Source of the DNA: Roseovarius sp.
Lineage (GTDB): Bacteria > Pseudomonadota > Alphaproteobacteria > Rhodobacterales > Rhodobacteraceae
Reading direction: 5' to 3'
NCBI GenBank assembly: GCA_043555235.1
Contig: CP121311.1
Location: 1,128,857 to 1,192,856, forward strand
DNA length: 64,000 nucleotides
A program made the translations under genes and the position numbers. How positions within the stretch are numbered: position 1 is the first letter of the stretch; each line of letters opens with the position of its first letter. Below, piece by piece: positions 1 to 64,000 of the stretch. The notes under the pieces were generated by a model. It was not told the DNA's origin. It made no database searches and saw only the letters and a list, made by a program, of their open reading frames with translations.

Positions 1-814
1 CAACAAATACGTGGTCGACGATCTGCGCGCCAAGGGCGCTGTCTTTGTCGAAGAGCTTGACGAGTGTCCCGATGACCGCCCGGTGATCTTTTCCGCCCAT
101 GGCGTCCCCAAGGCTGTCCCGGCCGAGGCCGCACGCCGCGAGATGATCTATGTCGATGCCACCTGTCCTCTTGTCTCCAAGGTGCATATCGAGGCCGAGC
201 GCCACGCGAGTAATGGGCTTCAGATCATCATGATCGGCCACGCGGGCCACCCCGAAACGGTGGGCACCATGGGGCAACTGCCCGACGGCGACGTGCTGCT
301 TGTGGAAACCCCCGAGGATGTGGCCCGGATCAAGGTGCGCGACGCCGCCAGACTGGCCTTCGTGACGCAGACCACCCTTTCGGTCGATGACACCGCGGAT
401 ATCGTGACAGCCTTGAAAGCCCACTTTCCAGCCATCGTCGGCCCCCACAAGGAAGATATCTGCTACGCCACCACCAACCGGCAAGAAGCCGTCAAGGCCA
501 TGGCCCCCAAGGCCGACGCGATCCTTGTGGTGGGTGCGCCCAATTCATCAAATTCCAGACGGCTGGTCGAGGTCGGTGCGCGCGCCGGTTGCGCCTATGC
601 GCAGCTTGTCCAGCGGGCCGATGATATCGACTGGCGCGCGCTTGACGGGATCGGCAGCATCGGCATCACCGCCGGGGCCAGCGCGCCCGAGGTGCTGATC
701 AACGAGGTGATCGACGCCTTCAAGGACCGCTATGACGTGACGGTCGAGCAGGTCGAGACCGCCGTGGAGAATGTCGAATTCAAAGTGCCGCGCGTGCTGC
801 GCGAAACGGCGTGA
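1..814 (+). CDS. ispH: 4-hydroxy-3-methylbut-2-enyl diphosphate reductase, 5' part outside window
   Basis: [46 protein letters not shown] motifs; frame open from window start. Confidence 0.97.
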
Positions 815-878
815 CACCTTTTGCGACGGCTGACAGCCGGTCCGGAATCATGATGCGCCGCATAGAGGATTCTGCCGC

Positions 879-1331
879 ATGAGCATCCCCCGCGCCCCGC
901 TTCTGCTTGGGCTTGCCGGTACGCTCCCTTTTATCTGGAGCGCGCTGACCGTTCTGGTGCCTGATCTTGCGGAACTGACCATCAGCCTCGTCGGTCCGCG
1001 CTTCATCGGGCCTTATGTCGGCATATTCTACGGCGCGGTGATCCTCAGCTTCATGTCTGGCGTGCTGTGGGGCTTTGCCACAAGGATGACCGGCTCGAAC
1101 GCGACCACGGGCTATATCCTGTCGGTCAGTCCTGCGCTTTGGGTGTTTTTCACCACGGGCGGCGGATCGGACCGCGCATCTGTCTTTCTGATCATCGGCT
1201 TTGCCGGCATTCTGGCCATCGACTGGCTTTTCTGGCGTGAAGGGGTGGCACCCGGCTGGTGGATGAATCTGAGGTTGATCATCACCGCCATCGTGCTTTT
1301 GTGCCTGACCGTCACGATGTGGGCCGCATGA
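879..1331 (+). CDS. DUF3429-like membrane protein
   Basis: Several TM helices; YGAVILSFMSGVLWGF motif. Confidence 0.8.
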   Translation: MSIPRAPLLLGLAGTLPFIWSALTVLVPDLAELTISLVGPRFIGPYVGIFYGAVILSFMSGVLWGFATRMTGSNATTGYILSVSPALWVFFTTGGGSDRASVFLIIGFAGILAIDWLFWREGVAPGWWMNLRLIITAIVLLCLTVTMWAA

Positions 1332-1936
1332 CCGCACGCGATGACGCCACGCTTGCGGTCTATGCCGCCCGCGCGCAGGATTACGCGCGGCTGACCCGCA
1401 AGGCGGGCGACGATGCACTTTTGCGTGCCTTCATCGCAGACCTGCCCACGGGCGGTGCGGTGCTTGACCTCGGCTGTGGGCCGGGTCATGCCGCCGCCGC
1501 CATGGCGCGGGCGGGCTTGAATGTCAGCGCCATCGACGCTGTGCCCGAAATGGTGGCTCTCGCGGCGCAGCATCCCGGCGTGACGGCACACCAGGCAAGT
1601 TTTGACGATATCACGGGCCACGCGCTTTATGACGGGATCTGGGCCAACTTCTCGCTCCTGCACGCGCGGCCCGAGGATCTGCCCCGCCACCTCGGCGCGC
1701 TTGCCTGCGCGCTGAAGCCCGGCGGTCGGCTGCATGTGGCGATGAAATCCGGCACCGGCGCGCGCCGCGACGATCTGGGGCGGCATTACACTTACGTCAC
1801 CGAAACCGGGCTTGCCACGCTGTTGCGCAACGCTGGGCTTGTGCCGGTCACGACAACCACCGGCACCGACAAGGGGCTTGACGGCAAACAGGCCCCGTGG
1901 ATCGCAATCACATCGGAAAAACACGATCATGGCTGA
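1328..1936 (+). CDS. Class I SAM-dependent methyltransferase
   Basis: VLDLGCGPG and [11 protein letters not shown] motifs; ATG at 1328 overlaps the upstream TGA (ATGA). Confidence 0.88.
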
Positions 1937-2396
1937 ACTTTTCGCTTTCACCGACGGGGCCTGTTCCGGCAATCCGGGTCCGGGGGGCTGGGGCGTGCTG
2001 CTTCAGGCCAAAGAGGCTGAAAACGTGGTCAAGGAGCGCGAGCTGAATGGCGGCGAGGCGGACACCACCAATAACCGGATGGAACTGCTGGCCGCCATAG
2101 CCGCCCTTGAAACCCTGTCCAAACCCTCGCGCCTCACGATCGTCACCGACAGCGCCTATGTGAAGAATGGCGTCACCGGATGGATCCACGGCTGGAAACG
2201 CAACGGCTGGAAGACCTCCGCGAAGAAACCTGTCAAGAATGTCGAACTCTGGCAACGCCTCGACGCGGCGCAGGCCCGCCATGACGTGACATGGGAATGG
2301 GTCAAGGGCCATGCGGGCCACCCGGAAAACGAGCGCGCAGACGAGCTGGCCCGCGCTGGCATGGCTCCGTTCAAACCGGGCAAGGGCGGCGCATAG
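1929..2396 (+). CDS. rnhA: Ribonuclease HI
   Basis: [41 protein letters not shown]. Confidence 0.98.
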
Positions 2397-2449
2397 GCCG
2401 ACCCGCATTGTTCGCCTGTGACGCGACGCTGTGGCGTCGACAGCGGGCC

Positions 2450-2565
2450 TAAAGCGTTGCGCGAAAAACCTGAATCAAAGATTTTCGAGAAACGCAGTAC
2501 TCTGTTCAGTCGTAGCACGCGTTCGGCCTTTCGCTGATGTCTCAGGTTAAAGGCGGAACGCTTTA
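2450..2565. mobile_element. MITE-like element, about 112 bp between TA dinucleotides, with imperfect 24-bp terminal inverted repeats
   Basis: Left TAAAGCGTTGCGCGAAAAACCTGA vs reverse complement of right end TAAAGCGTTCCGCCTTTAACCTGA; two internal hairpins; homologous copy at 26354-26465. Confidence 0.75.
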
Positions 2566-2802
2566 TCTGCGCCCCTGAACCAGTTGCCAAAGCCAGATCA
2601 GCACCAAAGCACCCAGAACCGCGCCGATGAACCCGCCCAGAAGCCCCATAGCGGTCAGCAGTACGCGCAGCACCAGCCCGCCCAGCAACGCCCCCGCGAT
2701 GCCGATACCCACGGTTGGCAACAGTGCCGCCTCGATCCGCATCAGCCGCGTCGCGATAAAGCCCGCCGCAGCACCAACGATGATAAGGTAAATGACAAAC
2801 AT
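2563..2802 (-). CDS. GlsB/YeaQ/YmgE (transglycosylase-associated) small membrane protein
   Basis: 79 aa, Gly-rich hydrophobic, GIAGALLGG and GAVLGALVLIWL patterns. Confidence 0.85.
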   Translation of the reverse strand: MFVIYLIIVGAAAGFIATRLMRIEAALLPTVGIGIAGALLGGLVLRVLLTAMGLLGGFIGAVLGALVLIWLWQLVQGRR

Positions 2803-2806
2803 CGTC

Positions 2807-3043
2807 TTACCTTCGCCAATGGGTCGGCACGATGATCAGCGCCCCGACCGAGGACAGGATCGCATCCAGACCAGGACTGCCGAATCGAAGGCCGAACATG
2901 ATGCGCAGGAAATAGAACAGGAACGCCCCGCCCACGCAGATGATGATCGACGGGATATAGCCATTCCGGGTGAAGCCGCTGCGCTCGCTGGCATAACCCA
3001 CGATACCGGCGATCACCACAGTGCCGAAAAGTTGCAGAAACAT
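2807..3043 (-). CDS. Small membrane protein, possibly GlsB/YeaQ-like
   Basis: 78 aa, three hydrophobic segments, tightly packed between fmt and the GlsB-like gene. Confidence 0.7.
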   Translation of the reverse strand: MFLQLFGTVVIAGIVGYASERSGFTRNGYIPSIIICVGGAFLFYFLRIMFGLRFGSPGLDAILSSVGALIIVPTHWRR

Positions 3044-3049
3044 GCGGAC

Positions 3050-3970
3050 TCACCCTTTCCCGTTCTCGAAACATGTACCCGGTGGCAGGGCCAGACCGCG
3101 CAAGAACTCCGACACATCCTGCGCGCCACGCCCAGCCCTTTGCAAGCGCAAAACCCTCACCGCGCCCGTACCACAGGCGATGCGCAGATCGTCGTCCAGT
3201 ACCTCGCCCGGAGCCTCCGCGCCCTCGGCTAGCGTCGAGGCCAGGAACTTGATCCGCTGCCCGTCCACCTCGCTCCAGGCACCAGGAAAGGGCGACAGGC
3301 CCCGGATCTGCGCATCGACCACGCGGGCCGGGCAGGTCCAGTCGATCCGCGCCTCCGCCTTGTCGATCTTGGACGCATAGGTCACGCCGTCTTGCGCCTG
3401 CGGTTCCGGCACCAGCGTGTCAAGCCGGTCCAGCGCAGCCACAATCGCCTCGGCCCCCATGCGCGACAGGCGGTCATGCAGCGCGCCCGTGATTTCCTCC
3501 GCGCCGATCTCCGTTTCTCGCCGCAAGAGCACCGGCCCGGTATCCAGCCCCGCCTCCATCTTCATGATGCAGATGCCCGTCACCGCATCGCCCGCCATGA
3601 TTGCCCGGTGAATGGGTGCAGCACCGCGCCAGCGTGGTAACAGGCTGGCATGAATGTTCAGGCATCCCCGTTTCGGCGCGTCAAGCACCGCCTGCGGCAG
3701 GATCAGACCATAGGCCACCACCACCGCCACATCCACACCAAGCGCCGCGAACGCCGCCTGCTCGGCCGCGCCGCGCAGCGTTTCGGGATGGCGCACCAAC
3801 AGGCCAAGCGCCTCGGCGCGTGCCTGCACCGGAGTTGGCCGGTCCTTTTTGCCCCGACCCGCCGGGCGCGGCGGCTGGCAGTAGACGGCGGCGATCTCGT
3901 GCCCGGCCTCGACCAGCGCATCCAGCACCGGCACCGAAAACTCCGGCGTTCCCATGAATGCAACGCGCAT
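3050..3970 (-). CDS. fmt: Methionyl-tRNA formyltransferase
   Basis: [40 protein letters not shown]. Confidence 0.98.
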
Positions 3971-3979
3971 CGTACCTCC

Positions 3980-4001
3980 GTAGGGTGGGCTTCAGCCCAC
4001 C
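3980..4001 (+). repeat. GTAG-family REP
   Basis: GTAG GGTGGGC TTCA GCCCACC; same stem as the REPs flanking the RAYT; overlaps the def paralog stop codon. Confidence 0.85.
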
Positions 4002-4486
4002 TTCCTTGCCCGGCGCAACAGCATGTCGCGCTTTACCTTGCTCAGACGGTCAAAATACATGCGCCCTGCCAGATGGTCGATCTGGTGCTGCACGCTTGTG
4101 GCCCAAAGCCCGACGAAATCGCGCTCTTCGATCTCGTCCGCCGCGTTCACGAACCGCACCGTCACCGCCCTTGGCCGGCTGATCCTGGCATGAACGCCAG
4201 GCAGGTTCGGGCTTGCCTCGTCATGCTCACGCATCTGGACCGAGGCGTGCAGGATCTCGGGGTTGGCCATGCGCACCGCCTGCCCGCGCGTGTCCGATGC
4301 ATCCACCACCGCCAGCCGCAACATCACGCCGATCTGCGGCGCGGCCAGCCCCACACCCGGCATCGCCTCCATCGTGTCGATCATGTCAGCCCAGGTGGCG
4401 CGGATCTCGTCGGTGATCCCGGCCACGTCTTCCGCCTGGGTCCGCAACCGCCCGTCCGGCCAGCGCAGGCAGGGCCGCACCGCCAT
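3992..4486 (-). CDS. def: Peptide deformylase-like protein with degenerate active site
   Basis: GVGLAAPQIG present, but EGCLS reads EASPN and HExxH reads HQIDH. Confidence 0.9.
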   Translation of the reverse strand: MAVRPCLRWPDGRLRTQAEDVAGITDEIRATWADMIDTMEAMPGVGLAAPQIGVMLRLAVVDASDTRGQAVRMANPEILHASVQMREHDEASPNLPGVHARISRPRAVTVRFVNAADEIEERDFVGLWATSVQHQIDHLAGRMYFDRLSKVKRDMLLRRARKVG

Positions 4487-5004
4487 CAGCCGCGCGCCAT
4501 TTCGCGTTTGAGCTTTTGCATCCGGCGCGTGATCAGTTGGCGCTTCATGGGCCCCAGATATTCGATAAAAAGCTTGCCGTTAAGGTGGTCAATCTCGTGC
4601 TGCACGCAGGTCGCCCAGAGCCCGTCGAAGGTCTGGGCGTGTTCCTCGCCGTCAAGGCCAAGCCAGCGCACATCCACCGCGCTCGGCCGGGTGACATCCG
4701 CGAATTGATCGGGGATCGACAGGCAACCTTCCTCGTAGACGTTCTTTTCGTCAGACGCGGCCACGATCTCGGGATTGAACAGCACCATCGGGCGGGCCGG
4801 TTCGCCGTCATCCTTGGCGCAATCCATTACGATCAGCCGGTTCATGTCACCCACCTGCGGGGCCGCAAGCCCGATGCCGGGCGCGTCATACATGGTTTCC
4901 AGCATATCCTCGGCCAATGCGCGCAACTCGTCGCTCAGATCCGCGACAGGGTCGCAGGCCTTTTTGAGACGTGGGTCGGGGTGGATCAGAATGGGCCGCT
5001 TCAT
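4486..5004 (-). CDS. def: Peptide deformylase
   Basis: GIGLAAPQVG, EEGCLSIP, QHEIDHLNG all intact. Confidence 0.97.
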   Translation of the reverse strand: MKRPILIHPDPRLKKACDPVADLSDELRALAEDMLETMYDAPGIGLAAPQVGDMNRLIVMDCAKDDGEPARPMVLFNPEIVAASDEKNVYEEGCLSIPDQFADVTRPSAVDVRWLGLDGEEHAQTFDGLWATCVQHEIDHLNGKLFIEYLGPMKRQLITRRMQKLKREMARG

Positions 5005-5102
5005 GAGCGTTCATTTAGGCGATCGCCCGGCGCGGCGCAACGCCCTTGCGCCCGTCTCTCTTTCGGTTAGCTTTCGTGCCGACACACAACCGGAGACCCA
5101 CC

Positions 5103-6290
5103 ATGACGATCCATCCCGATTTCGATACCCCGATCGAGCGCCGTGGCACCCGCAGTGTCAAATGGGACGCCATGCAGGCGGCGCAGGGCGTCGATGCCGG
5201 GGACGGGATCGCGATGTGGGTGGCGGATATGGATTTCGCCGCCGCCGATGTGCTGCAAGAGGCCACAAAGGCGCTGATCGAAAAGGCCAATTATGGCTAT
5301 TTCACCGGCGAGACCGAGATGAAAGACGCCGTCGCCTGGTGGATGGAAACGCGGCATGGCTGGCGGGCCGATCCGGCGCATATGGTCTCGACCGCCGGTC
5401 TGGGCAACGCCATCGCCATCTGCCTGCAAACCTATACCGATCCGGGCGATGAGGTGATCATCTTTACCCCCGTCTATCACGAGTTCACCAACAAGATCGT
5501 CAATGCCGACCGCAAGGTAAAGGAAAGCCCGCTTGTCATTGGCGAGGACGGGACATACCGCATGGATCTAGATGCGCTCGAAGCGGCGATGACCGGGCGG
5601 GAAAGACTGCTCCTTTTTTGTTCGCCGCACAATCCCGCGGGCCGCATCTGGACCATCGCAGAGCAACAGGCCGTCGCGCGCTTTTGCGCGCGCCATGACC
5701 TGATCCTTGTCTCGGACGAGATTCACCACGATCTGGTCTATCCCGGCAAGATCCATGTCCCGATGCCCGTCGCCGCCCCCGACAGCGTCGAGCGGCTGGT
5801 CATGCTCACCTCGTCCTCCAAGACGTTCAACACCGCCGGTTCCCGCCTTGGCACCGTCACGATCCCGGGCGCAGATCTGCGTAAACGCTTTGGTAAGCAG
5901 CTTAACGCACTGAACTTGCAGTCAAACCTTTTGGGTTGTGAACTGACCCGCGCCGCCTACAGCCCACGCGGCGCGATCTGGGTGGATCAACTCGTGGCGT
6001 ATCTCGACGGTAATCGCGCGGCGTTTCTTAAGGCCATGAACCAGATACCGGGCCTTCAGCCGATGCCGATGCAAGCCACCTATCTGGCATGGATCGACTT
6101 CAGCAACACGGGCATGGACATGTCAGAGGTGCTGCACCGCGTCAAATCCGACGCCCGCATCGCACCCTCTGTCGGGGCGGAATTCGGCACCGGGGGGGAA
6201 ACCTGCCTGCGCTTCAATTTCGCCATGCCGCGCGCCAGGCTGGATACAGCCATCGAACGGCTGCAAGCCGCGTTCCGCGACCTGCAATAG
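5103..6290 (+). CDS. MalY/PatB-family PLP enzyme (cystathionine beta-lyase-like)
   Basis: MWVADMDF, CSPHNPAGRIW, SDEIHHDL, SSSKTFN (PLP Lys). Confidence 0.92.
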   Translation: MTIHPDFDTPIERRGTRSVKWDAMQAAQGVDAGDGIAMWVADMDFAAADVLQEATKALIEKANYGYFTGETEMKDAVAWWMETRHGWRADPAHMVSTAGLGNAIAICLQTYTDPGDEVIIFTPVYHEFTNKIVNADRKVKESPLVIGEDGTYRMDLDALEAAMTGRERLLLFCSPHNPAGRIWTIAEQQAVARFCARHDLILVSDEIHHDLVYPGKIHVPMPVAAPDSVERLVMLTSSSKTFNTAGSRLGTVTIPGADLRKRFGKQLNALNLQSNLLGCELTRAAYSPRGAIWVDQLVAYLDGNRAAFLKAMNQIPGLQPMPMQATYLAWIDFSNTGMDMSEVLHRVKSDARIAPSVGAEFGTGGETCLRFNFAMPRARLDTAIERLQAAFRDLQ

Positions 6291-6339
6291 AGGCGGGCGC
6301 GTGCTCGGTTCGGCCTGTATGCTCGCCCTGTCCGTTTCG

Positions 6340-7110
6340 TCAATCCGCGTGCCCCTTGGGGCGCAGCACATGAGGTTTCGCGGCATCGTATAGCGCGCTT
6401 TCGGTAATATCCCCGATCTCACCCAGAACCGGCCCCACCATGATCAGCGCCGTGCGCGTGATCTTGGCCTCACGCACCTTTTCACGAATATCCGCGAGCG
6501 TGCCGCGCAGGAAAATCTGGTCAGGCCAGCCCACGCGATAGGCGACCACCACGGGGCAGTCAGCCCCGTAATGCGGCACCAGCACGCGCTCGATCTCGCG
6601 CAACGCCCGAATGCCCAGATGAATGGCCAGCGTGGTGCCGGTGCGTGCGAAATTCTCCAGCGTCTCGCCCACGGGCATCGAAGTGGACTTCATCGACATC
6701 CGTGTCAGCACGATGGATTGCGCCACCTCCGGCACGGTCAGTTCCTGACCCAGGGCCGCGGCGGCGGCGGCATAGGCGGGCACGCCCGGCACGATCTTGT
6801 AGGGGATACCCTCCGCGCGCAGCCGCCGGATCTGCTCGGCGATGGCCCCGTAAAGCGATGGATCGCCCGAATGCACCCGCGCCACGTCCGCATCGCGCGC
6901 GTGGGCCGCAACGATCTCGGCATGGGTCTCGTCCAGCGTCATCGACGCGGTATCGCGCACCAATGCGCCCTCGGGGGCCATTGCGACCACCTCCGCCGGT
7001 ACAAGGCTGCCAGCATAAAGACAAACCGGGCAGGCCCCAATCAGCCGCGCGGCCTTCAGCGTCAGTAGCTCCGGATCGCCCGGCCCCGCCCCGATGAAAT
7101 AAACCGTCAT
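6340..7110 (-). CDS. cobM: Precorrin-4 C11-methyltransferase
   Basis: MTVYFIGAGPGDPELLT, RVHSGDPSLYGA, VAQSIVLTR. Confidence 0.95.
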   Translation of the reverse strand: MTVYFIGAGPGDPELLTLKAARLIGACPVCLYAGSLVPAEVVAMAPEGALVRDTASMTLDETHAEIVAAHARDADVARVHSGDPSLYGAIAEQIRRLRAEGIPYKIVPGVPAYAAAAAALGQELTVPEVAQSIVLTRMSMKSTSMPVGETLENFARTGTTLAIHLGIRALREIERVLVPHYGADCPVVVAYRVGWPDQIFLRGTLADIREKVREAKITRTALIMVGPVLGEIGDITESALYDAAKPHVLRPKGHAD

Positions 7111-7226
7111 GCCGTAGCCCTCCATGGCCCTGTATTCCCGAAAGCGCCCGACCGATCCGCGCCAGCACCCTGCGGGACGGCGGGCGGGGCGATTTTGCGC
7201 CTCGCGCAAAAAGCGCCGCCCGTCAT
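7107..7226 (-). other. 39-aa mini-ORF spanning the cobJ-cobM spacer; contains hairpin TTTTGCGC-CTC-GCGCAAAA (7193-7211)
   Basis: ATG overlaps cobJ TGA and its TGA overlaps cobM ATG; ATGACGG at both ends; translation unproven. Confidence 0.45.
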
Positions 7227-9019
7227 CCCAGCCCCCCGGCCAGATCACCGTCGATCTTGCGCGCATAGCCGCGTGGCGTGAACATGCGTGGCCCCTCGCC
7301 CAGTTGGGCAAGCCGGGTATTACTCGACCCCACCAGCACGACGGTCAGCATGTCCACCTCGTCCACCTCCAGCGCATCAAGTCGCCGATAGCGGACCTGT
7401 TCCTCGGGGCGGCCCAGGTTGCTGGCCAGCATCACCGGCGTCTCCGCCGGACGGTGCCGCAACAGGATCTCGCGCGCCTCCGCCAGAAGGGTCCGGCGCG
7501 TCTTGCTCACCGGGTTGTAAAAGGCGATCACAAAATCCCCCTCGGCCGCCGCCTGCAACCGGCGCAGGATATCGGCGCGCGGCGTCAGCAGGTCGCTCAG
7601 CGATATGGTGCAAAAATCATGCCCCAAAGGCGCGCCCGCCCGCGCCGCCGCGCCCTGCAAGGCACTCACGCCAGGGCTGCACACCACCTCGGCGCGGCGC
7701 GCGGCGTCGCTCACGCCCTGCGCCTCGGGGGCACGGTCCAGCAGCTCGAACACAAGCGCCCCCATCGCGTAAATCCCCGCATCGCCCGAACATATGAGCG
7801 CCACGTTGCGCCCCTCTGCCGCCCGCTCCAGCGCATAGCGGCACCGCGCCTCCTCGCCGCCAAGCGGGAAATCGCTGCGCGTCTTACCCGCCGCCAGCGG
7901 CCCCAGAAGATCTATATACAGCCCGTATCCCACAAGTTCCTCGGCCTCGGCGACCAACCGGCTCACCTCGGGTGTGCGCCAACTGGACTGGCCAGGGCCA
8001 ATGCCCACCACGCTCAGCCGCCCGCGCGCCCGTCCCGGCATCTCCACCAGTGGTGCCGCACAGCGGCCCAGCGCGCAGGTTGCATTCGCCGTCTTGCGCT
8101 TCTCCACCACCAGCGCCGCGCCAGAGGCCAGAACCGCGCCCTCTGCCACGCCATGGCAGCCAACCTCGGCGAAAACCACCTCGGACGGGTTGGCCAGCCC
8201 GCCCGACTGCGCCTCAAGTTCGGCGGCCGTGAACAGCCGCAAAGGCACGCCAAGCCGCGCCGCCACCGCGCTCATCGCCGCCTCATCCGCCTTGAGGTCG
8301 ATGCTGGCGACACAAGCCACCGCACCCGGTGCGATTCCGGCCTCCTCCAGGGTCGCCAGAACCAATGCCCAAAGCTCCTCCGGATCGGCATCGCGCGCGC
8401 AACCCACACCAAGGACATGCCGCTGCGGATGATAGACAAGCCGCAACGGCCCTGTTTCCGTCGGGGCCTCGCTCACGACAAGCTCCACCGCGCCGCCAGT
8501 CGCCTCGACCCCGAAAACATTCTCACCGGTCACCGTCAGGCCCTGCCCCGCCAAAAGCGCCGCCATCGCCGCCTTGGCATCGTCCGGGTTGGCCAGCCTG
8601 AAGCCCTCGGGCGGCGTATCCAGCGCCACCCCCATCGCCACATCACCCGCCGTCGTCACCGCCGCAACCGCATCCAGCGCCCCGGCGATCCGCGCCGCCA
8701 GCCGATTGGCACCACGATGCCCGCCCAGAAGCGGCACCACCACCGAGCCGTCATCGCTGACAGACACCACCGGCGGCTCGGCGCGCTTGTCACTGAGAAG
8801 CGGGGCCACGGCGCGGATCAGAATGCCGCTGGCGCAGACCCCCACCACCGGGATGCCCGCCGCGAACAGATCGCGCGCATGATCCAGCGCATTGGCGAAA
8901 AACGCATCGGCCCGTGCGACACGCCCCTCGCGCCCATGCACGGGGGCGCCAAGACAGGCAGCCACACGATGCGCAACGGCCTCTCCCGACCGGCTTAGCG
9001 CCAGAACAACGGGTGTCAT
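7223..9019 (-). CDS. cobJ: CbiG/CobE-CobJ fusion (precorrin-3B C17-methyltransferase with N-terminal CbiG domains)
   Basis: N-terminal GGHRGAN, VITT-like AVTTAGD and LGVGC CbiG motifs; C-terminal VVGIGPG, SGDAGIYAM, HDFCTISLSD, FYNP; alternative start at 9025. Confidence 0.93.
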   Translation of the reverse strand: MTPVVLALSRSGEAVAHRVAACLGAPVHGREGRVARADAFFANALDHARDLFAAGIPVVGVCASGILIRAVAPLLSDKRAEPPVVSVSDDGSVVVPLLGGHRGANRLAARIAGALDAVAAVTTAGDVAMGVALDTPPEGFRLANPDDAKAAMAALLAGQGLTVTGENVFGVEATGGAVELVVSEAPTETGPLRLVYHPQRHVLGVGCARDADPEELWALVLATLEEAGIAPGAVACVASIDLKADEAAMSAVAARLGVPLRLFTAAELEAQSGGLANPSEVVFAEVGCHGVAEGAVLASGAALVVEKRKTANATCALGRCAAPLVEMPGRARGRLSVVGIGPGQSSWRTPEVSRLVAEAEELVGYGLYIDLLGPLAAGKTRSDFPLGGEEARCRYALERAAEGRNVALICSGDAGIYAMGALVFELLDRAPEAQGVSDAARRAEVVCSPGVSALQGAAARAGAPLGHDFCTISLSDLLTPRADILRRLQAAAEGDFVIAFYNPVSKTRRTLLAEAREILLRHRPAETPVMLASNLGRPEEQVRYRRLDALEVDEVDMLTVVLVGSSNTRLAQLGEGPRMFTPRGYARKIDGDLAGGLG

Positions 9020-9717
9020 AGCCATGGATCGGCCCCTTTCGTCAAAAGTATCATGGAGAAATAAGGCGCACGTTCAGGTGCCTCCGCCAGTGGCAGAACG
9101 ACCTCTTCAGGCAGGCTGGCGCGCTCGACATAGACCGCCCCGCCGGTCAGGCCCAGATCTTCGATCACGCCCCGTATCTTGGCCAGATGCCGCCCCACTT
9201 TCATGATCGCCACCGCTTCGGCACCCTCGATTCGCCGCCGCAATTCATCTTCGGGCAAAGGGCCGGGCAGCACGGTCAGCCGCTCGTTGCGCGCCACAAG
9301 CGGGCGCCCCGCGCGCGCGGCACAGGCCGCGATGGAGGTGACACCCGGCACCACCTCGATCTCAAACCGCGCTGACAGCCGCGCAAAAAGATACATGAAA
9401 GAGCCGTAAAAGAACGGATCGCCCTCACAGAGACAGATCACATCCTCACCTTGCTCCAGCACCCCGGCGATTTCTTCGGCCCCTTTGTCATAGGCCGCCT
9501 GCGCGGGCGCGCGCGCCGTCGTCATCGGCACATCCATCACGATCTCGCGCGCACCGGGCGCAATCGCGTCCGCCGCGATGGATCGTGCAAAACTTTGCGC
9601 CCCGGCCAGCGTCGGATAAGCAACCACCCCGGCCCCGGCAATCAACCGATGCGCCCGCAAGGTCATCAACTCCGGGTCGCCCGGCCCCAGCCCCACACCG
9701 TACAGCTTGCCCCTCAT
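9016..9717 (-). CDS. cobI: Precorrin-2 C20-methyltransferase
   Basis: MRGKLYGVGLGPGDPELMT, CEGDPFFYGSF, VVPGVTS. Confidence 0.95.
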   Translation of the reverse strand: MRGKLYGVGLGPGDPELMTLRAHRLIAGAGVVAYPTLAGAQSFARSIAADAIAPGAREIVMDVPMTTARAPAQAAYDKGAEEIAGVLEQGEDVICLCEGDPFFYGSFMYLFARLSARFEIEVVPGVTSIAACAARAGRPLVARNERLTVLPGPLPEDELRRRIEGAEAVAIMKVGRHLAKIRGVIEDLGLTGGAVYVERASLPEEVVLPLAEAPERAPYFSMILLTKGADPWL

Positions 9718-9791
9718 GCCCGTCCCCCGGCTTCTTCTTGGCAAAAATACTTGAATCGGACAGCCCAAATGTGGCCCACACGCCCGCTCAT
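9714..9791 (-). other. 25-aa mini-ORF spanning the cobL-cobI spacer (MSGRVGHIWAVRFKYFCQEEAGGRA)
   Basis: ATGA overlaps at both ends; contains repeat core CTTCTTCTTGGCA (9731-9743); translation unproven. Confidence 0.45.
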
Positions 9792-10990
9792 CGCTTCACC
9801 AGGCTCAACTGCGTGACCGGCATCAACGGTCGCCATCCGGTCAAACCGCCCACGGGCTCGGCGCGGTGGACCTGCAACTTCACCAATTGCCCGCCATGCC
9901 GCTTGTGCAGGTCCATCAGTACCGCCTCGCTTTCCAGCGTCACGGCATTGGCCACCAGCCGCCCCAACGGGCGCAACGCGGCCCAGGCGGCCTCGAATAC
10001 CGGCACGCTCAGCCCACCCCCGATAAAGACCGCGTCCGGCGATGCCAGACCGTGCAACGCCTCGGGCACCCGCCCGTCGATCAGCTCCAGCTTCGGCGCA
10101 CCCAGCGACAACGCGTTCCGGGCGGCCATGGCGCGGCGGTCGTCGCGCGGCTCGATCCCTATGGCGCGGGCATAGCGCGCGGCACGCATCCATTCCACCG
10201 CGACAGAGCCGCAACCGGTGCCGATATCCCACAGCAACGCGCCACGCATCGGCATCAGCTTGGCCAGCGTGGCGGCGCGAACCTCCTGCTTGGTCATCGT
10301 GCCGTCATGCACGAACAAGTCATCGGACAGCCCCGGCACGCGGGGCAAAAGCGCGGCGTCAGGTGCCGCGACACACTCCACCGCAAGCGTGTTGAAGGCT
10401 GGCACATCCTGATCCCAGCCATTGGCGATCCCGTCAAAGCGTGCCTCGTCCTGGCCGCCCATCGCCGCCAGAACGCTCATCTTCGATGCGCCGAATCCGC
10501 GCTCTGTCAGGAAGCGCGCGATCTGTCCCGGCGTCTCGGCCCCCGTGGTCAGAATCAAAAGCCGCGCATCGGGCTGAATAAAGGCGATCATCTGCTCCAC
10601 CGGGCGGCCATGCACGGTGAGCGTTTCCACATCCGCGATGCTCCAGCCCATGCGCGCGGAGGCCAGCTGAAACGCAGAAAGTTGCGGGTGATAGACGATC
10701 TCGGCAGGGTTCACGCTGCGCCCGATCCGCGCGCCCACGGAAAACCAGAGCGGATCGCCAGTGGCCAGAACCACCACCCGCTGGCCCCGGCAGGACATCA
10801 GCGTGTCGATGAGCGCATCAAAAGGGCTGGGCCAGGCGACCCGCTTGGCGCGGACCGTGTCCGACAGTCGATGATGCCGGTCCCCGCCGATGATAATCTC
10901 GGCCGCCTCGACCACGGCGCGCGTGGCGGGTAAAAGCCCCGCCATGCCATCCTCGCCGATCCCGACGATATGCAACCAAGGCTCAGCCAT
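9788..10990 (-). CDS. cobL: Precorrin-6Y C5,15-methyltransferase, decarboxylating (CbiE/CbiT fusion)
   Basis: MAEPWLHIVGIGEDG, ATGDPLWFSVG, TKQEVRA, WDIGTGCGSV, DAVFIGGG. Confidence 0.95.
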   Translation of the reverse strand: MAEPWLHIVGIGEDGMAGLLPATRAVVEAAEIIIGGDRHHRLSDTVRAKRVAWPSPFDALIDTLMSCRGQRVVVLATGDPLWFSVGARIGRSVNPAEIVYHPQLSAFQLASARMGWSIADVETLTVHGRPVEQMIAFIQPDARLLILTTGAETPGQIARFLTERGFGASKMSVLAAMGGQDEARFDGIANGWDQDVPAFNTLAVECVAAPDAALLPRVPGLSDDLFVHDGTMTKQEVRAATLAKLMPMRGALLWDIGTGCGSVAVEWMRAARYARAIGIEPRDDRRAMAARNALSLGAPKLELIDGRVPEALHGLASPDAVFIGGGLSVPVFEAAWAALRPLGRLVANAVTLESEAVLMDLHKRHGGQLVKLQVHRAEPVGGLTGWRPLMPVTQLSLVKR

Positions 10991-11054
10991 GCGCGCCACC
11001 AAAACTTTTCGAAAAAGTTTTGCCAAATTTTTTCATAAAAAATTTGCCCCTCAT
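10983..11054 (-). other. 23-aa mini-ORF spanning the cobH-cobL spacer (MRGKFFMKKFGKTFSKSFGGAHG)
   Basis: ATG overlaps cobH TGA; its TGA lies in cobL codons 2-3 (ATGGCTGA); translation unproven. Confidence 0.4.
11000..11046. repeat. AT-rich double perfect hairpin
   Basis: CAAAACTTTT-CGA-AAAAGTTTTG, one C, then CAAATTTTTT-CAT-AAAAAATTTG: two 10-bp stems with 3-nt loops. Confidence 0.9.
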
Positions 11055-11689
11055 ACCCGGCCCTCCGGAATGCCCGCCGCCAGCGCGTTGACCGCAGCCG
11101 AGGCCATGGCCGACCCACCCCGCCGCCCGCGCAGCGCCACAAATTCACAGCCGCGCGGGTTCTCGGCCAGTTCGGCCTTGCTCTCGGCGGCGCCGACAAA
11201 CCCCACCGGAAAGCCAAGGATCACGGCAGGTTTCGGCGCGCCGGCATCAAGCAGTTCCAGGAGATGAAAAAGCGCGGTAGGCGCATTGCCGATGGCAACG
11301 ACCGCACCGGCCAGATGCGGCGTCCACAGCTCGACCCCGGCGGCGCTGCGGGTATTGCCGATCCGCTGTGCCAGCCCAGGCACCTGCGGGTCGTTGAGCG
11401 TGACGATCACCTCGTTGTCGCTGGGCAGGTAACGCCGGATGATGCCCGCCCCCACCATTTCGCAATCGCAAAGGACCGGCGCGCCGTTCTGTAAAGCCGC
11501 CTGTCCAGCCGCGTGGGCGTTATCGGAATAGGACAGCCGGTCCGCGACCTCGACCATGCCGCAAGCATGGATGAGCCGGATGGCCAGGGCCTCCATGCCG
11601 GGGGCAAAGCGATCCAGCCGGGCTTCGCGCCGGACGGTCGCGAAGCTTTCGGCGTAGATCGCGGATGGGTTTTTCTCATAGGGGCGCAA
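11051..11689 (-). CDS. cobH: Precorrin-8X methylmutase
   Basis: RLIHACG, IGNTRSAA, AIGNAPTALF, GFPVGFVGAAESK, GGSAMASAAVNA; TTG start. Confidence 0.96.
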   Translation of the reverse strand: MRPYEKNPSAIYAESFATVRREARLDRFAPGMEALAIRLIHACGMVEVADRLSYSDNAHAAGQAALQNGAPVLCDCEMVGAGIIRRYLPSDNEVIVTLNDPQVPGLAQRIGNTRSAAGVELWTPHLAGAVVAIGNAPTALFHLLELLDAGAPKPAVILGFPVGFVGAAESKAELAENPRGCEFVALRGRRGGSAMASAAVNALAAGIPEGRV

Positions 11690-11761
11690 TGATCCGACCT
11701 TGTTCCTAGACCCGGCGGCGGATGCCTCAGGCGGGAGAATTCTGCCAAGAAGAAGGACGGG

Positions 11762-12973
11762 TCACGCCTTGGTCTTGCGCGCGCTTTCAGGCCCCAGCGG
11801 ATGTTTGGCATGGGGGTAGATCGCATGATGGTGGTGATGGTCATGATCGTGATGCGCGTGATCGTGGCCATGATGATGATGGTGGTGACGCTTGTCCGTC
11901 GCCTCCAGCCGGCAAAGCCCGGTGCAGAACGTATCGCAAAGGGAACAATCCGCCACGTTCGAGCCCGGCGCCGAGGCGCCCTGCCCCTCGACATGGTGAT
12001 GGTGGCTTTCCTGTATCGCGCCGACCTCGTGCTCGAAGCCCAGGACCGCCGTGCGGTATTTGCACAACACGCAGGTTGGCGGCGGCACGTCGCCGAACGC
12101 CGGGTGGGCGGTACGCGCCGCGGCGGGGATCTCTATGGGTTTGCCCCCTTCGACGGCCAGAACCTGTGCACGATAAGGGCAGGTGCCGCAATTGGGAGGC
12201 GGGTTCGCGCCTGCCTGTTCGCGCACACGTTCCGCAAAGGTTTCCAGCACCTTGGGGTGGTCGCCCAGATAGCCCGCCTTCACAAACTCGATGTCGGGAT
12301 GCGCGGCGGCGACCTGATCGGTGAAGCCATAGATCCGGTCGATCAGGATGCCCGAGAAAAGGAAATAAGGGAATACGACGATGCGCTTGTAGCCCAGCTT
12401 CGCCACATGGCTCAGGCACGGCTCCACCAGCGGGAAGGTCACGCCGGAATAGCCGACCGCGCCCCAGCCAAAGCCCATGCCCTCCCACAGCATACGGGCG
12501 ATCTTGGCGACATTGCCGTTGGCATCGGGATCAGAGGCGCCGCGCCCAATCACGACGAGGCAAGTGTCATGCAGCGACACGGCGCCCTGTTCGGCATTGG
12601 CCTGCGCCACGGCGGCCTCGATCCGCGCACCGGCGGCGGCGATCATCTTGGGATCGACGCCAAGTTCCCGGCCATAGCTGATCTCGATCCCGTGGGTTTC
12701 GGCATAGGTGTTCAGCACGGTGGGGATGTCGTTCTTGGAATGCATCGCCGCGAACAGCATACCGGGCACGGCGAGAATGCGCTCGCAACCCTTTTCGCGC
12801 AGCTTGTCCAGACCATCGCGGATGACCGGGTTGGCAAATTCCAGATAGCCGTATTCCATTTCCCATTCGGGCGGCAGGTAGGCGGGCAGCTTGTCGGCGA
12901 GGGTGGAAAACTCATCCACCGCCGCCTGGCTGCGCGAGCCGTGCCCGCAGATCATCACGCCGGTCTTGGTCAT
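11762..12973 (-). CDS. cbiX: Sirohydrochlorin cobaltochelatase CbiX with Cys motifs and His-rich tail
   Basis: MICGHGSRS, GYLEFANP, GRGASDPDAN, FPYFLFSG; C-terminal poly-His. Confidence 0.92.
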   Translation of the reverse strand: MTKTGVMICGHGSRSQAAVDEFSTLADKLPAYLPPEWEMEYGYLEFANPVIRDGLDKLREKGCERILAVPGMLFAAMHSKNDIPTVLNTYAETHGIEISYGRELGVDPKMIAAAGARIEAAVAQANAEQGAVSLHDTCLVVIGRGASDPDANGNVAKIARMLWEGMGFGWGAVGYSGVTFPLVEPCLSHVAKLGYKRIVVFPYFLFSGILIDRIYGFTDQVAAAHPDIEFVKAGYLGDHPKVLETFAERVREQAGANPPPNCGTCPYRAQVLAVEGGKPIEIPAAARTAHPAFGDVPPPTCVLCKYRTAVLGFEHEVGAIQESHHHHVEGQGASAPGSNVADCSLCDTFCTGLCRLEATDKRHHHHHHGHDHAHHDHDHHHHHAIYPHAKHPLGPESARKTKA

Positions 12974-12977
12974 GGAC

Positions 12978-13196
12978 TCAGGCCTCCTGGGCTTCTTCTT
13001 CGGTCTCGTCTTCGGGGGCTGTGTCGGCCTCGGCCTCCTTGCGGGCGCGCGCCCGCGCCCACAGGCCGATGGCAATGGCCGCACCAATGGCCGCAGCGCC
13101 GAGCCAGTGGCCGTGACCGGCCGCTTCGGCCAGATGTCCGGGATGTGCAACGGCGGCACCGGGCAGCATCGCGGCAGTGATCAGGATCAGTCTCAT
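12978..13196 (-). CDS. Small membrane protein with AHPGH motif (DUF6732-like)
   Basis: Signal-like N-terminus, HPGH..GHGH, TM helix, acidic tail; GGAAAGGA SD upstream; first gene of cob cluster. Confidence 0.75.
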   Translation of the reverse strand: MRLILITAAMLPGAAVAHPGHLAEAAGHGHWLGAAAIGAAIAIGLWARARARKEAEADTAPEDETEEEAQEA

Positions 13197-13490
13197 GTGG
13201 CGTTCCTTTCCTGTCAGACCCGTTCAGACAGCCGGAAGGGAAGGCCGCCTGCGGCCATCGCCCGACGATCCAGATCCACGCGGCCCCCTGTTTGGGTCGG
13301 CCCGGCGATCTGCACCTTTCCGGCCCCTGTCAGGGGGCATCGTCACCGCGTCTATATGCGCAGCGCGGCATCTGCGCAAACGGAGAATCGCCACACCGCA
13401 TCGCGATTGCGACATGTGCGCGGGCGCACAGACCCCGCGCCTTGGAACCGCGCCGAGCCGCGTCAGGTTGATGGCCAAAGGAGAATTATC

Positions 13491-14474
13491 ATGGGCCAAC
13501 TGATCGACGGCGTCTGGCATGACGACTGGTACGACACCGAAAGCACAGCCGGCGAATTCAAGCGCACCACAACGCAGTTTCGCAACTGGATCACCGCCAA
13601 TGGCGCGCCCGGCCCGTCGGGGGCGGGTGGGTTCGCCGCACAAAGCGGGCGCTATCATCTTTACGTTTCGCTCGCCTGTCCGTGGGCGCACCGCACCCTG
13701 ATTTTCCGCAAGCTCAAGGCGCTGGAGGACCACATCGGCGTGTCCGTGGTGCATCCCGACATGCTAAGCGACGGGTGGACCTTTGACACGGATTTTCCGG
13801 GTGCGACGGGGGACAGGGTGTATGGCTTGCCGTTTGCCCGTGACATCTATCTGCGGGCCGACCCGAAGACATCGGGGCGCGTGACGGTGCCGATCCTGTG
13901 GGACAAGGAACGCGAAACCATCGTGTCCAACGAATCTGCCGAGATCATTCGCATGTTCAACAGCGCCTTTGATGCGATCACCGGCAATACCGACGATTAC
14001 TGGCCCAAAGATCTGCGCGCCGCGATCGAGCCGGTGAACGCCCGCATCTACGACACCGTCAACAACGGGGTCTACAAGGCCGGGTTCGCGACCAGTCAAC
14101 CGGCCTATGACAAGGCCGTTAATCCGGTATTCGAGACGCTGGGCTGGCTTGAGGCGCGCCTGCGCTATCACCGCTACCTGATGGGCGCGCGCCTGACAGA
14201 GGCGGACTGGCGGCTGTTCACCACGCTGATCCGCTTTGACATGGTCTATCACGGGCATTTCAAATGCAACCGCGCACGAATCGTGGATTACCCCAATATC
14301 TGGGGCTATCTGCGCGAGCTTTACCAATGGCCGGGCGTGGCGGAGACGGTGGATTTCGACCATATCACGCGCCACTACCATTACAGCCATGACATGATAA
14401 ATCCGCACCGTATCATCCCGACAGGCCCGGATCTGGATCTGGACGCAGCACATGGGCGCGATCATCTTGGGTGA
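13491..14474 (+). CDS. Glutathionyl-hydroquinone reductase (GST omega-like, YqjG family)
   Basis: GRYHLYVSLACPWAHR, VTVPILWD, NESAEI, NNGVYKAGFA; AAGGAG SD. Confidence 0.93.
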   Translation: MGQLIDGVWHDDWYDTESTAGEFKRTTTQFRNWITANGAPGPSGAGGFAAQSGRYHLYVSLACPWAHRTLIFRKLKALEDHIGVSVVHPDMLSDGWTFDTDFPGATGDRVYGLPFARDIYLRADPKTSGRVTVPILWDKERETIVSNESAEIIRMFNSAFDAITGNTDDYWPKDLRAAIEPVNARIYDTVNNGVYKAGFATSQPAYDKAVNPVFETLGWLEARLRYHRYLMGARLTEADWRLFTTLIRFDMVYHGHFKCNRARIVDYPNIWGYLRELYQWPGVAETVDFDHITRHYHYSHDMINPHRIIPTGPDLDLDAAHGRDHLG

Positions 14475-14491
14475 CGCGTAGCGCGATGATG

Positions 14492-14536
14492 AAAGCGGTT
14501 CGCGAAAAACCTGACGCGCAGCGTTTCGCGAACCGC
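14492..14536. repeat. Half-copy (one terminal hairpin) of the MITE family, between convergent genes
   Basis: GCGGTTCGCGAAAAACCTGA...TTTCGCGAACCGC, a 42-nt hairpin the same length as the one at 2454-2495. Confidence 0.7.
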
Positions 14537-14537
14537 C

Positions 14538-15005
14538 TCATTCCACGATGAAACGGCCTCGTGCCTGTTTTGGCGGCTCGGCATGGTCGCGCACCAGAAA
14601 CGGGTAATCGCCCTTGCGCATGGGATGAAAGCTGAACCGCGCAGACCCCTTGCCATCGCATTGGATCGCCCGAAAGCTTAGTCCCTGCACGTAGAATTCC
14701 ATGTCGCTTTCGGCGACAGACAGAACCCGAAGATGGGCGTTTTCCAGCAGCCCGGGGGATTCGAAATGAAATCCGGTGTCGGACGTCACCTCCTGCGGGC
14801 AGGTCACGTTGAGCCGGTAATAGCCGCCAAGCGCCAGCCGGAAGTCGGTTTGCGAGATCGCGACAGCGCCGTCGGCATCGCGGGTCATTTCAAGATGGAT
14901 GTCTTCGGGCTTGCCCCCGCCCAGCTGGCCCGAGACCTGTTCGTCGGCCAGGGTGGGCATAGCCATAAGGGCGGTGATCCCCATAAGTGCGCGTATCAGC
15001 TTCAT
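14538..15005 (-). CDS. Secreted hypothetical protein, possibly cupredoxin-like fold
   Basis: Signal peptide MKLIRALMGITALMAMPTLA; GGYYRL and FSFHPMRKGDYPF beta-rich patterns. Confidence 0.7.
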   Translation of the reverse strand: MKLIRALMGITALMAMPTLADEQVSGQLGGGKPEDIHLEMTRDADGAVAISQTDFRLALGGYYRLNVTCPQEVTSDTGFHFESPGLLENAHLRVLSVAESDMEFYVQGLSFRAIQCDGKGSARFSFHPMRKGDYPFLVRDHAEPPKQARGRFIVE

Positions 15006-15433
15006 GCCGTGTTCTCCTGCTTTCGGTCCTTGGGTGTGGCGCGATAATCCGCGTCCGACACCTGTTCCAGCCAGTCGGCAACGCGCCCGGCTGCGTCGGC
15101 CTCCTGCATGGCCAGATGGCACATCTGCGTTTTCGGCGCAGCGCCGTGCCAGTGCTCTTCACCCGGCGGAATCCAGACCGTATCGCCCGCGCGGATCACC
15201 TCGGGGGCCTGTCCGCGCCGCGCGACAAGCCCGGTGCCCCACAACACATACAGCGTCTGGCCCAACGGATGGGTGTGCCAAGCCGTGCGCGCGCCCGGCT
15301 CGAACGTCACGCGGAGCGCGCGCAGCCGTGCGGGGGCTTCGGCCTCGACCACCGGCTCTTGCCATACACGACCGCTAAAGTAGTCCGGATTGGCGAGGCT
15401 GCTGGCCCGCGTTTCAGACCTGAAAATCCGCAT
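15002..15433 (-). CDS. Cupin domain protein
   Basis: VTFEPGARTAWHTHPLGQTL, WIPPGEEHWHGA. Confidence 0.92.
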   Translation of the reverse strand: MRIFRSETRASSLANPDYFSGRVWQEPVVEAEAPARLRALRVTFEPGARTAWHTHPLGQTLYVLWGTGLVARRGQAPEVIRAGDTVWIPPGEEHWHGAAPKTQMCHLAMQEADAAGRVADWLEQVSDADYRATPKDRKQENTA

Positions 15434-15535
15434 TGCGCTTCTCCTTGCATAATATCGCGTCCTGTCGACACGGGGTGACCGGAGTCAGCCTGAACGACCC
15501 GGTCTTGTACACCGGTCTTTTCGCGCCCGAATCCC

Positions 15536-15564
15536 TTGACGCCCCAGAGCATTGGCCGTAAAGA
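15536..15564 (+). promoter_or_regulatory. Probable sigma70 promoter of rpmB
   Basis: TTGACG-N17-TAAAGA. Confidence 0.5.
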
Positions 15565-15656
15565 CCGAAAACGGATTTCGGGGCACGGCCTATGGCGGTG
15601 CCCGTTTGCATTGAGAGGGGACAGACCGCGCCCCACCCAGGACGAGGAATGAACCT

Positions 15657-15947
15657 ATGTCGCGCCGCTGCGAATTGACCGGAAAAGGCCCGATGGTCGG
15701 GAACAACTCGAGCCACGCCAACAATAAAACCAAGCGTCGGTATCTGCCGAACCTGAACGATGTGACACTTCAGTCGGAAACGCTCAAGCGTGGTATCAAG
15801 CTGCGCATCAGCGCCGCTGCCCTGCGCTCTGTCGATCACCGGGGCGGGCTGGACGGATATCTGGCCAAGGCCAAGGATATCGAGCTTTCCGCCAACGCGC
15901 TGAAAGTGAAGAAAGAGATTGCAAAGGCACAGGCCGCAAGCGCCTGA
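15657..15947 (+). CDS. rpmB: 50S ribosomal protein L28
   Basis: [33 protein letters not shown]. Confidence 0.98.
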
Positions 15948-15971
15948 CTTGCCCGATCCTGCAAAGCTGAC

Positions 15972-16007
15972 ACAGCCTCGCCAGATCCGGCGGGGCTGTT
16001 GCTTTTT
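15972..16007 (+). terminator. Intrinsic terminator after rpmB
   Basis: ACAGCCTCGCC-loop-GGCGGGGCTGT followed by TGCTTTTT. Confidence 0.75.
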
Positions 16008-16050
16008 GTCGCGCTTCATACGGTGCGCGCCCCGGCTATACACACAGTCG

Positions 16051-16398
16051 ATGACAACCCGGACCTATATCGCGGCCATGCTGTCGCTTGTGCTTCTGCT
16101 CACAGGGCAGTCCATGGCGCTTGCCCGCACGGCCGCGGGACCGGCGGGCAGTATCGTGCTTTGCACCGGGACCGGGCCGATCACCGTTGTGGTCGACGAC
16201 ACCGGCACGCCAATGGGTCCGGTGCATATCTGCCCCGATTGCACGACAGCACTTTGTGCGGCAACGCTGCCGGGGCTGCACGATCTGCCCCGACATATGC
16301 CACAGTCGCGCACCAGCCGTGTTGCCGCGCCGCAGGTTCCCGGCGAAACCCCCGGCCTGTTCCTTCCCCGCGCCCGTGCGCCCCCTGCGTCGCTCTGA
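16051..16398 (+). CDS. DUF2946-like small protein with CxxC
   Basis: TM helix, IVLCTG, HICPDC, C-terminal PRARAPP; directly upstream of PCuAC. Confidence 0.75.
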   Translation: MTTRTYIAAMLSLVLLLTGQSMALARTAAGPAGSIVLCTGTGPITVVVDDTGTPMGPVHICPDCTTALCAATLPGLHDLPRHMPQSRTSRVAAPQVPGETPGLFLPRARAPPASL

Positions 16399-16450
16399 TC
16401 CTCCACTGACCGTTTCAGACCGATCCAACACACAGCACAGGACAAATCCA

Positions 16451-16915
16451 ATGCTCAGCACATTTCGCGCGCTTGCCGCGCTTGGCGCAATTGCGCTTTC
16501 CACCACCGCCGCACTGGCCGCCGACATCACCGTGAAGGACGCCTATGCGCGCGCGGCCTCGCCCGCTGCCAAGACCGGCGCGGCCTTTCTGATGATCGAG
16601 AATGCCGGACCTGACGACCGGCTTGTCGGAGCCAAATCCCCTGCCGCCGCGCGGGTGGAGCTGCACACCCATATCGAAGAGGATGGCGTGATGCGGATGC
16701 GCCATGTCGAAGACGGCTTTGCCCTGCCCGAAGGCGGCATGATCACCATGAAACGCGGCGGGGATCACGTCATGTTCATGGGCCTCACCGGCCCGTTTGA
16801 ACAGGGGGCGCGCGTGCCACTCACTCTTGTCTTCGAGACCGCAGGCGAGATGCAGATCGAGGTTCCCGTCGATCTGGAGCGGATGCCGGAAAAGGGTCAC
16901 GGGCACAGCCACTGA
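16451..16915 (+). CDS. Periplasmic copper chaperone PCu(A)C
   Basis: Signal peptide; ELHTH...MRM...GGDHVMFM (HxnMxnHxM) copper motif. Confidence 0.93.
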   Translation: MLSTFRALAALGAIALSTTAALAADITVKDAYARAASPAAKTGAAFLMIENAGPDDRLVGAKSPAAARVELHTHIEEDGVMRMRHVEDGFALPEGGMITMKRGGDHVMFMGLTGPFEQGARVPLTLVFETAGEMQIEVPVDLERMPEKGHGHSH

Positions 16916-16939
16916 CCTCAACGGCGGCGCGGTGCCGGT

Positions 16940-18085
16940 CTACGAGGCCAGAAACCGCGCCGCCGCCTCGCCTTTCATATAGGTCACCTGCCCGCCAGAC
17001 AGCGTCGCGCAGATCTCGCGCCGGGCGGCATCGAGCACCACCAGATCGGCCCGCATCCCCGGCGTCAGGCGGCCCCGGTCGGCAAGGCCCAGCATTCGCG
17101 CGGGCCCATCTGATATCAGACCCCACGCCGCGGCAAAGGACATCACGCCGCCATTGGCCAACAGAAACGCCGCGCGCCGCATCGACGGGTAGTGATAATC
17201 CGAGGCCAGCGCATCGCACAGCCCCATCGCCACCAGATCCAGCGCCGAGACATTGCCCTTGTGCGAGCCGCCCCGCACCAGGTTCGGCGCGCCCAGAACC
17301 ACTGCGTCGCCCGTCGCTTTGGCCGCCTCTGCCGCCTCGACCGTCTCGGGAAATTCCGCCACAAGCGCCCCGCGCCCGTGCCACAACGCCCGGTCGGCGC
17401 GCGTGTGATCGTCATGGCTGCCCATCAGAACGCCATGTTCGGCCAGCATCGGCATCAGCAGCGCCAACGCCTCTGGCACCGCATCCAGCCCGGAATACAG
17501 CGTCTGAAGATCGGCCAGATGCTTTTCGGGGTTCTTGCCGATGCGCAACGCCTGCCCGGTCAGACGCGGCGGGCGTTTGCCCGCCTCCAGCGCCTCGTGC
17601 GGGAGGTGATCGTTGAACACCACATAGCGAATGTCGAAACGTCCAACCATGTCGAGCACCGCGTCATACTCTTCCACCATCGAGAATTCGAAACGCAGTT
17701 GCGGCCGGATATCCGTGCCCAGCCTGGGGCGGATCTCTTGCAGCGCGGTGAACACCTGCCTGGCAAAGGCCGGGCCGCGCATCCCGCCCTCCCAACTGTA
17801 GAACTGCGCCAGCGTCGCTGTCGTGATCCCGTTCGCGGCCAGTTCCGCCTCGGTCGCCACAAGGCCCTGATCAAGATCCTTCATCGCCCCGCGTCGCGGT
17901 GCCAGATGTTTCTCGAAGGCGTCGCCATGCGCATCCACGATGCCCGGCAGCACCAGAAAACCCGACAGATCCACCTCGCGCCCGCCCGCATCCGCAATCC
18001 GCCCCGCTGCGATCGACAGCGGCGTATCGTCAAGCCCGTCCGGACGCAGCACCTGTGCCCCTGTCAGCCTGAGATCTGGGGTCAT
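16940..18085 (-). CDS. phnM: PhnM-like amidohydrolase (alpha-D-ribose 1-methylphosphonate 5-triphosphate diphosphatase family)
   Basis: [44 protein letters not shown]. Confidence 0.85.
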
Positions 18086-18813
18086 TTCCCCCCCCAGATC
18101 AGATCGACAAGGTTCAGATCGTGATCGAAGCGCCCTGTCTTGAGGAATTCCACGACCTGCGCGATCACCACCGGATTGTTCATCATGAAGGTATGCGTGA
18201 CCGGCAGCGTGATATGGTCGGCCATGCCGTCAACCCTGGTGGACGCGACAGACACCTTGCCATCATCCGGCCCGTCGATCAGCGACGAGAAATACGGGTT
18301 GAGCGACCGTGTGCCGGCAATGACCCCCAGCGGAAAATCGACCTTGGGCAATTGCTCTGCCAGGCTGTCGTCGCCGGTCGCAAGCTGCATCCCCGCCGGG
18401 CCGTTCAGCCACGCGAAAAGCTCCATCCCGCCCAGTTCATCCACCAGTTCCGAGCCGTGATTCGGCGGGCCGAGCATGACCACGCGGCCCAACCGCTCCG
18501 GCCGGTTTTCGCCCAGCCAGAACCGCAGCAGGATACCCCCCATCGAATGGGTGACGAAATGCACCGGCCCGTCGCCGCAGACCCGCATCGCATAGGGCAG
18601 AGTTTCGCGCGCCAACTCATCGATTCGCAACTCCGTCGAGGGGTAATCGGGCCGGAACGTCGTGTAGCCCTGTGCGCGCAGCGCCTCTTCCATCACGATA
18701 AAGGACGCGTCGGTGCGCGCCAGCCCATGCAACAGCACAACGCATTCGGCGCGCGCGGGCGCCGCTGACCATACGGAACACGCGACAAGGGCAAGGCTGA
18801 CAAGCTTTTTCAT
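18082..18813 (-). CDS. Secreted alpha/beta hydrolase (esterase/lipase-like)
   Basis: [17 protein letters not shown] nucleophile elbow, PPNHGSE, DDGKVSV, VTHTF. Confidence 0.88.
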
Positions 18814-18877
18814 GGGGCTTGAGATAGGCGCAAAAGCCGCGTTATGACAGCCCCATTCGCCAGCTTGGGGTGCCCTG

Positions 18878-19318
18878 ATGCCGATCCGCCTTGCCACCCG
18901 CGCCGTGCTTGTCCACGACGGTCGCCTTTTGCTGGTCAACGCCTATCCCGGTGACAAAAGCGATCTGTGGTGTGCGCCCGGCGGCGGGGCCGAACCGGGT
19001 GCCTCCCTGCCCGACAACCTGCGGCGCGAAGTGTACGAGGAAAGCGGGCTCGACATCGCCGTTGGCGCGCCCTGCCTGATCAACGAATTCCATGATCCCG
19101 ACAGCGGGTATCATCAGGTCGACCTGTTCTTTCGGTGCCGTCTTGTGTCGGGCGCGCTGCGCGACAACTGGCAAGATCCGGAAAGCGTGGTCACGCGTCG
19201 CCGCTTTGTCACGCCCGCGGAAATGGCGGCGCTGCGGGTCAAGCCCGACAGCCTTGCCGACATCGCCTTTGGCGACGGCTTCGGTTATGATCCGCTGGAG
19301 GTGATCGTGCCCGCCTGA
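18878..19318 (+). CDS. NUDIX hydrolase
   Basis: [25 protein letters not shown] Nudix box. Confidence 0.92.
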
Positions 19319-19341
19319 CGCGCTTCGTGGCAGGCCCTGGA

Positions 19342-20220
19342 TCAGGATTTGCGCAACCCGCCCCATAGCTTGCGCTGCGGCAGCACCGACAGCGCCACGC
19401 CCCCCAGCACCAGCGCCGAGGCGAATGCGATGCGCGGCGTGATCACCTCTCCCAGCAGCAAGACACCCCCGGCCAGCGCGATGATCGGCACGGTCAGTTG
19501 CGCCACCGCCGCCACCGACGCAGGCAGGCGCGGCAGCACGCTGTACCAAAGCGCATAGCCCAGCCCCGATGTGACCGCCCCCGACAGGATCGCCAGCGCC
19601 CATCCCGCGGCGGTCGGCGGGGCCATATGCCCCGCGCCGGGCAAAACCAAAAGCGCAAGCACCCCCAAAGGGACCGCGAGCACGAAATTCGCGGCTGTCT
19701 TGCTCAGCGCATCGCCCGCACCGCGCCCCGCCAGCGAATAGACACCCCAGGCGATACCCGCCAACGCCATAAGGCCCGCGTGCAACGCACTGACCTGCAC
19801 TGCCTGGCCCGGCCACATCAGCCAGCAAAGCCCTGCAAGCGCCAGCAGCGCCCCGACCCAGCGCCGCACCGGCAGCGCCTCACGGGCAAGCACAGAGCTG
19901 GTGAACATGGTCAGTTGCACCATGCCGAACAGGATCAGCGCGCCCAGCCCGGCATCAAGCGCGTCATAGGCCAAAGAGAAACCGTAAAGATAGGCAACCA
20001 GCGCGATAACCCCCACCGCCTGGCCCGGCCCACGCAGCCGCAGCCGCAGCCCGCCGCGCAGCACAAGGCACAGCCCGGCCAGCATCGCCGCCCCCGCGAT
20101 CAGGCGGATGGTTCCAAAGGGGACCGCCTCGATATGGCCCCCGGCCAGCGCCAGTCTGTTGAGCACCGAATTGGCCGCGAACGCCACCATCGTCAGGCTG
20201 ACAAGCAGAAAAAGGCGCAT
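19342..20220 (-). CDS. DMT/EamA family transporter
   Basis: About 10 TM helices; AFAANSVL and SGAVTSGLGYALWY motifs. Confidence 0.9.
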   Translation of the reverse strand: MRLFLLVSLTMVAFAANSVLNRLALAGGHIEAVPFGTIRLIAGAAMLAGLCLVLRGGLRLRLRGPGQAVGVIALVAYLYGFSLAYDALDAGLGALILFGMVQLTMFTSSVLAREALPVRRWVGALLALAGLCWLMWPGQAVQVSALHAGLMALAGIAWGVYSLAGRGAGDALSKTAANFVLAVPLGVLALLVLPGAGHMAPPTAAGWALAILSGAVTSGLGYALWYSVLPRLPASVAAVAQLTVPIIALAGGVLLLGEVITPRIAFASALVLGGVALSVLPQRKLWGGLRKS

Positions 20221-20221
20221 G

Positions 20222-21415
20222 TCACGCTCCTTGTGTTCGTGCGGCCTGCCCTGCTTTTCGCTCCTGCCATCGGAACAGCGCCCACAGCACGACACATAAC
20301 CCCATCAGGCCCGCCGCCGCCAACAGCGGCGCGGCGGCGCTTTGGGCGGTCTCGCGCAGCCAGCCAAGCAGCGGCGGCGCAGCCCCCATCAGCGCATAAT
20401 AAATCGCCATGTAAAGCCCCATGGCCAAGGCGCGAACCTCTGCGCGGGCCGCGCCGACGGGCAAGGTCATGATCATCGCCGCCGCCGGGCCAAGGCACAG
20501 CCCCAGCGCCACCATAAAGGCAGGATGCCCCACCGGCACGCCCCCGCCCAGCGCGAACAGAACCAGCATCGCCGCGGAGGTCACAAAGCACCCCAGCGCC
20601 ACCGTGCCGGGCCATCGCAGCCCCCGCGCAAGCCAGCCGCCCGCCACCACCGAAAGAATCGCGCCCCAGCCCACAAGGCTGGCGGCTGCGGCGGCATCGA
20701 CCGTACCGGCCCCCAGCGCGATCAGGCGATCCGCGCTCCAGCTTATCACCGCAATGAAGGCGACGTTGTAAAATCCCCAGATCAGCCCGGCGATGACGAC
20801 CAGCCCGATCTCGTGCCGCGTCATGCGCGCAGCCCCGGTGCCCCCGGCCAGCCCCTGCCGCACCGGAGCCCGCCAAACCGTGCTCAGCAAAATGAAGGAC
20901 AGCCCGCAAAGCCCGGCGGGCAGCAGCAAAAGCATCTGCAACGAAAAGATTTGCGTCAACAGCGGCAGCACCAGCATGGCAAGCGCCAGACCGGCGGGCC
21001 AGCTTGAGGCCAGCACACCCATGGCCAGCGGCAGATCCGGGCGGCCCTGAAACCAGTCGCCCGCCATCTTGGTCAGCATCACGTTCAGCGCCACGGCCCC
21101 CAGACCGGCCACAAGCCGGGCCGCCATCTGCACCTCGAAGCCGGGCAGAACCGCACCGGCAACGCCGCCGATCACCATCAGGACCAGCCCGGCCTGCGCG
21201 GTGCGGATGTCGCCGATCTTTTGACCGGCCCAGCCGCCAAACAGCGCCGCCACGGCACCGGGCAACAGATAGGCCCCCATCAGCGCGCCCAGCGCCGCCA
21301 GACCCAGCCCGGTCGCGGTTGTCATCTGCGGTGTCAGCGCCGCGATGGACTGGAACTGCACCCCCATCGAGATGCGTGCCAGCGTCAACGCCAGCAAGAT
21401 GATCCAGTGTTGCAC
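20222..21415 (-). CDS. MFS transporter
   Basis: About 12 TM helices, 397 aa, GTG start. Confidence 0.85.
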   Translation of the reverse strand: MQHWIILLALTLARISMGVQFQSIAALTPQMTTATGLGLAALGALMGAYLLPGAVAALFGGWAGQKIGDIRTAQAGLVLMVIGGVAGAVLPGFEVQMAARLVAGLGAVALNVMLTKMAGDWFQGRPDLPLAMGVLASSWPAGLALAMLVLPLLTQIFSLQMLLLLPAGLCGLSFILLSTVWRAPVRQGLAGGTGAARMTRHEIGLVVIAGLIWGFYNVAFIAVISWSADRLIALGAGTVDAAAAASLVGWGAILSVVAGGWLARGLRWPGTVALGCFVTSAAMLVLFALGGGVPVGHPAFMVALGLCLGPAAAMIMTLPVGAARAEVRALAMGLYMAIYYALMGAAPPLLGWLRETAQSAAAPLLAAAGLMGLCVVLWALFRWQERKAGQAARTQGA

Positions 21416-21463
21416 CGGGTTTCCTTTAAAGCGAAAGCGCCGCGATTTTGGGCACCAAAGGTA

Positions 21464-22534
21464 TCACGCCGTGGTGATCCTGTTCACGTGGCCCATCTTG
21501 CGACCCGGCTTGACCTCAGCCTTGCCATAGAGATGCAGGCTCGTGCCCGGCTGCCGCGCGATCTCCGCCAGCTTGTCCATGTCCGCGCCGATCAGATTTT
21601 CCATTACCACATCCGCGTATCGCGACCCATCGCCAAGCGGCCAGCCCGCCACCGCGCGGATATGCTGCTCGAATTGATCCACGGCGCATCCCTGTTGGGT
21701 CCAGTGGCCGGAATTATGCACGCGCGGCGCGATCTCGTTCACGACAAGCCCGGCGCGAGTCACGAACAGTTCCACCCCCATGACACCGACATAATCCAGC
21801 GCGTTCAAGATTTTGGCCGCCAAAAGCACCGCATCGGTGCGCTGTGCCGTGGTCAGCCGCGCGGGCACGGTGGTGGTGCGCAGGATGCCGTCGGAATGCA
21901 CGTTTTCGCCCGGATCAAAACAGGCCACCGCCCCATCCGCGCCCCGTGCGCCGATGACAGACACCTCGTGACTGAACTCGACGAATCCTTCGAGGATCGC
22001 GGGCGCAGCGGCCATGTCGGCAATCGCGGCTTCGGCCTGTGCCGGTTCGGTCAGCCGCATCTGCCCCTTGCCGTCATAGCCAAAGCGGCGGGTTTTGAGG
22101 ATCGCGGGCACGCCGATGGCCGACATGGCCGCGTGCAGGCCGGTCAGATCGTCAACAGCCGCAAAAGGCGCGGTCACAAGCCCCAGATCGCGCAGAAACT
22201 CCTTTTCGGTCAGCCGGTCTTGGCTGACGCACAGCGCCTCGCGGCCGGGGCGGATGGGCACAGCGCCCTCCAGCAGATCCAGCGCCGAGGTCGGGATATT
22301 CTCGAATTCGTATGTGACCACATCGACCGCATCCGCGAAACGGCGCAGCGCCTCCTCGTCCGTGTAATCGGCCTTGAGATGAAAATTGGCGACATGGCTG
22401 GCCGGGCAATCCGCACCCGGCTCATAGATACAGGTCTTGAACCCCAGACGACTGGCCGCGACCGACAACATCCGGCCAAGCTGCCCGCCACCCAGAATGC
22501 CGATCACGGAGCCTTGTGGCAACGGCTCAGTCAT
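21464..22534 (-). CDS. purK: N5-carboxyaminoimidazole ribonucleotide synthase
   Basis: [38 protein letters not shown]. Confidence 0.97.
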
Positions 22535-23015
22535 CGCTTGGCTCCTCCGCGATCGAGGCCGACAGATCCGCGCGCCAGCGATCCAGCCGCGCGGCAAGCT
22601 CGGCATCGCCATTGGCAAGGATGGCGGCCGCCATGAGCCCTGCATTGGCCGCACCCGCCGCGCCGATCGCCATCGTCGCCACGGGGTAGCCGCGTGGCAT
22701 CTGCACGATGGAATAGAGGCTATCGACACCTGAAAGGGCCTTGGTCTGCACCGGTACGCCGATCACGGGGATGCGGGTCTTGGAGGCCATCATGCCGGGC
22801 AGATGGGCGGCCCCGCCTGCGCCAGCGATGATAACCTTGAGGCCGCGCCCGGCGGCCTTGGTGCCGTAATCCCAAAGACGATCCGGCGTTCTATGCGCGG
22901 AAACGATGCGCGCCTCATAGGCGACGCCCAGCTCTTCCAGGATTTCCGCAGCCTTGCGCATCGTGGGCCAGTCCGACTGGCTGCCCATGATGATACCGAC
23001 CTCAACCTTGCCCAT
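22527..23015 (-). CDS. purE: N5-CAIR mutase
   Basis: [38 protein letters not shown]. Confidence 0.98.
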
Positions 23016-23064
23016 GTCGCGCCCTTTTCCTTCACGAAGCGCGAACTATACGCATCCATCGGGG

Positions 23065-23289
23065 CTACGCAATGATGTCGGGATAAAGCTGATCCTCGAT
23101 CCAGGAAATCCGGTCCTTGAGGCGCAGTTTTTGCTGCTTGAGACGTTTCACGGTCAGCGGATCGGCCGTGCCCTTCTCGACAAGCGCGGTAATCGCCTCG
23201 TCCAGATCGCGGTGCTGGCGGCGGAACTCTTCAAGCTCGACGCGCAGCACCTCTTCCGACGCCATGGACAGGTCGCGAAAGGCATTCAT
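23065..23289 (-). CDS. YdcH/DUF465 family coiled-coil protein
   Basis: HRDLDEAI...RLKQQKLRLKDRI. Confidence 0.85.
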   Translation of the reverse strand: MNAFRDLSMASEEVLRVELEEFRRQHRDLDEAITALVEKGTADPLTVKRLKQQKLRLKDRISWIEDQLYPDIIA

Positions 23290-23357
23290 CGAGATCCGAC
23301 TCCTACTGAGTGTCCGTGAACCCGACATATAACCCGGATTGCGTGATCCGCAAAGAC

Positions 23358-23386
23358 CTTGCAGAGGGCACCCTGCACCCCCATGT
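23358..23386 (+). promoter_or_regulatory. Sigma32 (RpoH)-type promoter of the small heat-shock gene
   Basis: CTTGCA-N15-CCCCATGT upstream of the Hsp20 gene. Confidence 0.7.
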
Positions 23387-23456
23387 TAATCACAAGGGCG
23401 TCGCCTGATGGGGCGCTCGAACACGGACTGTCGCTTTTAGAGACAAGGACACGCCC

Positions 23457-23870
23457 ATGACCAAACTTACGCTGGGGTCGCACCCCTATATGCTGGGGTT
23501 CGAACAGCTGGAGCGACTGCTGGAACGCAGCGCAAAATCCGGGAACGAGGGGTATCCGCCCTTCAACATCGAGCAGACCTCGGACACGTCCTACCGGATA
23601 TCGCTTGCCGTGGCCGGCTTTGCCGAGGACGAGCTTGAGATCACCGTCGAGGATCGCCAACTGGTGATCCGGGGACGCCAGCGCGACGACAGCCACGGCC
23701 GCATCTTCCTGCATCGCGGGATCGCCTCACGCCAGTTTCAACGCAGCTTTGTTCTGGCCGACGGTGTCGAGGTCGGCGAAGCGATCATGGAAAACGGTCT
23801 GCTGCATGTGGACCTGACCCGCGCCCAGCAAGAAACGGTGGTGCAGCGGATCAAGATCAACAAGGGGTGA
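23457..23870 (+). CDS. Small heat-shock protein (Hsp20, IbpA-like)
   Basis: YPPFNIE, AVAGF, LHRGIASRQFQRSF, ENGLLHVDL. Confidence 0.95.
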   Translation: MTKLTLGSHPYMLGFEQLERLLERSAKSGNEGYPPFNIEQTSDTSYRISLAVAGFAEDELEITVEDRQLVIRGRQRDDSHGRIFLHRGIASRQFQRSFVLADGVEVGEAIMENGLLHVDLTRAQQETVVQRIKINKG

Positions 23871-24103
23871 AGAAGATGGAAACCAAATATGAGTTCGAAA
23901 CCCAGACGCAACGCCCGATCGTTTATGTGCGCCCGGTAAGCGCCGACGATCTGCCCGACGACATCCGCGAGCAGGTGGGCGGCCTTGACACGCTTTATGC
24001 AGTGCATAATTCCGATGGCGAGCGGCTGGCGCTGGTGCGCGACCGCGGCATGGCCTTCATGCTGGCCCGCCAGCACGATATGACGCCGGTGACGGTACAC
24101 TGA
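23867..24103 (+). CDS. DUF1150 family protein
   Basis: IVYVRPV, LYAVHNSDGERLAL, PVTVH; overlaps the Hsp20 stop. Confidence 0.88.
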   Translation: MKKMETKYEFETQTQRPIVYVRPVSADDLPDDIREQVGGLDTLYAVHNSDGERLALVRDRGMAFMLARQHDMTPVTVH

Positions 24104-24130
24104 TCCACGCGTGCGGGATCGGATCGACGG

Positions 24131-24177
24131 CTGGGGGGCGCCCCCCAGACACCCGGAGTGTTTCAACCAATAAGCAG
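24131..24177 (+). repeat. GC hairpin plus degenerate GxATTT..CCAAGAxGAAG repeat core
   Basis: Perfect CTGGGGGG-CG-CCCCCCAG followed by CCCGGAGTGTTTCAACCAATAAGCAG. Confidence 0.5.
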
Positions 24178-24246
24178 AAACCCGGCTGGTCTTTGGCCTG
24201 AGGGTTTGCGATACCTGCCGTGTATTTCTTGCGCGAAAGGCCCGGC

Positions 24247-25122
24247 ATGACCCGTATCATTTCCTCGCTTGCGGACGTCTCGGACGCGTATGACGCGCTT
24301 TTCGTCGATCTTTGGGGCTGTGTGCATGACGGCGTGACGGCCTTTCCCGAGGCGGTCGCGGCGCTTCAAGCCTATCGGCGGGGCGGCGGTGCCGTAGTCT
24401 TGCTGACCAATTCGCCAAAACCGCGCGCGGGCGTCGAGGACCAGATCCTGAAGATGGGCGTGCCCACCGATGCCTGGGACACGATCGCGACCTCGGGCGA
24501 CAGCGCGCGGGCAGCGATGTTTCGCGGCGCGGTGGGGCAAAAGGTCTGGTTCATGGGGGAATGGGAGCGCGACGCGGGTTTCTTCACCCCCATGGAGATC
24601 CTCGACGCCCCCCAAGAGATCGAGCGCGTCGACCTCAAGGACGCCGAGGGGATCGTGTGTTGCGGCCCGTTTGATCCGCTGGCCGATCCGGCAGTGAACC
24701 GGGCCGATTTTCTTTATGCCAAGCAGCGCGGACTGAAGCTGTTATGCGCCAATCCGGATATCGTGGTGGACCGGGGCGAGACGCGCGAATGGTGCGCGGG
24801 CGCGCTGGCGCGGCTTTACACTGAGATGGGCGGCGAGAGCCTCTATTTCGGCAAGCCGCATCCGCCGATCTATGACCTGGCCCGCCGCCGTATGGCCGCC
24901 CTTGGGCGCGACGTGGAAAGCGGGCGCATTCTGGCCATCGGCGACGGCGCGCAGACGGATGTCGCGGGCGCGATGGGCGAGGATATTGATTCGCTGTTCA
25001 TTACCGGCGGGCTTGCAGCGCAAGAAACCCGAACCGGCCACGACCCCGACGAAAAGGCGCTGAACGCCTTTGTGGAAAAGGAAAATGTGGCCCCCGGTTA
25101 CGCGATTGGGCGGCTGCGCTGA
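24247..25122 (+). CDS. HAD-superfamily class IIA hydrolase (TIGR01459-like)
   Basis: FVDLWGCVHDG, LTNSPK, CANPD, GKPHPPIY, IGDGAQTD. Confidence 0.92.
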   Translation: MTRIISSLADVSDAYDALFVDLWGCVHDGVTAFPEAVAALQAYRRGGGAVVLLTNSPKPRAGVEDQILKMGVPTDAWDTIATSGDSARAAMFRGAVGQKVWFMGEWERDAGFFTPMEILDAPQEIERVDLKDAEGIVCCGPFDPLADPAVNRADFLYAKQRGLKLLCANPDIVVDRGETREWCAGALARLYTEMGGESLYFGKPHPPIYDLARRRMAALGRDVESGRILAIGDGAQTDVAGAMGEDIDSLFITGGLAAQETRTGHDPDEKALNAFVEKENVAPGYAIGRLR

Positions 25123-25224
25123 ACAGAAAACTCTTGCTTTTCTGCGATTGCAAAGTAATTAAGTTCCAATATCGACCATGTTATGGGTGTATTTATTACC
25201 CGTGCACTAGAATCGGAGGGTCAG

Positions 25225-25668
25225 ATGTTGGACAACATGCCACGTGGCACCATCACCATCGAAGAAATCGAAATGGGCATGGTGCGATCCTTGCGCAAAG
25301 TCGTGACCGACGAGGATATCGAGATGTTCGCGCAGGTCTCGACCGATTACAATCCGGTGCATATGGATGATGACTATGCCCGTGACACGATCTTCGAGGG
25401 GCGCATCGCGCATGGCATGTTGACCGCCGGGCTGATTTCAGCGGTCATCGGCGAGCAACTGCCGGGCCATGGCACGGTCTATATGGGACAAAGCCTGAAG
25501 TTTCTGGCCCCCGTGCGCCCCGGCGACATGGTGCGCGCCGAGGTCGAGGTGATTGGCATTGATCATGGCAAGCGGCGGGTGCAGCTTGAAACCCGCTGTC
25601 TGGTGGGTGGCAAGAAGGTGCTTGTGGGCGAGGCCACAGTACTGGCACCGACCGGCAAGTTCGACTGA
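25225..25668 (+). CDS. MaoC-family (R)-enoyl-CoA hydratase (PhaJ-like)
   Basis: STDYNPVHMD, RIAHGML, LPGHGTVY, PVRPGD. Confidence 0.9.
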   Translation: MLDNMPRGTITIEEIEMGMVRSLRKVVTDEDIEMFAQVSTDYNPVHMDDDYARDTIFEGRIAHGMLTAGLISAVIGEQLPGHGTVYMGQSLKFLAPVRPGDMVRAEVEVIGIDHGKRRVQLETRCLVGGKKVLVGEATVLAPTGKFD

Positions 25669-25672
25669 CGCC

Positions 25673-26302
25673 TCACCCCAGATCGGGTTCGGTGGCCTTG
25701 AAGCTTTCTATATCTTGCACCGCTGTCCACCATGAGCGCAGTTTCGCGTTTTTCATAAGCTGATCCGCATCCGGTGTCAGGGAGATGTAGAAAATGATCG
25801 GACCCAGCACGTAATCGGCAATGCTGGGCTGCGTGCCACAGATCCACGGATCGGCATGTTCCATCAACATGTCAATCAGCGTGTAGCTTTTCTCAAGGGC
25901 CAACTTGCGCAGATCCTCATCCCGTCCACCGATAAAGTCGGGAAACAGGTGATAGCCCGCAACGCCGATCAATGCATCATATCCGTAGCTGACGATCAGC
26001 TGGACGGCCTCGTTCATCTTGGCGCGCAGTTTCGGGTCATCGGGCACAAGCCCGTCGCCCTTCCCCGTTTCGTGCAGATATTGGCAGATCGCCGGTGTTT
26101 CGCGCAGGCGAATATCGTCGATATCCAGCACTGGCACCTTGCCGAAAGGATGGCGCGCCAGATGGTCGGGCTGGCGCGTCTCGCCCTCCAACACGTTGAC
26201 CGGCACCTGTTCGTAGTCGATGCCATTCTCCATCAGGACCATGCGCACGGTGCGCACATAGGTTGATCCGTCAAACCCATAAAGCACGGGAGTATCGGCC
26301 AT
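25673..26302 (-). CDS. Glutathione S-transferase
   Basis: STYVRTVRM, HPFGKVPVL, ETPAICQYL, SIAD; AGGAGG SD. Confidence 0.92.
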   Translation of the reverse strand: MADTPVLYGFDGSTYVRTVRMVLMENGIDYEQVPVNVLEGETRQPDHLARHPFGKVPVLDIDDIRLRETPAICQYLHETGKGDGLVPDDPKLRAKMNEAVQLIVSYGYDALIGVAGYHLFPDFIGGRDEDLRKLALEKSYTLIDMLMEHADPWICGTQPSIADYVLGPIIFYISLTPDADQLMKNAKLRSWWTAVQDIESFKATEPDLG

Positions 26303-26353
26303 GTATGTCCTCCTTTCGCCAGGTCGGGCGGCATGTGCCAGCCCACGTTACCT

Positions 26354-26465
26354 GATGCGTTTCGCAAAACCTGAATCAATGATTTTCGAGAAACGCAGTA
26401 CTCCGTTTAGTCGTTGCACACTTTCCGCCTTTGGCCGGTTCTTCAGGTAAAGGCGGAACGCTTGT
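26354..26465. mobile_element. Second, more degenerate copy of the MITE
   Basis: Exact 23-mer GATTTTCGAGAAACGCAGTACTC (26381-26403 = 2480-2502) and 16-mer TAAAGGCGGAACGCTT shared with 2450-2565. Confidence 0.75.
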
Positions 26466-26690
26466 CTTATGACTTTGTCCGTCTCCATGCGAAGATGGAG
26501 CCTCTGCCCGACACGCCATTTATGGCGGGCAAAGGCGGTGTGTGGATCGGGGTGATCATGTGACTCGTCCTTCTGCATGGGTTTCGCGCCGCATCATCAT
26601 ACCCAATTCGCCACGTCAGGCGGATATCACAGGGCAAGAGACAGCACTTCGCCGCTTGCGCCCGGCTTGGGCTGGCGCTACCCAACGGCC

Positions 26691-27629
26691 ATGCGCATCA
26701 TCCGTGATTACTCTTTTCTAGATGCCGCCGACCGGGGTGCCTCTGCCGCCATCGGCAATTTCGACGGCGTTCATATCGGGCACCGCTCGGTTATCGACCT
26801 TGCGCGCGACGCAGGCGAACGCATCGGCGCGCCTTTGGGCGTGTTGTCATTCGAGCCGCATCCACGGGAATACTTTGCCCCCGACGCGCCCCCCTTTCGC
26901 CTGATGGGGTCCGAGGCACGGGCGCACCAACTGGAAAAGCTGGGAATCGAAAAGCTTTACGAGCTGAATTTCAACACCGCGCTGGCCAGCCTGACCCCCG
27001 AGGAGTTCGCCCGCAATGTCATCGCCGACGGTCTTGGCCTGCGGCATGTGGTGATCGGCGCGGATTTCTGTTTCGGCAAGGGCCGCGCCGGCAATGCCGT
27101 CGACCTGGCGCGTTTCGGTGGCGAGATGGGGTTTGGCGTGACCATCGCCGAGCTGCTGGAAGGCCAGAGCGGGCAGGTCTCTTCAACCGCGATTCGCACC
27201 GCACTGTCCGAAGGTCGCCCGCGTGAGGCCGCCGACATGCTGGGCCATTGGCACCGCATCGACGGGCCGGTGGTGGGCGGGGAACAGCGGGGACGCGAAT
27301 TGGGCTATCCGACCGCGAACATGTCCATCGCCGGGCTGCATCCGCCAAAATTCGGCGTTTACGCGGTGCTGGTCGACGTTCTGGACGGCCCACATCAGGG
27401 CCATTACCACGGCGCGGCCTCCTTGGGAGTGCGCCCGATGTTCAACGGGGAAGACCCCAATATCGAAACGTTTCTCTTTGATTTCTCGGGCGACCTGTAT
27501 GGCGCGCAGCTTTCGGTGGCCCTGGTCGATTACCTGCGGCCAGAAGAAACCTTTGACGGGCTGGAGGCGTTCATTGCGCAAATGGATGCCGATTGCGCCC
27601 GCGCCCGCGATATCCTGACAGCCTTATGA
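26691..27629 (+). CDS. ribF: Bifunctional riboflavin kinase/FAD synthetase
   Basis: IGNFDGVHIGH, GADFCFG, VSSTAIR, GRELGYPTAN, ETFLFDF. Confidence 0.97.
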   Translation: MRIIRDYSFLDAADRGASAAIGNFDGVHIGHRSVIDLARDAGERIGAPLGVLSFEPHPREYFAPDAPPFRLMGSEARAHQLEKLGIEKLYELNFNTALASLTPEEFARNVIADGLGLRHVVIGADFCFGKGRAGNAVDLARFGGEMGFGVTIAELLEGQSGQVSSTAIRTALSEGRPREAADMLGHWHRIDGPVVGGEQRGRELGYPTANMSIAGLHPPKFGVYAVLVDVLDGPHQGHYHGAASLGVRPMFNGEDPNIETFLFDFSGDLYGAQLSVALVDYLRPEETFDGLEAFIAQMDADCARARDILTAL

Positions 27630-28099
27630 CCGACGATCCGATAGACCGCGACGGGCTGCCCCCCCGCTTTTGGGAGACCAAGCCGCTTGGCCGCATGACC
27701 CGCCATGAATGGGAGGCGCTGTGCGATGGCTGCGGAAAATGCTGTCTCAACAAGCTGGAGGACGAGGACACCGGCGAGGTCGAACTGACGCGCGTCGCCT
27801 GTCGCCTGTTCGACGATGCCACCTGCCGCTGCGCCCGCTACGAGACGCGACACCGCTTTGTGCCGGAATGCATCACGCTTTCGGTGAACAATATCGAGAA
27901 AAGCCTCTACTGGCTGCCCGAAACCTGCGCCTACAAGCTGCTGTGGAACGGTCAGCCGCTTTACGACTGGCACCCGCTGATTTCGGGCACCGCGCAATCG
28001 GTGCATGATGCAGGCGTGTCGATGCAGCACCGCACCGTCTCGGAAAGCGGGCTGCACGAGGACGAATGGGAGGACCACGTGATAGAGGAGCCGACCTGA
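27626..28099 (+). CDS. YcgN family cysteine-cluster protein
   Basis: WEALCDGCGKCCL, CRCARY, WLPETCAY. Confidence 0.93.
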   Translation: MTDDPIDRDGLPPRFWETKPLGRMTRHEWEALCDGCGKCCLNKLEDEDTGEVELTRVACRLFDDATCRCARYETRHRFVPECITLSVNNIEKSLYWLPETCAYKLLWNGQPLYDWHPLISGTAQSVHDAGVSMQHRTVSESGLHEDEWEDHVIEEPT

Positions 28100-29148
28100 T
28101 GTATCTTGCCTCCGACAATATCGGCCCAGCCCTGCCCGAGGTGATGGATGCGCTGGTGGCCGCCAATACCGGCCACGCCGCGCCCTATGGTGCCGATGAG
28201 GTGACCACGCGCGCCACGACCGCCCTGCGTGATCTGTTCGACGCACCCCAAGCGGCCGTGCATCTGGTGGCCACCGGCACGGCGGCGAATTGCCTTGCGC
28301 TGGCCACGCTAAGCCAGCCGTGGCAGGCCATCACCTGCACGCCGCTTGCCCATATCCTGGAGGATGAGTGCCACGCTCCGGAATTCTTCACCGGCGGCGC
28401 GCGGCTGAACCCCGTGGGACAGGCCGGCGACAAGATGACGGTTCTGGAACTCGACGCCGCGCTGTCCGCGCTGCCGCAGGGCGTTGTGCATGGCTCGCAA
28501 CGCGGGCCGGTCGCGCTGACATCGGTGACAGAACGCGGACAGGTCTACACGCTTGACGAGCTTGGCGCGCTTTGCGATGTGGCCAAGGCGCACGGGCTTG
28601 CAGTCCATCTGGATGGCGCGCGCTTTGCCAATGCGGTCGCGGCGCTTCGCTGTAGTCCGGCGCAGATGACCCATGAGCTGGGCATCGACGCGCTATCCTT
28701 TGGCGCCACGAAAAACGGGTGTCTCGGGGTCGAGGCGGTGATCTTTTTCGATCCCGCAAAGGCGTGGGAGCTGGACTTGCGTCGCAAGCGGGCCGGGCAC
28801 CTGTTCTCCAAGCACCGCTACCTTGCCGCCCAGATGGAAGCCTATGTGACAGGTGATCTTTGGCTGGATGCCGCGCGCCGGGCCAATGCAAAGGCGGCCA
28901 GCCTCGTGGCGGGGCTGCGCGAAGTGCCCGGTTTCACCCTTGTGGCAGAGCCGCAGGCCAACATGATCTTCGCCACCCTGCCCCGCGCAACGCATAAACG
29001 GCTTTTCGCTGCCGGGGCATATTATTACATATGGGAAGGAGATCTGGAGGGCGACGACCCCGACGAGCCTTTGTTGATGCGGCTGGTCTGTGACTGGTCG
29101 ATCCCCGAGGCCGATCTCGACAGCTTCATCGCGACCGCCAAGGGCTAA
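28099..29148 (+). CDS. Low-specificity L-threonine aldolase family
   Basis: ASDN, YGADE, HLDGARFAN, SFGATKNG (PLP Lys), LFSKHRY. Confidence 0.9.
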   Translation: MYLASDNIGPALPEVMDALVAANTGHAAPYGADEVTTRATTALRDLFDAPQAAVHLVATGTAANCLALATLSQPWQAITCTPLAHILEDECHAPEFFTGGARLNPVGQAGDKMTVLELDAALSALPQGVVHGSQRGPVALTSVTERGQVYTLDELGALCDVAKAHGLAVHLDGARFANAVAALRCSPAQMTHELGIDALSFGATKNGCLGVEAVIFFDPAKAWELDLRRKRAGHLFSKHRYLAAQMEAYVTGDLWLDAARRANAKAASLVAGLREVPGFTLVAEPQANMIFATLPRATHKRLFAAGAYYYIWEGDLEGDDPDEPLLMRLVCDWSIPEADLDSFIATAKG

Positions 29149-29304
29149 GTCCTGCACGCCTTTGGGCGAAAGGATCGAAAAACCATCATCGGCCCGCGCC
29201 ATCCGCCTTATCCCCCAAGGCATAGCTTTGCCACGGGGGGCACCCATGCTAAGCGGTGTCAACGTGACGAATCTGTCATGCTCGACCACCCCGGGGACCC
29301 CAAA

Positions 29305-30322
29305 ATGCCAAGCACACCAGAGCCCAAATTAATTGCCGGCAATGCAAACATGCCGCTGGCCCAGGCCATTACCCGGCGAATGTCGATGCATCGCGGAGTC
29401 ACGCTTGGCCTTGTGGATACAAGGGTGGAACGTTTCAACGATGGCGAAATCTTTGTCGAAGTGTTCGAGAACGTGCGCGGTGAGGATATGTTCATCATCC
29501 AGCCCACATCGAATCCCGCCAATGACAACCTCATGGAATTGCTGATCATGTCGGATGCGCTGAAACGGTCCTCGGCAAAGCGCATCACCGCCGTCATCCC
29601 CTATTTCGGCTATGCCCGGCAGGATCGCCGCACCAAGGCACGCACGCCCATTTCGGCAAAGCTGGTAGCCAACATGATCGTCGAGTCAGGGATCGAGCGC
29701 GTGCTGACCATGGACCTCCATGCGGCCCAGATCCAGGGCTTCTTTGATATTCCCGTCGACAACCTTTATGCTTCGCCTGTCTTCGCGCTGGATATCCAGA
29801 CCCAATTTCGTGATTTCATGGAACACGTCATGGTCGTCTCGCCCGATGTGGGCGGCGTGGCGCGGGCCCGTGAATTGGCCAAGCGGATCACCGCCCCGCT
29901 GGCCATCGTCGACAAGCGCCGCGAAAAGGTGGGCGAAGTGGCGGAAATGACAGTGATCGGCGATGTCAGCGACAAGATCTGCATCATCGTCGACGATATG
30001 TGCGACACCGCCGGCACGATGTGCAAGGCGGCACAATTGTTGATGGATAACGGCGCGCGCGAGGTTCATGCCTACACCACCCACGGGGTGCTATCCGGCC
30101 CCGCAGTAGAGCGGATCACCAACTCCGTTCTGAAATCCATGGTGATCACCGATACGATCGCCCCCACCGCGGCAGTGCAGGCCACACCCAATATCCGCAT
30201 CATCCCCACCGCACCCGGTCTTTGCGCAGGCGATTTTGAACATTTGGAACGGCACCTCGGTTTCGTCACTGTTTGAAACCCCGACGCTGGAACCGATCTA
30301 TGAAGGTCAGTTCGGCAGCTGA
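29305..30322 (+). CDS. prs: Ribose-phosphate pyrophosphokinase with an apparent +1 frameshift near 30214
   Basis: [36 protein letters not shown]; the family-type C-terminus [19 protein letters not shown] continues in another frame to TGA at 30320-30322. Confidence 0.93.
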
Positions 30323-30329
30323 CACATCG

Positions 30330-30355
30330 GGCTTGGGAGCCGTCTCTCCCAAGCC
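30330..30355. terminator. Hairpin between convergent prs and lectin genes
   Basis: GGCTTGGGAG-CCGTCT-CTCCCAAGCC, perfect 10-bp stem. Confidence 0.65.
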
Positions 30356-30374
30356 TGACAAAAGCCGCGTGGCC

Positions 30375-30725
30375 TCAATATAGCTCCCAGTCATCTTCGT
30401 GATGAACCGCACCAATCGCCATCCAGCGGATGCGCGCCCGTGCCACGCGCGTGTCCCCCCATGTCCGGAACACCACGTCGAACCCGTTGACGCCGATATT
30501 CTCTGCGCCCACATCGGCGCGCGCATTCGCGGCGCTGTCCATGTCCCACATCGACAGGCTTACATGGACGGCGGGCGGTTCCTTGAACGGTTTTGAAAAC
30601 GTCAACCGCTTGCGGCGCGCGCGCGATCCCTCGCCGGTCCACATGTCGCCGCCGTCTTCATAATCCGAAAAGAGGACATTATCCCCCTGTTCGATACCCA
30701 GTGCCTGATTGACGAGAAACTTCAT
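30375..30725 (-). CDS. H-type lectin domain protein
   Basis: MWTGEG, FSKPFKEPPAVHVSLSMWDMD, FRTWGDTRVAR, WMAIG. Confidence 0.88.
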   Translation of the reverse strand: MKFLVNQALGIEQGDNVLFSDYEDGGDMWTGEGSRARRKRLTFSKPFKEPPAVHVSLSMWDMDSAANARADVGAENIGVNGFDVVFRTWGDTRVARARIRWMAIGAVHHEDDWELY

Positions 30726-30784
30726 GGCTCATTTCTTACTGCCCGCAGGCTTCGTATAGGTCATTTCAGGCAAAATTGAGAACC

Positions 30785-30818
30785 AAAAAAGGAAAGGGCC
30801 CGGCAAAGCGGACCCTTT
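30785..30818 (-). terminator. Intrinsic terminator after atpC
   Basis: Minus strand AAAGGGTCCG-loop-CGGGCCCTTT followed by CCTTTTTT. Confidence 0.7.
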
Positions 30819-30841
30819 GGCAACCCTGCGCTGTACGAAGA

Positions 30842-31259
30842 TCAGTTCGAACGCAGTCCGATGTCGTCGCCCATCGCTACCATATCAGCCAAAAGCTTGG
30901 CCGCATCATCGACAGGTCCAGGCTCGTTCTGGAACGTTTCCTGCGCCTTTGTCAGCTTTGCCGTAGCTTCGTCGACCAGTTCCTTGAACTGCTCTTGGCT
31001 CAGTTCATCGCGCGGGATAGCACGCTCAGCCAAGACAGAGATTGAACCGGGGTTGATTTCGGCAAAGCCGCCGGTGACGGCATAGACTGTCTCACCCTGG
31101 GCGCCGCTGACCGTGACAAGGCCCGGCCGCAACGTGGTGATAAGCGGCGAATGGTCGGGCATCGCCGTAAGGTCACCCTCGGCACCGGGGATCTTGACCT
31201 CCCGCGCCTCTACCGACGCCAACAGGCGCTCGGGGCTTACCAGATCGAATTGCAATGTC

Positions 31260-31267
<8 letters not shown>
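30842..31267 (-). CDS. atpC: F1 ATP synthase epsilon subunit
   Basis: [29 protein letters not shown]. Confidence 0.96.
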
Positions 31268-32806
<1,539 letters not shown>

Positions 32807-33682
32807 TTAGAGCGCTTCCGCGCCCGAAATGATTTCAATAAGCTCGTTGGTGATCACGGCCTGACGCGAGCGGTTATACTCGATGGTCAGCTTGTCGATC
32901 ATCTCGCCAGCGTTGCGTGTCGCGTTGTCCATGGCCGACATCCGCGCACCCTGTTCGGAAGCGCCGTTTTCCAGCAGGCCGCTGAAGATCGCCATGGCCA
33001 CGCCGCGTGGCAGAAGATCGCGCAGGATCTCTTCCTCGCCCGGTTCGAAATCATAGAAGGTGTCGCTGTCATCCTCATCCGTCTCGGGAACGTCAAAAGG
33101 AATGACCTGCTGGATGGTGGGCTTCTGGGTCACCACGTTCTCGAATTCCGAGAAGAAGATCTTGGCGACGTCGAATTCCCCGTTATCGAACCGATCCAGC
33201 ACGTTTTTCGCGATCTTCTGCGCGTCGGCATAGCCGACATTGCGCACATCGCTCATGTCCACGTGATCAATGTAAAGATCCGCGTGGTCGCGCTTGAGCG
33301 CATCGCGCCCCTTCTTGCCAACAGTGAGGATCTTCACCGTCTTGCCTTCGGCTTTGAGCTTTTCGATCTCGATCCGCGCCAGGCGCGCGATGTTCGAGTT
33401 GAAGCCACCGCACAGCCCGCGTTCCGCGGTCATGACGACCAGCAGCTGAACGTCGTCCTTGCCGGTGCCCGACAACAGCCGGGGCGCGTTTTCCGCATCC
33501 CCGACCGACGCGGCCAGCTTGCTCATGACGGCGGTGAACCGCTCTGCATAGGGGCGGGCCATCTCGGCCGCGTCCTGTGCCCGCCGCAGTTTCGCGGCGG
33601 CCACCATCTGCATGGCCTTGGTGATCTTGCGGGTCGATTTGACCGACGCGATCCTGTTTTTTAGGTCCTTGAGATTCGGCAT
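32807..33682 (-). CDS. atpG: F1 ATP synthase gamma subunit
   Basis: [40 protein letters not shown]. Confidence 0.99.
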
Positions 33683-33697
33683 TGCCTCATCACCCCT

Positions 33698-35236
<1,539 letters not shown>

Positions 35237-35797
35237 TTATCCGACCTCTTTCATTGCATTCTGTAGGGAATCGAGGCGCGAACGGATCGAGGTATCGATC
35301 ATTTTCGAGCCCACCTTGACGACAAGACCGCCGATGAGACTTTCATCGACGGTCGCATTGATCTTCACATTCTTGCCCACGGCCTTCTTGAGCGTTTCGG
35401 CAAGGGCTTTGGACTGTGCCGCGGTTATCTTGACGGCGCTGGTCACGTCGGCGGTGATCTCGCCCTTGTCCTCGGCGATCATATCGCGCAGCTGGCGCAC
35501 CAGGTGCGGCAACACGAAAAGCCGACGCTTGGCAGCCATCAGTGCCAAACCGTTCTTGAGGTCAGGCACAAGACCCATCTTTTCCGCAACGGCCGTGATG
35601 GCAGATTGCTGTTCGTCGCGGCTGACCACCGGGCTGGCGATCAGGTCGCGCAGATCGGCGCTGTCATCAAGGGCTGCGGAAAGATCGGTCAGGTTGTCTT
35701 CGAGCTTGCCAAGGGTCTTGGCATCCTTGCTGAGCTCAAAAATCGCGGTGGCATAGCGGTCTGCAATGCCGGTAGAGATCGAAGCTGGTTCTGACAC
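35237..35797 (-). CDS. atpH: F1 ATP synthase delta subunit
   Basis: [30 protein letters not shown]; GTG start. Confidence 0.96.
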
Positions 35798-36245
35798 GTC
35801 CACCCTTCCGGTTATCTGTCCCCCGTGTGCAAGAAAGACGGCACAAGGGCCGCCTGACACGAGGAGTTACATGATGGTGATCGCAAAATCACCGGAATTC
35901 GGCGTGGGTGTAGCAGAGCCTTCACAGTCGGGCAAGCCGCTTGAAGCCTGCATAGACCAAAGGATATATCGGAATTTCAAGGCCTTAGCCGAACTGCGAC
36001 TCAAAGCGCAAAATTACCGCATTGAAAAAACGACTGTTTTTGGCAGGAAATCGTGATTCCCCATGCCGCAACTGCACAATCACCGGTCAAGACCCCGGCC
36101 CATCACGTTACCGCTACCATGGCCGCAAGCGCCCGGGACGCGCACGACTCGCTGGCGAATTTTGCAAAATCCCAGTCCGTTTTCTTGGCAGGAGACCGCC
36201 ACGCCACGCTTTGCATTTGCCACGTTGTGGGGCATGGGTGGGATC

Positions 36246-36602
36246 ATGCTGCGCCCTGCCCTCTTTGCCACGGTACTGATCGCGCTTGCCATCGCGTATG
36301 GAACGCTTTCGCCACCGGGGCCGCCGGGCCCGGCATGGATATTGACCGACAAGCAAATCCACGCGCTGGCCTTTGCCCTATTGATGCTGCCTGTCGCGCT
36401 GACCAATCCGCGCTTCGCCCTGCGTCTTGCGCCGGTCCTGTTTGTCTATGGCGGCGCGATCGAACTGATCCAGCCAAGTTTCGGGCGCGGTGCGGAGTGG
36501 GGCGATCTTCTGGCGGATGGTATCGGGATCGTAGCCGGGCTTTCGTCAGGATGGGCAGTCAGACGGGCTTTCACGCGCGGCAAGCGGGGCAAGCGCGTCT
36601 GA
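36246..36602 (+). CDS. VanZ-like membrane protein
   Basis: TDKQIHALAF, GGAIELIQP, GRGAEWGDLLAD. Confidence 0.85.
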   Translation: MLRPALFATVLIALAIAYGTLSPPGPPGPAWILTDKQIHALAFALLMLPVALTNPRFALRLAPVLFVYGGAIELIQPSFGRGAEWGDLLADGIGIVAGLSSGWAVRRAFTRGKRGKRV

Positions 36603-36608
36603 TCAGCG

Positions 36609-37352
36609 TCACACCGGTTTGGCCGAGGGTTTGGGCTGCAACACGCCCAGGGGTTGCCGCACCGTGTCCTTGATGCCCGTGCCGCTGGTCGGCGCGTGAA
36701 CCCGCTTGCTTGCCTGGACGATCAGCACGCCGCCGGAAATCACCCAGGACAGGCACCCGCCCATGCCTTCGGACACGCCCGCCATCTTGCGCCAGAAGCG
36801 CCGCTCGGAGGGCATCTGGTACAGCGTTGTCACGTGCCGGTCGGGCATGAATCCGTGCGACTTGAGCTGCGTTTCAAGCTGCGTCTGGCTGTAGGGCCTG
36901 CCATAGCCAAAAGGCGTGCGATCCGAGCGCGACCAGAACCCGGCGCGGTTGGGCACGATGAACAGAACCGACCCGCCGGGCCCCAGCACGCGCCAGCATT
37001 CCTCCAGCAGATCACCGGGCCGGTCCGAGGTTTCCAGCCCATGCACAACAAGCAGCTTGTCGACATGGCCGGTTTCAAGCGGCCAGAAGGTTTCCTCGCA
37101 TAATACGCTGACATTGGGCAAATCCTGCGGCCAGCGGATCACGCCTTGCGGCGCGGGCATCAGCCCGACAACCCGCCGGCTGGTTTCAAGATAAGGCCGC
37201 AGGAACGGCACCGCAAAGCCGAAGCCCGCCACCGTCTGCCCCTTGGCCTCGGGCCAAAGCGCGCGGATTTCCTGGCGCAGCACCTTTTGTGCCGCCCGCC
37301 CAAGCGTGCTGCGATAATAGAAATTGCGCAGGTCCTGTACGTCGAGATGCAT
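36609..37352 (-). CDS. SAM-methyltransferase-like protein (type 11-like), divergent from gloB
   Basis: [37 protein letters not shown]. Confidence 0.88.
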
Positions 37353-37413
37353 TGCAGCCCGGCCCATGTTCGGTCACTCTACATTAACTCTAACGGCGAA
37401 TTGGGAAAACACC

Positions 37414-38181
37414 ATGACCTTGCAGATCGAAACCGTGTCCTGCCTGTCCGACAACTACGCGTATCTTGCGCATGATCCCGAAAGTGGCGAGACAGCGGTG
37501 ATCGACGTGCCAGAGGCCGCACCGATCCTCAAGGCACTGGCAGACAAGGGCTGGACCGCGAATTACGTGCTGATCACCCATCATCACGCCGATCATGTTC
37601 AGGGTCTGGACGAGATCCTCGCACAGCACCCCGCACAGGTCGTGGGCCATGCCGCCGATGCCGCGCGCCTGCCTAAACTTGACATGGCACTGAACGAGGG
37701 CGACACCGTCAGCATCGGCAACGAGACCGGCACCGTGATCGACGTGTCGGGCCACACCATCGGGCATGTGGCGTTTCACTTTCCGCACAGCGCCGTTGCC
37801 TTTACCGCCGACAGCCTGATGGCGCTTGGCTGTGGCCGGGTGTTCGAGGGCACCATGCCGCAGATGTGGGCCAGCCTGCAAAAACTGGCCGCGCTGCCGC
37901 CCGAGACGACAATCTGCTCGGGACATGAATACACACAGGCCAATGCCAAATTCGCGCTGACCATTGACCCTGACAACCCGGCTCTTATTTCAAGAACCAA
38001 AGAGATCGAAGACGCCCGCGCCAAAGGACAGCCCACGGTCCCCTCGCAGCTTTCCGAAGAACTGTCGACCAATCCATTCTTGCGTGCCACGGATGCGGCC
38101 GTGCAGGCCAATCTTGGCATGACCGGGGCAGCACCAGCCGAGGTCTTTGCCGAAATCCGCACACGCAAGGATAATTTCTGA
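37414..38181 (+). CDS. gloB: Hydroxyacylglutathione hydrolase (glyoxalase II)
   Basis: THHHADHVQG, GHTIGH, GCGRVFEG, GHEYT, TNPFLR. Confidence 0.96.
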   Translation: MTLQIETVSCLSDNYAYLAHDPESGETAVIDVPEAAPILKALADKGWTANYVLITHHHADHVQGLDEILAQHPAQVVGHAADAARLPKLDMALNEGDTVSIGNETGTVIDVSGHTIGHVAFHFPHSAVAFTADSLMALGCGRVFEGTMPQMWASLQKLAALPPETTICSGHEYTQANAKFALTIDPDNPALISRTKEIEDARAKGQPTVPSQLSEELSTNPFLRATDAAVQANLGMTGAAPAEVFAEIRTRKDNF

Positions 38182-38332
38182 TCACACAAAATGAGCAATT
38201 ACAAGGGACAAGGATGAAAAGTGATCGGATGCGGCGAAAAAAACCTTGAAGGCCGGACAGGATCGACCAAACTTTAACCCCATAAGACAAAGGTAGAGGC
38301 ACACGCCGACGCCCAGAAAAAGGAGCACCACC

Positions 38333-40669
38333 GTGCCGTCATTCTCGAACACGCTGGAACAGGCAATCCACGCGGCCTTGGCACTGGCCAATGCCCGCCA
38401 GCACGAATTCGCCACGCTCGAACACCTGCTGCTCGCGCTGATCGACGAGCCTGATGCGACGCGCGTGCTCAAGGCATGCAGCGTCGACACAGAGGATCTG
38501 CGCACCACGCTTGTGGAATTCATCGACGACGACCTGTCCAATCTGGTCACGGATATCGACGGCTCCGAAGCGGTCCCGACGGCCGCGTTCCAGCGCGTGA
38601 TCCAGCGCGCCGCGATCCACGTGCAAAGTTCCGGCCGCACCGAGGTGACGGGCGCAAACGTGCTCGTCGCCATCTTTGCAGAGCGGGAATCGAACGCCGC
38701 CTATTTCCTGCAAGAACAGGATATGACCCGCTATGACGCGGTGAACTTTATCGCCCATGGCGTTGCCAAGGATCCGGCCTACGGCGAATCCCGCCCCGTG
38801 CAGGGTGCCGAGGAAGCCAGCAACAGCAATGGCAGCGGCGGCCAAAGTGAAAGCGATCAGGTCGAGAATGGCGAATCCGCGCTCGCCAAATATTGCGTCG
38901 ATCTGAATGAAAAGTCCCGCAAGGGCGATGTCGATCCGCTGATCGGCCGCGACAGCGAGGTAGAGCGCTGCATCCAGGTGCTGTGCCGCCGCCGCAAGAA
39001 CAACCCGCTTCTGGTGGGGGATCCCGGCGTCGGCAAGACTGCCATCGCCGAAGGGCTTGCCCACAAGATCGTCGGCGGCCAGACACCGCCGGTTCTGTCA
39101 AAGACCACGATCTTTTCGCTCGACATGGGCGCGCTTCTGGCAGGCACGCGGTATCGTGGCGATTTCGAAGAGCGGCTCAAGGCCGTGATGACCGAACTTG
39201 AGGAACATCCCGACGCGGTGTTGTTCATCGACGAAATCCACACGGTAATCGGGGCGGGTGCCACGTCCGGCGGGGCGATGGATGCCTCCAACCTGCTCAA
39301 GCCCGCGCTTCAGGGCGGCAAACTGCGCTGCATGGGCTCCACCACGTTCAAGGAGTTCCGCCAGCACTTTGAGAAAGACCGCGCGCTTGCACGCCGGTTC
39401 CAGAAGATCGACGTGGTCGAACCCACGGTCGATGACGCGGTCAAGATCCTCAAGGGTCTCAAGCCCTATTTTGAAGAGCATCATTCGGTAAAATACACCA
39501 ATGACGCCATCAAGTCGGCTGTGGATCTGTCCGCGCGCTACATCAATGACCGCAAGCTGCCCGACAAGGCTATCGACGTCATCGACGAAGCCGGTGCGGC
39601 GCAACATCTTGTTGCGGCCTCCAAGCGGCGCAAATCCATCGGGGCCAAGGAGATCGAGGCCGTCGTGGCCAAAATCGCGCGCATCCCGCCCAAGAACGTC
39701 TCGAAGGACGATGCAGAGGTCCTCAAAGATCTCGAAGCCTCGCTCAAGCGGGTCGTGTTCGGACAGGACATGGCAATCGAGGCGCTGGCGTCGGCGATCA
39801 AGCTATCGCGCGCCGGTCTGCGGGAGCCGGAAAAACCCATTGGCAACTACCTCTTTGCAGGCCCCACGGGCGTCGGCAAAACCGAAGTGGCCAAACAGCT
39901 GGCCGATACGCTGGGCGTGGAGCTTTTGCGGTTCGATATGTCCGAATACATGGAGAAACACGCGATCAGTCGCCTGATCGGCGCGCCTCCGGGTTATGTC
40001 GGCTTTGATCAGGGTGGTCTGCTGACCGATGGCGTGGATCAGCATCCGCATTGCGTGCTGCTGCTCGATGAAATCGAAAAGGCGCATCCGGACGTGTTCA
40101 ACATCCTGCTACAAGTCATGGATCACGGCAATCTGACCGACCATAACGGACGCACGGTGAATTTCCGCAACGTGGTTCTGATCATGACCTCTAACGCAGG
40201 CGCGACCGAACAGGCGAAATCCGCTATCGGTTTTGGCCGCGACCGCCGCGAGGGCGAGGATACCGCCGCGATCGAGCGGACCTTCACGCCGGAATTCCGC
40301 AACCGTCTGGACGCGGTGATCTCCTTTGCGCCGCTGCCGAAATCGGTCATCCTGTCCGTAGTCGAAAAGTTCGTGCTTCAGCTTGAGGCCCAGTTGATGG
40401 ATCGCAATGTGACCATCGAACTGACCAAACCCGCGGCCGAGTGGCTGGCAGACAAGGGCTATGACGACAAGATGGGCGCGCGCCCTCTGGGCCGTGTGAT
40501 TCAGGAGCACATCAAGAAACCGCTGGCCGAGGAGCTTCTCTTTGGCAAGCTGGCCAAGGGTGGTGTTGTCAAGGTCGGTGTGAAAGACGGCAAGATCGAC
40601 CTGCGTGTCGAAGGGCCGGACCATCCACGCCTGTCAGGCGGCAAGCCGCCCTTGCTGACCGCGGAATGA
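38333..40669 (+). CDS. clpA: ATP-dependent Clp protease ATP-binding subunit ClpA
   Basis: Two AAA+ modules (GDPGVGKT, GPTGVGKT), GAPPGYVGF; GTG start with AGGAG SD. Confidence 0.98.
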   Translation: MPSFSNTLEQAIHAALALANARQHEFATLEHLLLALIDEPDATRVLKACSVDTEDLRTTLVEFIDDDLSNLVTDIDGSEAVPTAAFQRVIQRAAIHVQSSGRTEVTGANVLVAIFAERESNAAYFLQEQDMTRYDAVNFIAHGVAKDPAYGESRPVQGAEEASNSNGSGGQSESDQVENGESALAKYCVDLNEKSRKGDVDPLIGRDSEVERCIQVLCRRRKNNPLLVGDPGVGKTAIAEGLAHKIVGGQTPPVLSKTTIFSLDMGALLAGTRYRGDFEERLKAVMTELEEHPDAVLFIDEIHTVIGAGATSGGAMDASNLLKPALQGGKLRCMGSTTFKEFRQHFEKDRALARRFQKIDVVEPTVDDAVKILKGLKPYFEEHHSVKYTNDAIKSAVDLSARYINDRKLPDKAIDVIDEAGAAQHLVAASKRRKSIGAKEIEAVVAKIARIPPKNVSKDDAEVLKDLEASLKRVVFGQDMAIEALASAIKLSRAGLREPEKPIGNYLFAGPTGVGKTEVAKQLADTLGVELLRFDMSEYMEKHAISRLIGAPPGYVGFDQGGLLTDGVDQHPHCVLLLDEIEKAHPDVFNILLQVMDHGNLTDHNGRTVNFRNVVLIMTSNAGATEQAKSAIGFGRDRREGEDTAAIERTFTPEFRNRLDAVISFAPLPKSVILSVVEKFVLQLEAQLMDRNVTIELTKPAAEWLADKGYDDKMGARPLGRVIQEHIKKPLAEELLFGKLAKGGVVKVGVKDGKIDLRVEGPDHPRLSGGKPPLLTAE

Positions 40670-41640
40670 TGAAACCCGTCGCCGGCGCGATCTTCGGGCT
40701 TATGCTCGCAGCGTCGGCGATGGCCGATCCCCCGATCCTGTCGCTGCCCATAGATTGTGACCTTGGCAAGACCTGTTATCTTGAAGACTACGTCGATCTT
40801 GATCCCGGCCCCGGCCAGCGGGACTACACCTGTGGCCTGAAATCCCGCGACGCACATCGGGGCACGGATATCCATTTGTTGTCCTTCGAGGCGATGAATG
40901 CCGGTGTCGATGTTCTGGCCGCGGCCCCCGGTCGTGTCGCCGCCTTGCGCGACGGGGTGCCCGACCGCGCCGTGACCGACGAAAATCGCGCCCTGATAGA
41001 AGGCCGCGAATGCGGGAACGCCGTGCGAATAGACCATGGCGAGGGCTGGCAGACGCTTTATTGTCACCTCAAGGAGGGTAGCGTTGCCGTAACCCAGGGG
41101 CAGCAGGTGGACACCGGCGATGTGCTTGGGGAGGTTGGCCTGAGCGGGCTGACGAACGCCCCACACATCCATCTCGGCGTACTCAAGGACGGCAACATCA
41201 TTGATCCGTTCCTGCCCGAGGCAAAAGACGGGGACTGTGGCGGTGCCGAGGACGGGCTTTGGCAGGACGCGCCCGGCTATGACCGTGCGGGCGTGTTCAC
41301 CGCCGCCTTTTCAACCGGGGTACCAGAGTTTGACGCGGTCAAATCCGGCGCGGCGCGTGTCACAGAGACGGCACCGGATGCGCCGCTTGTGCTTTATGGC
41401 CATGTTTTTTACGCTCAACCAGGCGACACTCTCACACTTTGGGCGAACGGGCCACAGGGCGAGGTTTTCCGCACCGTGATCCCGCTGGATGCACCGCAGG
41501 CGCAGCTTTTCCGCGCCTATGGCCGCCATGCGCCCGACGGTGGCTGGCCCGCAGGCGATTACCGTGGGTATGTGCGCCTTGACCGGGATGGACGGGTGAT
41601 CGCCAATCGCCACGCCGATATTTCAGTCACCGCTCGGTAA
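40666..41640 (+). CDS. M23 family metallopeptidase
   Basis: Signal peptide; HRGTD (HxxxD), YCHL, PHIH (HxH). Confidence 0.9.
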   Translation: MMKPVAGAIFGLMLAASAMADPPILSLPIDCDLGKTCYLEDYVDLDPGPGQRDYTCGLKSRDAHRGTDIHLLSFEAMNAGVDVLAAAPGRVAALRDGVPDRAVTDENRALIEGRECGNAVRIDHGEGWQTLYCHLKEGSVAVTQGQQVDTGDVLGEVGLSGLTNAPHIHLGVLKDGNIIDPFLPEAKDGDCGGAEDGLWQDAPGYDRAGVFTAAFSTGVPEFDAVKSGAARVTETAPDAPLVLYGHVFYAQPGDTLTLWANGPQGEVFRTVIPLDAPQAQLFRAYGRHAPDGGWPAGDYRGYVRLDRDGRVIANRHADISVTAR

Positions 41641-43489
41641 GTTTCAATTCGATCCGCCGGTTCTGCGCCCGCGCTTCGGGGGTGCTGGCTGTGTTGACGG
41701 GCTGGAACTCGCCAAATCCATTGGCAGCAAGCCGGTTCGGCGGCAGCCCCTGTGCGTCGATCAGATAGCGCACCACAGACAGCGCGCGCGCCTGGCTCAG
41801 CTCCCAGTTATCGGCAAAGGTCGCCCCGGCCCGCAGCGGGATGTCATCCGTATGCCCGTCCACCCGCAGCACCCAGTCAATGCCGGGTGGAATGTCATCA
41901 ATGACATCCAGCAACAGCCCCGCAACCCGCGCAACCTGTGTGCGGCCCGCTTCGCTAAGATCCGCCTCGCCGGGCGCGAAAAGCACCTCGGACGAGAACA
42001 CGAAACGGTCACCCTCGATCTGGATCCCCTCGCGTGCGCCCAGAACCTCGCGCAGACGCCCGAAGAATTCCGAGCGGTAGCGCTCCAGATCCTCGCGCTC
42101 GGCCTCAAGCCGCTTGCGTTCCGCTTCTTCCAACTCGCGGCGGCGGCGTTCCTCTGCCGCGACCCGCGCCAGCGCTGTGTTCAACTCGTTGCCCAGAGAT
42201 TGCAGTTGCACCTCGGCTGCGGCCTCACGCTCTTGCGCATCGTCCAAAAGCGCCTGTAGCTGGCCCAACTGCTCGCGCAGAGCGGTGACCTGCTGGCTTA
42301 GCAAAGCCTGCTGTCGCTGCGCATCGCTGGCAATCTCTTCTTGCTCTGACAGTTCCCGTTGCGCCTGCGCCAGAAGCACCGCACGTTCTTCGGCAGCCGA
42401 GAGCCGGTCTTCGGCCTCCTGTTCAGCGGCCAGCTTGGCGGCAAGCGCGGCGGTCAATTCCGCGCGCATTTCTTCGGCCGTCATTTCAACAGAAGCGCGT
42501 TCAGCCTCAAGCGCGGTGATCCGCGTCTGCGCTGCCTGCAAGGCCGCCTCGCTTGATTCAAGTTCCGCTTGCATCCCGGATACTTCGCCCGCTTCCGCGC
42601 GGGCCTCGTCCAGCGCTAGAATCGCGGCGGCCAAGCGCGTATCAAGATCCGCCTGGGCGGATTCCGCCGCCGCCAAAAGGGCCAGCGTCTCTTCGGCGCG
42701 CTGGCGTTCTTGCTCCAACGCCAGCGTCATCGCTGTCAATTCCGTATCGGCATTCTCCAACCGGTCGCGCAACGCCTCTGCCGCTGCGGCCTCGGCCAGC
42801 CTCGCGGCTTCCTCGTCGGTCAGTGCGTCCTGCAAGTCGCCGACCTGTGCGCTCAGCGCCGCGCGCGCCTCTTCGCCCTCCTCCGTCTGACGTTGCAGAT
42901 CCGTGACAAGCGCCTGCAACGCCTCGCGGCGCGCGGCGGCAAGCCGGGCCGCCTCGCTTTGGGCGTCAACCTCATCGCGCAGCCCGGCAAGCGCCAGCTG
43001 CAATTGTTCGTTTTCACTCAGCAGCGTATCGCGCGCGCCTTCCAGGTCGGCGACCTGCCCCAACGCCTGATCACGCTGGGCCAGAAGGCTGGCAACCTGA
43101 TCCTCGAAACTGGCGATCCGGGTTTGCGCAGTCTCCAGCGCGGCTTCAGCCTGTGCGCTGCGACCCTGAAGCGCCGTGATCAGCGCCGCCTGCTCTGCCT
43201 GCCGTTCGCGCGCATCACCCAGCGTGGCGGTCAGCTGCCCGACCCGCTCGGTGAGCGTTGCGTTACGATCCTGTTCAAGCCCAAGCGCACGGGCCAGCGC
43301 CGACACCTCGGCAGAGAGTTCGTCCAGCTTGCTTTCCTGACCGGTGATCGTTTCGCGCAGGACGAATTGCACCACCATAAAAATGGTCAGCACGAACATC
43401 AGGACCAGCAAAAGCCCTGTCATCGCATCCACGAAACCCGGCCAGATCGAGGCTTGAAACCGCGCGCCTGTGCGTCGCGACAGGGCCAT
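41627..43489 (-). CDS. MotB/OmpA-like peptidoglycan-binding protein with long coiled coil
   Basis: N-terminal TM IWPGFVDAMT; about 400 aa of heptad repeats; C-terminal DGHTD, NWELSQARA, NRRIE. Confidence 0.92.
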   Translation of the reverse strand: MALSRRTGARFQASIWPGFVDAMTGLLLVLMFVLTIFMVVQFVLRETITGQESKLDELSAEVSALARALGLEQDRNATLTERVGQLTATLGDARERQAEQAALITALQGRSAQAEAALETAQTRIASFEDQVASLLAQRDQALGQVADLEGARDTLLSENEQLQLALAGLRDEVDAQSEAARLAAARREALQALVTDLQRQTEEGEEARAALSAQVGDLQDALTDEEAARLAEAAAAEALRDRLENADTELTAMTLALEQERQRAEETLALLAAAESAQADLDTRLAAAILALDEARAEAGEVSGMQAELESSEAALQAAQTRITALEAERASVEMTAEEMRAELTAALAAKLAAEQEAEDRLSAAEERAVLLAQAQRELSEQEEIASDAQRQQALLSQQVTALREQLGQLQALLDDAQEREAAAEVQLQSLGNELNTALARVAAEERRRRELEEAERKRLEAEREDLERYRSEFFGRLREVLGAREGIQIEGDRFVFSSEVLFAPGEADLSEAGRTQVARVAGLLLDVIDDIPPGIDWVLRVDGHTDDIPLRAGATFADNWELSQARALSVVRYLIDAQGLPPNRLAANGFGEFQPVNTASTPEARAQNRRIELKLTER

Positions 43490-43492
43490 CGC

Positions 43493-44752
43493 CTAGCCCC
43501 CCTGCTCCGTGTCGCGGGGGCCAGCCGTCCGCGCCACACCCGCCTTTGGCCCCGTGCCGGTCTTCTGCCCCTGGGACAAAAGCGCACCGACCTGAGACAT
43601 CTTCTTGGACAGGGTGCGCAGATCAGTGCGCAGCTCGGTCATGCTTTCCTGACGGCCCGCGCTGATCTCCTCCAGAATGCGTAACATCTGCACATCAATC
43701 GAGCGCAGCCGCATCCGGCTTTCCGCATCCAGCCCGTCGCCGAAATGCTCGCTTCGGGCCTCAAGCCTTTCAAGCAGGCGTTCCTGCCCCTCGGCCACGC
43801 GCAAAAGCGCGGCATCCGTGGCGCTTTGGCCATTGGTTTCCATCCGGGTCGCCAGCCGGTCCACCGCATCGGCCACCACGCCCAGCTTTTCGTCCACCAT
43901 AGCGCGGCTGATATCCGATTGCGTCATCATGAGCTGCAAGCTTTCCATCTGCTCGCCCATGTTGTCCACGACGGCCTGCATCACCGCCGCATCGCTGCCA
44001 CCCTCGCCATCGCCGCCCGCGAAACCGACGCGGGTGATGGTCGACATCCATTCTTCCAGTTCGCGGTAAAAACGGTTCTGCCCGTGGCTCGCGAAAAGCT
44101 CCAGCAAGCCGACCACGAGCGACCCCGCAAGCCCCAGCAGCGACGAGGCAAAGGCAACCCCCATCCCGCCAAGCTGCGCCTCAAGCCCCGTCATGAGCCG
44201 GTTGAACACGTCCACCCCACCTTCGCCATCCTGCGGCGCAAGGCTTCGGATCGTGTCCACCACCGCCGGAACAGTAGTGGCAAGCCCGTAGAACGTCCCC
44301 AAAAGGCCAAGGAAGATCAACATGTTGACGATATAGCGGGTGATCTCGCGTTCTTCGTCTATCCGCTGCGCGACAGAATCGAGGATCGACCGTGCAGACC
44401 CGGACGCGATCTTGAGCCGCTTCTTGCCCCGTTGCCGCAACAGCGTCGCCAGCGGCGCGAGCAATTGCGGCGCTGTCACCGGCTCGTCGCCCAGACGATC
44501 GGCGGCAAAACTTTCGATCCAGCGGACCGATCCGATCAACTGCACGACCTGCCAGAAACAGGCCACGACACCGATCAGGAAAACGAAAAAGATAAATCCG
44601 TTCAGATAGGGGTTGGCCTCGAACACCGGCAACACGCGGGGCAGCGCCAGAAAGGCCAGCGCGCCCACAAGTGCAAGCACAACCACCATCAAGGTGATCT
44701 GCCTTACGGGTTGCGAAAACTGCGGCTCGACCTCACGGTCCGGCTGGTCCAT
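43493..44752 (-). CDS. MotA/TolQ/ExbB-like membrane protein with C-terminal tail
   Basis: LIFLGLLGTFYGL, GMGVAFASSLLG; long helical tail; 3-nt gap to the MotB-like gene. Confidence 0.88.
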   Translation of the reverse strand: MDQPDREVEPQFSQPVRQITLMVVVLALVGALAFLALPRVLPVFEANPYLNGFIFFVFLIGVVACFWQVVQLIGSVRWIESFAADRLGDEPVTAPQLLAPLATLLRQRGKKRLKIASGSARSILDSVAQRIDEEREITRYIVNMLIFLGLLGTFYGLATTVPAVVDTIRSLAPQDGEGGVDVFNRLMTGLEAQLGGMGVAFASSLLGLAGSLVVGLLELFASHGQNRFYRELEEWMSTITRVGFAGGDGEGGSDAAVMQAVVDNMGEQMESLQLMMTQSDISRAMVDEKLGVVADAVDRLATRMETNGQSATDAALLRVAEGQERLLERLEARSEHFGDGLDAESRMRLRSIDVQMLRILEEISAGRQESMTELRTDLRTLSKKMSQVGALLSQGQKTGTGPKAGVARTAGPRDTEQGG

Positions 44753-44819
44753 CCGGACAACTCCCGGCACTGTTGTTCTGATTGCAACCCTACGCCGTCA
44801 ATCATGGCAAGCCAAGGGC

Positions 44820-45350
44820 TTATGCTGCAAGCGCACGGACGCGTCGCACAAGCCAGTCAAGCTCCTGGTCATGGATCCCCAGTTCCTCCAGATGAGCGAC
44901 GGTCTGGAAAAGATATTCGGTATTCGGCCCCCGCCCACCAATCGCGCGCGCGATGATCCGGGCCTGTTCTTCCAAATCCAGCCCGCCGCAATACTGCACA
45001 TGGGCCGCGTCGATCACATAGGTCACGGCCTCGACCTGCCGCCCGTCGTGCAACTCCAGCGGCAGGCGCTTTTCCAGATAGGCGGCAGAAACCAGTTCGC
45101 GCTCGCGCAGGTAGCTCAGCACGCGGTCTTCCTCTTCCGGGTCCACGGCCAGGGCCACGCCCCGGCAATAGCTGCGGTCGGACGCATCCAGCGCCAGCAC
45201 CAGCCCCGGATCCTCCGCGGTGCCGCGATGATGCACCGAGCGCATACAGAAGCTGCGATGATATCCCGTCAGCCGCGCCAGCACACGCTCGGCCGGTACA
45301 AAGCCCGGATTCCAGACAAGCGAACCATAGCCGAATACCCACATCGTCAT
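44820..45350 (-). CDS. ChaC-family gamma-glutamylcyclotransferase
   Basis: WVFGYGSLVW, HRGTAEDPGLVLAL, YLRERE, GPNTEY. Confidence 0.93.
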   Translation of the reverse strand: MTMWVFGYGSLVWNPGFVPAERVLARLTGYHRSFCMRSVHHRGTAEDPGLVLALDASDRSYCRGVALAVDPEEEDRVLSYLRERELVSAAYLEKRLPLELHDGRQVEAVTYVIDAAHVQYCGGLDLEEQARIIARAIGGRGPNTEYLFQTVAHLEELGIHDQELDWLVRRVRALAA

Positions 45351-45419
45351 TTTGCTGTTCCTCGCGCTTTTGAGGTCTTAAACACCATCATCAAAAGACA
45401 TGAAAGCGGCGGCAGGCAG

Positions 45420-46424
45420 ATGCGAACACTCCTCATTGTAATCTCGTTGTTGGCCGCAGGCTGGGCCGGGTACTGGGCCATCGGCTCTGCCGGAGTCACG
45501 ACGACATTCGAACGATGGTTCGAGGCACGCCGCACCGATGGTTGGGTCGCCGAATACGAGACGCTCGAAACGCGCGGCTTTCCAAACCGCTTTGACACCA
45601 CGCTGCTCGACGTAACCCTTGCCGACCCCGATACCGGGCTGGTCTGGGACGCGCCCGTTTTCCAGATGCTGGCGCTAAGCTACCGCCCCAATCACGTGAT
45701 CGCGGTCTGGCCCGACACCCAAAGCCTCGCCACGCCTCAGCAGAAATTCGACATCCAGAGCGATGACATGCGCGCCAGCCTTGTTACACGCCCCGCGCCG
45801 CGCCTGCCACTGGATCGCCTGACCCTGACGGCCACCGCGCTGTCCATCAAGGACAGTGACAACAGCCAGCCAACCCGCGCCGACAGCCTGACACTGGCCG
45901 CCGAACGCAGTGCCGGCGCCGAGGCCAGCTATCGCTTTGGCCTGAATGCCGATGGGCTGTCGCCAGCGCTGGACTGGCGCGCGAAGCTCGATCCAGGCGG
46001 CACCCTGCCCGACCGCCTTGACAGCTTTCAGGCGGATGTGACCGTCGGGTTTGACAAACCCTGGGACATAACTGCCATCGAAGAGGCGCGCCCACAGCCC
46101 CGGAAAATCCAGCTTCGCCTCGCCGAAGCCCGCTGGGGCCGGCTGGAACTGCAAGCGGCCGGCACACTCGATATCGACATGGCTGGTCGCCCGACCGGAG
46201 AGATCGTGGTCAAGGCCCGCAACTGGCGCGAGATGTTGAGCCTCGCCGTGACCTCTGGCGCGCTGCCGCAGGGGCTGGCCGATACGCTGGAAGACGGGCT
46301 GGGGCTGATCGCGGGGATGGCGGGCAATCCGCGAACGCTGGATATTCCGCTGACCTTCCGCAACGAGCGCATTCGGCTTGGCCCGGTGCCCATTGGCCCC
46401 GCGCCCCGGCTTGTGCTGCGCTGA
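45420..46424 (+). CDS. DUF2125 domain protein
   Basis: N-terminal TM, GFPNRFD, YRPNHVIAVWP, C-terminal LGPVPIGPAP. Confidence 0.85.
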   Translation: MRTLLIVISLLAAGWAGYWAIGSAGVTTTFERWFEARRTDGWVAEYETLETRGFPNRFDTTLLDVTLADPDTGLVWDAPVFQMLALSYRPNHVIAVWPDTQSLATPQQKFDIQSDDMRASLVTRPAPRLPLDRLTLTATALSIKDSDNSQPTRADSLTLAAERSAGAEASYRFGLNADGLSPALDWRAKLDPGGTLPDRLDSFQADVTVGFDKPWDITAIEEARPQPRKIQLRLAEARWGRLELQAAGTLDIDMAGRPTGEIVVKARNWREMLSLAVTSGALPQGLADTLEDGLGLIAGMAGNPRTLDIPLTFRNERIRLGPVPIGPAPRLVLR

Positions 46425-46428
46425 CACG

Positions 46429-47025
46429 TCAGCGGCAATATGGCCCGTAGCCATGTTCGGCGGTGTCGAAGTGGAAATGGTCCTGATGATGCCGGTCAGA
46501 GTTCGGGCCAAGCACCGTGCCGAATGGGCCGCAGGCGCTGTTGTGCAACCGTTCGAGGATGCGCCCGTTCTTGCCGCGCCCCCAATCGAGCAGCACTGAA
46601 ATTTCCGATCCGTCGGCCAGGCCGATGGCAGCGATGTCGATAGCCTTGCCCTTGGCATGTTCGGATAGCCGTGCGCCGGGCTGGTGGTTGCGTGTGCGGC
46701 AAGCGTAATGGGCCGCCACTTTCAGCGACGACAGCCCGCCCCCGGTGCGGCCCAGCTCGGGGATTGCCGCGTCTTTCACCCAGGCGTTCAGCGTGCGCGC
46801 CGTGCGGCAATCCATCTGCGCCGGCTGGCTGAGCGAGATGCCGCTGACGGCGCGGACCGCCACCGCGTCGGCAATGCCGCAAGCGCCGTTGCCGGGCACC
46901 TTTCCAACCGAATTACCCTTGATTTCCGGCATCCCGCAAACCGACCCGCGGGTGGAAACGTCCGCATCGTCGCGCCCGACACCGAATGGCGAACACCCGA
47001 TCAAGACCAAGGGAATCACCAACAT
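46429..47025 (-). CDS. Extensin-like domain lipoprotein (start uncertain)
   Basis: LIGC lipobox-like; HYACRT, SEHAKGKAIDI, ACGPFGTVLGP, HQDHFHFD. Confidence 0.85.
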   Translation of the reverse strand: MLVIPLVLIGCSPFGVGRDDADVSTRGSVCGMPEIKGNSVGKVPGNGACGIADAVAVRAVSGISLSQPAQMDCRTARTLNAWVKDAAIPELGRTGGGLSSLKVAAHYACRTRNHQPGARLSEHAKGKAIDIAAIGLADGSEISVLLDWGRGKNGRILERLHNSACGPFGTVLGPNSDRHHQDHFHFDTAEHGYGPYCR

Positions 47026-47038
47026 GAACCGCAAATCT

Positions 47039-47956
47039 TCAGCCCTTCTTGACGCGTCCGAAATCCGGCGCATCGGTATCCTGCCCGGCCTCAATGATAC
47101 CACGGCGAATCGCACGTGTCCGCGTGAAATAGTCGAACAGCATGTCGCCATCGCCGGTGCGGATCGCACGTTGCAGGGCAAACAGCTCTTCTGTGAAGCG
47201 GCCAAGGATTTCCAGCGTCGCCTCGCGGTTGGTCAGGAACACGTCGCGCCACATGGTCGGGTCGCTGGCGGCGATGCGGGTGAAGTCGCGGAACCCGGCG
47301 GCGGAATACTTGATCACCTCGCTGTCGGTCACGCGGCGCAGATCATCGGCCACGCCTACCATCGTGTAGGCGATCAGATGCGGCGCGTGGCTGGTGACGG
47401 CAAGAACCAGATCGTGATGATCGGCCTCCATCTCGTCGGTGAGCGCGCCCATCCCCTGCCAGAGCCGGGCCACACGGTCGACCGCGCCACGATCAGCGCC
47501 CTCAACCGGCACGATCAGGCACCAGCGATTGTCGAAAAGTTCGGCAAAGCCCGATCGTGGCCCGGAATGCTCGGTGCCCGCCAGCGGATGCGCGGGCACG
47601 AAATGCACATTGTCCGGCAGGTGCGGGGCCACTGCCTCGATCACCGCGCGCTTGACAGAGCCGACATCCGACACGGTCGCGCCAGATTTCAGCGCGGGCG
47701 CGATCTCGGCGGCCACAACCCCCATCGCGCCCACCGGCACGCAAAGCACGATCAGATCCGCGCCGCTGACCGCCTCGGCAGCAGTGTCGCAGACCCGATC
47801 ACAAAAGCCCACCTCGCGCGCCGCGGCGCGCGTCTCGGCAGAGCGCGCAAAGCCCGTGATCTCGGCCGCCAGCCCGGCCCGCCGCATCGCGTGCGCCATG
47901 GACGAAGCGATCAGACCCAGCCCGATCAGCGCGACCCGGTCGTAAATAACGCTCAT
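47039..47956 (-). CDS. tyrC: Prephenate/arogenate (cyclohexadienyl) dehydrogenase
   Basis: [43 protein letters not shown]. Confidence 0.93.
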
Positions 47957-49038
47957 GCGATATTGCCCATGAACTGCCCGACCGCATGTGCCACCCGGCG
48001 GCAGCTTGCCTCGTCGCCCACGGTGATGCGCAGGCAATGCGGCAGCTTGTAGCCCGCCACACGCCGCACGATCAGGCCCTGGGTTTTCAGGTAGTCGTCA
48101 CAGGCCTCGGCCTGAATCTGGTCGGCAAACCGCGCGAGGATGAAATTGGCGGTCGACGTGTCGGACGGGACGCCATGTTCGGCCAGCGCCTCGGCCAGCC
48201 ATGCACGCTGGCGGCTGTTGTCGGCGCGGCATTTCTCGGCCCATGCCCGATCGCGTATCGCCGCCTCGGCGGTGACAAGCGCCGCTTCGCTGAGGTTGAA
48301 GGGCCCGCGAATGCGGTTGAGCACGTCGATCACCGGCGCCGGGCCATAGCCCCAGCCCACGCGCAAGCCGCCCAGCCCGTAAAGCTTGGAAAATGTCCGC
48401 GTCATCACCACGTTGTCGCGCGCCTCGACCAGCGCCGCGCCACCGTCGTAATGCTCGACATATTCGGCATAGGCCCCGTCCAGCACCAGCAGCGCCTTGT
48501 CGGGCAGGCCCTCGGCCAGGCGGGCTATCTCGCCGTCGCCGATCATCGTGCCGGTGGGGTTGTTGGGGTTCGCGATGAAGACAAGGCGCGTCCGGTCGTT
48601 ACACGCCCGCAGGATCGCGTCGACATCCGTGACCCGCTCGCGCTCTGACACCTCTACCGGCGTGGCACCATTGGCCAGCGCACCGATGCGATAGATGGCG
48701 AATCCATGTTCGGTATGAATGACCTCGTCACCCTGCCCGGCATAGGCCTGACACAGAAAAGCTAGGATCTCGTCACTGCCCGCACCGCAAATGATGCGAT
48801 CAGCATCCAGAATGTGCATCTCGGCAATGGCCGCGCGCAGGGCCGCATGATCGGTCGACGGATAGCGATGCAGCTCGTAGGCGGCCTTGCGAAAGGCCTC
48901 TTTCGCGGCCTCGCTTGGCCCGAACGGGTTTTCGTTCGAGCTTAGCTTGACGGCATTCGCGATCCCCTCGACATGGCTCGCGCCACCAACATAGGGCGCG
49001 ATGTCAAGGATACCTGGCTGGGGCGTGATCTTGGTCAT
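47953..49038 (-). CDS. hisC: Histidinol-phosphate aminotransferase
   Basis: [37 protein letters not shown]. Confidence 0.96.
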
Positions 49039-49106
49039 GGCGTCTGTCTCCTCGAGCCGTTCTAGCGGCGGGTTCCGGGCTTGACCATCCCCCATGGCAG
49101 CACAAG

Positions 49107-49145
49107 AAAAAAGGCCGCGGCGGTATCCCGTCGCAGCCCCTTTTT
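49107..49145 (-). terminator. Intrinsic terminator after rpsD
   Basis: GC stem GGCTGCGACGG/CCGCCGCGGCC flanked by T-runs on both strands. Confidence 0.65.
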
Positions 49146-49160
49146 GCGGTGTAGAACTTG

Positions 49161-49197
49161 TAAAGCGCATCGCCTTTCGCTGAAGGCCGAACGCTCT
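49161..49197. repeat. Collapsed copy of the MITE family
   Basis: TAAAGCGCATCGCCTTTCGCTGA...AAGGCCGAACGCTCT resembles the MITE right TIR and the hairpin at 2519-2563. Confidence 0.55.
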
Positions 49198-49200
49198 GGA

Positions 49201-49821
49201 TCAGTTCTGCGCGTAGAATTCGATGACGAGGTTCGGTTCCATCATGACCGGGTACGGCACATCGCCCAGCGTGGGCACCCGCACGAAGGTTGCGGTCAAC
49301 TTGGAATGGTCCGCATCAATGTAGTCCGGCACGTCGCGTTCCGCCAGTTGCGTGGCCTCAAGGATCGACGCCATCTGCTTGGACCGGTCGCGAACTTCGA
49401 TCACGTCACCCTCTTTCACGCGGTAGGAGGGGATGTTCACGATCTGGCCATTCACGCGCACGTGCTTGTGATTCACGAACTGGCGGGCGGCAAAGATGGT
49501 TGGCACGAACTTGGCACGGTAAACGACCGCGTCCAGACGGCGCTCCAGCAGGCCGATGAGCAGCTCGCCGGTATCGCCGCGCTGACGCTCGGCATCCTTG
49601 AAGATGCGGCGGAATTGCTTTTCGGTCAGGTCGCCGTAATAGCCCTTCAGCTTCTGCTTGGCACGCAGCTGAAGACCGAAATCAGAGATCTTGCCCTTGC
49701 GGCGCTGGCCGTGCTGGCCGGGGCCGTATTCACGGCGGTTTACCGGGGATTTCGCACGGCCCCAGATGTTTTCGCCCATGCGGCGGTCGATTTTGTACTT
49801 GGCAGCAGTTCTTTTTGTCAT
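49201..49821 (-). CDS. rpsD: 30S ribosomal protein S4
   Basis: [38 protein letters not shown]. Confidence 0.99.
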
Positions 49822-49929
49822 CTGCTGATCTCCTTCGGTCAGGGTTTCGAAGGGCGTTGTCCTCTTCCCGGATTTTGCCGGGCCGACAGGGTTCCCCTTG
49901 CGGAGTCCACCAACACCAATGAAGCCGCG

Positions 49930-49957
49930 CTTATATCCGCGACATTGCCGGAGTCAA
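49930..49957 (-). promoter_or_regulatory. Probable sigma70 promoter of rpsD
   Basis: TTGACT-N16-TATAAG on the minus strand. Confidence 0.5.
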
Positions 49958-50035
49958 CAGGCCCCGTCGGGAAATGCCGCCGCCTTGTCAGGCCAAGCCG
50001 CGCGGAATGCGAGGGCCGCAGCGGGCAAACCCTGA

Positions 50036-51100
50036 TCAGGCAGCCTCGTGTCGCAGGATCGCGGCCTCCGACGTGCTTAGGTTGCGACGCGCAAACCCGC
50101 CATATGCCTGTGGCTCCAGTTCCAGATCGGGGTTGATCGCAAGCAGGCGGTGCCGGTCGCCGCTGTCAAGCGCTGTCAGCGCAGCACTTGCCGGATGAAA
50201 GCTTTCGGCCTCGACACCATTGGCCCAAAGGATCTGGTGACGCGGTAAAAGCAAGTGGATATAGGTCACCTCGCGTACATCAAGATCGACCTTCACCGTG
50301 CCCCCGTTGATCAGATCGCGCGCCGCGACCAGCACCTCGGGGGTGTTGAACAACGCCCTTGCCACATCGCCCTCCACCAGCATCCGGTGTTCGGGGCTGA
50401 CCAGCAATTCCTCGTCCGGTCGCTCGACGCCAAGCGCGCCTGCGCGGATACGCACCGGGCGCAAATGCGGCATCGCGAACAGCCGCGCGCCACTCATTCG
50501 GCGGCTGCCGATCCACTGGATGTCCTCGTCGCCATTATCCTTGGTACATACCCTGTCGCCTTCGCGCAGATCCTCCACCAGACGCAGACCATCCGGGGTC
50601 TGGATCCGCGTGCCACGGGTGAAGCAGATGATCCCGCCACTTTCGGGGCCACGCGTCCGGCGTCTGTTTGCGCCGATGGAGTGATGCACGACCCAAAGAT
50701 CCGTGTCACGCGGGGGAATGTCATCCACGAACAGCAAAAGCGGTGGGGCACCTCCGCCCGCCTCGATGAGTGTGACCGTATATGTCTTGACCCCGTTGGT
50801 GACGACGAAACCGCAATCGGCCAGCGCTCCGCTGTCCTCCACCGCGTCAAGATCCGTTGTATGTGTCCGGGCGGCCTTGACCAGCCGCCTCACAAGTTTT
50901 GCCGCGCATTTGCGGCTCACTTTTTCATGTTCGCCCTGCTCAAGCCGCAAAACCTCGTTCGGGCCATCAACCCGAACCAGATCTCCATGCCAGGCCCACG
51001 CGGACCCGACACCCAAAGACCGGACAGGGGCGGCTGCCAAGCCGTCCACGTCCGTCTGCGACCAGGAGATGACGAACGCGCCTCGAAAGCCCGTTCTCAT
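50036..51100 (-). CDS. Hint-domain protein (bacterial intein-like, Hint_2 type)
   Basis: ICFTRGTRIQTPDG, VSPEHRML, YIHLLLPRHQILWANGVEAESF. Confidence 0.9.
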   Translation of the reverse strand: MRTGFRGAFVISWSQTDVDGLAAAPVRSLGVGSAWAWHGDLVRVDGPNEVLRLEQGEHEKVSRKCAAKLVRRLVKAARTHTTDLDAVEDSGALADCGFVVTNGVKTYTVTLIEAGGGAPPLLLFVDDIPPRDTDLWVVHHSIGANRRRTRGPESGGIICFTRGTRIQTPDGLRLVEDLREGDRVCTKDNGDEDIQWIGSRRMSGARLFAMPHLRPVRIRAGALGVERPDEELLVSPEHRMLVEGDVARALFNTPEVLVAARDLINGGTVKVDLDVREVTYIHLLLPRHQILWANGVEAESFHPASAALTALDSGDRHRLLAINPDLELEPQAYGGFARRNLSTSEAAILRHEAA

Positions 51101-51190
51101 TACCTGTATGCCTACCTCAGTTTACTTTTTTTATTAACCCGACGCTACCAAAAGCGAATCAACCTGGAAAGCCCGCACAAAACGTTTTGT

Positions 51191-52105
51191 TCAGAAATTC
51201 AAACGCAGTCGCACCGAACCCACAACCTGCCCCTCGCGCTGCGCCTCGAATTCTTCACCAAGCCACGTGAGACCATAGAAAACGCTGGCCCCACGTTCCC
51301 CTTGCCAGTTCACCCCGGCCCGCACACGGTTGCGCGCCTCGGTCAGATCAAAGCCACGGCCCGCGCGCAGCAACTCGCTGTCGAAGACATGGGCGGTATC
51401 CGCCCCGAGAACAACGCTCGCCCCCGGCGTCCTGTCCGGAACCGCTTCGTAAAGATGGCCGCTCACAACATCCCGCACCATCAGGCTCCGCGATCCGAAA
51501 GAGCCGATCGTCAAATCGACACCCGCGCGCAACAAGGTCTCCAGCCCCCATCGTCCTTCGACGAAAGGACGCATACGCATTCCGCCAAGCGCAACACGAT
51601 GCCCCATCTCCCCCACCAGTGTGGGCGTCACATCATTCGAAACCTGCTGGCGTCGGGCCCGGTTCGACGTCTCGCTACCGCCAAGGACATCATGCAAAAG
51701 CCCCTGAAAATCATCGAGACCGGTCTGCGGGCCAGTGACCACGACATCACCACCCAAGGCGAACTGAGTCGCCCCCCTAAAAAAATGCGTGTGCAATCCA
51801 AGCGACAGCACACCCGCAAAAGGCCTGTCCCCGCGCGCCGGTCGCGCAAGGCTTTCGGGTGCTACGATCTGCCCCCCGAAACGCAATTCCACGATCTCGC
51901 CGAACCCGCCCGGCAAATGCCCCTCCCATGAAGGCCCCCAGACGCGGCTCGACGCAAAAGACCCGGCTTGCCAGCGATCATGGGAATCACCAAGAATATC
52001 GTTGGTCAAAAGCCAGCCATGGCCAAGCCGCTCGCGCGCCTCGACACGCGGCGAACCCGCCATAAAAATCATGAAAACAAGAAAAAAGCTCAAAAGGCGC
52101 GTCAT
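51191..52105 (-). CDS. LpxR-family outer-membrane beta-barrel (lipid A 3-O-deacylase-like)
   Basis: Signal peptide; TNDILGDSHDRWQAGS, DRPFAG, terminal EFEAQREGQVVGSVRLRLNF; start uncertain. Confidence 0.82.
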   Translation of the reverse strand: MTRLLSFFLVFMIFMAGSPRVEARERLGHGWLLTNDILGDSHDRWQAGSFASSRVWGPSWEGHLPGGFGEIVELRFGGQIVAPESLARPARGDRPFAGVLSLGLHTHFFRGATQFALGGDVVVTGPQTGLDDFQGLLHDVLGGSETSNRARRQQVSNDVTPTLVGEMGHRVALGGMRMRPFVEGRWGLETLLRAGVDLTIGSFGSRSLMVRDVVSGHLYEAVPDRTPGASVVLGADTAHVFDSELLRAGRGFDLTEARNRVRAGVNWQGERGASVFYGLTWLGEEFEAQREGQVVGSVRLRLNF

Positions 52106-52410
52106 GTAAATCATCCCGAACACGTCGCCCCCAAGCAGTGTGTTCGTACCAAAGCTGACCCCGCAACTGCCAGCCCAAACCACGCGACGCGCCGAAGCGT
52201 GGATTTAAAGCCACAGCCAGGACAGGAAGGAACCAAGATCAGGGACAGGATCCATGCCCGAACGGCAGGACGGTGCGATACGCGTCGCAAGAGGGGCGTT
52301 GCCCCTCCACGCAACCCTCTCGCATGACTTTGCGAATCCGACCGCACACCGGAGACGGCGCGAAGGCGACGGCGAGACAACATGTGCGCGCCCTGGCGCG
52401 CTCCTTCATG

Positions 52411-52995
52411 TCAAAGGGCGCGCATCCAGAATTGTAGCGGATGGTCAGTTTCCTCGGCCGTGTCGAGATCTTTCCACTTGAAATGCGCCACGGCACCGGA
52501 AAGCTTTTCATAGCCCCGCTTGCGCCAGAAGGCGTCAAGCGGTCGGTAATCGGCAGGACGAAGCGGATGGTTGTCGGGGCGGACGACACCGCAAAACGCG
52601 GCATGGCGGCGCCCCAGGTCTCGGGCGTGTGCCTCGCGCGCGTCAAAAAAGGCATGTCCGATCCCATGCCCGCGATAGGCAGGCAAAAGCACGCTTTCGG
52701 CGCAATAAAAGATATCCTCGGGCCTGATCGCCTGCCCCGCGAAGGCCGCACCGAAATCATCGGCGTGCTCTTCCATCGGCGCGCCCGTAGAGGCCCCAAT
52801 CAACTGCGTGCCATCGAACGCACCGACGAGAATCGCGCCGGGGCTGTCGCGATAGGTTTGCAGATAGCGTCGCTCATAATCCGCGTCGCCATAATACAAG
52901 TAAGGCCAGGCACGGAACACCTCGATCCGCAGGCGCGCTACCTCGTCCAGCGCCGCCTCCAGCGCATCGCCACGCAGAACCCTTGTCTCGATCAT
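52411..52995 (-). CDS. GNAT family N-acetyltransferase
   Basis: VFRAWPYLY, YCAESVLLPAYRGHGIG, FWRKRGY. Confidence 0.9.
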   Translation of the reverse strand: MIETRVLRGDALEAALDEVARLRIEVFRAWPYLYYGDADYERRYLQTYRDSPGAILVGAFDGTQLIGASTGAPMEEHADDFGAAFAGQAIRPEDIFYCAESVLLPAYRGHGIGHAFFDAREAHARDLGRRHAAFCGVVRPDNHPLRPADYRPLDAFWRKRGYEKLSGAVAHFKWKDLDTAEETDHPLQFWMRAL

Positions 52996-53008
52996 GTCGC
53001 GCCCCGCC

Positions 53009-53407
53009 TCAGCCGACCTGCCGCATCCAGTCGGCCAGGTTGTAATAGGTCACGACACGGGTGATCTTGCCGTCTTCCAGCGAAAAGAACGAGCCCGCCG
53101 GCAGCCGATAGGTCTGGCCCTTTGCCTCTGGCAGGCCCTCGTCGGTTTCGAGGTAAGTCCCGTTGACCACGAATTCAGCGGCGGCACGGGTGCCGTTCTC
53201 GGCTTCGAAGATCACCATGTCGTTCAGGGTCTCGCGGTAGCAGCGGCTCATATGCGCACAAAAGCTGCGGAAGGCGTCCTTGCCGGTACGCACCTGCCCC
53301 TCGTTCACGTGATGCGCCACGTTGTCGTCGAGACAGGCCAGCATGGCGTCGGTGTCGCCGGTATTGAAGGCGTCGAAATAGGTTTTGATCGTGGAAATGG
53401 CGGTCAT
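53009..53407 (-). CDS. Ketosteroid-isomerase-like (SnoaL/NTF2) protein
   Basis: YFDAFN, HHVNEG, RAAAEFVVNG, GKITRVVTYYN. Confidence 0.88.
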   Translation of the reverse strand: MTAISTIKTYFDAFNTGDTDAMLACLDDNVAHHVNEGQVRTGKDAFRSFCAHMSRCYRETLNDMVIFEAENGTRAAAEFVVNGTYLETDEGLPEAKGQTYRLPAGSFFSLEDGKITRVVTYYNLADWMRQVG

Positions 53408-53408
53408 G

Positions 53409-53864
53409 TCAGTCCTCTGGTTCGCCCCATCTGTGCTTGAGATGGGTCATGATCTGGTCGCGCGTCTGGCGGTAGGCGTTGAGCTTGGCCTCACGCGTCT
53501 CGCCAAGCCCCGTGGGGTCCATGATCGGCCAATAGACCACTTCGAGGTGGAAGACGCGGGTCAGCTCAAGCGCCCGGCGCTGGCTGGCAGGGCTGAGGGC
53601 CACAACCAGATCGAAAGAGCTGAGATCGTCACCCCATTCCTCCATCTCGTCAAAGCTGCGCGCGCGGTGGCGCGACAGCTCCACCCCCATTTCCTCGCAG
53701 ACGGCGATGGAGAACCCGTCGATATCCATGTCGCCCATCACCCCGACGGATTGCACATACGTGTCTGCGCCATAGAGCTTTTTCATGATCCCCTCGGCCA
53801 TGGGCGAGCGGACGGCGTTGTGATCACAACAAAAGAGCACCGATTGCGGCAGGGGCTCGGCCAT
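53409..53864 (-). CDS. Low-molecular-weight phosphatase / ArsC-like protein
   Basis: VLFCCDHNAVRSPMAEG P-loop; DPTG. Confidence 0.9.
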   Translation of the reverse strand: MAEPLPQSVLFCCDHNAVRSPMAEGIMKKLYGADTYVQSVGVMGDMDIDGFSIAVCEEMGVELSRHRARSFDEMEEWGDDLSSFDLVVALSPASQRRALELTRVFHLEVVYWPIMDPTGLGETREAKLNAYRQTRDQIMTHLKHRWGEPED

Positions 53865-53869
53865 GCGCC

Positions 53870-54349
53870 TCAGCTCCCGAAATGCAGCACGCAGATCAGC
53901 GTGAAAAGCCGACGCGCGGTGTCGTTGTCGACCTTCGCCTTACCCTCCAGCCGCTCTTCGAGCACGCGCGCGCCCTCGTTGTGGATGCCGCGCCGAGCCA
54001 TGTCAATGGTCTCGATCTGGCTGGGGGGCATGTTCTTCACGGCATCGAAATAGCTCTCACAGATGGTCCAGTAATCCTTGACCACCTGCCGGAAGGGCGA
54101 CAGCGACAGATGAAACTCCGCCGCGGGCTGGTCATCCTCGGTGCGGATATCGAAAACGAGGCGCTTCTCGCGGATCGACAGACCCACGCGGTAGGGGCCA
54201 TCGGGCGTGATTCGATCATCGCGCGGCGGCAGGGAAAACGAGTTTTCCTCGATCAGGTCGAACATCGCGACCTTGCGCTCCTGCTCGATCTCGGGCGTGG
54301 GGGGCGGCAGGTTGGCGTCGTCAAGTTCGATATGGCAAATGCGGCTCAT
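53870..54349 (-). CDS. UPF0262 family protein
   Basis: EQERKVAMFDL, IETIDMARRGIHNEG, ARRLFTLICVLH. Confidence 0.92.
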   Translation of the reverse strand: MSRICHIELDDANLPPPTPEIEQERKVAMFDLIEENSFSLPPRDDRITPDGPYRVGLSIREKRLVFDIRTEDDQPAAEFHLSLSPFRQVVKDYWTICESYFDAVKNMPPSQIETIDMARRGIHNEGARVLEERLEGKAKVDNDTARRLFTLICVLHFGS

Positions 54350-54431
54350 GGGGCTGTCTCTTGCATGGTCCTGCCAACCCCTAGCGCAGAGCGTGCAGCC
54401 GGGCAATCCGGCAGATGCCGGATCGTGCCAA

Positions 54432-54457
54432 AGGGTGGGCAATTTTGCCCACCCTAC
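54432..54457 (-). repeat. GTAG REP at the RAYT 3' end
   Basis: Minus strand GTAG GGTGGGC AAAATT GCCCACC; its TAG is the RAYT stop codon. Confidence 0.9.
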
Positions 54458-54987
54458 TCGCCAAAGCGCCCGTCCTGCTGGCCGCCGGTCCAGTCCGGCG
54501 GGACAAGGCCCTTGCCGATCTCGCGATGAATGGAGGAATGCGGCCAGTCGGCGGGCCGCGGGACCAGCCCGTGCCTGACGGGATTGCCCCAGCAAACGGA
54601 CACGTGCCGCCGATAATCCGCATCATCGCGGATCACATGTTCCCAGAACCGGCGCTGCCAGATGCCGCATTCGCGCTTGGAGACCTTGCTGGCGGGCAGG
54701 TGTAACGGGCGATGCGCCCGGTCCACGGCGCGTGAAAACCGTGCCTTTATCTTGCGCCAGCGTTCCGAATAGGCGCTGTCGCCCAATGGCAGGGTCCAGA
54801 CCGCATGGAGGTGATCGGGCAGCACGACAATCGCCTCGCAGCGCACCGGCATGTCACGGATCGTGGCGGCATAGGCGGCCCGCAGATCATGGATGTGGCT
54901 GATCAACAGATCAGATCCACGGTCCTGAAGGGCCAGAGTGAAAAAATACGTGGCACCGGGCGGGCGCAGGCGGCGATAATTTGGCAT
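54454..54987 (-). CDS. REP-associated tyrosine transposase (RAYT, HUH/Y1 family)
   Basis: MPNYRR, TYFFT, VLPDHLH (HUH), WQRRFWEHVIRD, NPVRHG; flanked by inverted REPs. Confidence 0.93.
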   Translation of the reverse strand: MPNYRRLRPPGATYFFTLALQDRGSDLLISHIHDLRAAYAATIRDMPVRCEAIVVLPDHLHAVWTLPLGDSAYSERWRKIKARFSRAVDRAHRPLHLPASKVSKRECGIWQRRFWEHVIRDDADYRRHVSVCWGNPVRHGLVPRPADWPHSSIHREIGKGLVPPDWTGGQQDGRFGE

Positions 54988-55031
54988 GTCGCCACCATAG
55001 CGGACCGATGATTAACGCCAGGCTAACGCGT

Positions 55032-55055
55032 GTAGGGTGGGCAATCCTGCCCACC
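55032..55055 (+). repeat. GTAG REP upstream of the RAYT
   Basis: GTAG GGTGGGC AATCCT GCCCACC. Confidence 0.9.
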
Positions 55056-55062
55056 TTGCGCC

Positions 55063-56367
55063 TTACCCTTCGTTGAGACGGTTGAGCCGTGCACGCACGC
55101 TCAGCCCATGCGCCTCCAGGCTTTCGGAAATCGCCAGCGTTTCCGCCGCCGGGCCGATCGCCTTGAGCGCCTCGGGCGTCATCCGCGCCATCGTCGTCTT
55201 CTTCATGAAATCCAGCACGTTGAGCCCGCTGGAAAACCGCGCAGAGCGCGCCGTGGGCAGCACATGGTTCGGCCCGCCCACATAGTCGCCGATGGCCTCT
55301 GGCGTCCATGCCCCCAGGAACATCGCGCCCGCATGGTGGATCTTCGCCGCCAACCCTTCGGCATCCGCAACGCACAGTTCCAGATGTTCCGCTGCGATCC
55401 GGTTGGCCAGATCCGCCGCGACCTCAAGATCCGGCACGGTTATCACCGCGCCGAAATCACGCCAGCTTGCGCCCGCGATCTCGCGCCGTTCCAGCGTGGT
55501 CAGGTTGCGCTCGATGGCGACCTGCACCGCCTTGCCCATCGCCGCATCATCAGTGATCAGGATGGCCTGCGCGCTTTCGTCATGTTCGGCCTGGCTGAGC
55601 ATATCCAGTGCGATCCATTCGGGATCGTTATCACGATCCGCGATCACCAGAATTTCGGACGGGCCAGCGATCATGTCGATGCCCACCCGCCCAAAGACGC
55701 GGCGCTTGGCCGCCGCCACATAGGCGTTGCCCGGCCCGGTGATCTTGTCCACCGGCGGGATGGTCTCTGTCCCGTAGGCCAGCGCCGCGATGGCCTGTGC
55801 GCCGCCTACACGGTAGATCTCGTCAACCCCCGCAAGCCTTGCGGCCAGCAGGACCAGCGGATTGGCCACGCCACCCGGCGTCGGCACGGTAATGGCCAGC
55901 CGTTCCACCCCGGCGACCTTGGCGGGGACCGCGTTCATCAGCACCGACGACGGGTAGGACGCCAGCCCGCCCGGCACGTAAAGCCCGGCCGCGCCCACTG
56001 CCGACCAGCGCCAGCCAAGCACAGCGCCCGTGTCCTCTGTCCAACTGGCATCTTCGGGCAATTGCCGCTCGTGGTAATCCCGGATGCGCGCCGCGGCCAA
56101 TTCCAGCGCCTCGCGCTCATGCGCGGGCACCTGAGCGATCAGCGCATCGACCTCGGCCACGGAAAACCGCAGCGTCTCTGGTGTCAGCGTCAGGCGGTCG
56201 AACCGTTCCGTCAGCTCGATCAGCGCCGCATCGCCGCGCTTGCGCACATCCGAGATGATCGCGGCCACGGCCTCGTCCACATCCGGGCTGTCCTCGCGCT
56301 TGGCGCTCAACAGGGCGCGGAACCGCGCATCGAACTCGGGATCGGTGGCATCAAGAAAGACTGGCAT
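55063..56367 (-). CDS. hisD: Histidinol dehydrogenase
   Basis: GLYVPGG, GPGNAYVAAAK, IDMIAGPSE, SQAEHD, AEHLEL, GGPNHVLPT. Confidence 0.97.
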   Translation of the reverse strand: MPVFLDATDPEFDARFRALLSAKREDSPDVDEAVAAIISDVRKRGDAALIELTERFDRLTLTPETLRFSVAEVDALIAQVPAHEREALELAAARIRDYHERQLPEDASWTEDTGAVLGWRWSAVGAAGLYVPGGLASYPSSVLMNAVPAKVAGVERLAITVPTPGGVANPLVLLAARLAGVDEIYRVGGAQAIAALAYGTETIPPVDKITGPGNAYVAAAKRRVFGRVGIDMIAGPSEILVIADRDNDPEWIALDMLSQAEHDESAQAILITDDAAMGKAVQVAIERNLTTLERREIAGASWRDFGAVITVPDLEVAADLANRIAAEHLELCVADAEGLAAKIHHAGAMFLGAWTPEAIGDYVGGPNHVLPTARSARFSSGLNVLDFMKKTTMARMTPEALKAIGPAAETLAISESLEAHGLSVRARLNRLNEG

Positions 56368-56466
56368 CGCGAACACTCCTTGCTGAGCCGTCCTTTAAAT
56401 CGTCCCGCGCGCGGCCTCAACCCGGCGCGCGGCGCGGCAAAATGGGCACCTGGCCCGCCTGCGGCC

Positions 56467-57231
56467 TTATCGCCCCGCGACCGTCTTGCTGTATTCAGCC
56501 ATGATGCGGACCCCGCCCGCAGAGCCATCCTCAAGCAATTGTCGGTAAAAGCTCGTCGCGCCCGCGCAATACGCCTCGGGCAGGTCTGTCCGGACGTCCA
56601 GAAACGCGCGGATCGCTGTCTCTGCCTGAGCGTCGGTCGCGATCCAATCCTTGATGAACAGCTCCCAATCGGCCTCGTCCGGCGGCGCGCGGGGGGTGGG
56701 CGCGTCCTGCCCCGCGACCATTGCCTGGAACTGCGTCAGAATCATCACACGCATTTTGTCCTGATCCAGCGCCGCCTGTTCGAATCGCGACAGGGCCGCC
56801 AGCCCACCGGCAGCCAGCCGCGTGCAAAGCTCGGGATCGGCGCGCACGGAGTGCAGCACGTCAAGCTCTGTTTGTTGCAACTCCAGCAACATGGCTTCGG
56901 GGGCCTGCGCGATCAAAGCGGCATTCTCGCGGCGAAGCGTATCGGTAAAATCGCGGTTGAGCGCCATCACCTGCTGCCCCTTGTGCGCCTGCGCCAGCCG
57001 CGGATCGCTCATGATTTCGAGGGTCTGGTCGCGGTGCGCCTTCATGCGCTCGGGAAATCGGTCTTCGATCAACTCGAACAGGGCGTCAAAGCTTTGCACG
57101 GAGAGTTCGGCTTCGATTTCCTCGCGGGTCATGCCGGCGCCGGACCCGCCTTCGGTGGTTGTGAAATACTGCATAACGAAAAATGCCAGCGCGATGCCGG
57201 CAGGTATCAAAACGTAAAACGAAAATTTCAT
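56467..57231 (-). CDS. Hypothetical membrane-anchored helical protein
   Basis: 254-aa ORF in operon orientation, N-terminal TM helix, GGAG SD; no recognised motif. Confidence 0.7.
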   Translation of the reverse strand: MKFSFYVLIPAGIALAFFVMQYFTTTEGGSGAGMTREEIEAELSVQSFDALFELIEDRFPERMKAHRDQTLEIMSDPRLAQAHKGQQVMALNRDFTDTLRRENAALIAQAPEAMLLELQQTELDVLHSVRADPELCTRLAAGGLAALSRFEQAALDQDKMRVMILTQFQAMVAGQDAPTPRAPPDEADWELFIKDWIATDAQAETAIRAFLDVRTDLPEAYCAGATSFYRQLLEDGSAGGVRIMAEYSKTVAGR

Positions 57232-57367
57232 CGGGGAGACCCCTTACTCGTACTCTGTCACATCCTACCACAAGTCACCCATCAAAGCGGGCCTGTCCGC
57301 GCACACGGCCCGGACCGGGTGTGGCGGTTCAGGTCAAACGACCTGTCGGCGCATGACGCGAAACGCC

Positions 57368-57838
57368 TTATCCGCCATGATCGGGTGCCTTGCCCGATGG
57401 TGCGCGATAGGGCCGCGTGACATCGCGAAGCGTCACGTCCAGCGCCTCGACCCGCGCCCGGATCGCGCCATCCCCGGCCAATGTCAGGATGACATGGCCC
57501 GCGCCGTCCTCCTCGGGCTCAAAGGTCAGCGACAGCACCGATAGCACGACATCGCGTTCGTTGCGGTCGATCCCTGTGCTGGCCACGCCAAGAACATCGT
57601 CGATCACCAAAACCGAACGCACCCGTTCCGGCCCGTGCCGCGTGCGGCCCTCATCCTCCCAGCGAAAGCGGTTGAGCAAAAAGGCCAGCCGCCGCGCACC
57701 GGTGCGCCACTGCATGTCCGTGATTGTCAGAACCGCGTCCTGCACCAGCGAAGAGATCACCTTCAGATCCTCGGCATCCAGCGCACCAAGGTTCAGGGCA
57801 CGTTCGCGCCCCTCTTCGAAACGTGCATCACGGCTCAT
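57368..57838 (-). CDS. DUF2948 family protein
   Basis: [29 protein letters not shown]; overlaps the murA stop. Confidence 0.9.
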
Positions 57839-59103
57839 GTTTCGCGCACCCTTTCGATCCTGGCACCCACCGCGGACAGCTTTTCCTCGACCCGCTCATA
57901 GCCGCGATCAAGGTGATAGACGCGGTTGACCTGTGTCTCGCCCTCGGCGGCAAGCCCGGCCAGGATAAGCGAGACGCTTGCCCGCAGATCGGTGGCCATC
58001 ACCGGCGCGGCTTTCAGGCGCTCCACCCCGGTCACCGTCGCGGTGCCGCCCTGTACGTCGATACGCGCACCCATGCGCATCAGTTCCGGGGCATGCATGA
58101 AACGGTTCTCGAAGATTTTCTCCTCCAGCACGGATGTCCCTTCGGCGGTACACATAAGCGCCATCATCTGCGCTTGCAGATCGGTGGGAAAGCCGGGGAA
58201 AGGCTCTGTCGTGACGTTCACTGCACGCACCCGGTCGCCGCGCCGCCGCACCTTGAGGCCAAGCGCGGTTTCTTCGACCTCGATACCCGCCTCGTCCAGT
58301 TTTTCGCAAAACGCGCCGACCAGCGCCAGCCGCCCGCCAAGGCATTCGACCTCGCCGCCGCAGATCGCCGGGGCCAGCATGTAGGTGCCCAGCTCGATCC
58401 GGTCGGGCACGACCGGGTGCGTGGCCCCGTGCAGCCGGTCAACCCCCTGCACGGTGATCTCATGCGTGCCCTCACCGTCGATATGCGCGCCCATCTTGCG
58501 CAGGCAGCGAGCCAGATCGACAATCTCAGGCTCGCGGGCGGCGTTGTTGAGCACGGTCGTGCCACAGGCCAGCGTCGCAGCCATGAGGGCGTTTTCCGTC
58601 GCGCCCACGGACACGAAAGGAAACTCAAAGATCCCGCCTTTCAGCCCGCCGGGTGCCTTTGCATGGACATAGCCCTCGCGCAATTCCAGCTCCGCGCCCA
58701 TCGCCTCCAGCGCCTTGAGATGCAGATCGACGGGGCGCGCGCCGATGGCACAGCCACCCGGCAGCGACACCACCGCATGTCCATCGCGCGCCAGCATCGG
58801 CCCAAGCACCAGGATGGAGGCGCGCATCTTGCGCACGATGTCGTAGTCGGCCACGTGATTGTCGAGCGCATGGGACGACAGCGCCAGAACCTGCCCGCCC
58901 TGCATCTGCGTGACCTCGGCCCCGAGCGACTGCAACAGCGTTGTCATGGTCTTGATGTCACTCAGCCGCGGCGCGTTGGTCAGCGTCAGCGGCTCGTCGC
59001 TCAGAAGCGTGGCCGGCATCAGCGTGAGACACGCGTTTTTCGCCCCGGCAATCGGTATGCTGCCGCTCAGCGGGCCATTGCCCGTCACGATGATCGAATC
59101 CAT
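57835..59103 (-). CDS. murA: UDP-N-acetylglucosamine 1-carboxyvinyltransferase
   Basis: [39 protein letters not shown]. Confidence 0.99.
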
Positions 59104-59111
59104 CTGCCCTC

Positions 59112-59273
59112 TCAGTCCTCAGTTCTTGTCTTTGTTTTAGTTGCTTCGGCCCCACCCTTGCCACGCGCCTGTGCCTTGCGCCGGGCAAGATTCGCCTTCA
59201 GCGCCGCCTTGAGCCGCGCGTCGCGCTCTTGTGCGGTCTTGGAGGGGCCTGATTTGGGGGGGTGCTCACTCAT
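59112..59273 (-). CDS. Small basic protein (53 aa) upstream of murA
   Basis: Hand translation [38 protein letters not shown]...TED; below the ORF-track cutoff. Confidence 0.7.
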
Positions 59274-59317
59274 GCCCGCTTACCTACAGCACCGTGCAAA
59301 AAGCGTCCAGATAAGGC

Positions 59318-59346
59318 TTGCACGGGCGTGTCATCCAGTCTAATCA
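59318..59346 (+). promoter_or_regulatory. Probable tRNA promoter
   Basis: TTGCAC-N17-TAATCA. Confidence 0.45.
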
Positions 59347-59361
59347 CCCCGCCACGGCGGC

Positions 59362-59436
59362 GCTGCTGTAGCTCAGTGGTAGAGCGCACCCTTGGTAAGG
59401 GTGAGGTCGGGAGTTCAATCCTCCCCAGCAGCACCA
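59362..59436 (+). tRNA. tRNA-Thr(GGT)
   Basis: 75-nt cloverleaf GCTGCTG...CAGCAGCACCA; anticodon stem CACCC-TTGGTAA-GGGTG; GTTCAA T-loop; encoded CCA. Confidence 0.97.
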
Positions 59437-59666
59437 GAAAACCCCATGTTATCTGTGGGTTGCAGTGAAATATGAAAAAAGGCTGCGGTTAACTTTGCCA
59501 AGCGTGCTGGCCATCTGCACAGGTTGGTGATGAAACTTCGCACAAATTCCGCATAGTATCCTCCAAACCCGGGATGCCCTCGTGAGCAATGGGATTTCTG
59601 CCCGGTTGGAGCAGTTGCATATTGGCTTATGGGCCAGCGACGGTTCGACAAACAAAAGCTCCACTT

Positions 59667-59760
59667 AACGCTAACCTCTGACATGGATGCCTCGCGTTTG
59701 CTGTTGGTTTCATCCAACATGGCACATTGCCATGCCGTCGAGTGGGGGCATCCACTCCAT
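59667..59760 (-). mobile_element. Left end and first codons of an IS110-family (IS1111-like) element
   Basis: ATGGAGTGGATGCCCCCAC...GAGGCATCC-ATG (59684) MSEVS, resembling MSEVSxIGLDLAK transposase starts, then divergence; recognised from memory. Confidence 0.55.
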
Positions 59761-59783
59761 CAGGTCAAAGGCGGAACGATTTA
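59760..59783 (-). repeat. Isolated MITE terminal inverted repeat
   Basis: TAAATCGTTCCGCCTTTGACCTGA, 22/24 identical to the right TIR at 2542-2565. Confidence 0.75.
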
Positions 59784-59798
59784 GTTGATCTCTACTAC

Positions 59799-59896
59799 AC
59801 CGTCCTCCCTGCGCTCCCGGTAAACGTGAATTGCATCACGCAAATCAAGCGCATCACGTCGGCCACAGCCTGGCCTTGCGACATCAACCAATCGAC
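59799..59896 (-). pseudogene. IS3-family orfA remnant
   Basis: VDWLMSQGQAVADVMRLICVMQFT-YRERRE with a frameshift, resembling VDVLxSQGxSVADAxRxIGVTQFTYYRWRKE. Confidence 0.6.
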
Positions 59897-59914
59897 CGTC
59901 ACCATGCGTCTTGA

Positions 59915-59998
59915 TCAAGCGGCTTTTGCAATCCGGATCCGATCGGATTTGATGAACGCCTTGGCGAAGTCGATGAGCTTGCGCATGATCGCAGCAAG
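59915..59998 (-). pseudogene. IS110 transposase C-terminal remnant
   Basis: LAAIMRKLIDFAKAFIKSDRIRIAKAA-stop followed by TCAAGACG; AIMRKL motif. Confidence 0.6.
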
Positions 59999-60386
59999 GC
60001 TTCCGGTGTCGACGCGTGGGAAGGGCAAGTGGTATCACTGTGAATGTGGTATTGCAGCCTGATGGCCTGACCCATACTATTATTGACTACGTGTCATTGG
60101 GCTGGAAAGGCCCGGTCGCCTTCAAACGAAAAGTAGACTATGCGCACTCGCGTAATGGTACGAATACGTGGCGAGTCCAGTTCGCCGCGACATCTGCAAG
60201 AGCGCATTCTCGATCAATTTTAAGCGCGTGGGTCGGGGTAACGAATGCCTCCGCTCATGCTCAATCATTTGGCACAGTCATAAGGCCAAATGCGATTGCT
60301 CTGAACAGCATTATCGTGTTTGTGGACTCTGTGTAAATTTCCTTCTATGCGTCTTCTTGATTTGTTCAGAACATTGAGATTGAAAC

Positions 60387-62879
60387 ATGAAACCTGAAAC
60401 ATTGTTTCTTCCTGATATTTTAGAAGATTGGGCCCTGGTGTCGGAGGGTGCTGAGACCACGGTTAATCTAAATGTGAAAATCAACGGCACGACGGTACGA
60501 AAGCAGCCGGTTGCTGCGGCAACGCAAGAAAGCGGCCAACTCTTCGCGCAAACGCTCATACCTGAAGAGTACTGGCACGGTCAGGAAATTTTGCTGGAAC
60601 TCAGCCGGGAGGAAGACGGCGAAGTTGTTTTTGAAAAACGTGTTTTGATTCCCGACAGTATCCTGAATGCGACCGAACGCCTCTTTGGCCAATGTTCCCT
60701 TGATGCGGCGGCTTGTTCGGTTTTTGGCTGGGCAAAGCGTGCGGATATTGGCGCTGCGGAAGTTATCGCTGTCATGGTGGACGGCGAAGAGGTTGCAAGG
60801 ACTGTTGCAGATGCTCCGTCGGATGTGCGCGTGGGCTTGAAATGCGGTTTCCACCTCATGCTGCCCATTGATGTTCGGGATGGCGAGGATCACGAGATCG
60901 ACGTGGTTCTTGACCCGGAACATGCAAAACATGTTTTGTTCAGCGCGCGATGCGGTCTGCCAAAAGCAGAGATGACGCAGTTGACTGCAAGGGTTGAATT
61001 GCTTCGCAACGGGGAATTATCCGGCGTTGTCGATACAACGTCCTTCACGAACACAGAGCCTGTCCATCTTGTGCTTTTGATCGGAGAGAGTGAATATGGA
61101 TCGGCTCTTGTAAAAGATGATGGGCAATTTTCTTTTGACCTGTCCGGGTTCGACTTTGCCAGCAACCTTGGTTCCGGCATTGCTATCGTGGAGCCTTTTT
61201 CCGGTCTCCCATTGGCGGGTGTCTCCGATGATCTTTTTCTCAAGAGCGTGGTCGTTGAGCTTCTGCGACAGGACGATGATATAGTCGACCTCCGTTTTCT
61301 GTCTGCCTTGCCTTTGACCGGCGATATTCCCGCAACGCTCGAGGTAGGCCAGACCTCGCAGGCCTTGACCTTTTCGGCTGCAAAGAACCAGGCCTATCAC
61401 GTCAGCAACGCGCGGCTTGCCGTCAGCGAAGAAAGCACGGCACGGCTTCGTCTCGGACAAACGGATCTATACCTGCCCTTCGTAACGGACAGAGATCCCA
61501 ATAGCTATATTCCGCGCTCTGGTCTGGATGCCTACGTGCCCAGCTCTGATCCTGTAGTTCTGAACGCGGTGGCCCATTCATTGAGCACGGATACGGCCCC
61601 CGTCGTTTCTTTACTTGTGCCAAACTACGCCGGTCAGTGGACGGTTTCAGCCGACGGTATTCTGCAAGGCTGGGTTCTCGACTTGGCGCGCCCGTTCCGG
61701 CATTTTGATGTGCAGGTCAAGTCCGGCGACAAGGTGGCGGCAGAGACGCAGTCCGATCAAATGGTGCCGCTTTTCGGAACAGGCATGCCCAATGTCTGGC
61801 CTTTCGGTTTTCGCGTCCCGCTGGACGAGCTCGAAATCGAGGGTGGTAGCGGGGAATTGAGCGTCCATCTGCCTGAGGCAGGCACGGACCTTCCCTTTGT
61901 TCCGTTCGTAGACTCTGACCATGCCCCGACGGGCATTGAATGTCTTGTCGGCGCGATTGGCGGCTTGCCGGAGCTGAGCATGGATCATCCGCTCAGAACC
62001 GCGATGCTGATGCCGGTAACGCACGAGGCCGCGACCTGTCTGGATATTGTTTCCACAGCGCTTGATCGCGGACAGCCCGGCAAACAGGCCGAAAGACTGG
62101 GACCCGCACTCAGAAACCGCATCCGCGAACTTTTCACAAATGAAGAGCACTGGCGCGGTCTGATTTGTCCTCAGGAACCTTTGCCGCACCACCGCTTGCA
62201 GACTCCATTACTGGGTGTCGATATTGCGCCACTGCTGGCGCTTGTCCCCGAAGATCTTCCATTACATCAAACACTGGTGTCAGCCAGCAACTGGCGGGAT
62301 CTTCTCAAATCATTACTCGACCCCGACCTCTTTCGTCATCTCCTAAACCCGAATGATCCCCGTGACTGGATCTGTCTACAGATATGTAACGCAATCCGGG
62401 ATGGTGACACTTTACAGGGCTATCCCCACGAGCGGATCGAATGGGCACCGGGTGGAAAGCGAAACGTTCAAGTCTCGGCCGATCTGGAGCAAAGTGATCG
62501 GCTTGTCGTTTGCAATGCGCTTGGTTTGATCACCTTTGATGAGCAGATCACCAAGACGCGCACCGTGTTCCATGCGCTGGCCAAGCTGGCCCGTATTTTC
62601 GAAAGGCAACCCTCCGAAGACCGTCTGTTTCTCGCGGCACAAACGGAGGGCACGTGGCGCGTTGCCGTTTTGGACATGAAGATCCGGGACGAAGTTGAAA
62701 CGATAGAAGTTGATCCTGACATAGAGATCGACGAGCTTGAGATCGGTCAGTCCTATGCGCGCGTGCGGTGTGACTCTCGGACAATGCCAGACAGGTTCCA
62801 TTTACGGATTGGGCCGTCGACTTTTGTTCTTTCTCCGCTCTCCGAGTTGTTTGCTGATCTCAATGACGACAACCTGTGA
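60387..62879 (+). CDS. 830-aa low-GC hypothetical protein with repeated beta-sandwich-like modules, probably truncated by IS21
   Basis: GW..V.VDG..VA..AD..GF modules like those in large surface-polysaccharide glycosyltransferases; stop codon lies inside the IS21 end. Confidence 0.75.
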   Translation: MKPETLFLPDILEDWALVSEGAETTVNLNVKINGTTVRKQPVAAATQESGQLFAQTLIPEEYWHGQEILLELSREEDGEVVFEKRVLIPDSILNATERLFGQCSLDAAACSVFGWAKRADIGAAEVIAVMVDGEEVARTVADAPSDVRVGLKCGFHLMLPIDVRDGEDHEIDVVLDPEHAKHVLFSARCGLPKAEMTQLTARVELLRNGELSGVVDTTSFTNTEPVHLVLLIGESEYGSALVKDDGQFSFDLSGFDFASNLGSGIAIVEPFSGLPLAGVSDDLFLKSVVVELLRQDDDIVDLRFLSALPLTGDIPATLEVGQTSQALTFSAAKNQAYHVSNARLAVSEESTARLRLGQTDLYLPFVTDRDPNSYIPRSGLDAYVPSSDPVVLNAVAHSLSTDTAPVVSLLVPNYAGQWTVSADGILQGWVLDLARPFRHFDVQVKSGDKVAAETQSDQMVPLFGTGMPNVWPFGFRVPLDELEIEGGSGELSVHLPEAGTDLPFVPFVDSDHAPTGIECLVGAIGGLPELSMDHPLRTAMLMPVTHEAATCLDIVSTALDRGQPGKQAERLGPALRNRIRELFTNEEHWRGLICPQEPLPHHRLQTPLLGVDIAPLLALVPEDLPLHQTLVSASNWRDLLKSLLDPDLFRHLLNPNDPRDWICLQICNAIRDGDTLQGYPHERIEWAPGGKRNVQVSADLEQSDRLVVCNALGLITFDEQITKTRTVFHALAKLARIFERQPSEDRLFLAAQTEGTWRVAVLDMKIRDEVETIEVDPDIEIDELEIGQSYARVRCDSRTMPDRFHLRIGPSTFVLSPLSELFADLNDDNL

Positions 62880-64000
62880 ATCGGCATGCAAAACTGACCC
62901 ACTTGGGTGGGTTATGAGCGAGTAAAATTGACCCACCTGTTTCGTTAACATCCGCGCTTCAAGTGCGGAGGAAAGAGCAGGTGTTATTGATGGAAAGCGT
63001 GTCGAAGATCCGGCGTTGGGTATTAGTTGAGGGACGCAGCATCCGGTCTGTTGCGCGGGCGACGGGATTATCGCGGAACACGATCAAGAAGTATCTGAAG
63101 GATGACAGCCCGCCGAGCTATCAGCGCCAGGCGCCGCCGGTTCGGCATAAACTGTGCAACGGGTTTGATCTTCGGCTTCAGGAACTATTCGAGCAAGATT
63201 TGAAGCGACCACGCCGGGTACGGCGGACGGCCCAGAAGCTCTATGAGCAGCTCGTGGTGGAAGGCTACACCGGGTCCTATTCGCCAGTTCAGCGCTTTGT
63301 CCGGGATCTGAAGCGGGCCGGTGCCGGTTCGGGCGAAGCGTTTATCCCGCTGCATTTTGCGGCAGGCGACGCGCTGCAATTTGACTGGAGCGAAGAACGG
63401 GTTGTTCTGGGCGGCGTTGAGCAGAAGGTGAAGGTCGCGCATTTCCGCCTGTGTCACAGCCGCAAGCCTTTTGTTGTGGCCTATCCTGGCGAAGCCCAGG
63501 AGATGGTTCTGGATGCTTTCGTACAGGCGCTTGAGTTTTATGGCGGTGTTCCGCGCCGGGTGATCATCGACAATCCCAAAACGATGGTAACCTACGTGTC
63601 CCGCTCGAAGGATCGGATATTCCATCCCCGGTTCCTGGCGTGCATGAACCACTATGTGATGGAACCTGTTGCCTGCACGCCCGCTGCGGGTTGGGAGAAG
63701 GGACAGGTTGAGAACCAGGTTCAGTTTTTGCGGGGCCGGTTGTTTGTGCCCAAGCCCGCTTTTGATGATCTCGATGCGCTGAACGATTGGCTGCGCCTGC
63801 GCTGTGAAGAGCTGGCAGAGCGGCCCCATCCCGAGCATCAGGATCGCACGATTGCAGAGATGTTCGAAGATGAACGCGCTGAGTTGCGCCCGTTGGGCCG
63901 GGCCTTTGATGGCTATGTAGAGAAGACGGTTCGCGTCCGCTCTACCTGCCTGGTTCAATATGCCTCCAACCGCTACAGTGTGCCGTCCCGGTTTGCTGGG
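62875..64000 (+). mobile_element. IS21-family insertion sequence, left part
   Basis: TGTGAATCGGCATGC terminus; repeats AAAACTGACCCAC (62890) and AAAATTGACCCAC (62924); istA follows. Confidence 0.92.
62981..64000 (+). CDS. istA: IS21 transposase IstA, 3' part outside window (absent from ORF track)
   Basis: GTG 62981 or ATG 62990; HTH RSIRSVARATGLSRNTIKKYL; DDE residues in QFDW, IIDNPK, WEKGQVEN; NRYSVP. Confidence 0.95.
   Translation, partial: MLLMESVSKIRRWVLVEGRSIRSVARATGLSRNTIKKYLKDDSPPSYQRQAPPVRHKLCNGFDLRLQELFEQDLKRPRRVRRTAQKLYEQLVVEGYTGSYSPVQRFVRDLKRAGAGSGEAFIPLHFAAGDALQFDWSEERVVLGGVEQKVKVAHFRLCHSRKPFVVAYPGEAQEMVLDAFVQALEFYGGVPRRVIIDNPKTMVTYVSRSKDRIFHPRFLACMNHYVMEPVACTPAAGWEKGQVENQVQFLRGRLFVPKPAFDDLDALNDWLRLRCEELAERPHPEHQDRTIAEMFEDERAELRPLGRAFDGYVEKTVRVRSTCLVQYASNRYSVPSRFAG

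Follow-up and report, generated by a model that had tools for sequence, protein, structure and literature searches.

How can an operon go on being translated once repeats have entered the junctions at which its genes overlapped? The question is raised by the vitamin B12 synthesis (cob) genes of a Roseovarius sp., which lie in a window of 64,000 nucleotides (contig CP121311.1, forward-strand positions 1,128,857 to 1,192,856) on the minus strand, in the order cbiX-cobH-cobL-cobI-cbiG/cobJ-cobM. An earlier sequence-only reading had proposed that three of their spacers carry inserted repeat or hairpin DNA, each crossed by a stop-free mini-ORF. The answer favoured here, and considered reasonably probable as a whole, is that a relic start codon and an open frame hand ribosomes over the invaded junctions.

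Mini-ORFs and inserts at the cob junctions

The genes concerned are cbiX (Pfam PF01903), cobH (precorrin-8X methylmutase, 11051..11689; NCBIfam NF006136, E=8e-96), cobL (a CbiE+CbiT fusion, 9788..10990; TIGR02467 and TIGR02469), cobI (precorrin-2 C20-methyltransferase, 9016..9717; TIGR01467, E=5e-65), a cbiG-cobJ fusion (7223..9025; TIGR01466 and CbiG models) and cobM (precorrin-4 C11-methyltransferase, 6340..7110; TIGR01465, E=9e-91). The three mini-ORFs, designated J1, J2 and J3, were all found on the minus strand at the coordinates originally proposed, and the presence in each spacer of repeat or hairpin DNA with a stop-free frame was borne out. Each opens on an ATG overlapping the TGA of the upstream gene. 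J1 (23 aa, MRGKFFMKKFGKTFSKSFGGAHG, 10983..11054) occupies the cobH-cobL spacer; cobH ends in GTA TGA, and the ATG at 11054-11052, which shares bases with that stop codon, has a GGAGG (11066-11062) 7 nt to its 5' side. J2 (25 aa, MSGRVGHIWAVRFKYFCQEEAGGRA, 9714..9791) joins cobL, which ends in CGA TGA, to cobI, and an SD-like GGTGA precedes its relic ATG. J3 (39 aa, MTGGAFCARRKIAPPAVPQGAGADRSGAFGNTGPWRATA, 7107..7226) leads from the cbiG-cobJ fusion, ending in GGA TGA, to cobM. J2 and J3 both begin and end at an ATGA, as expected if the mini-ORFs end on the downstream start, but this part of the original description does not hold for J1, the TGA of which lies 5 nt inside cobL, within codons 2-3, GCT GAG (context ATGGCTGA); the same architecture recurs in all 10 of the 10 filled spacers from the same genus, which are 36-72 nt long. 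At both ends of every mini-ORF a stop codon and the next start codon lie within a few nucleotides of each other, in the geometry of translational coupling.

The inserts differ in kind. J1 contains two tandem 24-nt AT-rich hairpin units (10999..11048, minus strand; stems 11046-11024 and 11022-11000; period 24 and 2.1 copies according to TRF), with folding energies of -4.9 and -7.2 kcal/mol, which are members of a class of AT-rich palindromes spread over the genome and here named R3; perfect hairpins of this type number 52 in the genome (49 of them intergenic) vs 5 in a shuffle. Relatives have one or two hairpins at this junction, in spacers of 39, 60 and 72 nt, and J2 and J3 are non-tandem. J2 carries the 3' tail of the R1 family (GTATTTTTGCCAAGAAGAAG, 9731..9750, minus strand), which has about 40 genomic copies vs 12 control hits, and an R1-homologous tail occupies the cobL-cobI junction in many genera. 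J3 combines a stable hairpin (7181..7222, minus strand), which begins 1 nt after the relic ATGA, with a following C-rich R2 motif (CGCCCCGCCCGCCGTCCCG, approximately 7173-7192, minus strand). The R2 motif CGCCCCRCCCGCCRTCCCG is common to the cob spacers of relatives and yields just a few partial matches in this genome; spacers homologous to J3 were found at six loci (L044, L041, L056, L071, L064 and L082), and, judged by eye, the inner stem differs among relatives by compensating changes. The GGGGGA at 9728-9723 is an SD-like site 5 nt before the cobI ATG, and a GGAGG within J3 (7119..7123, minus strand) lies 8 nt before the cobM ATG. The downstream genes have SD-like sites of their own, and independent initiation there is possible.

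According to one proposal, re-initiation is controlled by stable structure immediately downstream of stop codons (RTS, PMC7518266), and the J3 hairpin (-27.8 kcal/mol, 1 nt after the stop codon) could insulate translation in this way. The inserts might accordingly be read as post-stop structures, or as processing or stability elements that insulate cistrons and to which the open frames are irrelevant, and the location of full R1 elements, mostly downstream of gene ends, agrees with that. However, the J2 spacer has no significant RNA structure (z = 0.23), the J1 hairpins are weak, and the frame-specific stop depletion, ATG retention and stop covariation described below would be left unexplained, which makes this explanation highly improbable.

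The cobI/cbiG-cobJ junction had been described as a plain ATGA overlap; comparison with relatives corrects this to an overlap of 10 nt (ATGGCTATGA), as the start conserved among them is an ATG 10 nt before the stop codon (ATGGCTnTnA). An ATGA happens to occur there as well in this genome. The cbiX-cobH spacer (11690..11761, minus strand) contains a reversed R1 tail and is unbridged: cbiX ends in GTGA, the GTGA frame closes 40 nt ahead of the start of cobH, and across genera this junction holds the R1 repeat without a start codon or a bridge. Since the operon tolerates R1 here, the relay is not necessary for it to work, and the original proposal that inserts are retained only when ribosomes can relay across them was too strong.

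Empty junctions and the origin of the inserts

The three junctions were compared across approximately 100 Roseobacteraceae and outgroup loci. Direct ATGA overlaps, as the sequence-only reading had anticipated, occur at all three, the -4 overlap of the empty state being present in 59 of 94 loci at cobL-cobI, 45 of 95 at cobJ-cobM and 42 of 94 at cobH-cobL, outgroup families included. The ancestral state of these junctions is the empty one, and the sequences point firmly to an origin of all three spacers in small repeats inserted where genes formerly overlapped.

That the insertions took place at ATGA is in keeping with the empty sites, but the target duplication proposed along with it is only suggested by repeats at the edges of J2 and J3. 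The left edge of J2 (ATGAGCGGG) is similar both to the start of cobI (ATGAGGGGC) and to the sequence of the empty site (ATGAGCGGC), and at the left edge of J2 as well as J3 the opening 7-9 nt of the following gene occur a second time (ATGAGCGG[G/C] and ATGACGG, respectively). The duplicated edges comprise ATGACGG twice at J3, TGAC[G/A]GTT twice in L041 and ATGAG[C/G]GG[G/C] twice at J2, each match being partly forced by the ATGA requirement. Terminal inverted repeats were not seen around any of the three inserts, and the J2 insert consists of the R1 tail only, unlike a MITE.

Selection on the relay frame

The relay frame bears four signatures of selection, which concern its openness, its start codon, its length and the position of its stop codon. 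Among 77 non-redundant filled spacers, 50 retain an ATG over the upstream stop codon and 11 lack a start codon. The ATG-bearing spacers are bridged in 44 cases, form in-frame extensions in 3 and are closed in 3, while 2 of the 11 without a start codon are bridged. In the 50 spacers with ATG, the relay frame contains 3 stops in 1046 codons, vs 34 in 1092 and 21 in 1080 in the other frames, and dinucleotide shuffles yield 22.4 +/- 4.8 relay-frame stops, with a minimum of 12 in 200 shuffles. Stops are depleted about 7-fold, in that frame only; where the start codon was lost, no depletion is seen (9 stops in 250 codons). The Poisson-binomial P is 6e-9, although the spacers are related by descent and clustering lessens this dependence without removing it, so that P values are optimistic; at a stricter clustering of 65% similarity, 30 of 36 clusters remain bridged. 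On the sequence evidence, the relay frame is strongly and specifically stop-depleted over about 50 independent-looking spacers.

The remaining signatures concern the two ends of the frame and the distance between them. Of 32 loci with a filled site, 28 have CGA or AGA as the last cobL codon and 31 have one ending in A, while CGA and AGA together account for 5.5% of arginine codons genome-wide and A for 9% of third positions; the relic ATG is evidently conserved against codon bias by means of rare A-ending last codons. Spacer lengths modulo 3 are distributed 34/12/4 in the ATG class (n=50), and the mini-ORF stop coincides with the ATGA in 33 cases and lies at +5 or +8 in another 10. In 15 of the 23 cases in which the frame fails to meet the ATGA, an out-of-frame stop occurs in the downstream gene at an offset of 11 nt or less, vs 26 of 252 elsewhere (OR 16, p = 7e-9), such compensating early stops being found in cobL and cobI.

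Genome-wide counts, based on our own gene caller (2948 genes, with imperfect start sites) and defining a bridge as a stop no more than 12 nt from the downstream start, extend these observations. Chance bridging in this genome amounts to 11-18% per spacer and frame. The odds of 1 in 27 initially quoted for three cases relied on the wrong null; the measured rate gives approximately 0.005 for three of three, given the start codon. In this genome, 28 of 84 spacers behind ATGA are bridged vs 93 of 592 behind ends without a start (p = 2e-4). The genome-wide frame test suggested at the outset proved positive: among tandem spacers bearing a hairpin or R1, 8 of 10 are bridged behind ATGA and 4 of 11 behind GTGA, vs 6 of 63 behind ends without a start (p = 2e-5). 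Upstream CTGA ends are bridged at the chance level only, which again tells against relaying as a condition of retention. In an independent operon, two genomes have a bridged R1 tail between ureA and ureB, and in a third genome the tail is read in frame.

These data bear on the possibility that the mini-ORFs are neutral by-products, in which a relic ATG and stop-poor, GC-rich repeats happened to form an open frame that was then inherited. The 20-nt R1 core, as read from its sequence, contains no stop in any of the six frames, shuffles at fixed spacer length are already bridged in about 58% of cases, and the chance rate in this genome is 11-18%. Nevertheless, depletion confined to the relay frame and absent where the start was lost, the retention of A-ending last codons, the covariation of early stops with frame and the fact that lengths shift between lineages while the frame stays usable all argue against neutrality, which is disfavoured and considered quite improbable.

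Functional micropeptides are a scarcely credible alternative. Some other ORFs coupled at both ends in this genome do resemble real small membrane proteins, for example a 44-codon ORF in the spacer from genome position 930562 on the minus strand. However, the cob mini-ORF peptides are not conserved, the R1 repeat is read in at least two frames, spacers range from 16 to 162 nt, and at a single junction the mini-ORFs vary from 7 to 39 codons or more.

Proposed ribosome hand-over and its relation to known systems

In the proposed mechanism, the ancestral cob operon would have had ATGA overlaps at cobH-cobL, cobL-cobI and cobJ-cobM, into which the R1 tail, the AT-rich hairpin units and the R2 hairpin element were presumably inserted exactly. 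Insertion would leave the old start codon on the upstream stop, with its SD site inside the upstream gene. Ribosomes finishing the upstream gene, or binding the old RBS, may then restart at the relic ATG, read through the insert while melting its hairpins, terminate at the true downstream start or no more than about 10 nt from it and re-initiate there, aided by the new SD-like site in the spacer. Since insertion would have kept the relic ATG with its SD site and ribosomes would re-initiate, selection is expected to act on the relic ATG, the stop-free frame, the spacer length class and the stop beside the downstream start, the peptide being excluded. Translation of the mini-ORFs, coupling as its benefit and the unwinding of hairpins are predicted from sequence comparison, according to which the frames have been kept open in about 100 relatives, probably so that ribosomes pass from gene to gene.

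The benefit might instead lie in ribosome cover, the translated frame blocking Rho loading (polarity), RNase attack or hairpin formation while the downstream genes use their own SD sites. SD-like sites do precede cobI and cobM by 5-8 nt, the depletion of stops and the retention of the ATG fit cover equally well, and the unbridged cbiX-cobH junction indicates that independent initiation works in this operon. On the other hand, the mini-ORF stops lie very near the start, and termination-reinitiation predicts the compensating early stops of cobL and cobI, which cover does not require; cover is therefore regarded as unlikely.

The relay principle is not new, having been described likewise for the mycobacterial MIRU repeats, intercistronic elements at start codons whose ORF ends overlap the upstream stop and downstream start and were proposed to keep the downstream gene translated (Supply et al. 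1997, summarised in PMC12548453 and PMC3184786). The cob inserts resemble them as short intercistronic repeats with an ORF overlapping the upstream stop and downstream start, in the J1 tandem unit of 24 nt, a multiple of 3, and in belonging to dispersed families (R1, ~40 copies; R3, 52 vs 5). However, they occur in Alphaproteobacteria (Roseobacteraceae) and comprise at least three unrelated inserts, so that sequence homology to MIRU is not expected. Furthermore, the cob relay ORF is a property of the junction, made of a relic start and whichever frame is open, whereas the MIRU ORF is fixed in the element; among the cob spacers only J1 holds a tandem array; and in the cob case selection was quantified over about 100 genomes, with a natural unbridged contrast within the operon itself.

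Termination-reinitiation at NTGA overlaps couples two real genes (Huber et al. 2019, PMC6728339; reviewed in PMC12548453). The mini-ORF ends are NTGA-type or near-overlaps, and the canonical unit would be used twice in series, with the difference that a non-coding filler ORF is the intermediate link. Ribosomes are also 'delivered' by short upstream ORFs and in synthetic bicistronic designs, where the ORF originates de novo in a 5' leader (PMC12548453; PMC13255528), whereas each cob mini-ORF is coupled to the gene before it and came about when an overlap received an insert. Translation of the small intercistronic ORF of Salmonella mgtC-mgtB opens structure around the downstream RBS, according to the abstract of PMC8092293; that ORF is regulatory, its translation aborts, and it is not described there as derived from an insert or coupled to the upstream stop.

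It is possible, though doubtful, that in Roseobacteraceae NTGA overlaps are preferred landing sites of several unrelated repeats, perhaps with a 9-bp target duplication regenerating ATGA on both sides. Each invaded junction would then settle into one of two stable states, either a relay ORF kept by selection (start kept, frame open, stop by the real start) or loss of the relic start with independent downstream initiation, which might be a general rule of operon survival well beyond mycobacterial MIRUs.

Spacer frames of 20-40 codons are ignored by annotation pipelines, and the spacers of operons are commonly taken to be untranslated. The cob operon offers a natural experiment, with many independent inserts in one operon over about 100 genomes and the cbiX-cobH junction as a built-in negative control. 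It lends comparative support to the idea of ribosome hand-over, hitherto put forward chiefly for MIRUs and exploited in synthetic bicistronic designs, and it accounts for the persistence of rare A-ending codons at some gene ends. Strong purifying selection can act on the start codon, openness and stop position of a frame that has no peptide function, and 'conserved small ORFs' in spacers may lack a functional peptide.

Junctions and inserts of the cob operon

The window (G000:C1:1128857-1192856), which derives from a 3.50-Mb, single-contig source genome with 61 % GC, carries on its minus strand genes assigned by NCBIfam or Pfam models to cbiX (11762-12973), cobH (11051-11689), cobL (9788-10990), cobI (9016-9717), a cbiG-cobJ fusion (7223-9025) and cobM (6340-7110). 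The mini-ORFs described in the sequence-only reading for the cobH-cobL (J1, 11054-10983), cobL-cobI (J2, 9791-9714) and cobJ-cobM (J3, 7226-7107) spacers are present at these positions, each opened by an ATG over the upstream TGA. They were also said to end at the downstream start, which is true of J2 and J3, closed by the TGA of the downstream ATGA, but not of J1, closed by a TGA 5 nt inside cobL (ATGGCTGA). The cobI-cobJ junction, taken for a plain ATGA overlap, is actually a 10-nt overlap in which the upstream ATG is the start conserved in relatives. The J1 mini-ORF and cobI begin with the same 11 nt (ATGAGGGGCAA; 11054-11044 and 9717-9707, respectively, both minus strand); this match is not common to the J1 spacers of relatives and may be coincidental, stem from gene conversion or record how the insert originated. 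Directly upstream of the long CbiX with its poly-His tail, a 72-aa DUF6732 protein that combines a His-rich region with a transmembrane segment is encoded (12978-13196, minus strand). In some relatives (e.g. locus L136) a similar small His-rich membrane ORF, recognized by eye, occupies the ureA-ureB spacer and ends on the ureB ATGA; such a peptide may be a metal-handling accessory.

The cobH-cobM locus was sampled in 13 genomes of the same genus, four more distant ones and 80 further genomes, mostly Roseobacteraceae (Planktotalea, Roseovarius, including Roseovarius salinarum as L102, Thalassovita, Yoonia, Aliiroseovarius and Loktanella) with some Rhizobiales. Gene order is conserved among the sampled loci. 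The direct ATGA (-4) overlap is the commonest junction state (59/94 at cobL-cobI, 45/95 at cobJ-cobM and 42/94 at cobH-cobL) and also occurs in outgroups, from which it follows that the filled junctions arose by insertion into such an overlap; alignment with relatives, the check proposed earlier, revealed such empty sites at all three junctions. As to the proposed target duplication, the bases at the left edge of J2 (ATGAGCGGG) and of J3 (ATGACGG) match those that open the downstream gene at empty sites (ATGAGCGGC and ATGACGGT, respectively), and TGAC[G/A]GTT is repeated in the relative's locus L041. These edge repeats, of up to 9 bp, are only suggestive, because ATGA itself forces part of the match.

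The inserted DNA differs among the junctions. The J1 insert is a tandem pair of AT-rich hairpin units of 24 nt each (dG -4.9 and -7.2 kcal/mol). Both units belong to a class of perfect AT-rich palindromes (22-24 nt, stem of at least 8 bp) that is approximately tenfold over-represented in the genome, with 52 members versus 5 in a shuffle, and almost confined to intergenic DNA (49 of the 52). These palindromes are often arrayed as 2-4 different units within tandem spacers, as downstream of the gene ends at genome positions 2946837 and 2132135; further arrays lie at 2534492-2534547 and 3423983-3424060, and in two arrays, whose gaps measure 130 and 139 nt, a bridge leads from GTGA to the following start. 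The J2 insert is the 3' tail of R1, a family with about 40 members, each 90-100 bp long (consensus GGGGCGCTGCCCCTC..GTTGAAATT..AATTTCAAC..CCCCGAGGTATTTTTGGCCAGATGAAG). In each, the GC hairpin GGGGCGCTGCCCCTC is followed by the AT-rich hairpin GTTGAAATT..AATTTCAAC and then by the tail CCCCGAGGTATTTTTGGCCAGATGAAG. R1 copies mostly begin right behind a stop codon, often between convergent genes. In many genera, lone tails of 20-35 nt are repeatedly seen right behind the ATGA of cob and ure junctions, suggesting that the tail moves or survives independently. The J3 insert is a hairpin (-27.8 kcal/mol) starting 1 nt past the ATGA and followed by the C-rich motif CGCCCCRCCCGCCRTCCCG (R2), a module that is also found in cob spacers of relatives.

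An Rfam scan of 5000-16000 (E <= 1) returned no match, so the spacers fit no curated RNA family, and the MITE at 2450-2565 is unrelated to them in sequence. In four loci of the same genus (L032, L036, L037 and L042) a 523-nt cobJ-cobM gap contains a 176-aa DUF6882 gene (Pfam, E=1e-28), joined by ATGA overlaps at its two ends; this junction has therefore taken in a real gene too. The J3 mini-ORF was ruled out as a remnant of that gene, because its spacer is homologous to the R2 hairpin spacers. Elsewhere, an identical 72-nt spacer with a downstream gene start (ATGGAAAGCGTG) occurs in at least four copies (window ~62880, i.e. genome 1191736, and genome 253227, 1413602 and 3042460), and is probably a multi-copy insertion sequence.

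Frame conservation across filled spacers

The 89 filled spacers were reduced to 77 clusters at 80 % similarity; difflib ratios of 0.8 and 0.65 were relied on, as clusters at 0.55 or below merge unrelated DNA and are meaningless. The relay frame, read from the codon over the upstream TGA, bridged the spacer in 44/50 clusters with ATG over the upstream stop; three more ran in frame into the gene and three were closed; bridging fell to 6/11 with GTG, 3/5 with TTG and 2/11 with no start codon at this position. Length-fixed shuffles predict only 29/50 bridged in the ATG class (Poisson-binomial P = 6e-9), and 30/36 clusters remain bridged at 65 % clustering. In the same class, the relay frame contains 3 stops in 1046 codons versus 34 in 1092 and 21 in 1080 for the second and third frames, and dinucleotide shuffles give 22.4 +/- 4.8 relay-frame stops (never fewer than 12 among 200 shuffles). 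No such depletion is seen in the relay frame of spacers that lack a start codon (9 stops in 250 codons). Spacer lengths in the ATG class are distributed 34/12/4 modulo 3.

Where the relay frame misses the downstream ATGA, an early out-of-frame stop is found in the downstream gene in 15/23 cases versus 26/252 other loci (OR 16, p = 7e-9). In cobL this stop is xCT GAx or xCT AAx at +5 (10/10 ATGA-missing cases), and in cobI it is GGT AAG or GGT AGG at +8 (5/6). Among the 32 loci with a filled cobL-cobI site, the final sense codon of cobL is CGA or AGA in 28 and ends in A in 31, against a source-genome background of 5.5 % CGA plus AGA among Arg codons and 9 % third-position A. Both the early stops and these rare codons, which hold the relic ATG in place, are further signatures of selection.

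Such frame-specific signals disfavour the view that the mini-ORFs are a neutral by-product, as well as their interpretation as insulating post-stop structures (RTS, PMC7518266). They also speak against a functional micropeptide, a reading that was rejected since no conservation of the peptide is seen: at least two frames of R1 are used, and at a single junction the length ranges between 16 and 162 nt.

Bridging in the source genome

Genome-wide counts were obtained with an in-house gene caller (2948 genes; 866 tandem spacers of 12-150 nt). An arbitrary frame stops no more than 12 nt from the next start in 11-18 % of these spacers, and the chance of three bridges in three spacers is therefore approximately 0.005 rather than the 1 in 27 estimated earlier; the comparison across relatives argues far more strongly against chance. 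Bridges were found in 28/84 spacers behind ATGA, 24/92 behind GTGA, 57/313 behind CTGA and 93/592 behind all upstream ends with no start codon (ATGA versus the last group, p = 2e-4). Among gaps longer than 100 nt, 8/20 are bridged behind ATGA versus 13/152 without a start codon (p = 6e-4). The proposed test of repeat-bearing spacers, applied to the 87 with a perfect 8-bp hairpin or an R1 copy, bore out the enrichment, with bridges in 8/10 behind ATGA, 4/11 behind GTGA and 6/63 without a start codon (OR 12.7, p = 2e-5). ATGA accounts for 14.3 % of TGA gene ends before a tandem spacer versus 8.9 % at convergent ends.

In an independent operon, the ureA-ureB spacer (loci with an upstream ORF ending KLVTVHxPIR*, plus the source genome read by hand) carries an R1 tail that is bridged from GTGA to ATGA in the source genome, and from TTGA to ATGA in the relative G012; in G019 the tail is read in frame. 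A 130-nt spacer starting at genome 930562 (minus strand, outside the window) contains a 44-codon ORF with ATGA coupling at both ends, whose hydrophobic product (MKAMLTAFVAIAFISVGAWYALTHLGF...) resembles a transmembrane peptide. This ORF probably encodes a genuine small protein missing from the annotation, so filler does not cover every doubly coupled mini-ORF.

Probable ribosome relay and the unbridged junction

The mini-ORFs are probably relay frames that are translated and maintained by selection; the core of the sequence-only interpretation is upheld. The old ribosome-binding site is intact within the upstream gene (GGAGG 7 nt before the J1 ATG and GGTGA before the J2 ATG), and SD-like sites occur inside the spacers before cobI (GGGGGA) and cobM (GGAGG). 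A ribosome terminating at the TGA would already sit on the overlapping ATG; translation from this relic start would presumably cross the insert, melt its hairpins and end on or beside the real start, at the SD-like sites of the spacer. Alternatively, the benefit could lie in mere ribosome cover, which would protect the transcript from Rho polarity or RNase attack. This is still a serious rival but a less likely one, and hand-over of ribosomes to the downstream gene is favoured because stop placement is tight and early stops compensate for a missed ATGA.

The ends of the ORF in mycobacterial interspersed repetitive units (MIRUs) overlap the adjacent genes (PMC3184786), and the principle is the same as in the cob mini-ORFs. 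The cob case differs in that it belongs to Alphaproteobacteria, involves at least three unrelated inserts and has had selection on its relay ORF quantified here. Short ribosome-delivering ORFs and synthetic bicistronic designs function in the same manner. A literature search found no paper on relay ORFs spanning repeat insertions in Rhodobacterales, and one on repeat elements in this order gave nothing useful.

In contrast to MIRU, the cob relay ORF is a property of the junction and not of one element. The earlier claim that inserts are retained only when relayed is too strong: the cbiX-cobH spacer (11690-11761, minus strand) keeps an R1 tail, in reverse orientation, and its GTGA frame stops 40 nt short of the cobH start. 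The same insert persists across genera, mostly behind CTGA and with bridges in roughly 2/20 relatives, about the chance level, so relay is not required for retention. Junctions thus filled appear to settle either into the relay state or into independent initiation.

Follow-up and report, generated by a model that had tools for sequence, protein, structure and literature searches.

RAYTs, the REP-associated tyrosine transposases, are textbook domesticated prokaryotic transposases, and the reason for their persistence is unsettled, with REP copying on one side and another role of the protein at REPs on the other. Y1-HUH enzymes cleave ssDNA via a 5'-phosphotyrosine intermediate. The window analysed here, a stretch of 64,000 nucleotides that begins at C1:1128857 of a Roseovarius sp. 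genome, contains a locus at which this question comes down to a single residue: a first-pass annotation had described a complete RAYT-REP locus whose expected catalytic tyrosine reads valine, and had proposed a homolog alignment, a genome-wide count of REPs and RAYTs and a dN/dS comparison, which we carried out. We ask whether such a gene is dead and decaying, kept for something other than cutting, or still active through another nucleophile.

The gene (54454..54987, minus strand) encodes 177 residues in an unbroken ORF and has hisD (55063..56376, minus strand) on one side and a UPF0262 gene on the other, all three being co-directional; the hisD stop lies at 55063 and the RAYT start at 54987. 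Its product matches the NCBIfam model NF047646, 'REP-associated tyrosine transposase', scoring 168.9 bits where the model's cut-off is 80, over model positions 1-146. The sole PDB match, obtained with phmmer at an E-value of 4.7e-42, is E. coli TnpA-REP (4ER8), to which the protein aligns in two stretches that are collinear over the entire length. A Pfam search found no domain in the protein, and Y1_Tnp did not match it at E <= 0.1, as is also the case for most close homologs. Across the whole genome (one contig, 3.50 Mb) there is one NF047646 match, the RAYT gene itself, and there are zero matches to PF01797 (Y1_Tnp); the RAYT gene is the genome's sole Y1-HUH gene. With no further NF047646 match and no Y1_Tnp match, there is no substitute enzyme, and the possibility that another Y1 protein supplies the activity in trans is ruled out. 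An Rfam search detected no RNA family in 53800-55300, and a search for a sigma-70-like promoter found none; three terminator-like matches all fall inside the ORF, none of them at the REPs.

Two REP hairpins frame the ORF. The 5' REP, GTAGGGTGGGCAATCCTGCCCACC, occupies 55032..55055 on the plus strand between the hisD stop and the RAYT start, with its GTAG on the plus strand, and folds as ssDNA at -11.8 kcal/mol (z -4.24), far better than shuffles. The 3' REP, GTAGGGTGGGCAAAATTGCCCACCC, occupies 54433..54457 on the minus strand (read from 54457 to 54433), consists of GTAG and a 9-10-bp perfect hairpin, and folds equally far better than shuffles at -12.0 kcal/mol (z -4.19). The two hairpins point in opposite directions, and the earlier description of a gene flanked by inverted GTAG REPs is accurate; only the start given for the locus, 54432, has to be moved, by one base, to the start of the hairpin at 54433. 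The claim that the RAYT-REP locus is complete is borne out: the gene and its GTAG-tagged REPs form a genuine single-copy REPtron of classical layout.

In E. coli TnpA-REP, Y115 is the catalytic tyrosine, and H59, H61, N119, H123 and E161 are the metal ligands (PMC3479197). Counting residues along the chain in the 4ER8 alignment places Y115 opposite V131 of the window RAYT, with E. coli ..HHVDYIYINPVKHG paired by phmmer against ..RHVSVCWGNPVRHG and, over a longer aligned stretch, ...DYRHHVDYIYINPVKHG against ...DYRRHVSVCWGNPVRHG. The Y1 helix of the RAYT reads RRHVSVCWGNPVRHG, and codon 131 (54595..54597, minus strand; AAC on the plus strand) is GTT. The valine reported by the first-pass annotation thus sits at the catalytic position, and the HUH motif, which it had given as an intact DHLH, is indeed unchanged: H59-L60-H61 (PDHLHA; CAC CTC CAT, 54805..54813, minus strand) matches E. 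coli H59/M60/H61. All five metal ligands are present as H59, H61, N135, H139 and the terminal E177. The alignment with the 119 other best database homologs confirms the Tyr column, where 117 have Y and the other two F, and reveals no intact catalytic Tyr displaced elsewhere; H59 is invariant among these homologs, H61 is found in 118 of them, and N135 and H139 are almost invariant.

Single substitutions at this tyrosine, Y115F in E. coli TnpA-REP and Y130F in S. maltophilia TnpA-REP, leave no cleavage (PMC8266576). Because these mutants of two RAYTs fail to cleave, the Val131 RAYT is predicted to be cleavage-dead and very probably cannot cut REPs or transfer strands; having no catalytic Tyr, it would be equivalent to the non-cleaving S. 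maltophilia laboratory mutant. The protein should still fold and bind metal and REP hairpins, and DNA binding is likely intact, a prediction that rests on the unchanged metal site and on the family-invariant residues, which apart from the catalytic Tyr are all conserved.

The valine is a property of a lineage. A protein cluster at 90% identity contains nine variants, four with Val (~99% identity) and five with Tyr (88-90%), and an 81% relative, which serves as outgroup, also has Tyr. We assembled a Val sample of 17 contigs from NCBI MAGs, JGI, ENA and Logan which, with the window, gives 18 sequences and nine DNA haplotypes. Codon 131 is GTT in 18/18 independent assemblies and 9/9 haplotypes of this ~99% clade; it is TAT in the five sister variants and in the 81% outgroup, so two adjacent bases have changed. 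Among the sampled members of the ~99% clade the Val substitution is fixed, with no exception. An error of sequencing or assembly at this codon is next to impossible, since GTT recurs in 18 independent assemblies from separate projects and assemblers and across nine haplotypes, and the change moreover spans two adjacent bases.

The surroundings of the gene are shared between the clades. The order hisD-RAYT-UPF0262-LMWPc-SnoaL-GNAT is equal in the Val and Tyr clades as far as the contigs extend, and both flanking REPs are kept in the two clades. The 3' REP is also kept in the 81% outgroup (L046), which was seen on the hisD side and through matching intergenic sequence up to the start of the downstream gene. 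In all clades examined, the TAG of the GTAG of the 3' REP (54454-54457) is the RAYT stop codon. The hisD-UPF0262 site of this RAYT, which is single-copy in its genome, is shared by the Val clade, the Tyr clade and three congeners (G012, G069 and G145). Within the Val clade dS is at most 0.023 and the RAYT has eight polymorphic sites, marking the allele as young. In this clade hisD, next door, has more synonymous polymorphism per synonymous site (32/341) than the RAYT itself (5/129); the numbers are small, and the difference might reflect a RAYT that coalesced more recently. One contig with a Val-type RAYT (L036; ENA ERZ27241906 k141_98134) is a mosaic: the segment with hyp254, hisD and the RAYT matches the window at 99% identity, but identity drops to about 65-80% from a point within the 5' part of the UPF0262 gene onwards, and SnoaL is absent, reflecting either recombination beside the RAYT locus or a chimeric metagenome assembly.

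Beyond the locus, REPs of the form GTAG-GGTGGGCA-loop-TGCCCACC are dispersed in the genome. A genome-wide count gives 30 GTAG-tagged hairpins with perfect 8-10-bp stems, alongside one RAYT. The sequence GTAGGGTGGGC occurs 30 times, compared with four for its reversed control, and the 10-mer tag GTAGGGTGGG 44 times, compared with ten. Stem variants such as GGTGGGT/ACCCACC and GGTGTGC/GCACACC pair via changes on both sides. Eight of the 30 REPs are fully palindromic and tagged on both sides (GTAG-stem-loop-stem-CTAC; for example C1:620465-620491, 998581-998607 and 1360840-1360867) and therefore present a GTAG hairpin on both strands, the one-hairpin equivalent of a REPIN. The window itself holds the two singlet REPs noted in the first-pass annotation at 3980 and 31328, and both have the same stem and a variable loop, as described there, and lie between co-directional ORFs. 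The first, GTAGGGTGGGCTTCAGCCCACC (3980..4001, plus strand), is placed between two minus-strand ORFs; its loop holds the TGA stop of the ORF at 3992..4486 (minus strand), and its stem encodes the last residues of that ORF. The second, GTAGGGTGGGCGTTACGCCCACC (31328..31350, plus strand), lies between the ORFs at 31358..32782 and 30842..31267, both on the minus strand.

RAYT loss by deletion or frameshift has been described as being followed by slow decay of REPs and REPINs (bioRxiv 10.1101/2021.07.10.451892). Neither shrinkage of the REP population nor loss of stem pairing was seen in the Val genome: 30/30 stems are perfect, and its 44 tags compare with 22-41 in congeners that have a Tyr RAYT and share the tag, these being more distant congeners, as the 147 genus genomes include none from the Tyr sister clade. 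The count in G012, in which the RAYT is frameshifted, is 21. The absence of shrinkage means either that the inactivation is recent on the timescale of REP decay or that REP persistence needs no cleavage. As to where the REPs lie, 11 of the 30 hairpins crowd into a 254-kb stretch that flanks the RAYT on a single side (C1:930000-1184000; post hoc binomial p = 4e-6) and 22 of the 30 fall in the GC-skew half from 0.01 to 1.92 Mb; in G069, REP tags crowd similarly near the RAYT at 894 kb. Such crowding could be due to local spread or to shared ancestry of the sites.

Set beside known systems, the locus shows likenesses to two RAYT groups. The protein has its HUH motif at the same residue numbers as E. 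coli TnpA-REP (the RAYT YafM, 4ER8, 'Group 2' of Bertels), keeps the N, H and C-terminal Glu ligands and aligns with it collinearly at full length; like the E. coli REPtron, the gene is single-copy, is enclosed by inverted REPs with 5' GTAG and has cognate REPs dispersed in the genome. It departs from the E. coli enzyme in having Val for the catalytic Tyr. Its REPs, in contrast to the long imperfect REPs of E. coli, are short perfect 8-10-bp hairpins with loops of 2-4 nt, are mostly singlets or palindromic GTAG...CTAC units rather than BIMEs, and form a small population of about 30, unlike the E. coli system. This REP architecture matches that of the S. maltophilia Group 3 REPtron, in which GTAG is joined to an 8-bp perfect palindrome with a 3-nt loop (PMC8266576). 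A difference from the S. maltophilia system is that the protein can be aligned over its full length, C-terminal tail included, with the E. coli enzyme of Group 2. Group 2 is marked by a C-terminal extension of ~20 residues ending in the Glu ligand and Group 3 by short perfect REPs; the alignment of the protein runs on to E. coli E161, while its REPs are of the Group 3 type, so that the two traits point to different groups.

Natural inactivation of RAYTs has precedents in a frameshift in N. gonorrhoeae and in deletions in E. coli and P. chlororaphis (bioRxiv 10.1101/2021.07.10.451892). The Val allele resembles these in being a lineage-wide loss of function, here a predicted one, in a vertically inherited single-copy gene, and differs from them in that the lesion is a missense change at the nucleophile, with the ORF otherwise whole and the REPs not shrunk. 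The family model match, the HUH motif with its metal ligands, the inverted GTAG REPs, the dispersed REPs and the single-copy, vertically inherited site are all found at this locus; what departs from the family is the Tyr of the Y-x3-NP helix, in whose place V131 stands. Since descent and architecture are those of a RAYT-REP system and the catalytic Tyr is missing, we class the protein as a nucleophile-less RAYT.

The assignment to Roseovarius, a probable one, agrees with a same-genus genome that encodes a protein 100% identical to one named from unclassified Roseovarius. Among 147 species genomes of the genus, a RAYT occupies the hisD-UPF0262 site only in a few, G012, G069 and G145, and the best other RAYTs in these genomes are 67-71% identical to that of the window. 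The G012 ortholog (L020:1501-1984; G012:C2:285856-286354) keeps the Tyr (AHVAYCWGNP) and is frameshifted between residues ~86 and ~97; barring an error of assembly, this is a second, independent lesion in the RAYT lineage. With most congeners lacking a RAYT at the site and that of G012 frameshifted, the locus is dispensable in relatives. The G069 (L140:1489-2007) and G145 (L142:1501-2034) orthologs are intact at the hisD-UPF0262 site. The G069 ORF holds an intact in-frame REP (..GGAVGRTAHPTA.., that is, GGTGGGCAGAACTGCCCACCCTAC), the G145 protein has a similar segment (..GRIAHPTA..), a likeness at the protein level, and in the window RAYT the internal REP appears decayed (..AVDRAHRPLH..). Both of these orthologs lack the C-terminal tail and the Glu ligand because they end early, in a REP (..YLSR*).

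A separate group of RAYT-like paralogs has lost the tyrosine altogether. They occur in eight same-genus genomes (L147-L154; for example L147:1501-2010 and L151:1501-2004), with intact ORFs in 8/8; the Tyr column reads H in seven and Q in one, the HUH motif is kept, DP stands in place of NP and the proteins have lost the IWQRRFWEH block. Across these eight species dS reaches 0.8 and the median dN/dS is 0.31. Inspection of L028/G008 and L029/G018 showed the paralog adjoining mnmA at both loci, and in three loci checked (L147, L151 and L152) no flanking hairpins were found. A Tyr-less paralog retrieved 120 database clusters, 37 of which have no Tyr (H, F, L, R, A and others instead) and mostly have DP. 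We know of no description of such a Tyr-less RAYT-like clade. The window RAYT shares with these proteins, in Roseovarius and other Rhodobacterales, a RAYT derivation, a kept HUH motif, a missing nucleophile and a kept ORF. The paralogs are only ~40% identical to it and, unlike it, have DP for NP and neither the IWQRRFWEH block nor flanking hairpins; their Tyr loss is old, being conserved across eight species, whereas that of the window RAYT is recent and confined to a single residue. Their maintenance in eight species indicates that nucleophile-less RAYT derivatives can persist for long in this group, and it raises the prior for the window RAYT being kept as a binding protein, without proving it for that gene.

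Substitution patterns bear on the same point. Between the Val and Tyr clades dS is about 0.45-0.53 and dN about 0.06-0.085, giving an omega of 0.11-0.16. When changes are polarised with the 81% outgroup, the Val branch has 12 synonymous and six non-synonymous codon changes and the Tyr branch 17 and five (Fisher p = 0.50); the overall 6 N : 12 S of the Val branch departs from neutrality with p = 0.0002. Apart from Y131V, the replacements on the Val branch are P68L, S82A, A122D, A143P and A167T, all in variable columns. Codon 131 thus took two changes against five in the other 176 codons, with a probability of about 0.03-0.04 if the changes were sequential and neutral; a single dinucleotide mutation from TA to GT could explain the double change and would be silent on timing. 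Within the Val clade, polymorphism is 3 N : 5 S in the RAYT and 3 N : 32 S in the neighbouring hisD. The RAYT figure compares with 22 N : 41 S fixed relative to the Tyr clade (MK-like Fisher p = 1.0), and its N share of 3/8 sites is below the neutral expectation (p = 0.024). N:S is therefore alike before and after the substitution, and selection on the Val RAYT is not visibly relaxed, on just eight polymorphic sites. These patterns, together with the undiminished REP count and the perfect stems, fit a retained function as well as or better than decay, yet they weigh little, since the change may have happened only very recently.

We lean towards reading the Val RAYT as a young loss-of-function allele heading to loss, with considerable room for doubt. 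A change from TAT to GTT has replaced the nucleophilic Tyr by Val in a species-level lineage; RAYT-driven REP copying would have stopped in that lineage, and the allele would be the first step of RAYT loss, taken before the ORF or the REP population decays. A very young dead allele, with eight polymorphic sites and dS of at most 0.023, would equally show an unbroken ORF. A less probable reading, though one with substantial points in its favour, is that the protein is retained by selection as a non-cutting binder of REP hairpins, as ssDNA or RNA, with possible roles in REP protection, in replication-fork or transcript functions or in repression of its own locus. Apart from the catalytic Tyr, the residues invariant in the family are unchanged, as are the metal ligands, the REP population is undiminished, and the two changes in codon 131 of an otherwise constrained gene suggest that only that site was freed, although TA to GT was possibly one dinucleotide mutation. 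The similar N:S before and after the substitution and the low N share within the clade also point to retention, but they come from only eight segregating sites, and at dS 0.02-0.04 chance alone would be expected to leave a 534-bp ORF unbroken; the departure of the Val branch from neutrality points the same way, yet a branch-wide N:S mostly reflects the time preceding the change. The genus provides a precedent in the Tyr-less RAYT-like paralog that is intact in eight species, which is, however, a different and much-diverged gene without flanking REPs, and the frameshift in G012 shows a near relative to be able to dispense with the locus.

It is highly improbable that the enzyme is still active through another nucleophile, be it Tyr125 of DYRRH, as the first-pass annotation had suggested, Ser130, Cys132 or water. 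The HUH-metal site is complete and the REP family looks healthy, as such an activity would lead one to expect, and Cys132 adjoins the lost Tyr and is invariant in the Rhodobacterales subgroup. Against this, Cys132 co-occurs with Tyr131 in the 117 active-looking homologs and is Ile in E. coli, while column 130 is mostly A or E, with S in only 4/119, and thus holds no conserved nucleophile. Tyr125 is ruled out as a conserved nucleophile: among the 119 homologs its column is Y in 73, F in 33, W in five, L in four, H in two and M in two, a hydrophobic column rather than a conserved Tyr, which makes the DYRRH proposal unlikely. The Val branch gained no new Tyr at any position, and to our knowledge no Y1-HUH enzyme works without its tyrosine. 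The single Tyr-to-Phe mutants that abolish cleavage in two RAYTs (PMC8266576) likewise leave the suggestion unsupported. The reading of a young, dying allele and that of a retained binder thus share a protein that is predicted not to cut, and they part over whether it is constrained.

Inactivated RAYTs as such are already known, but a clean natural allele whose sister clade still has Tyr makes a useful test case. In this natural, lineage-wide separation-of-function allele, of a kind that would otherwise have to be engineered, the nucleophile alone has been removed and the fold, the metal site and the REPs have been left, and the sister clade with Tyr at the same site and the long-kept Tyr-less clade in the genus are built-in comparisons. 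If the Val protein is unconstrained, it marks a well-dated first step of RAYT loss, the outcome that we favour. If it is constrained, a catalysis-independent RAYT function becomes directly testable; a retained Val131 binder might in that case have set out on the course that the Tyr-less RAYT-like clade of its congeners has completed, a link that we put forward as doubtful. Were the protein indeed kept as a binder, the host benefit that maintains RAYTs could come from the binding of hairpins and not from the mobilisation of REPs, and HUH transposases would have been turned repeatedly into non-catalytic DNA-binding proteins in the Rhodobacterales.
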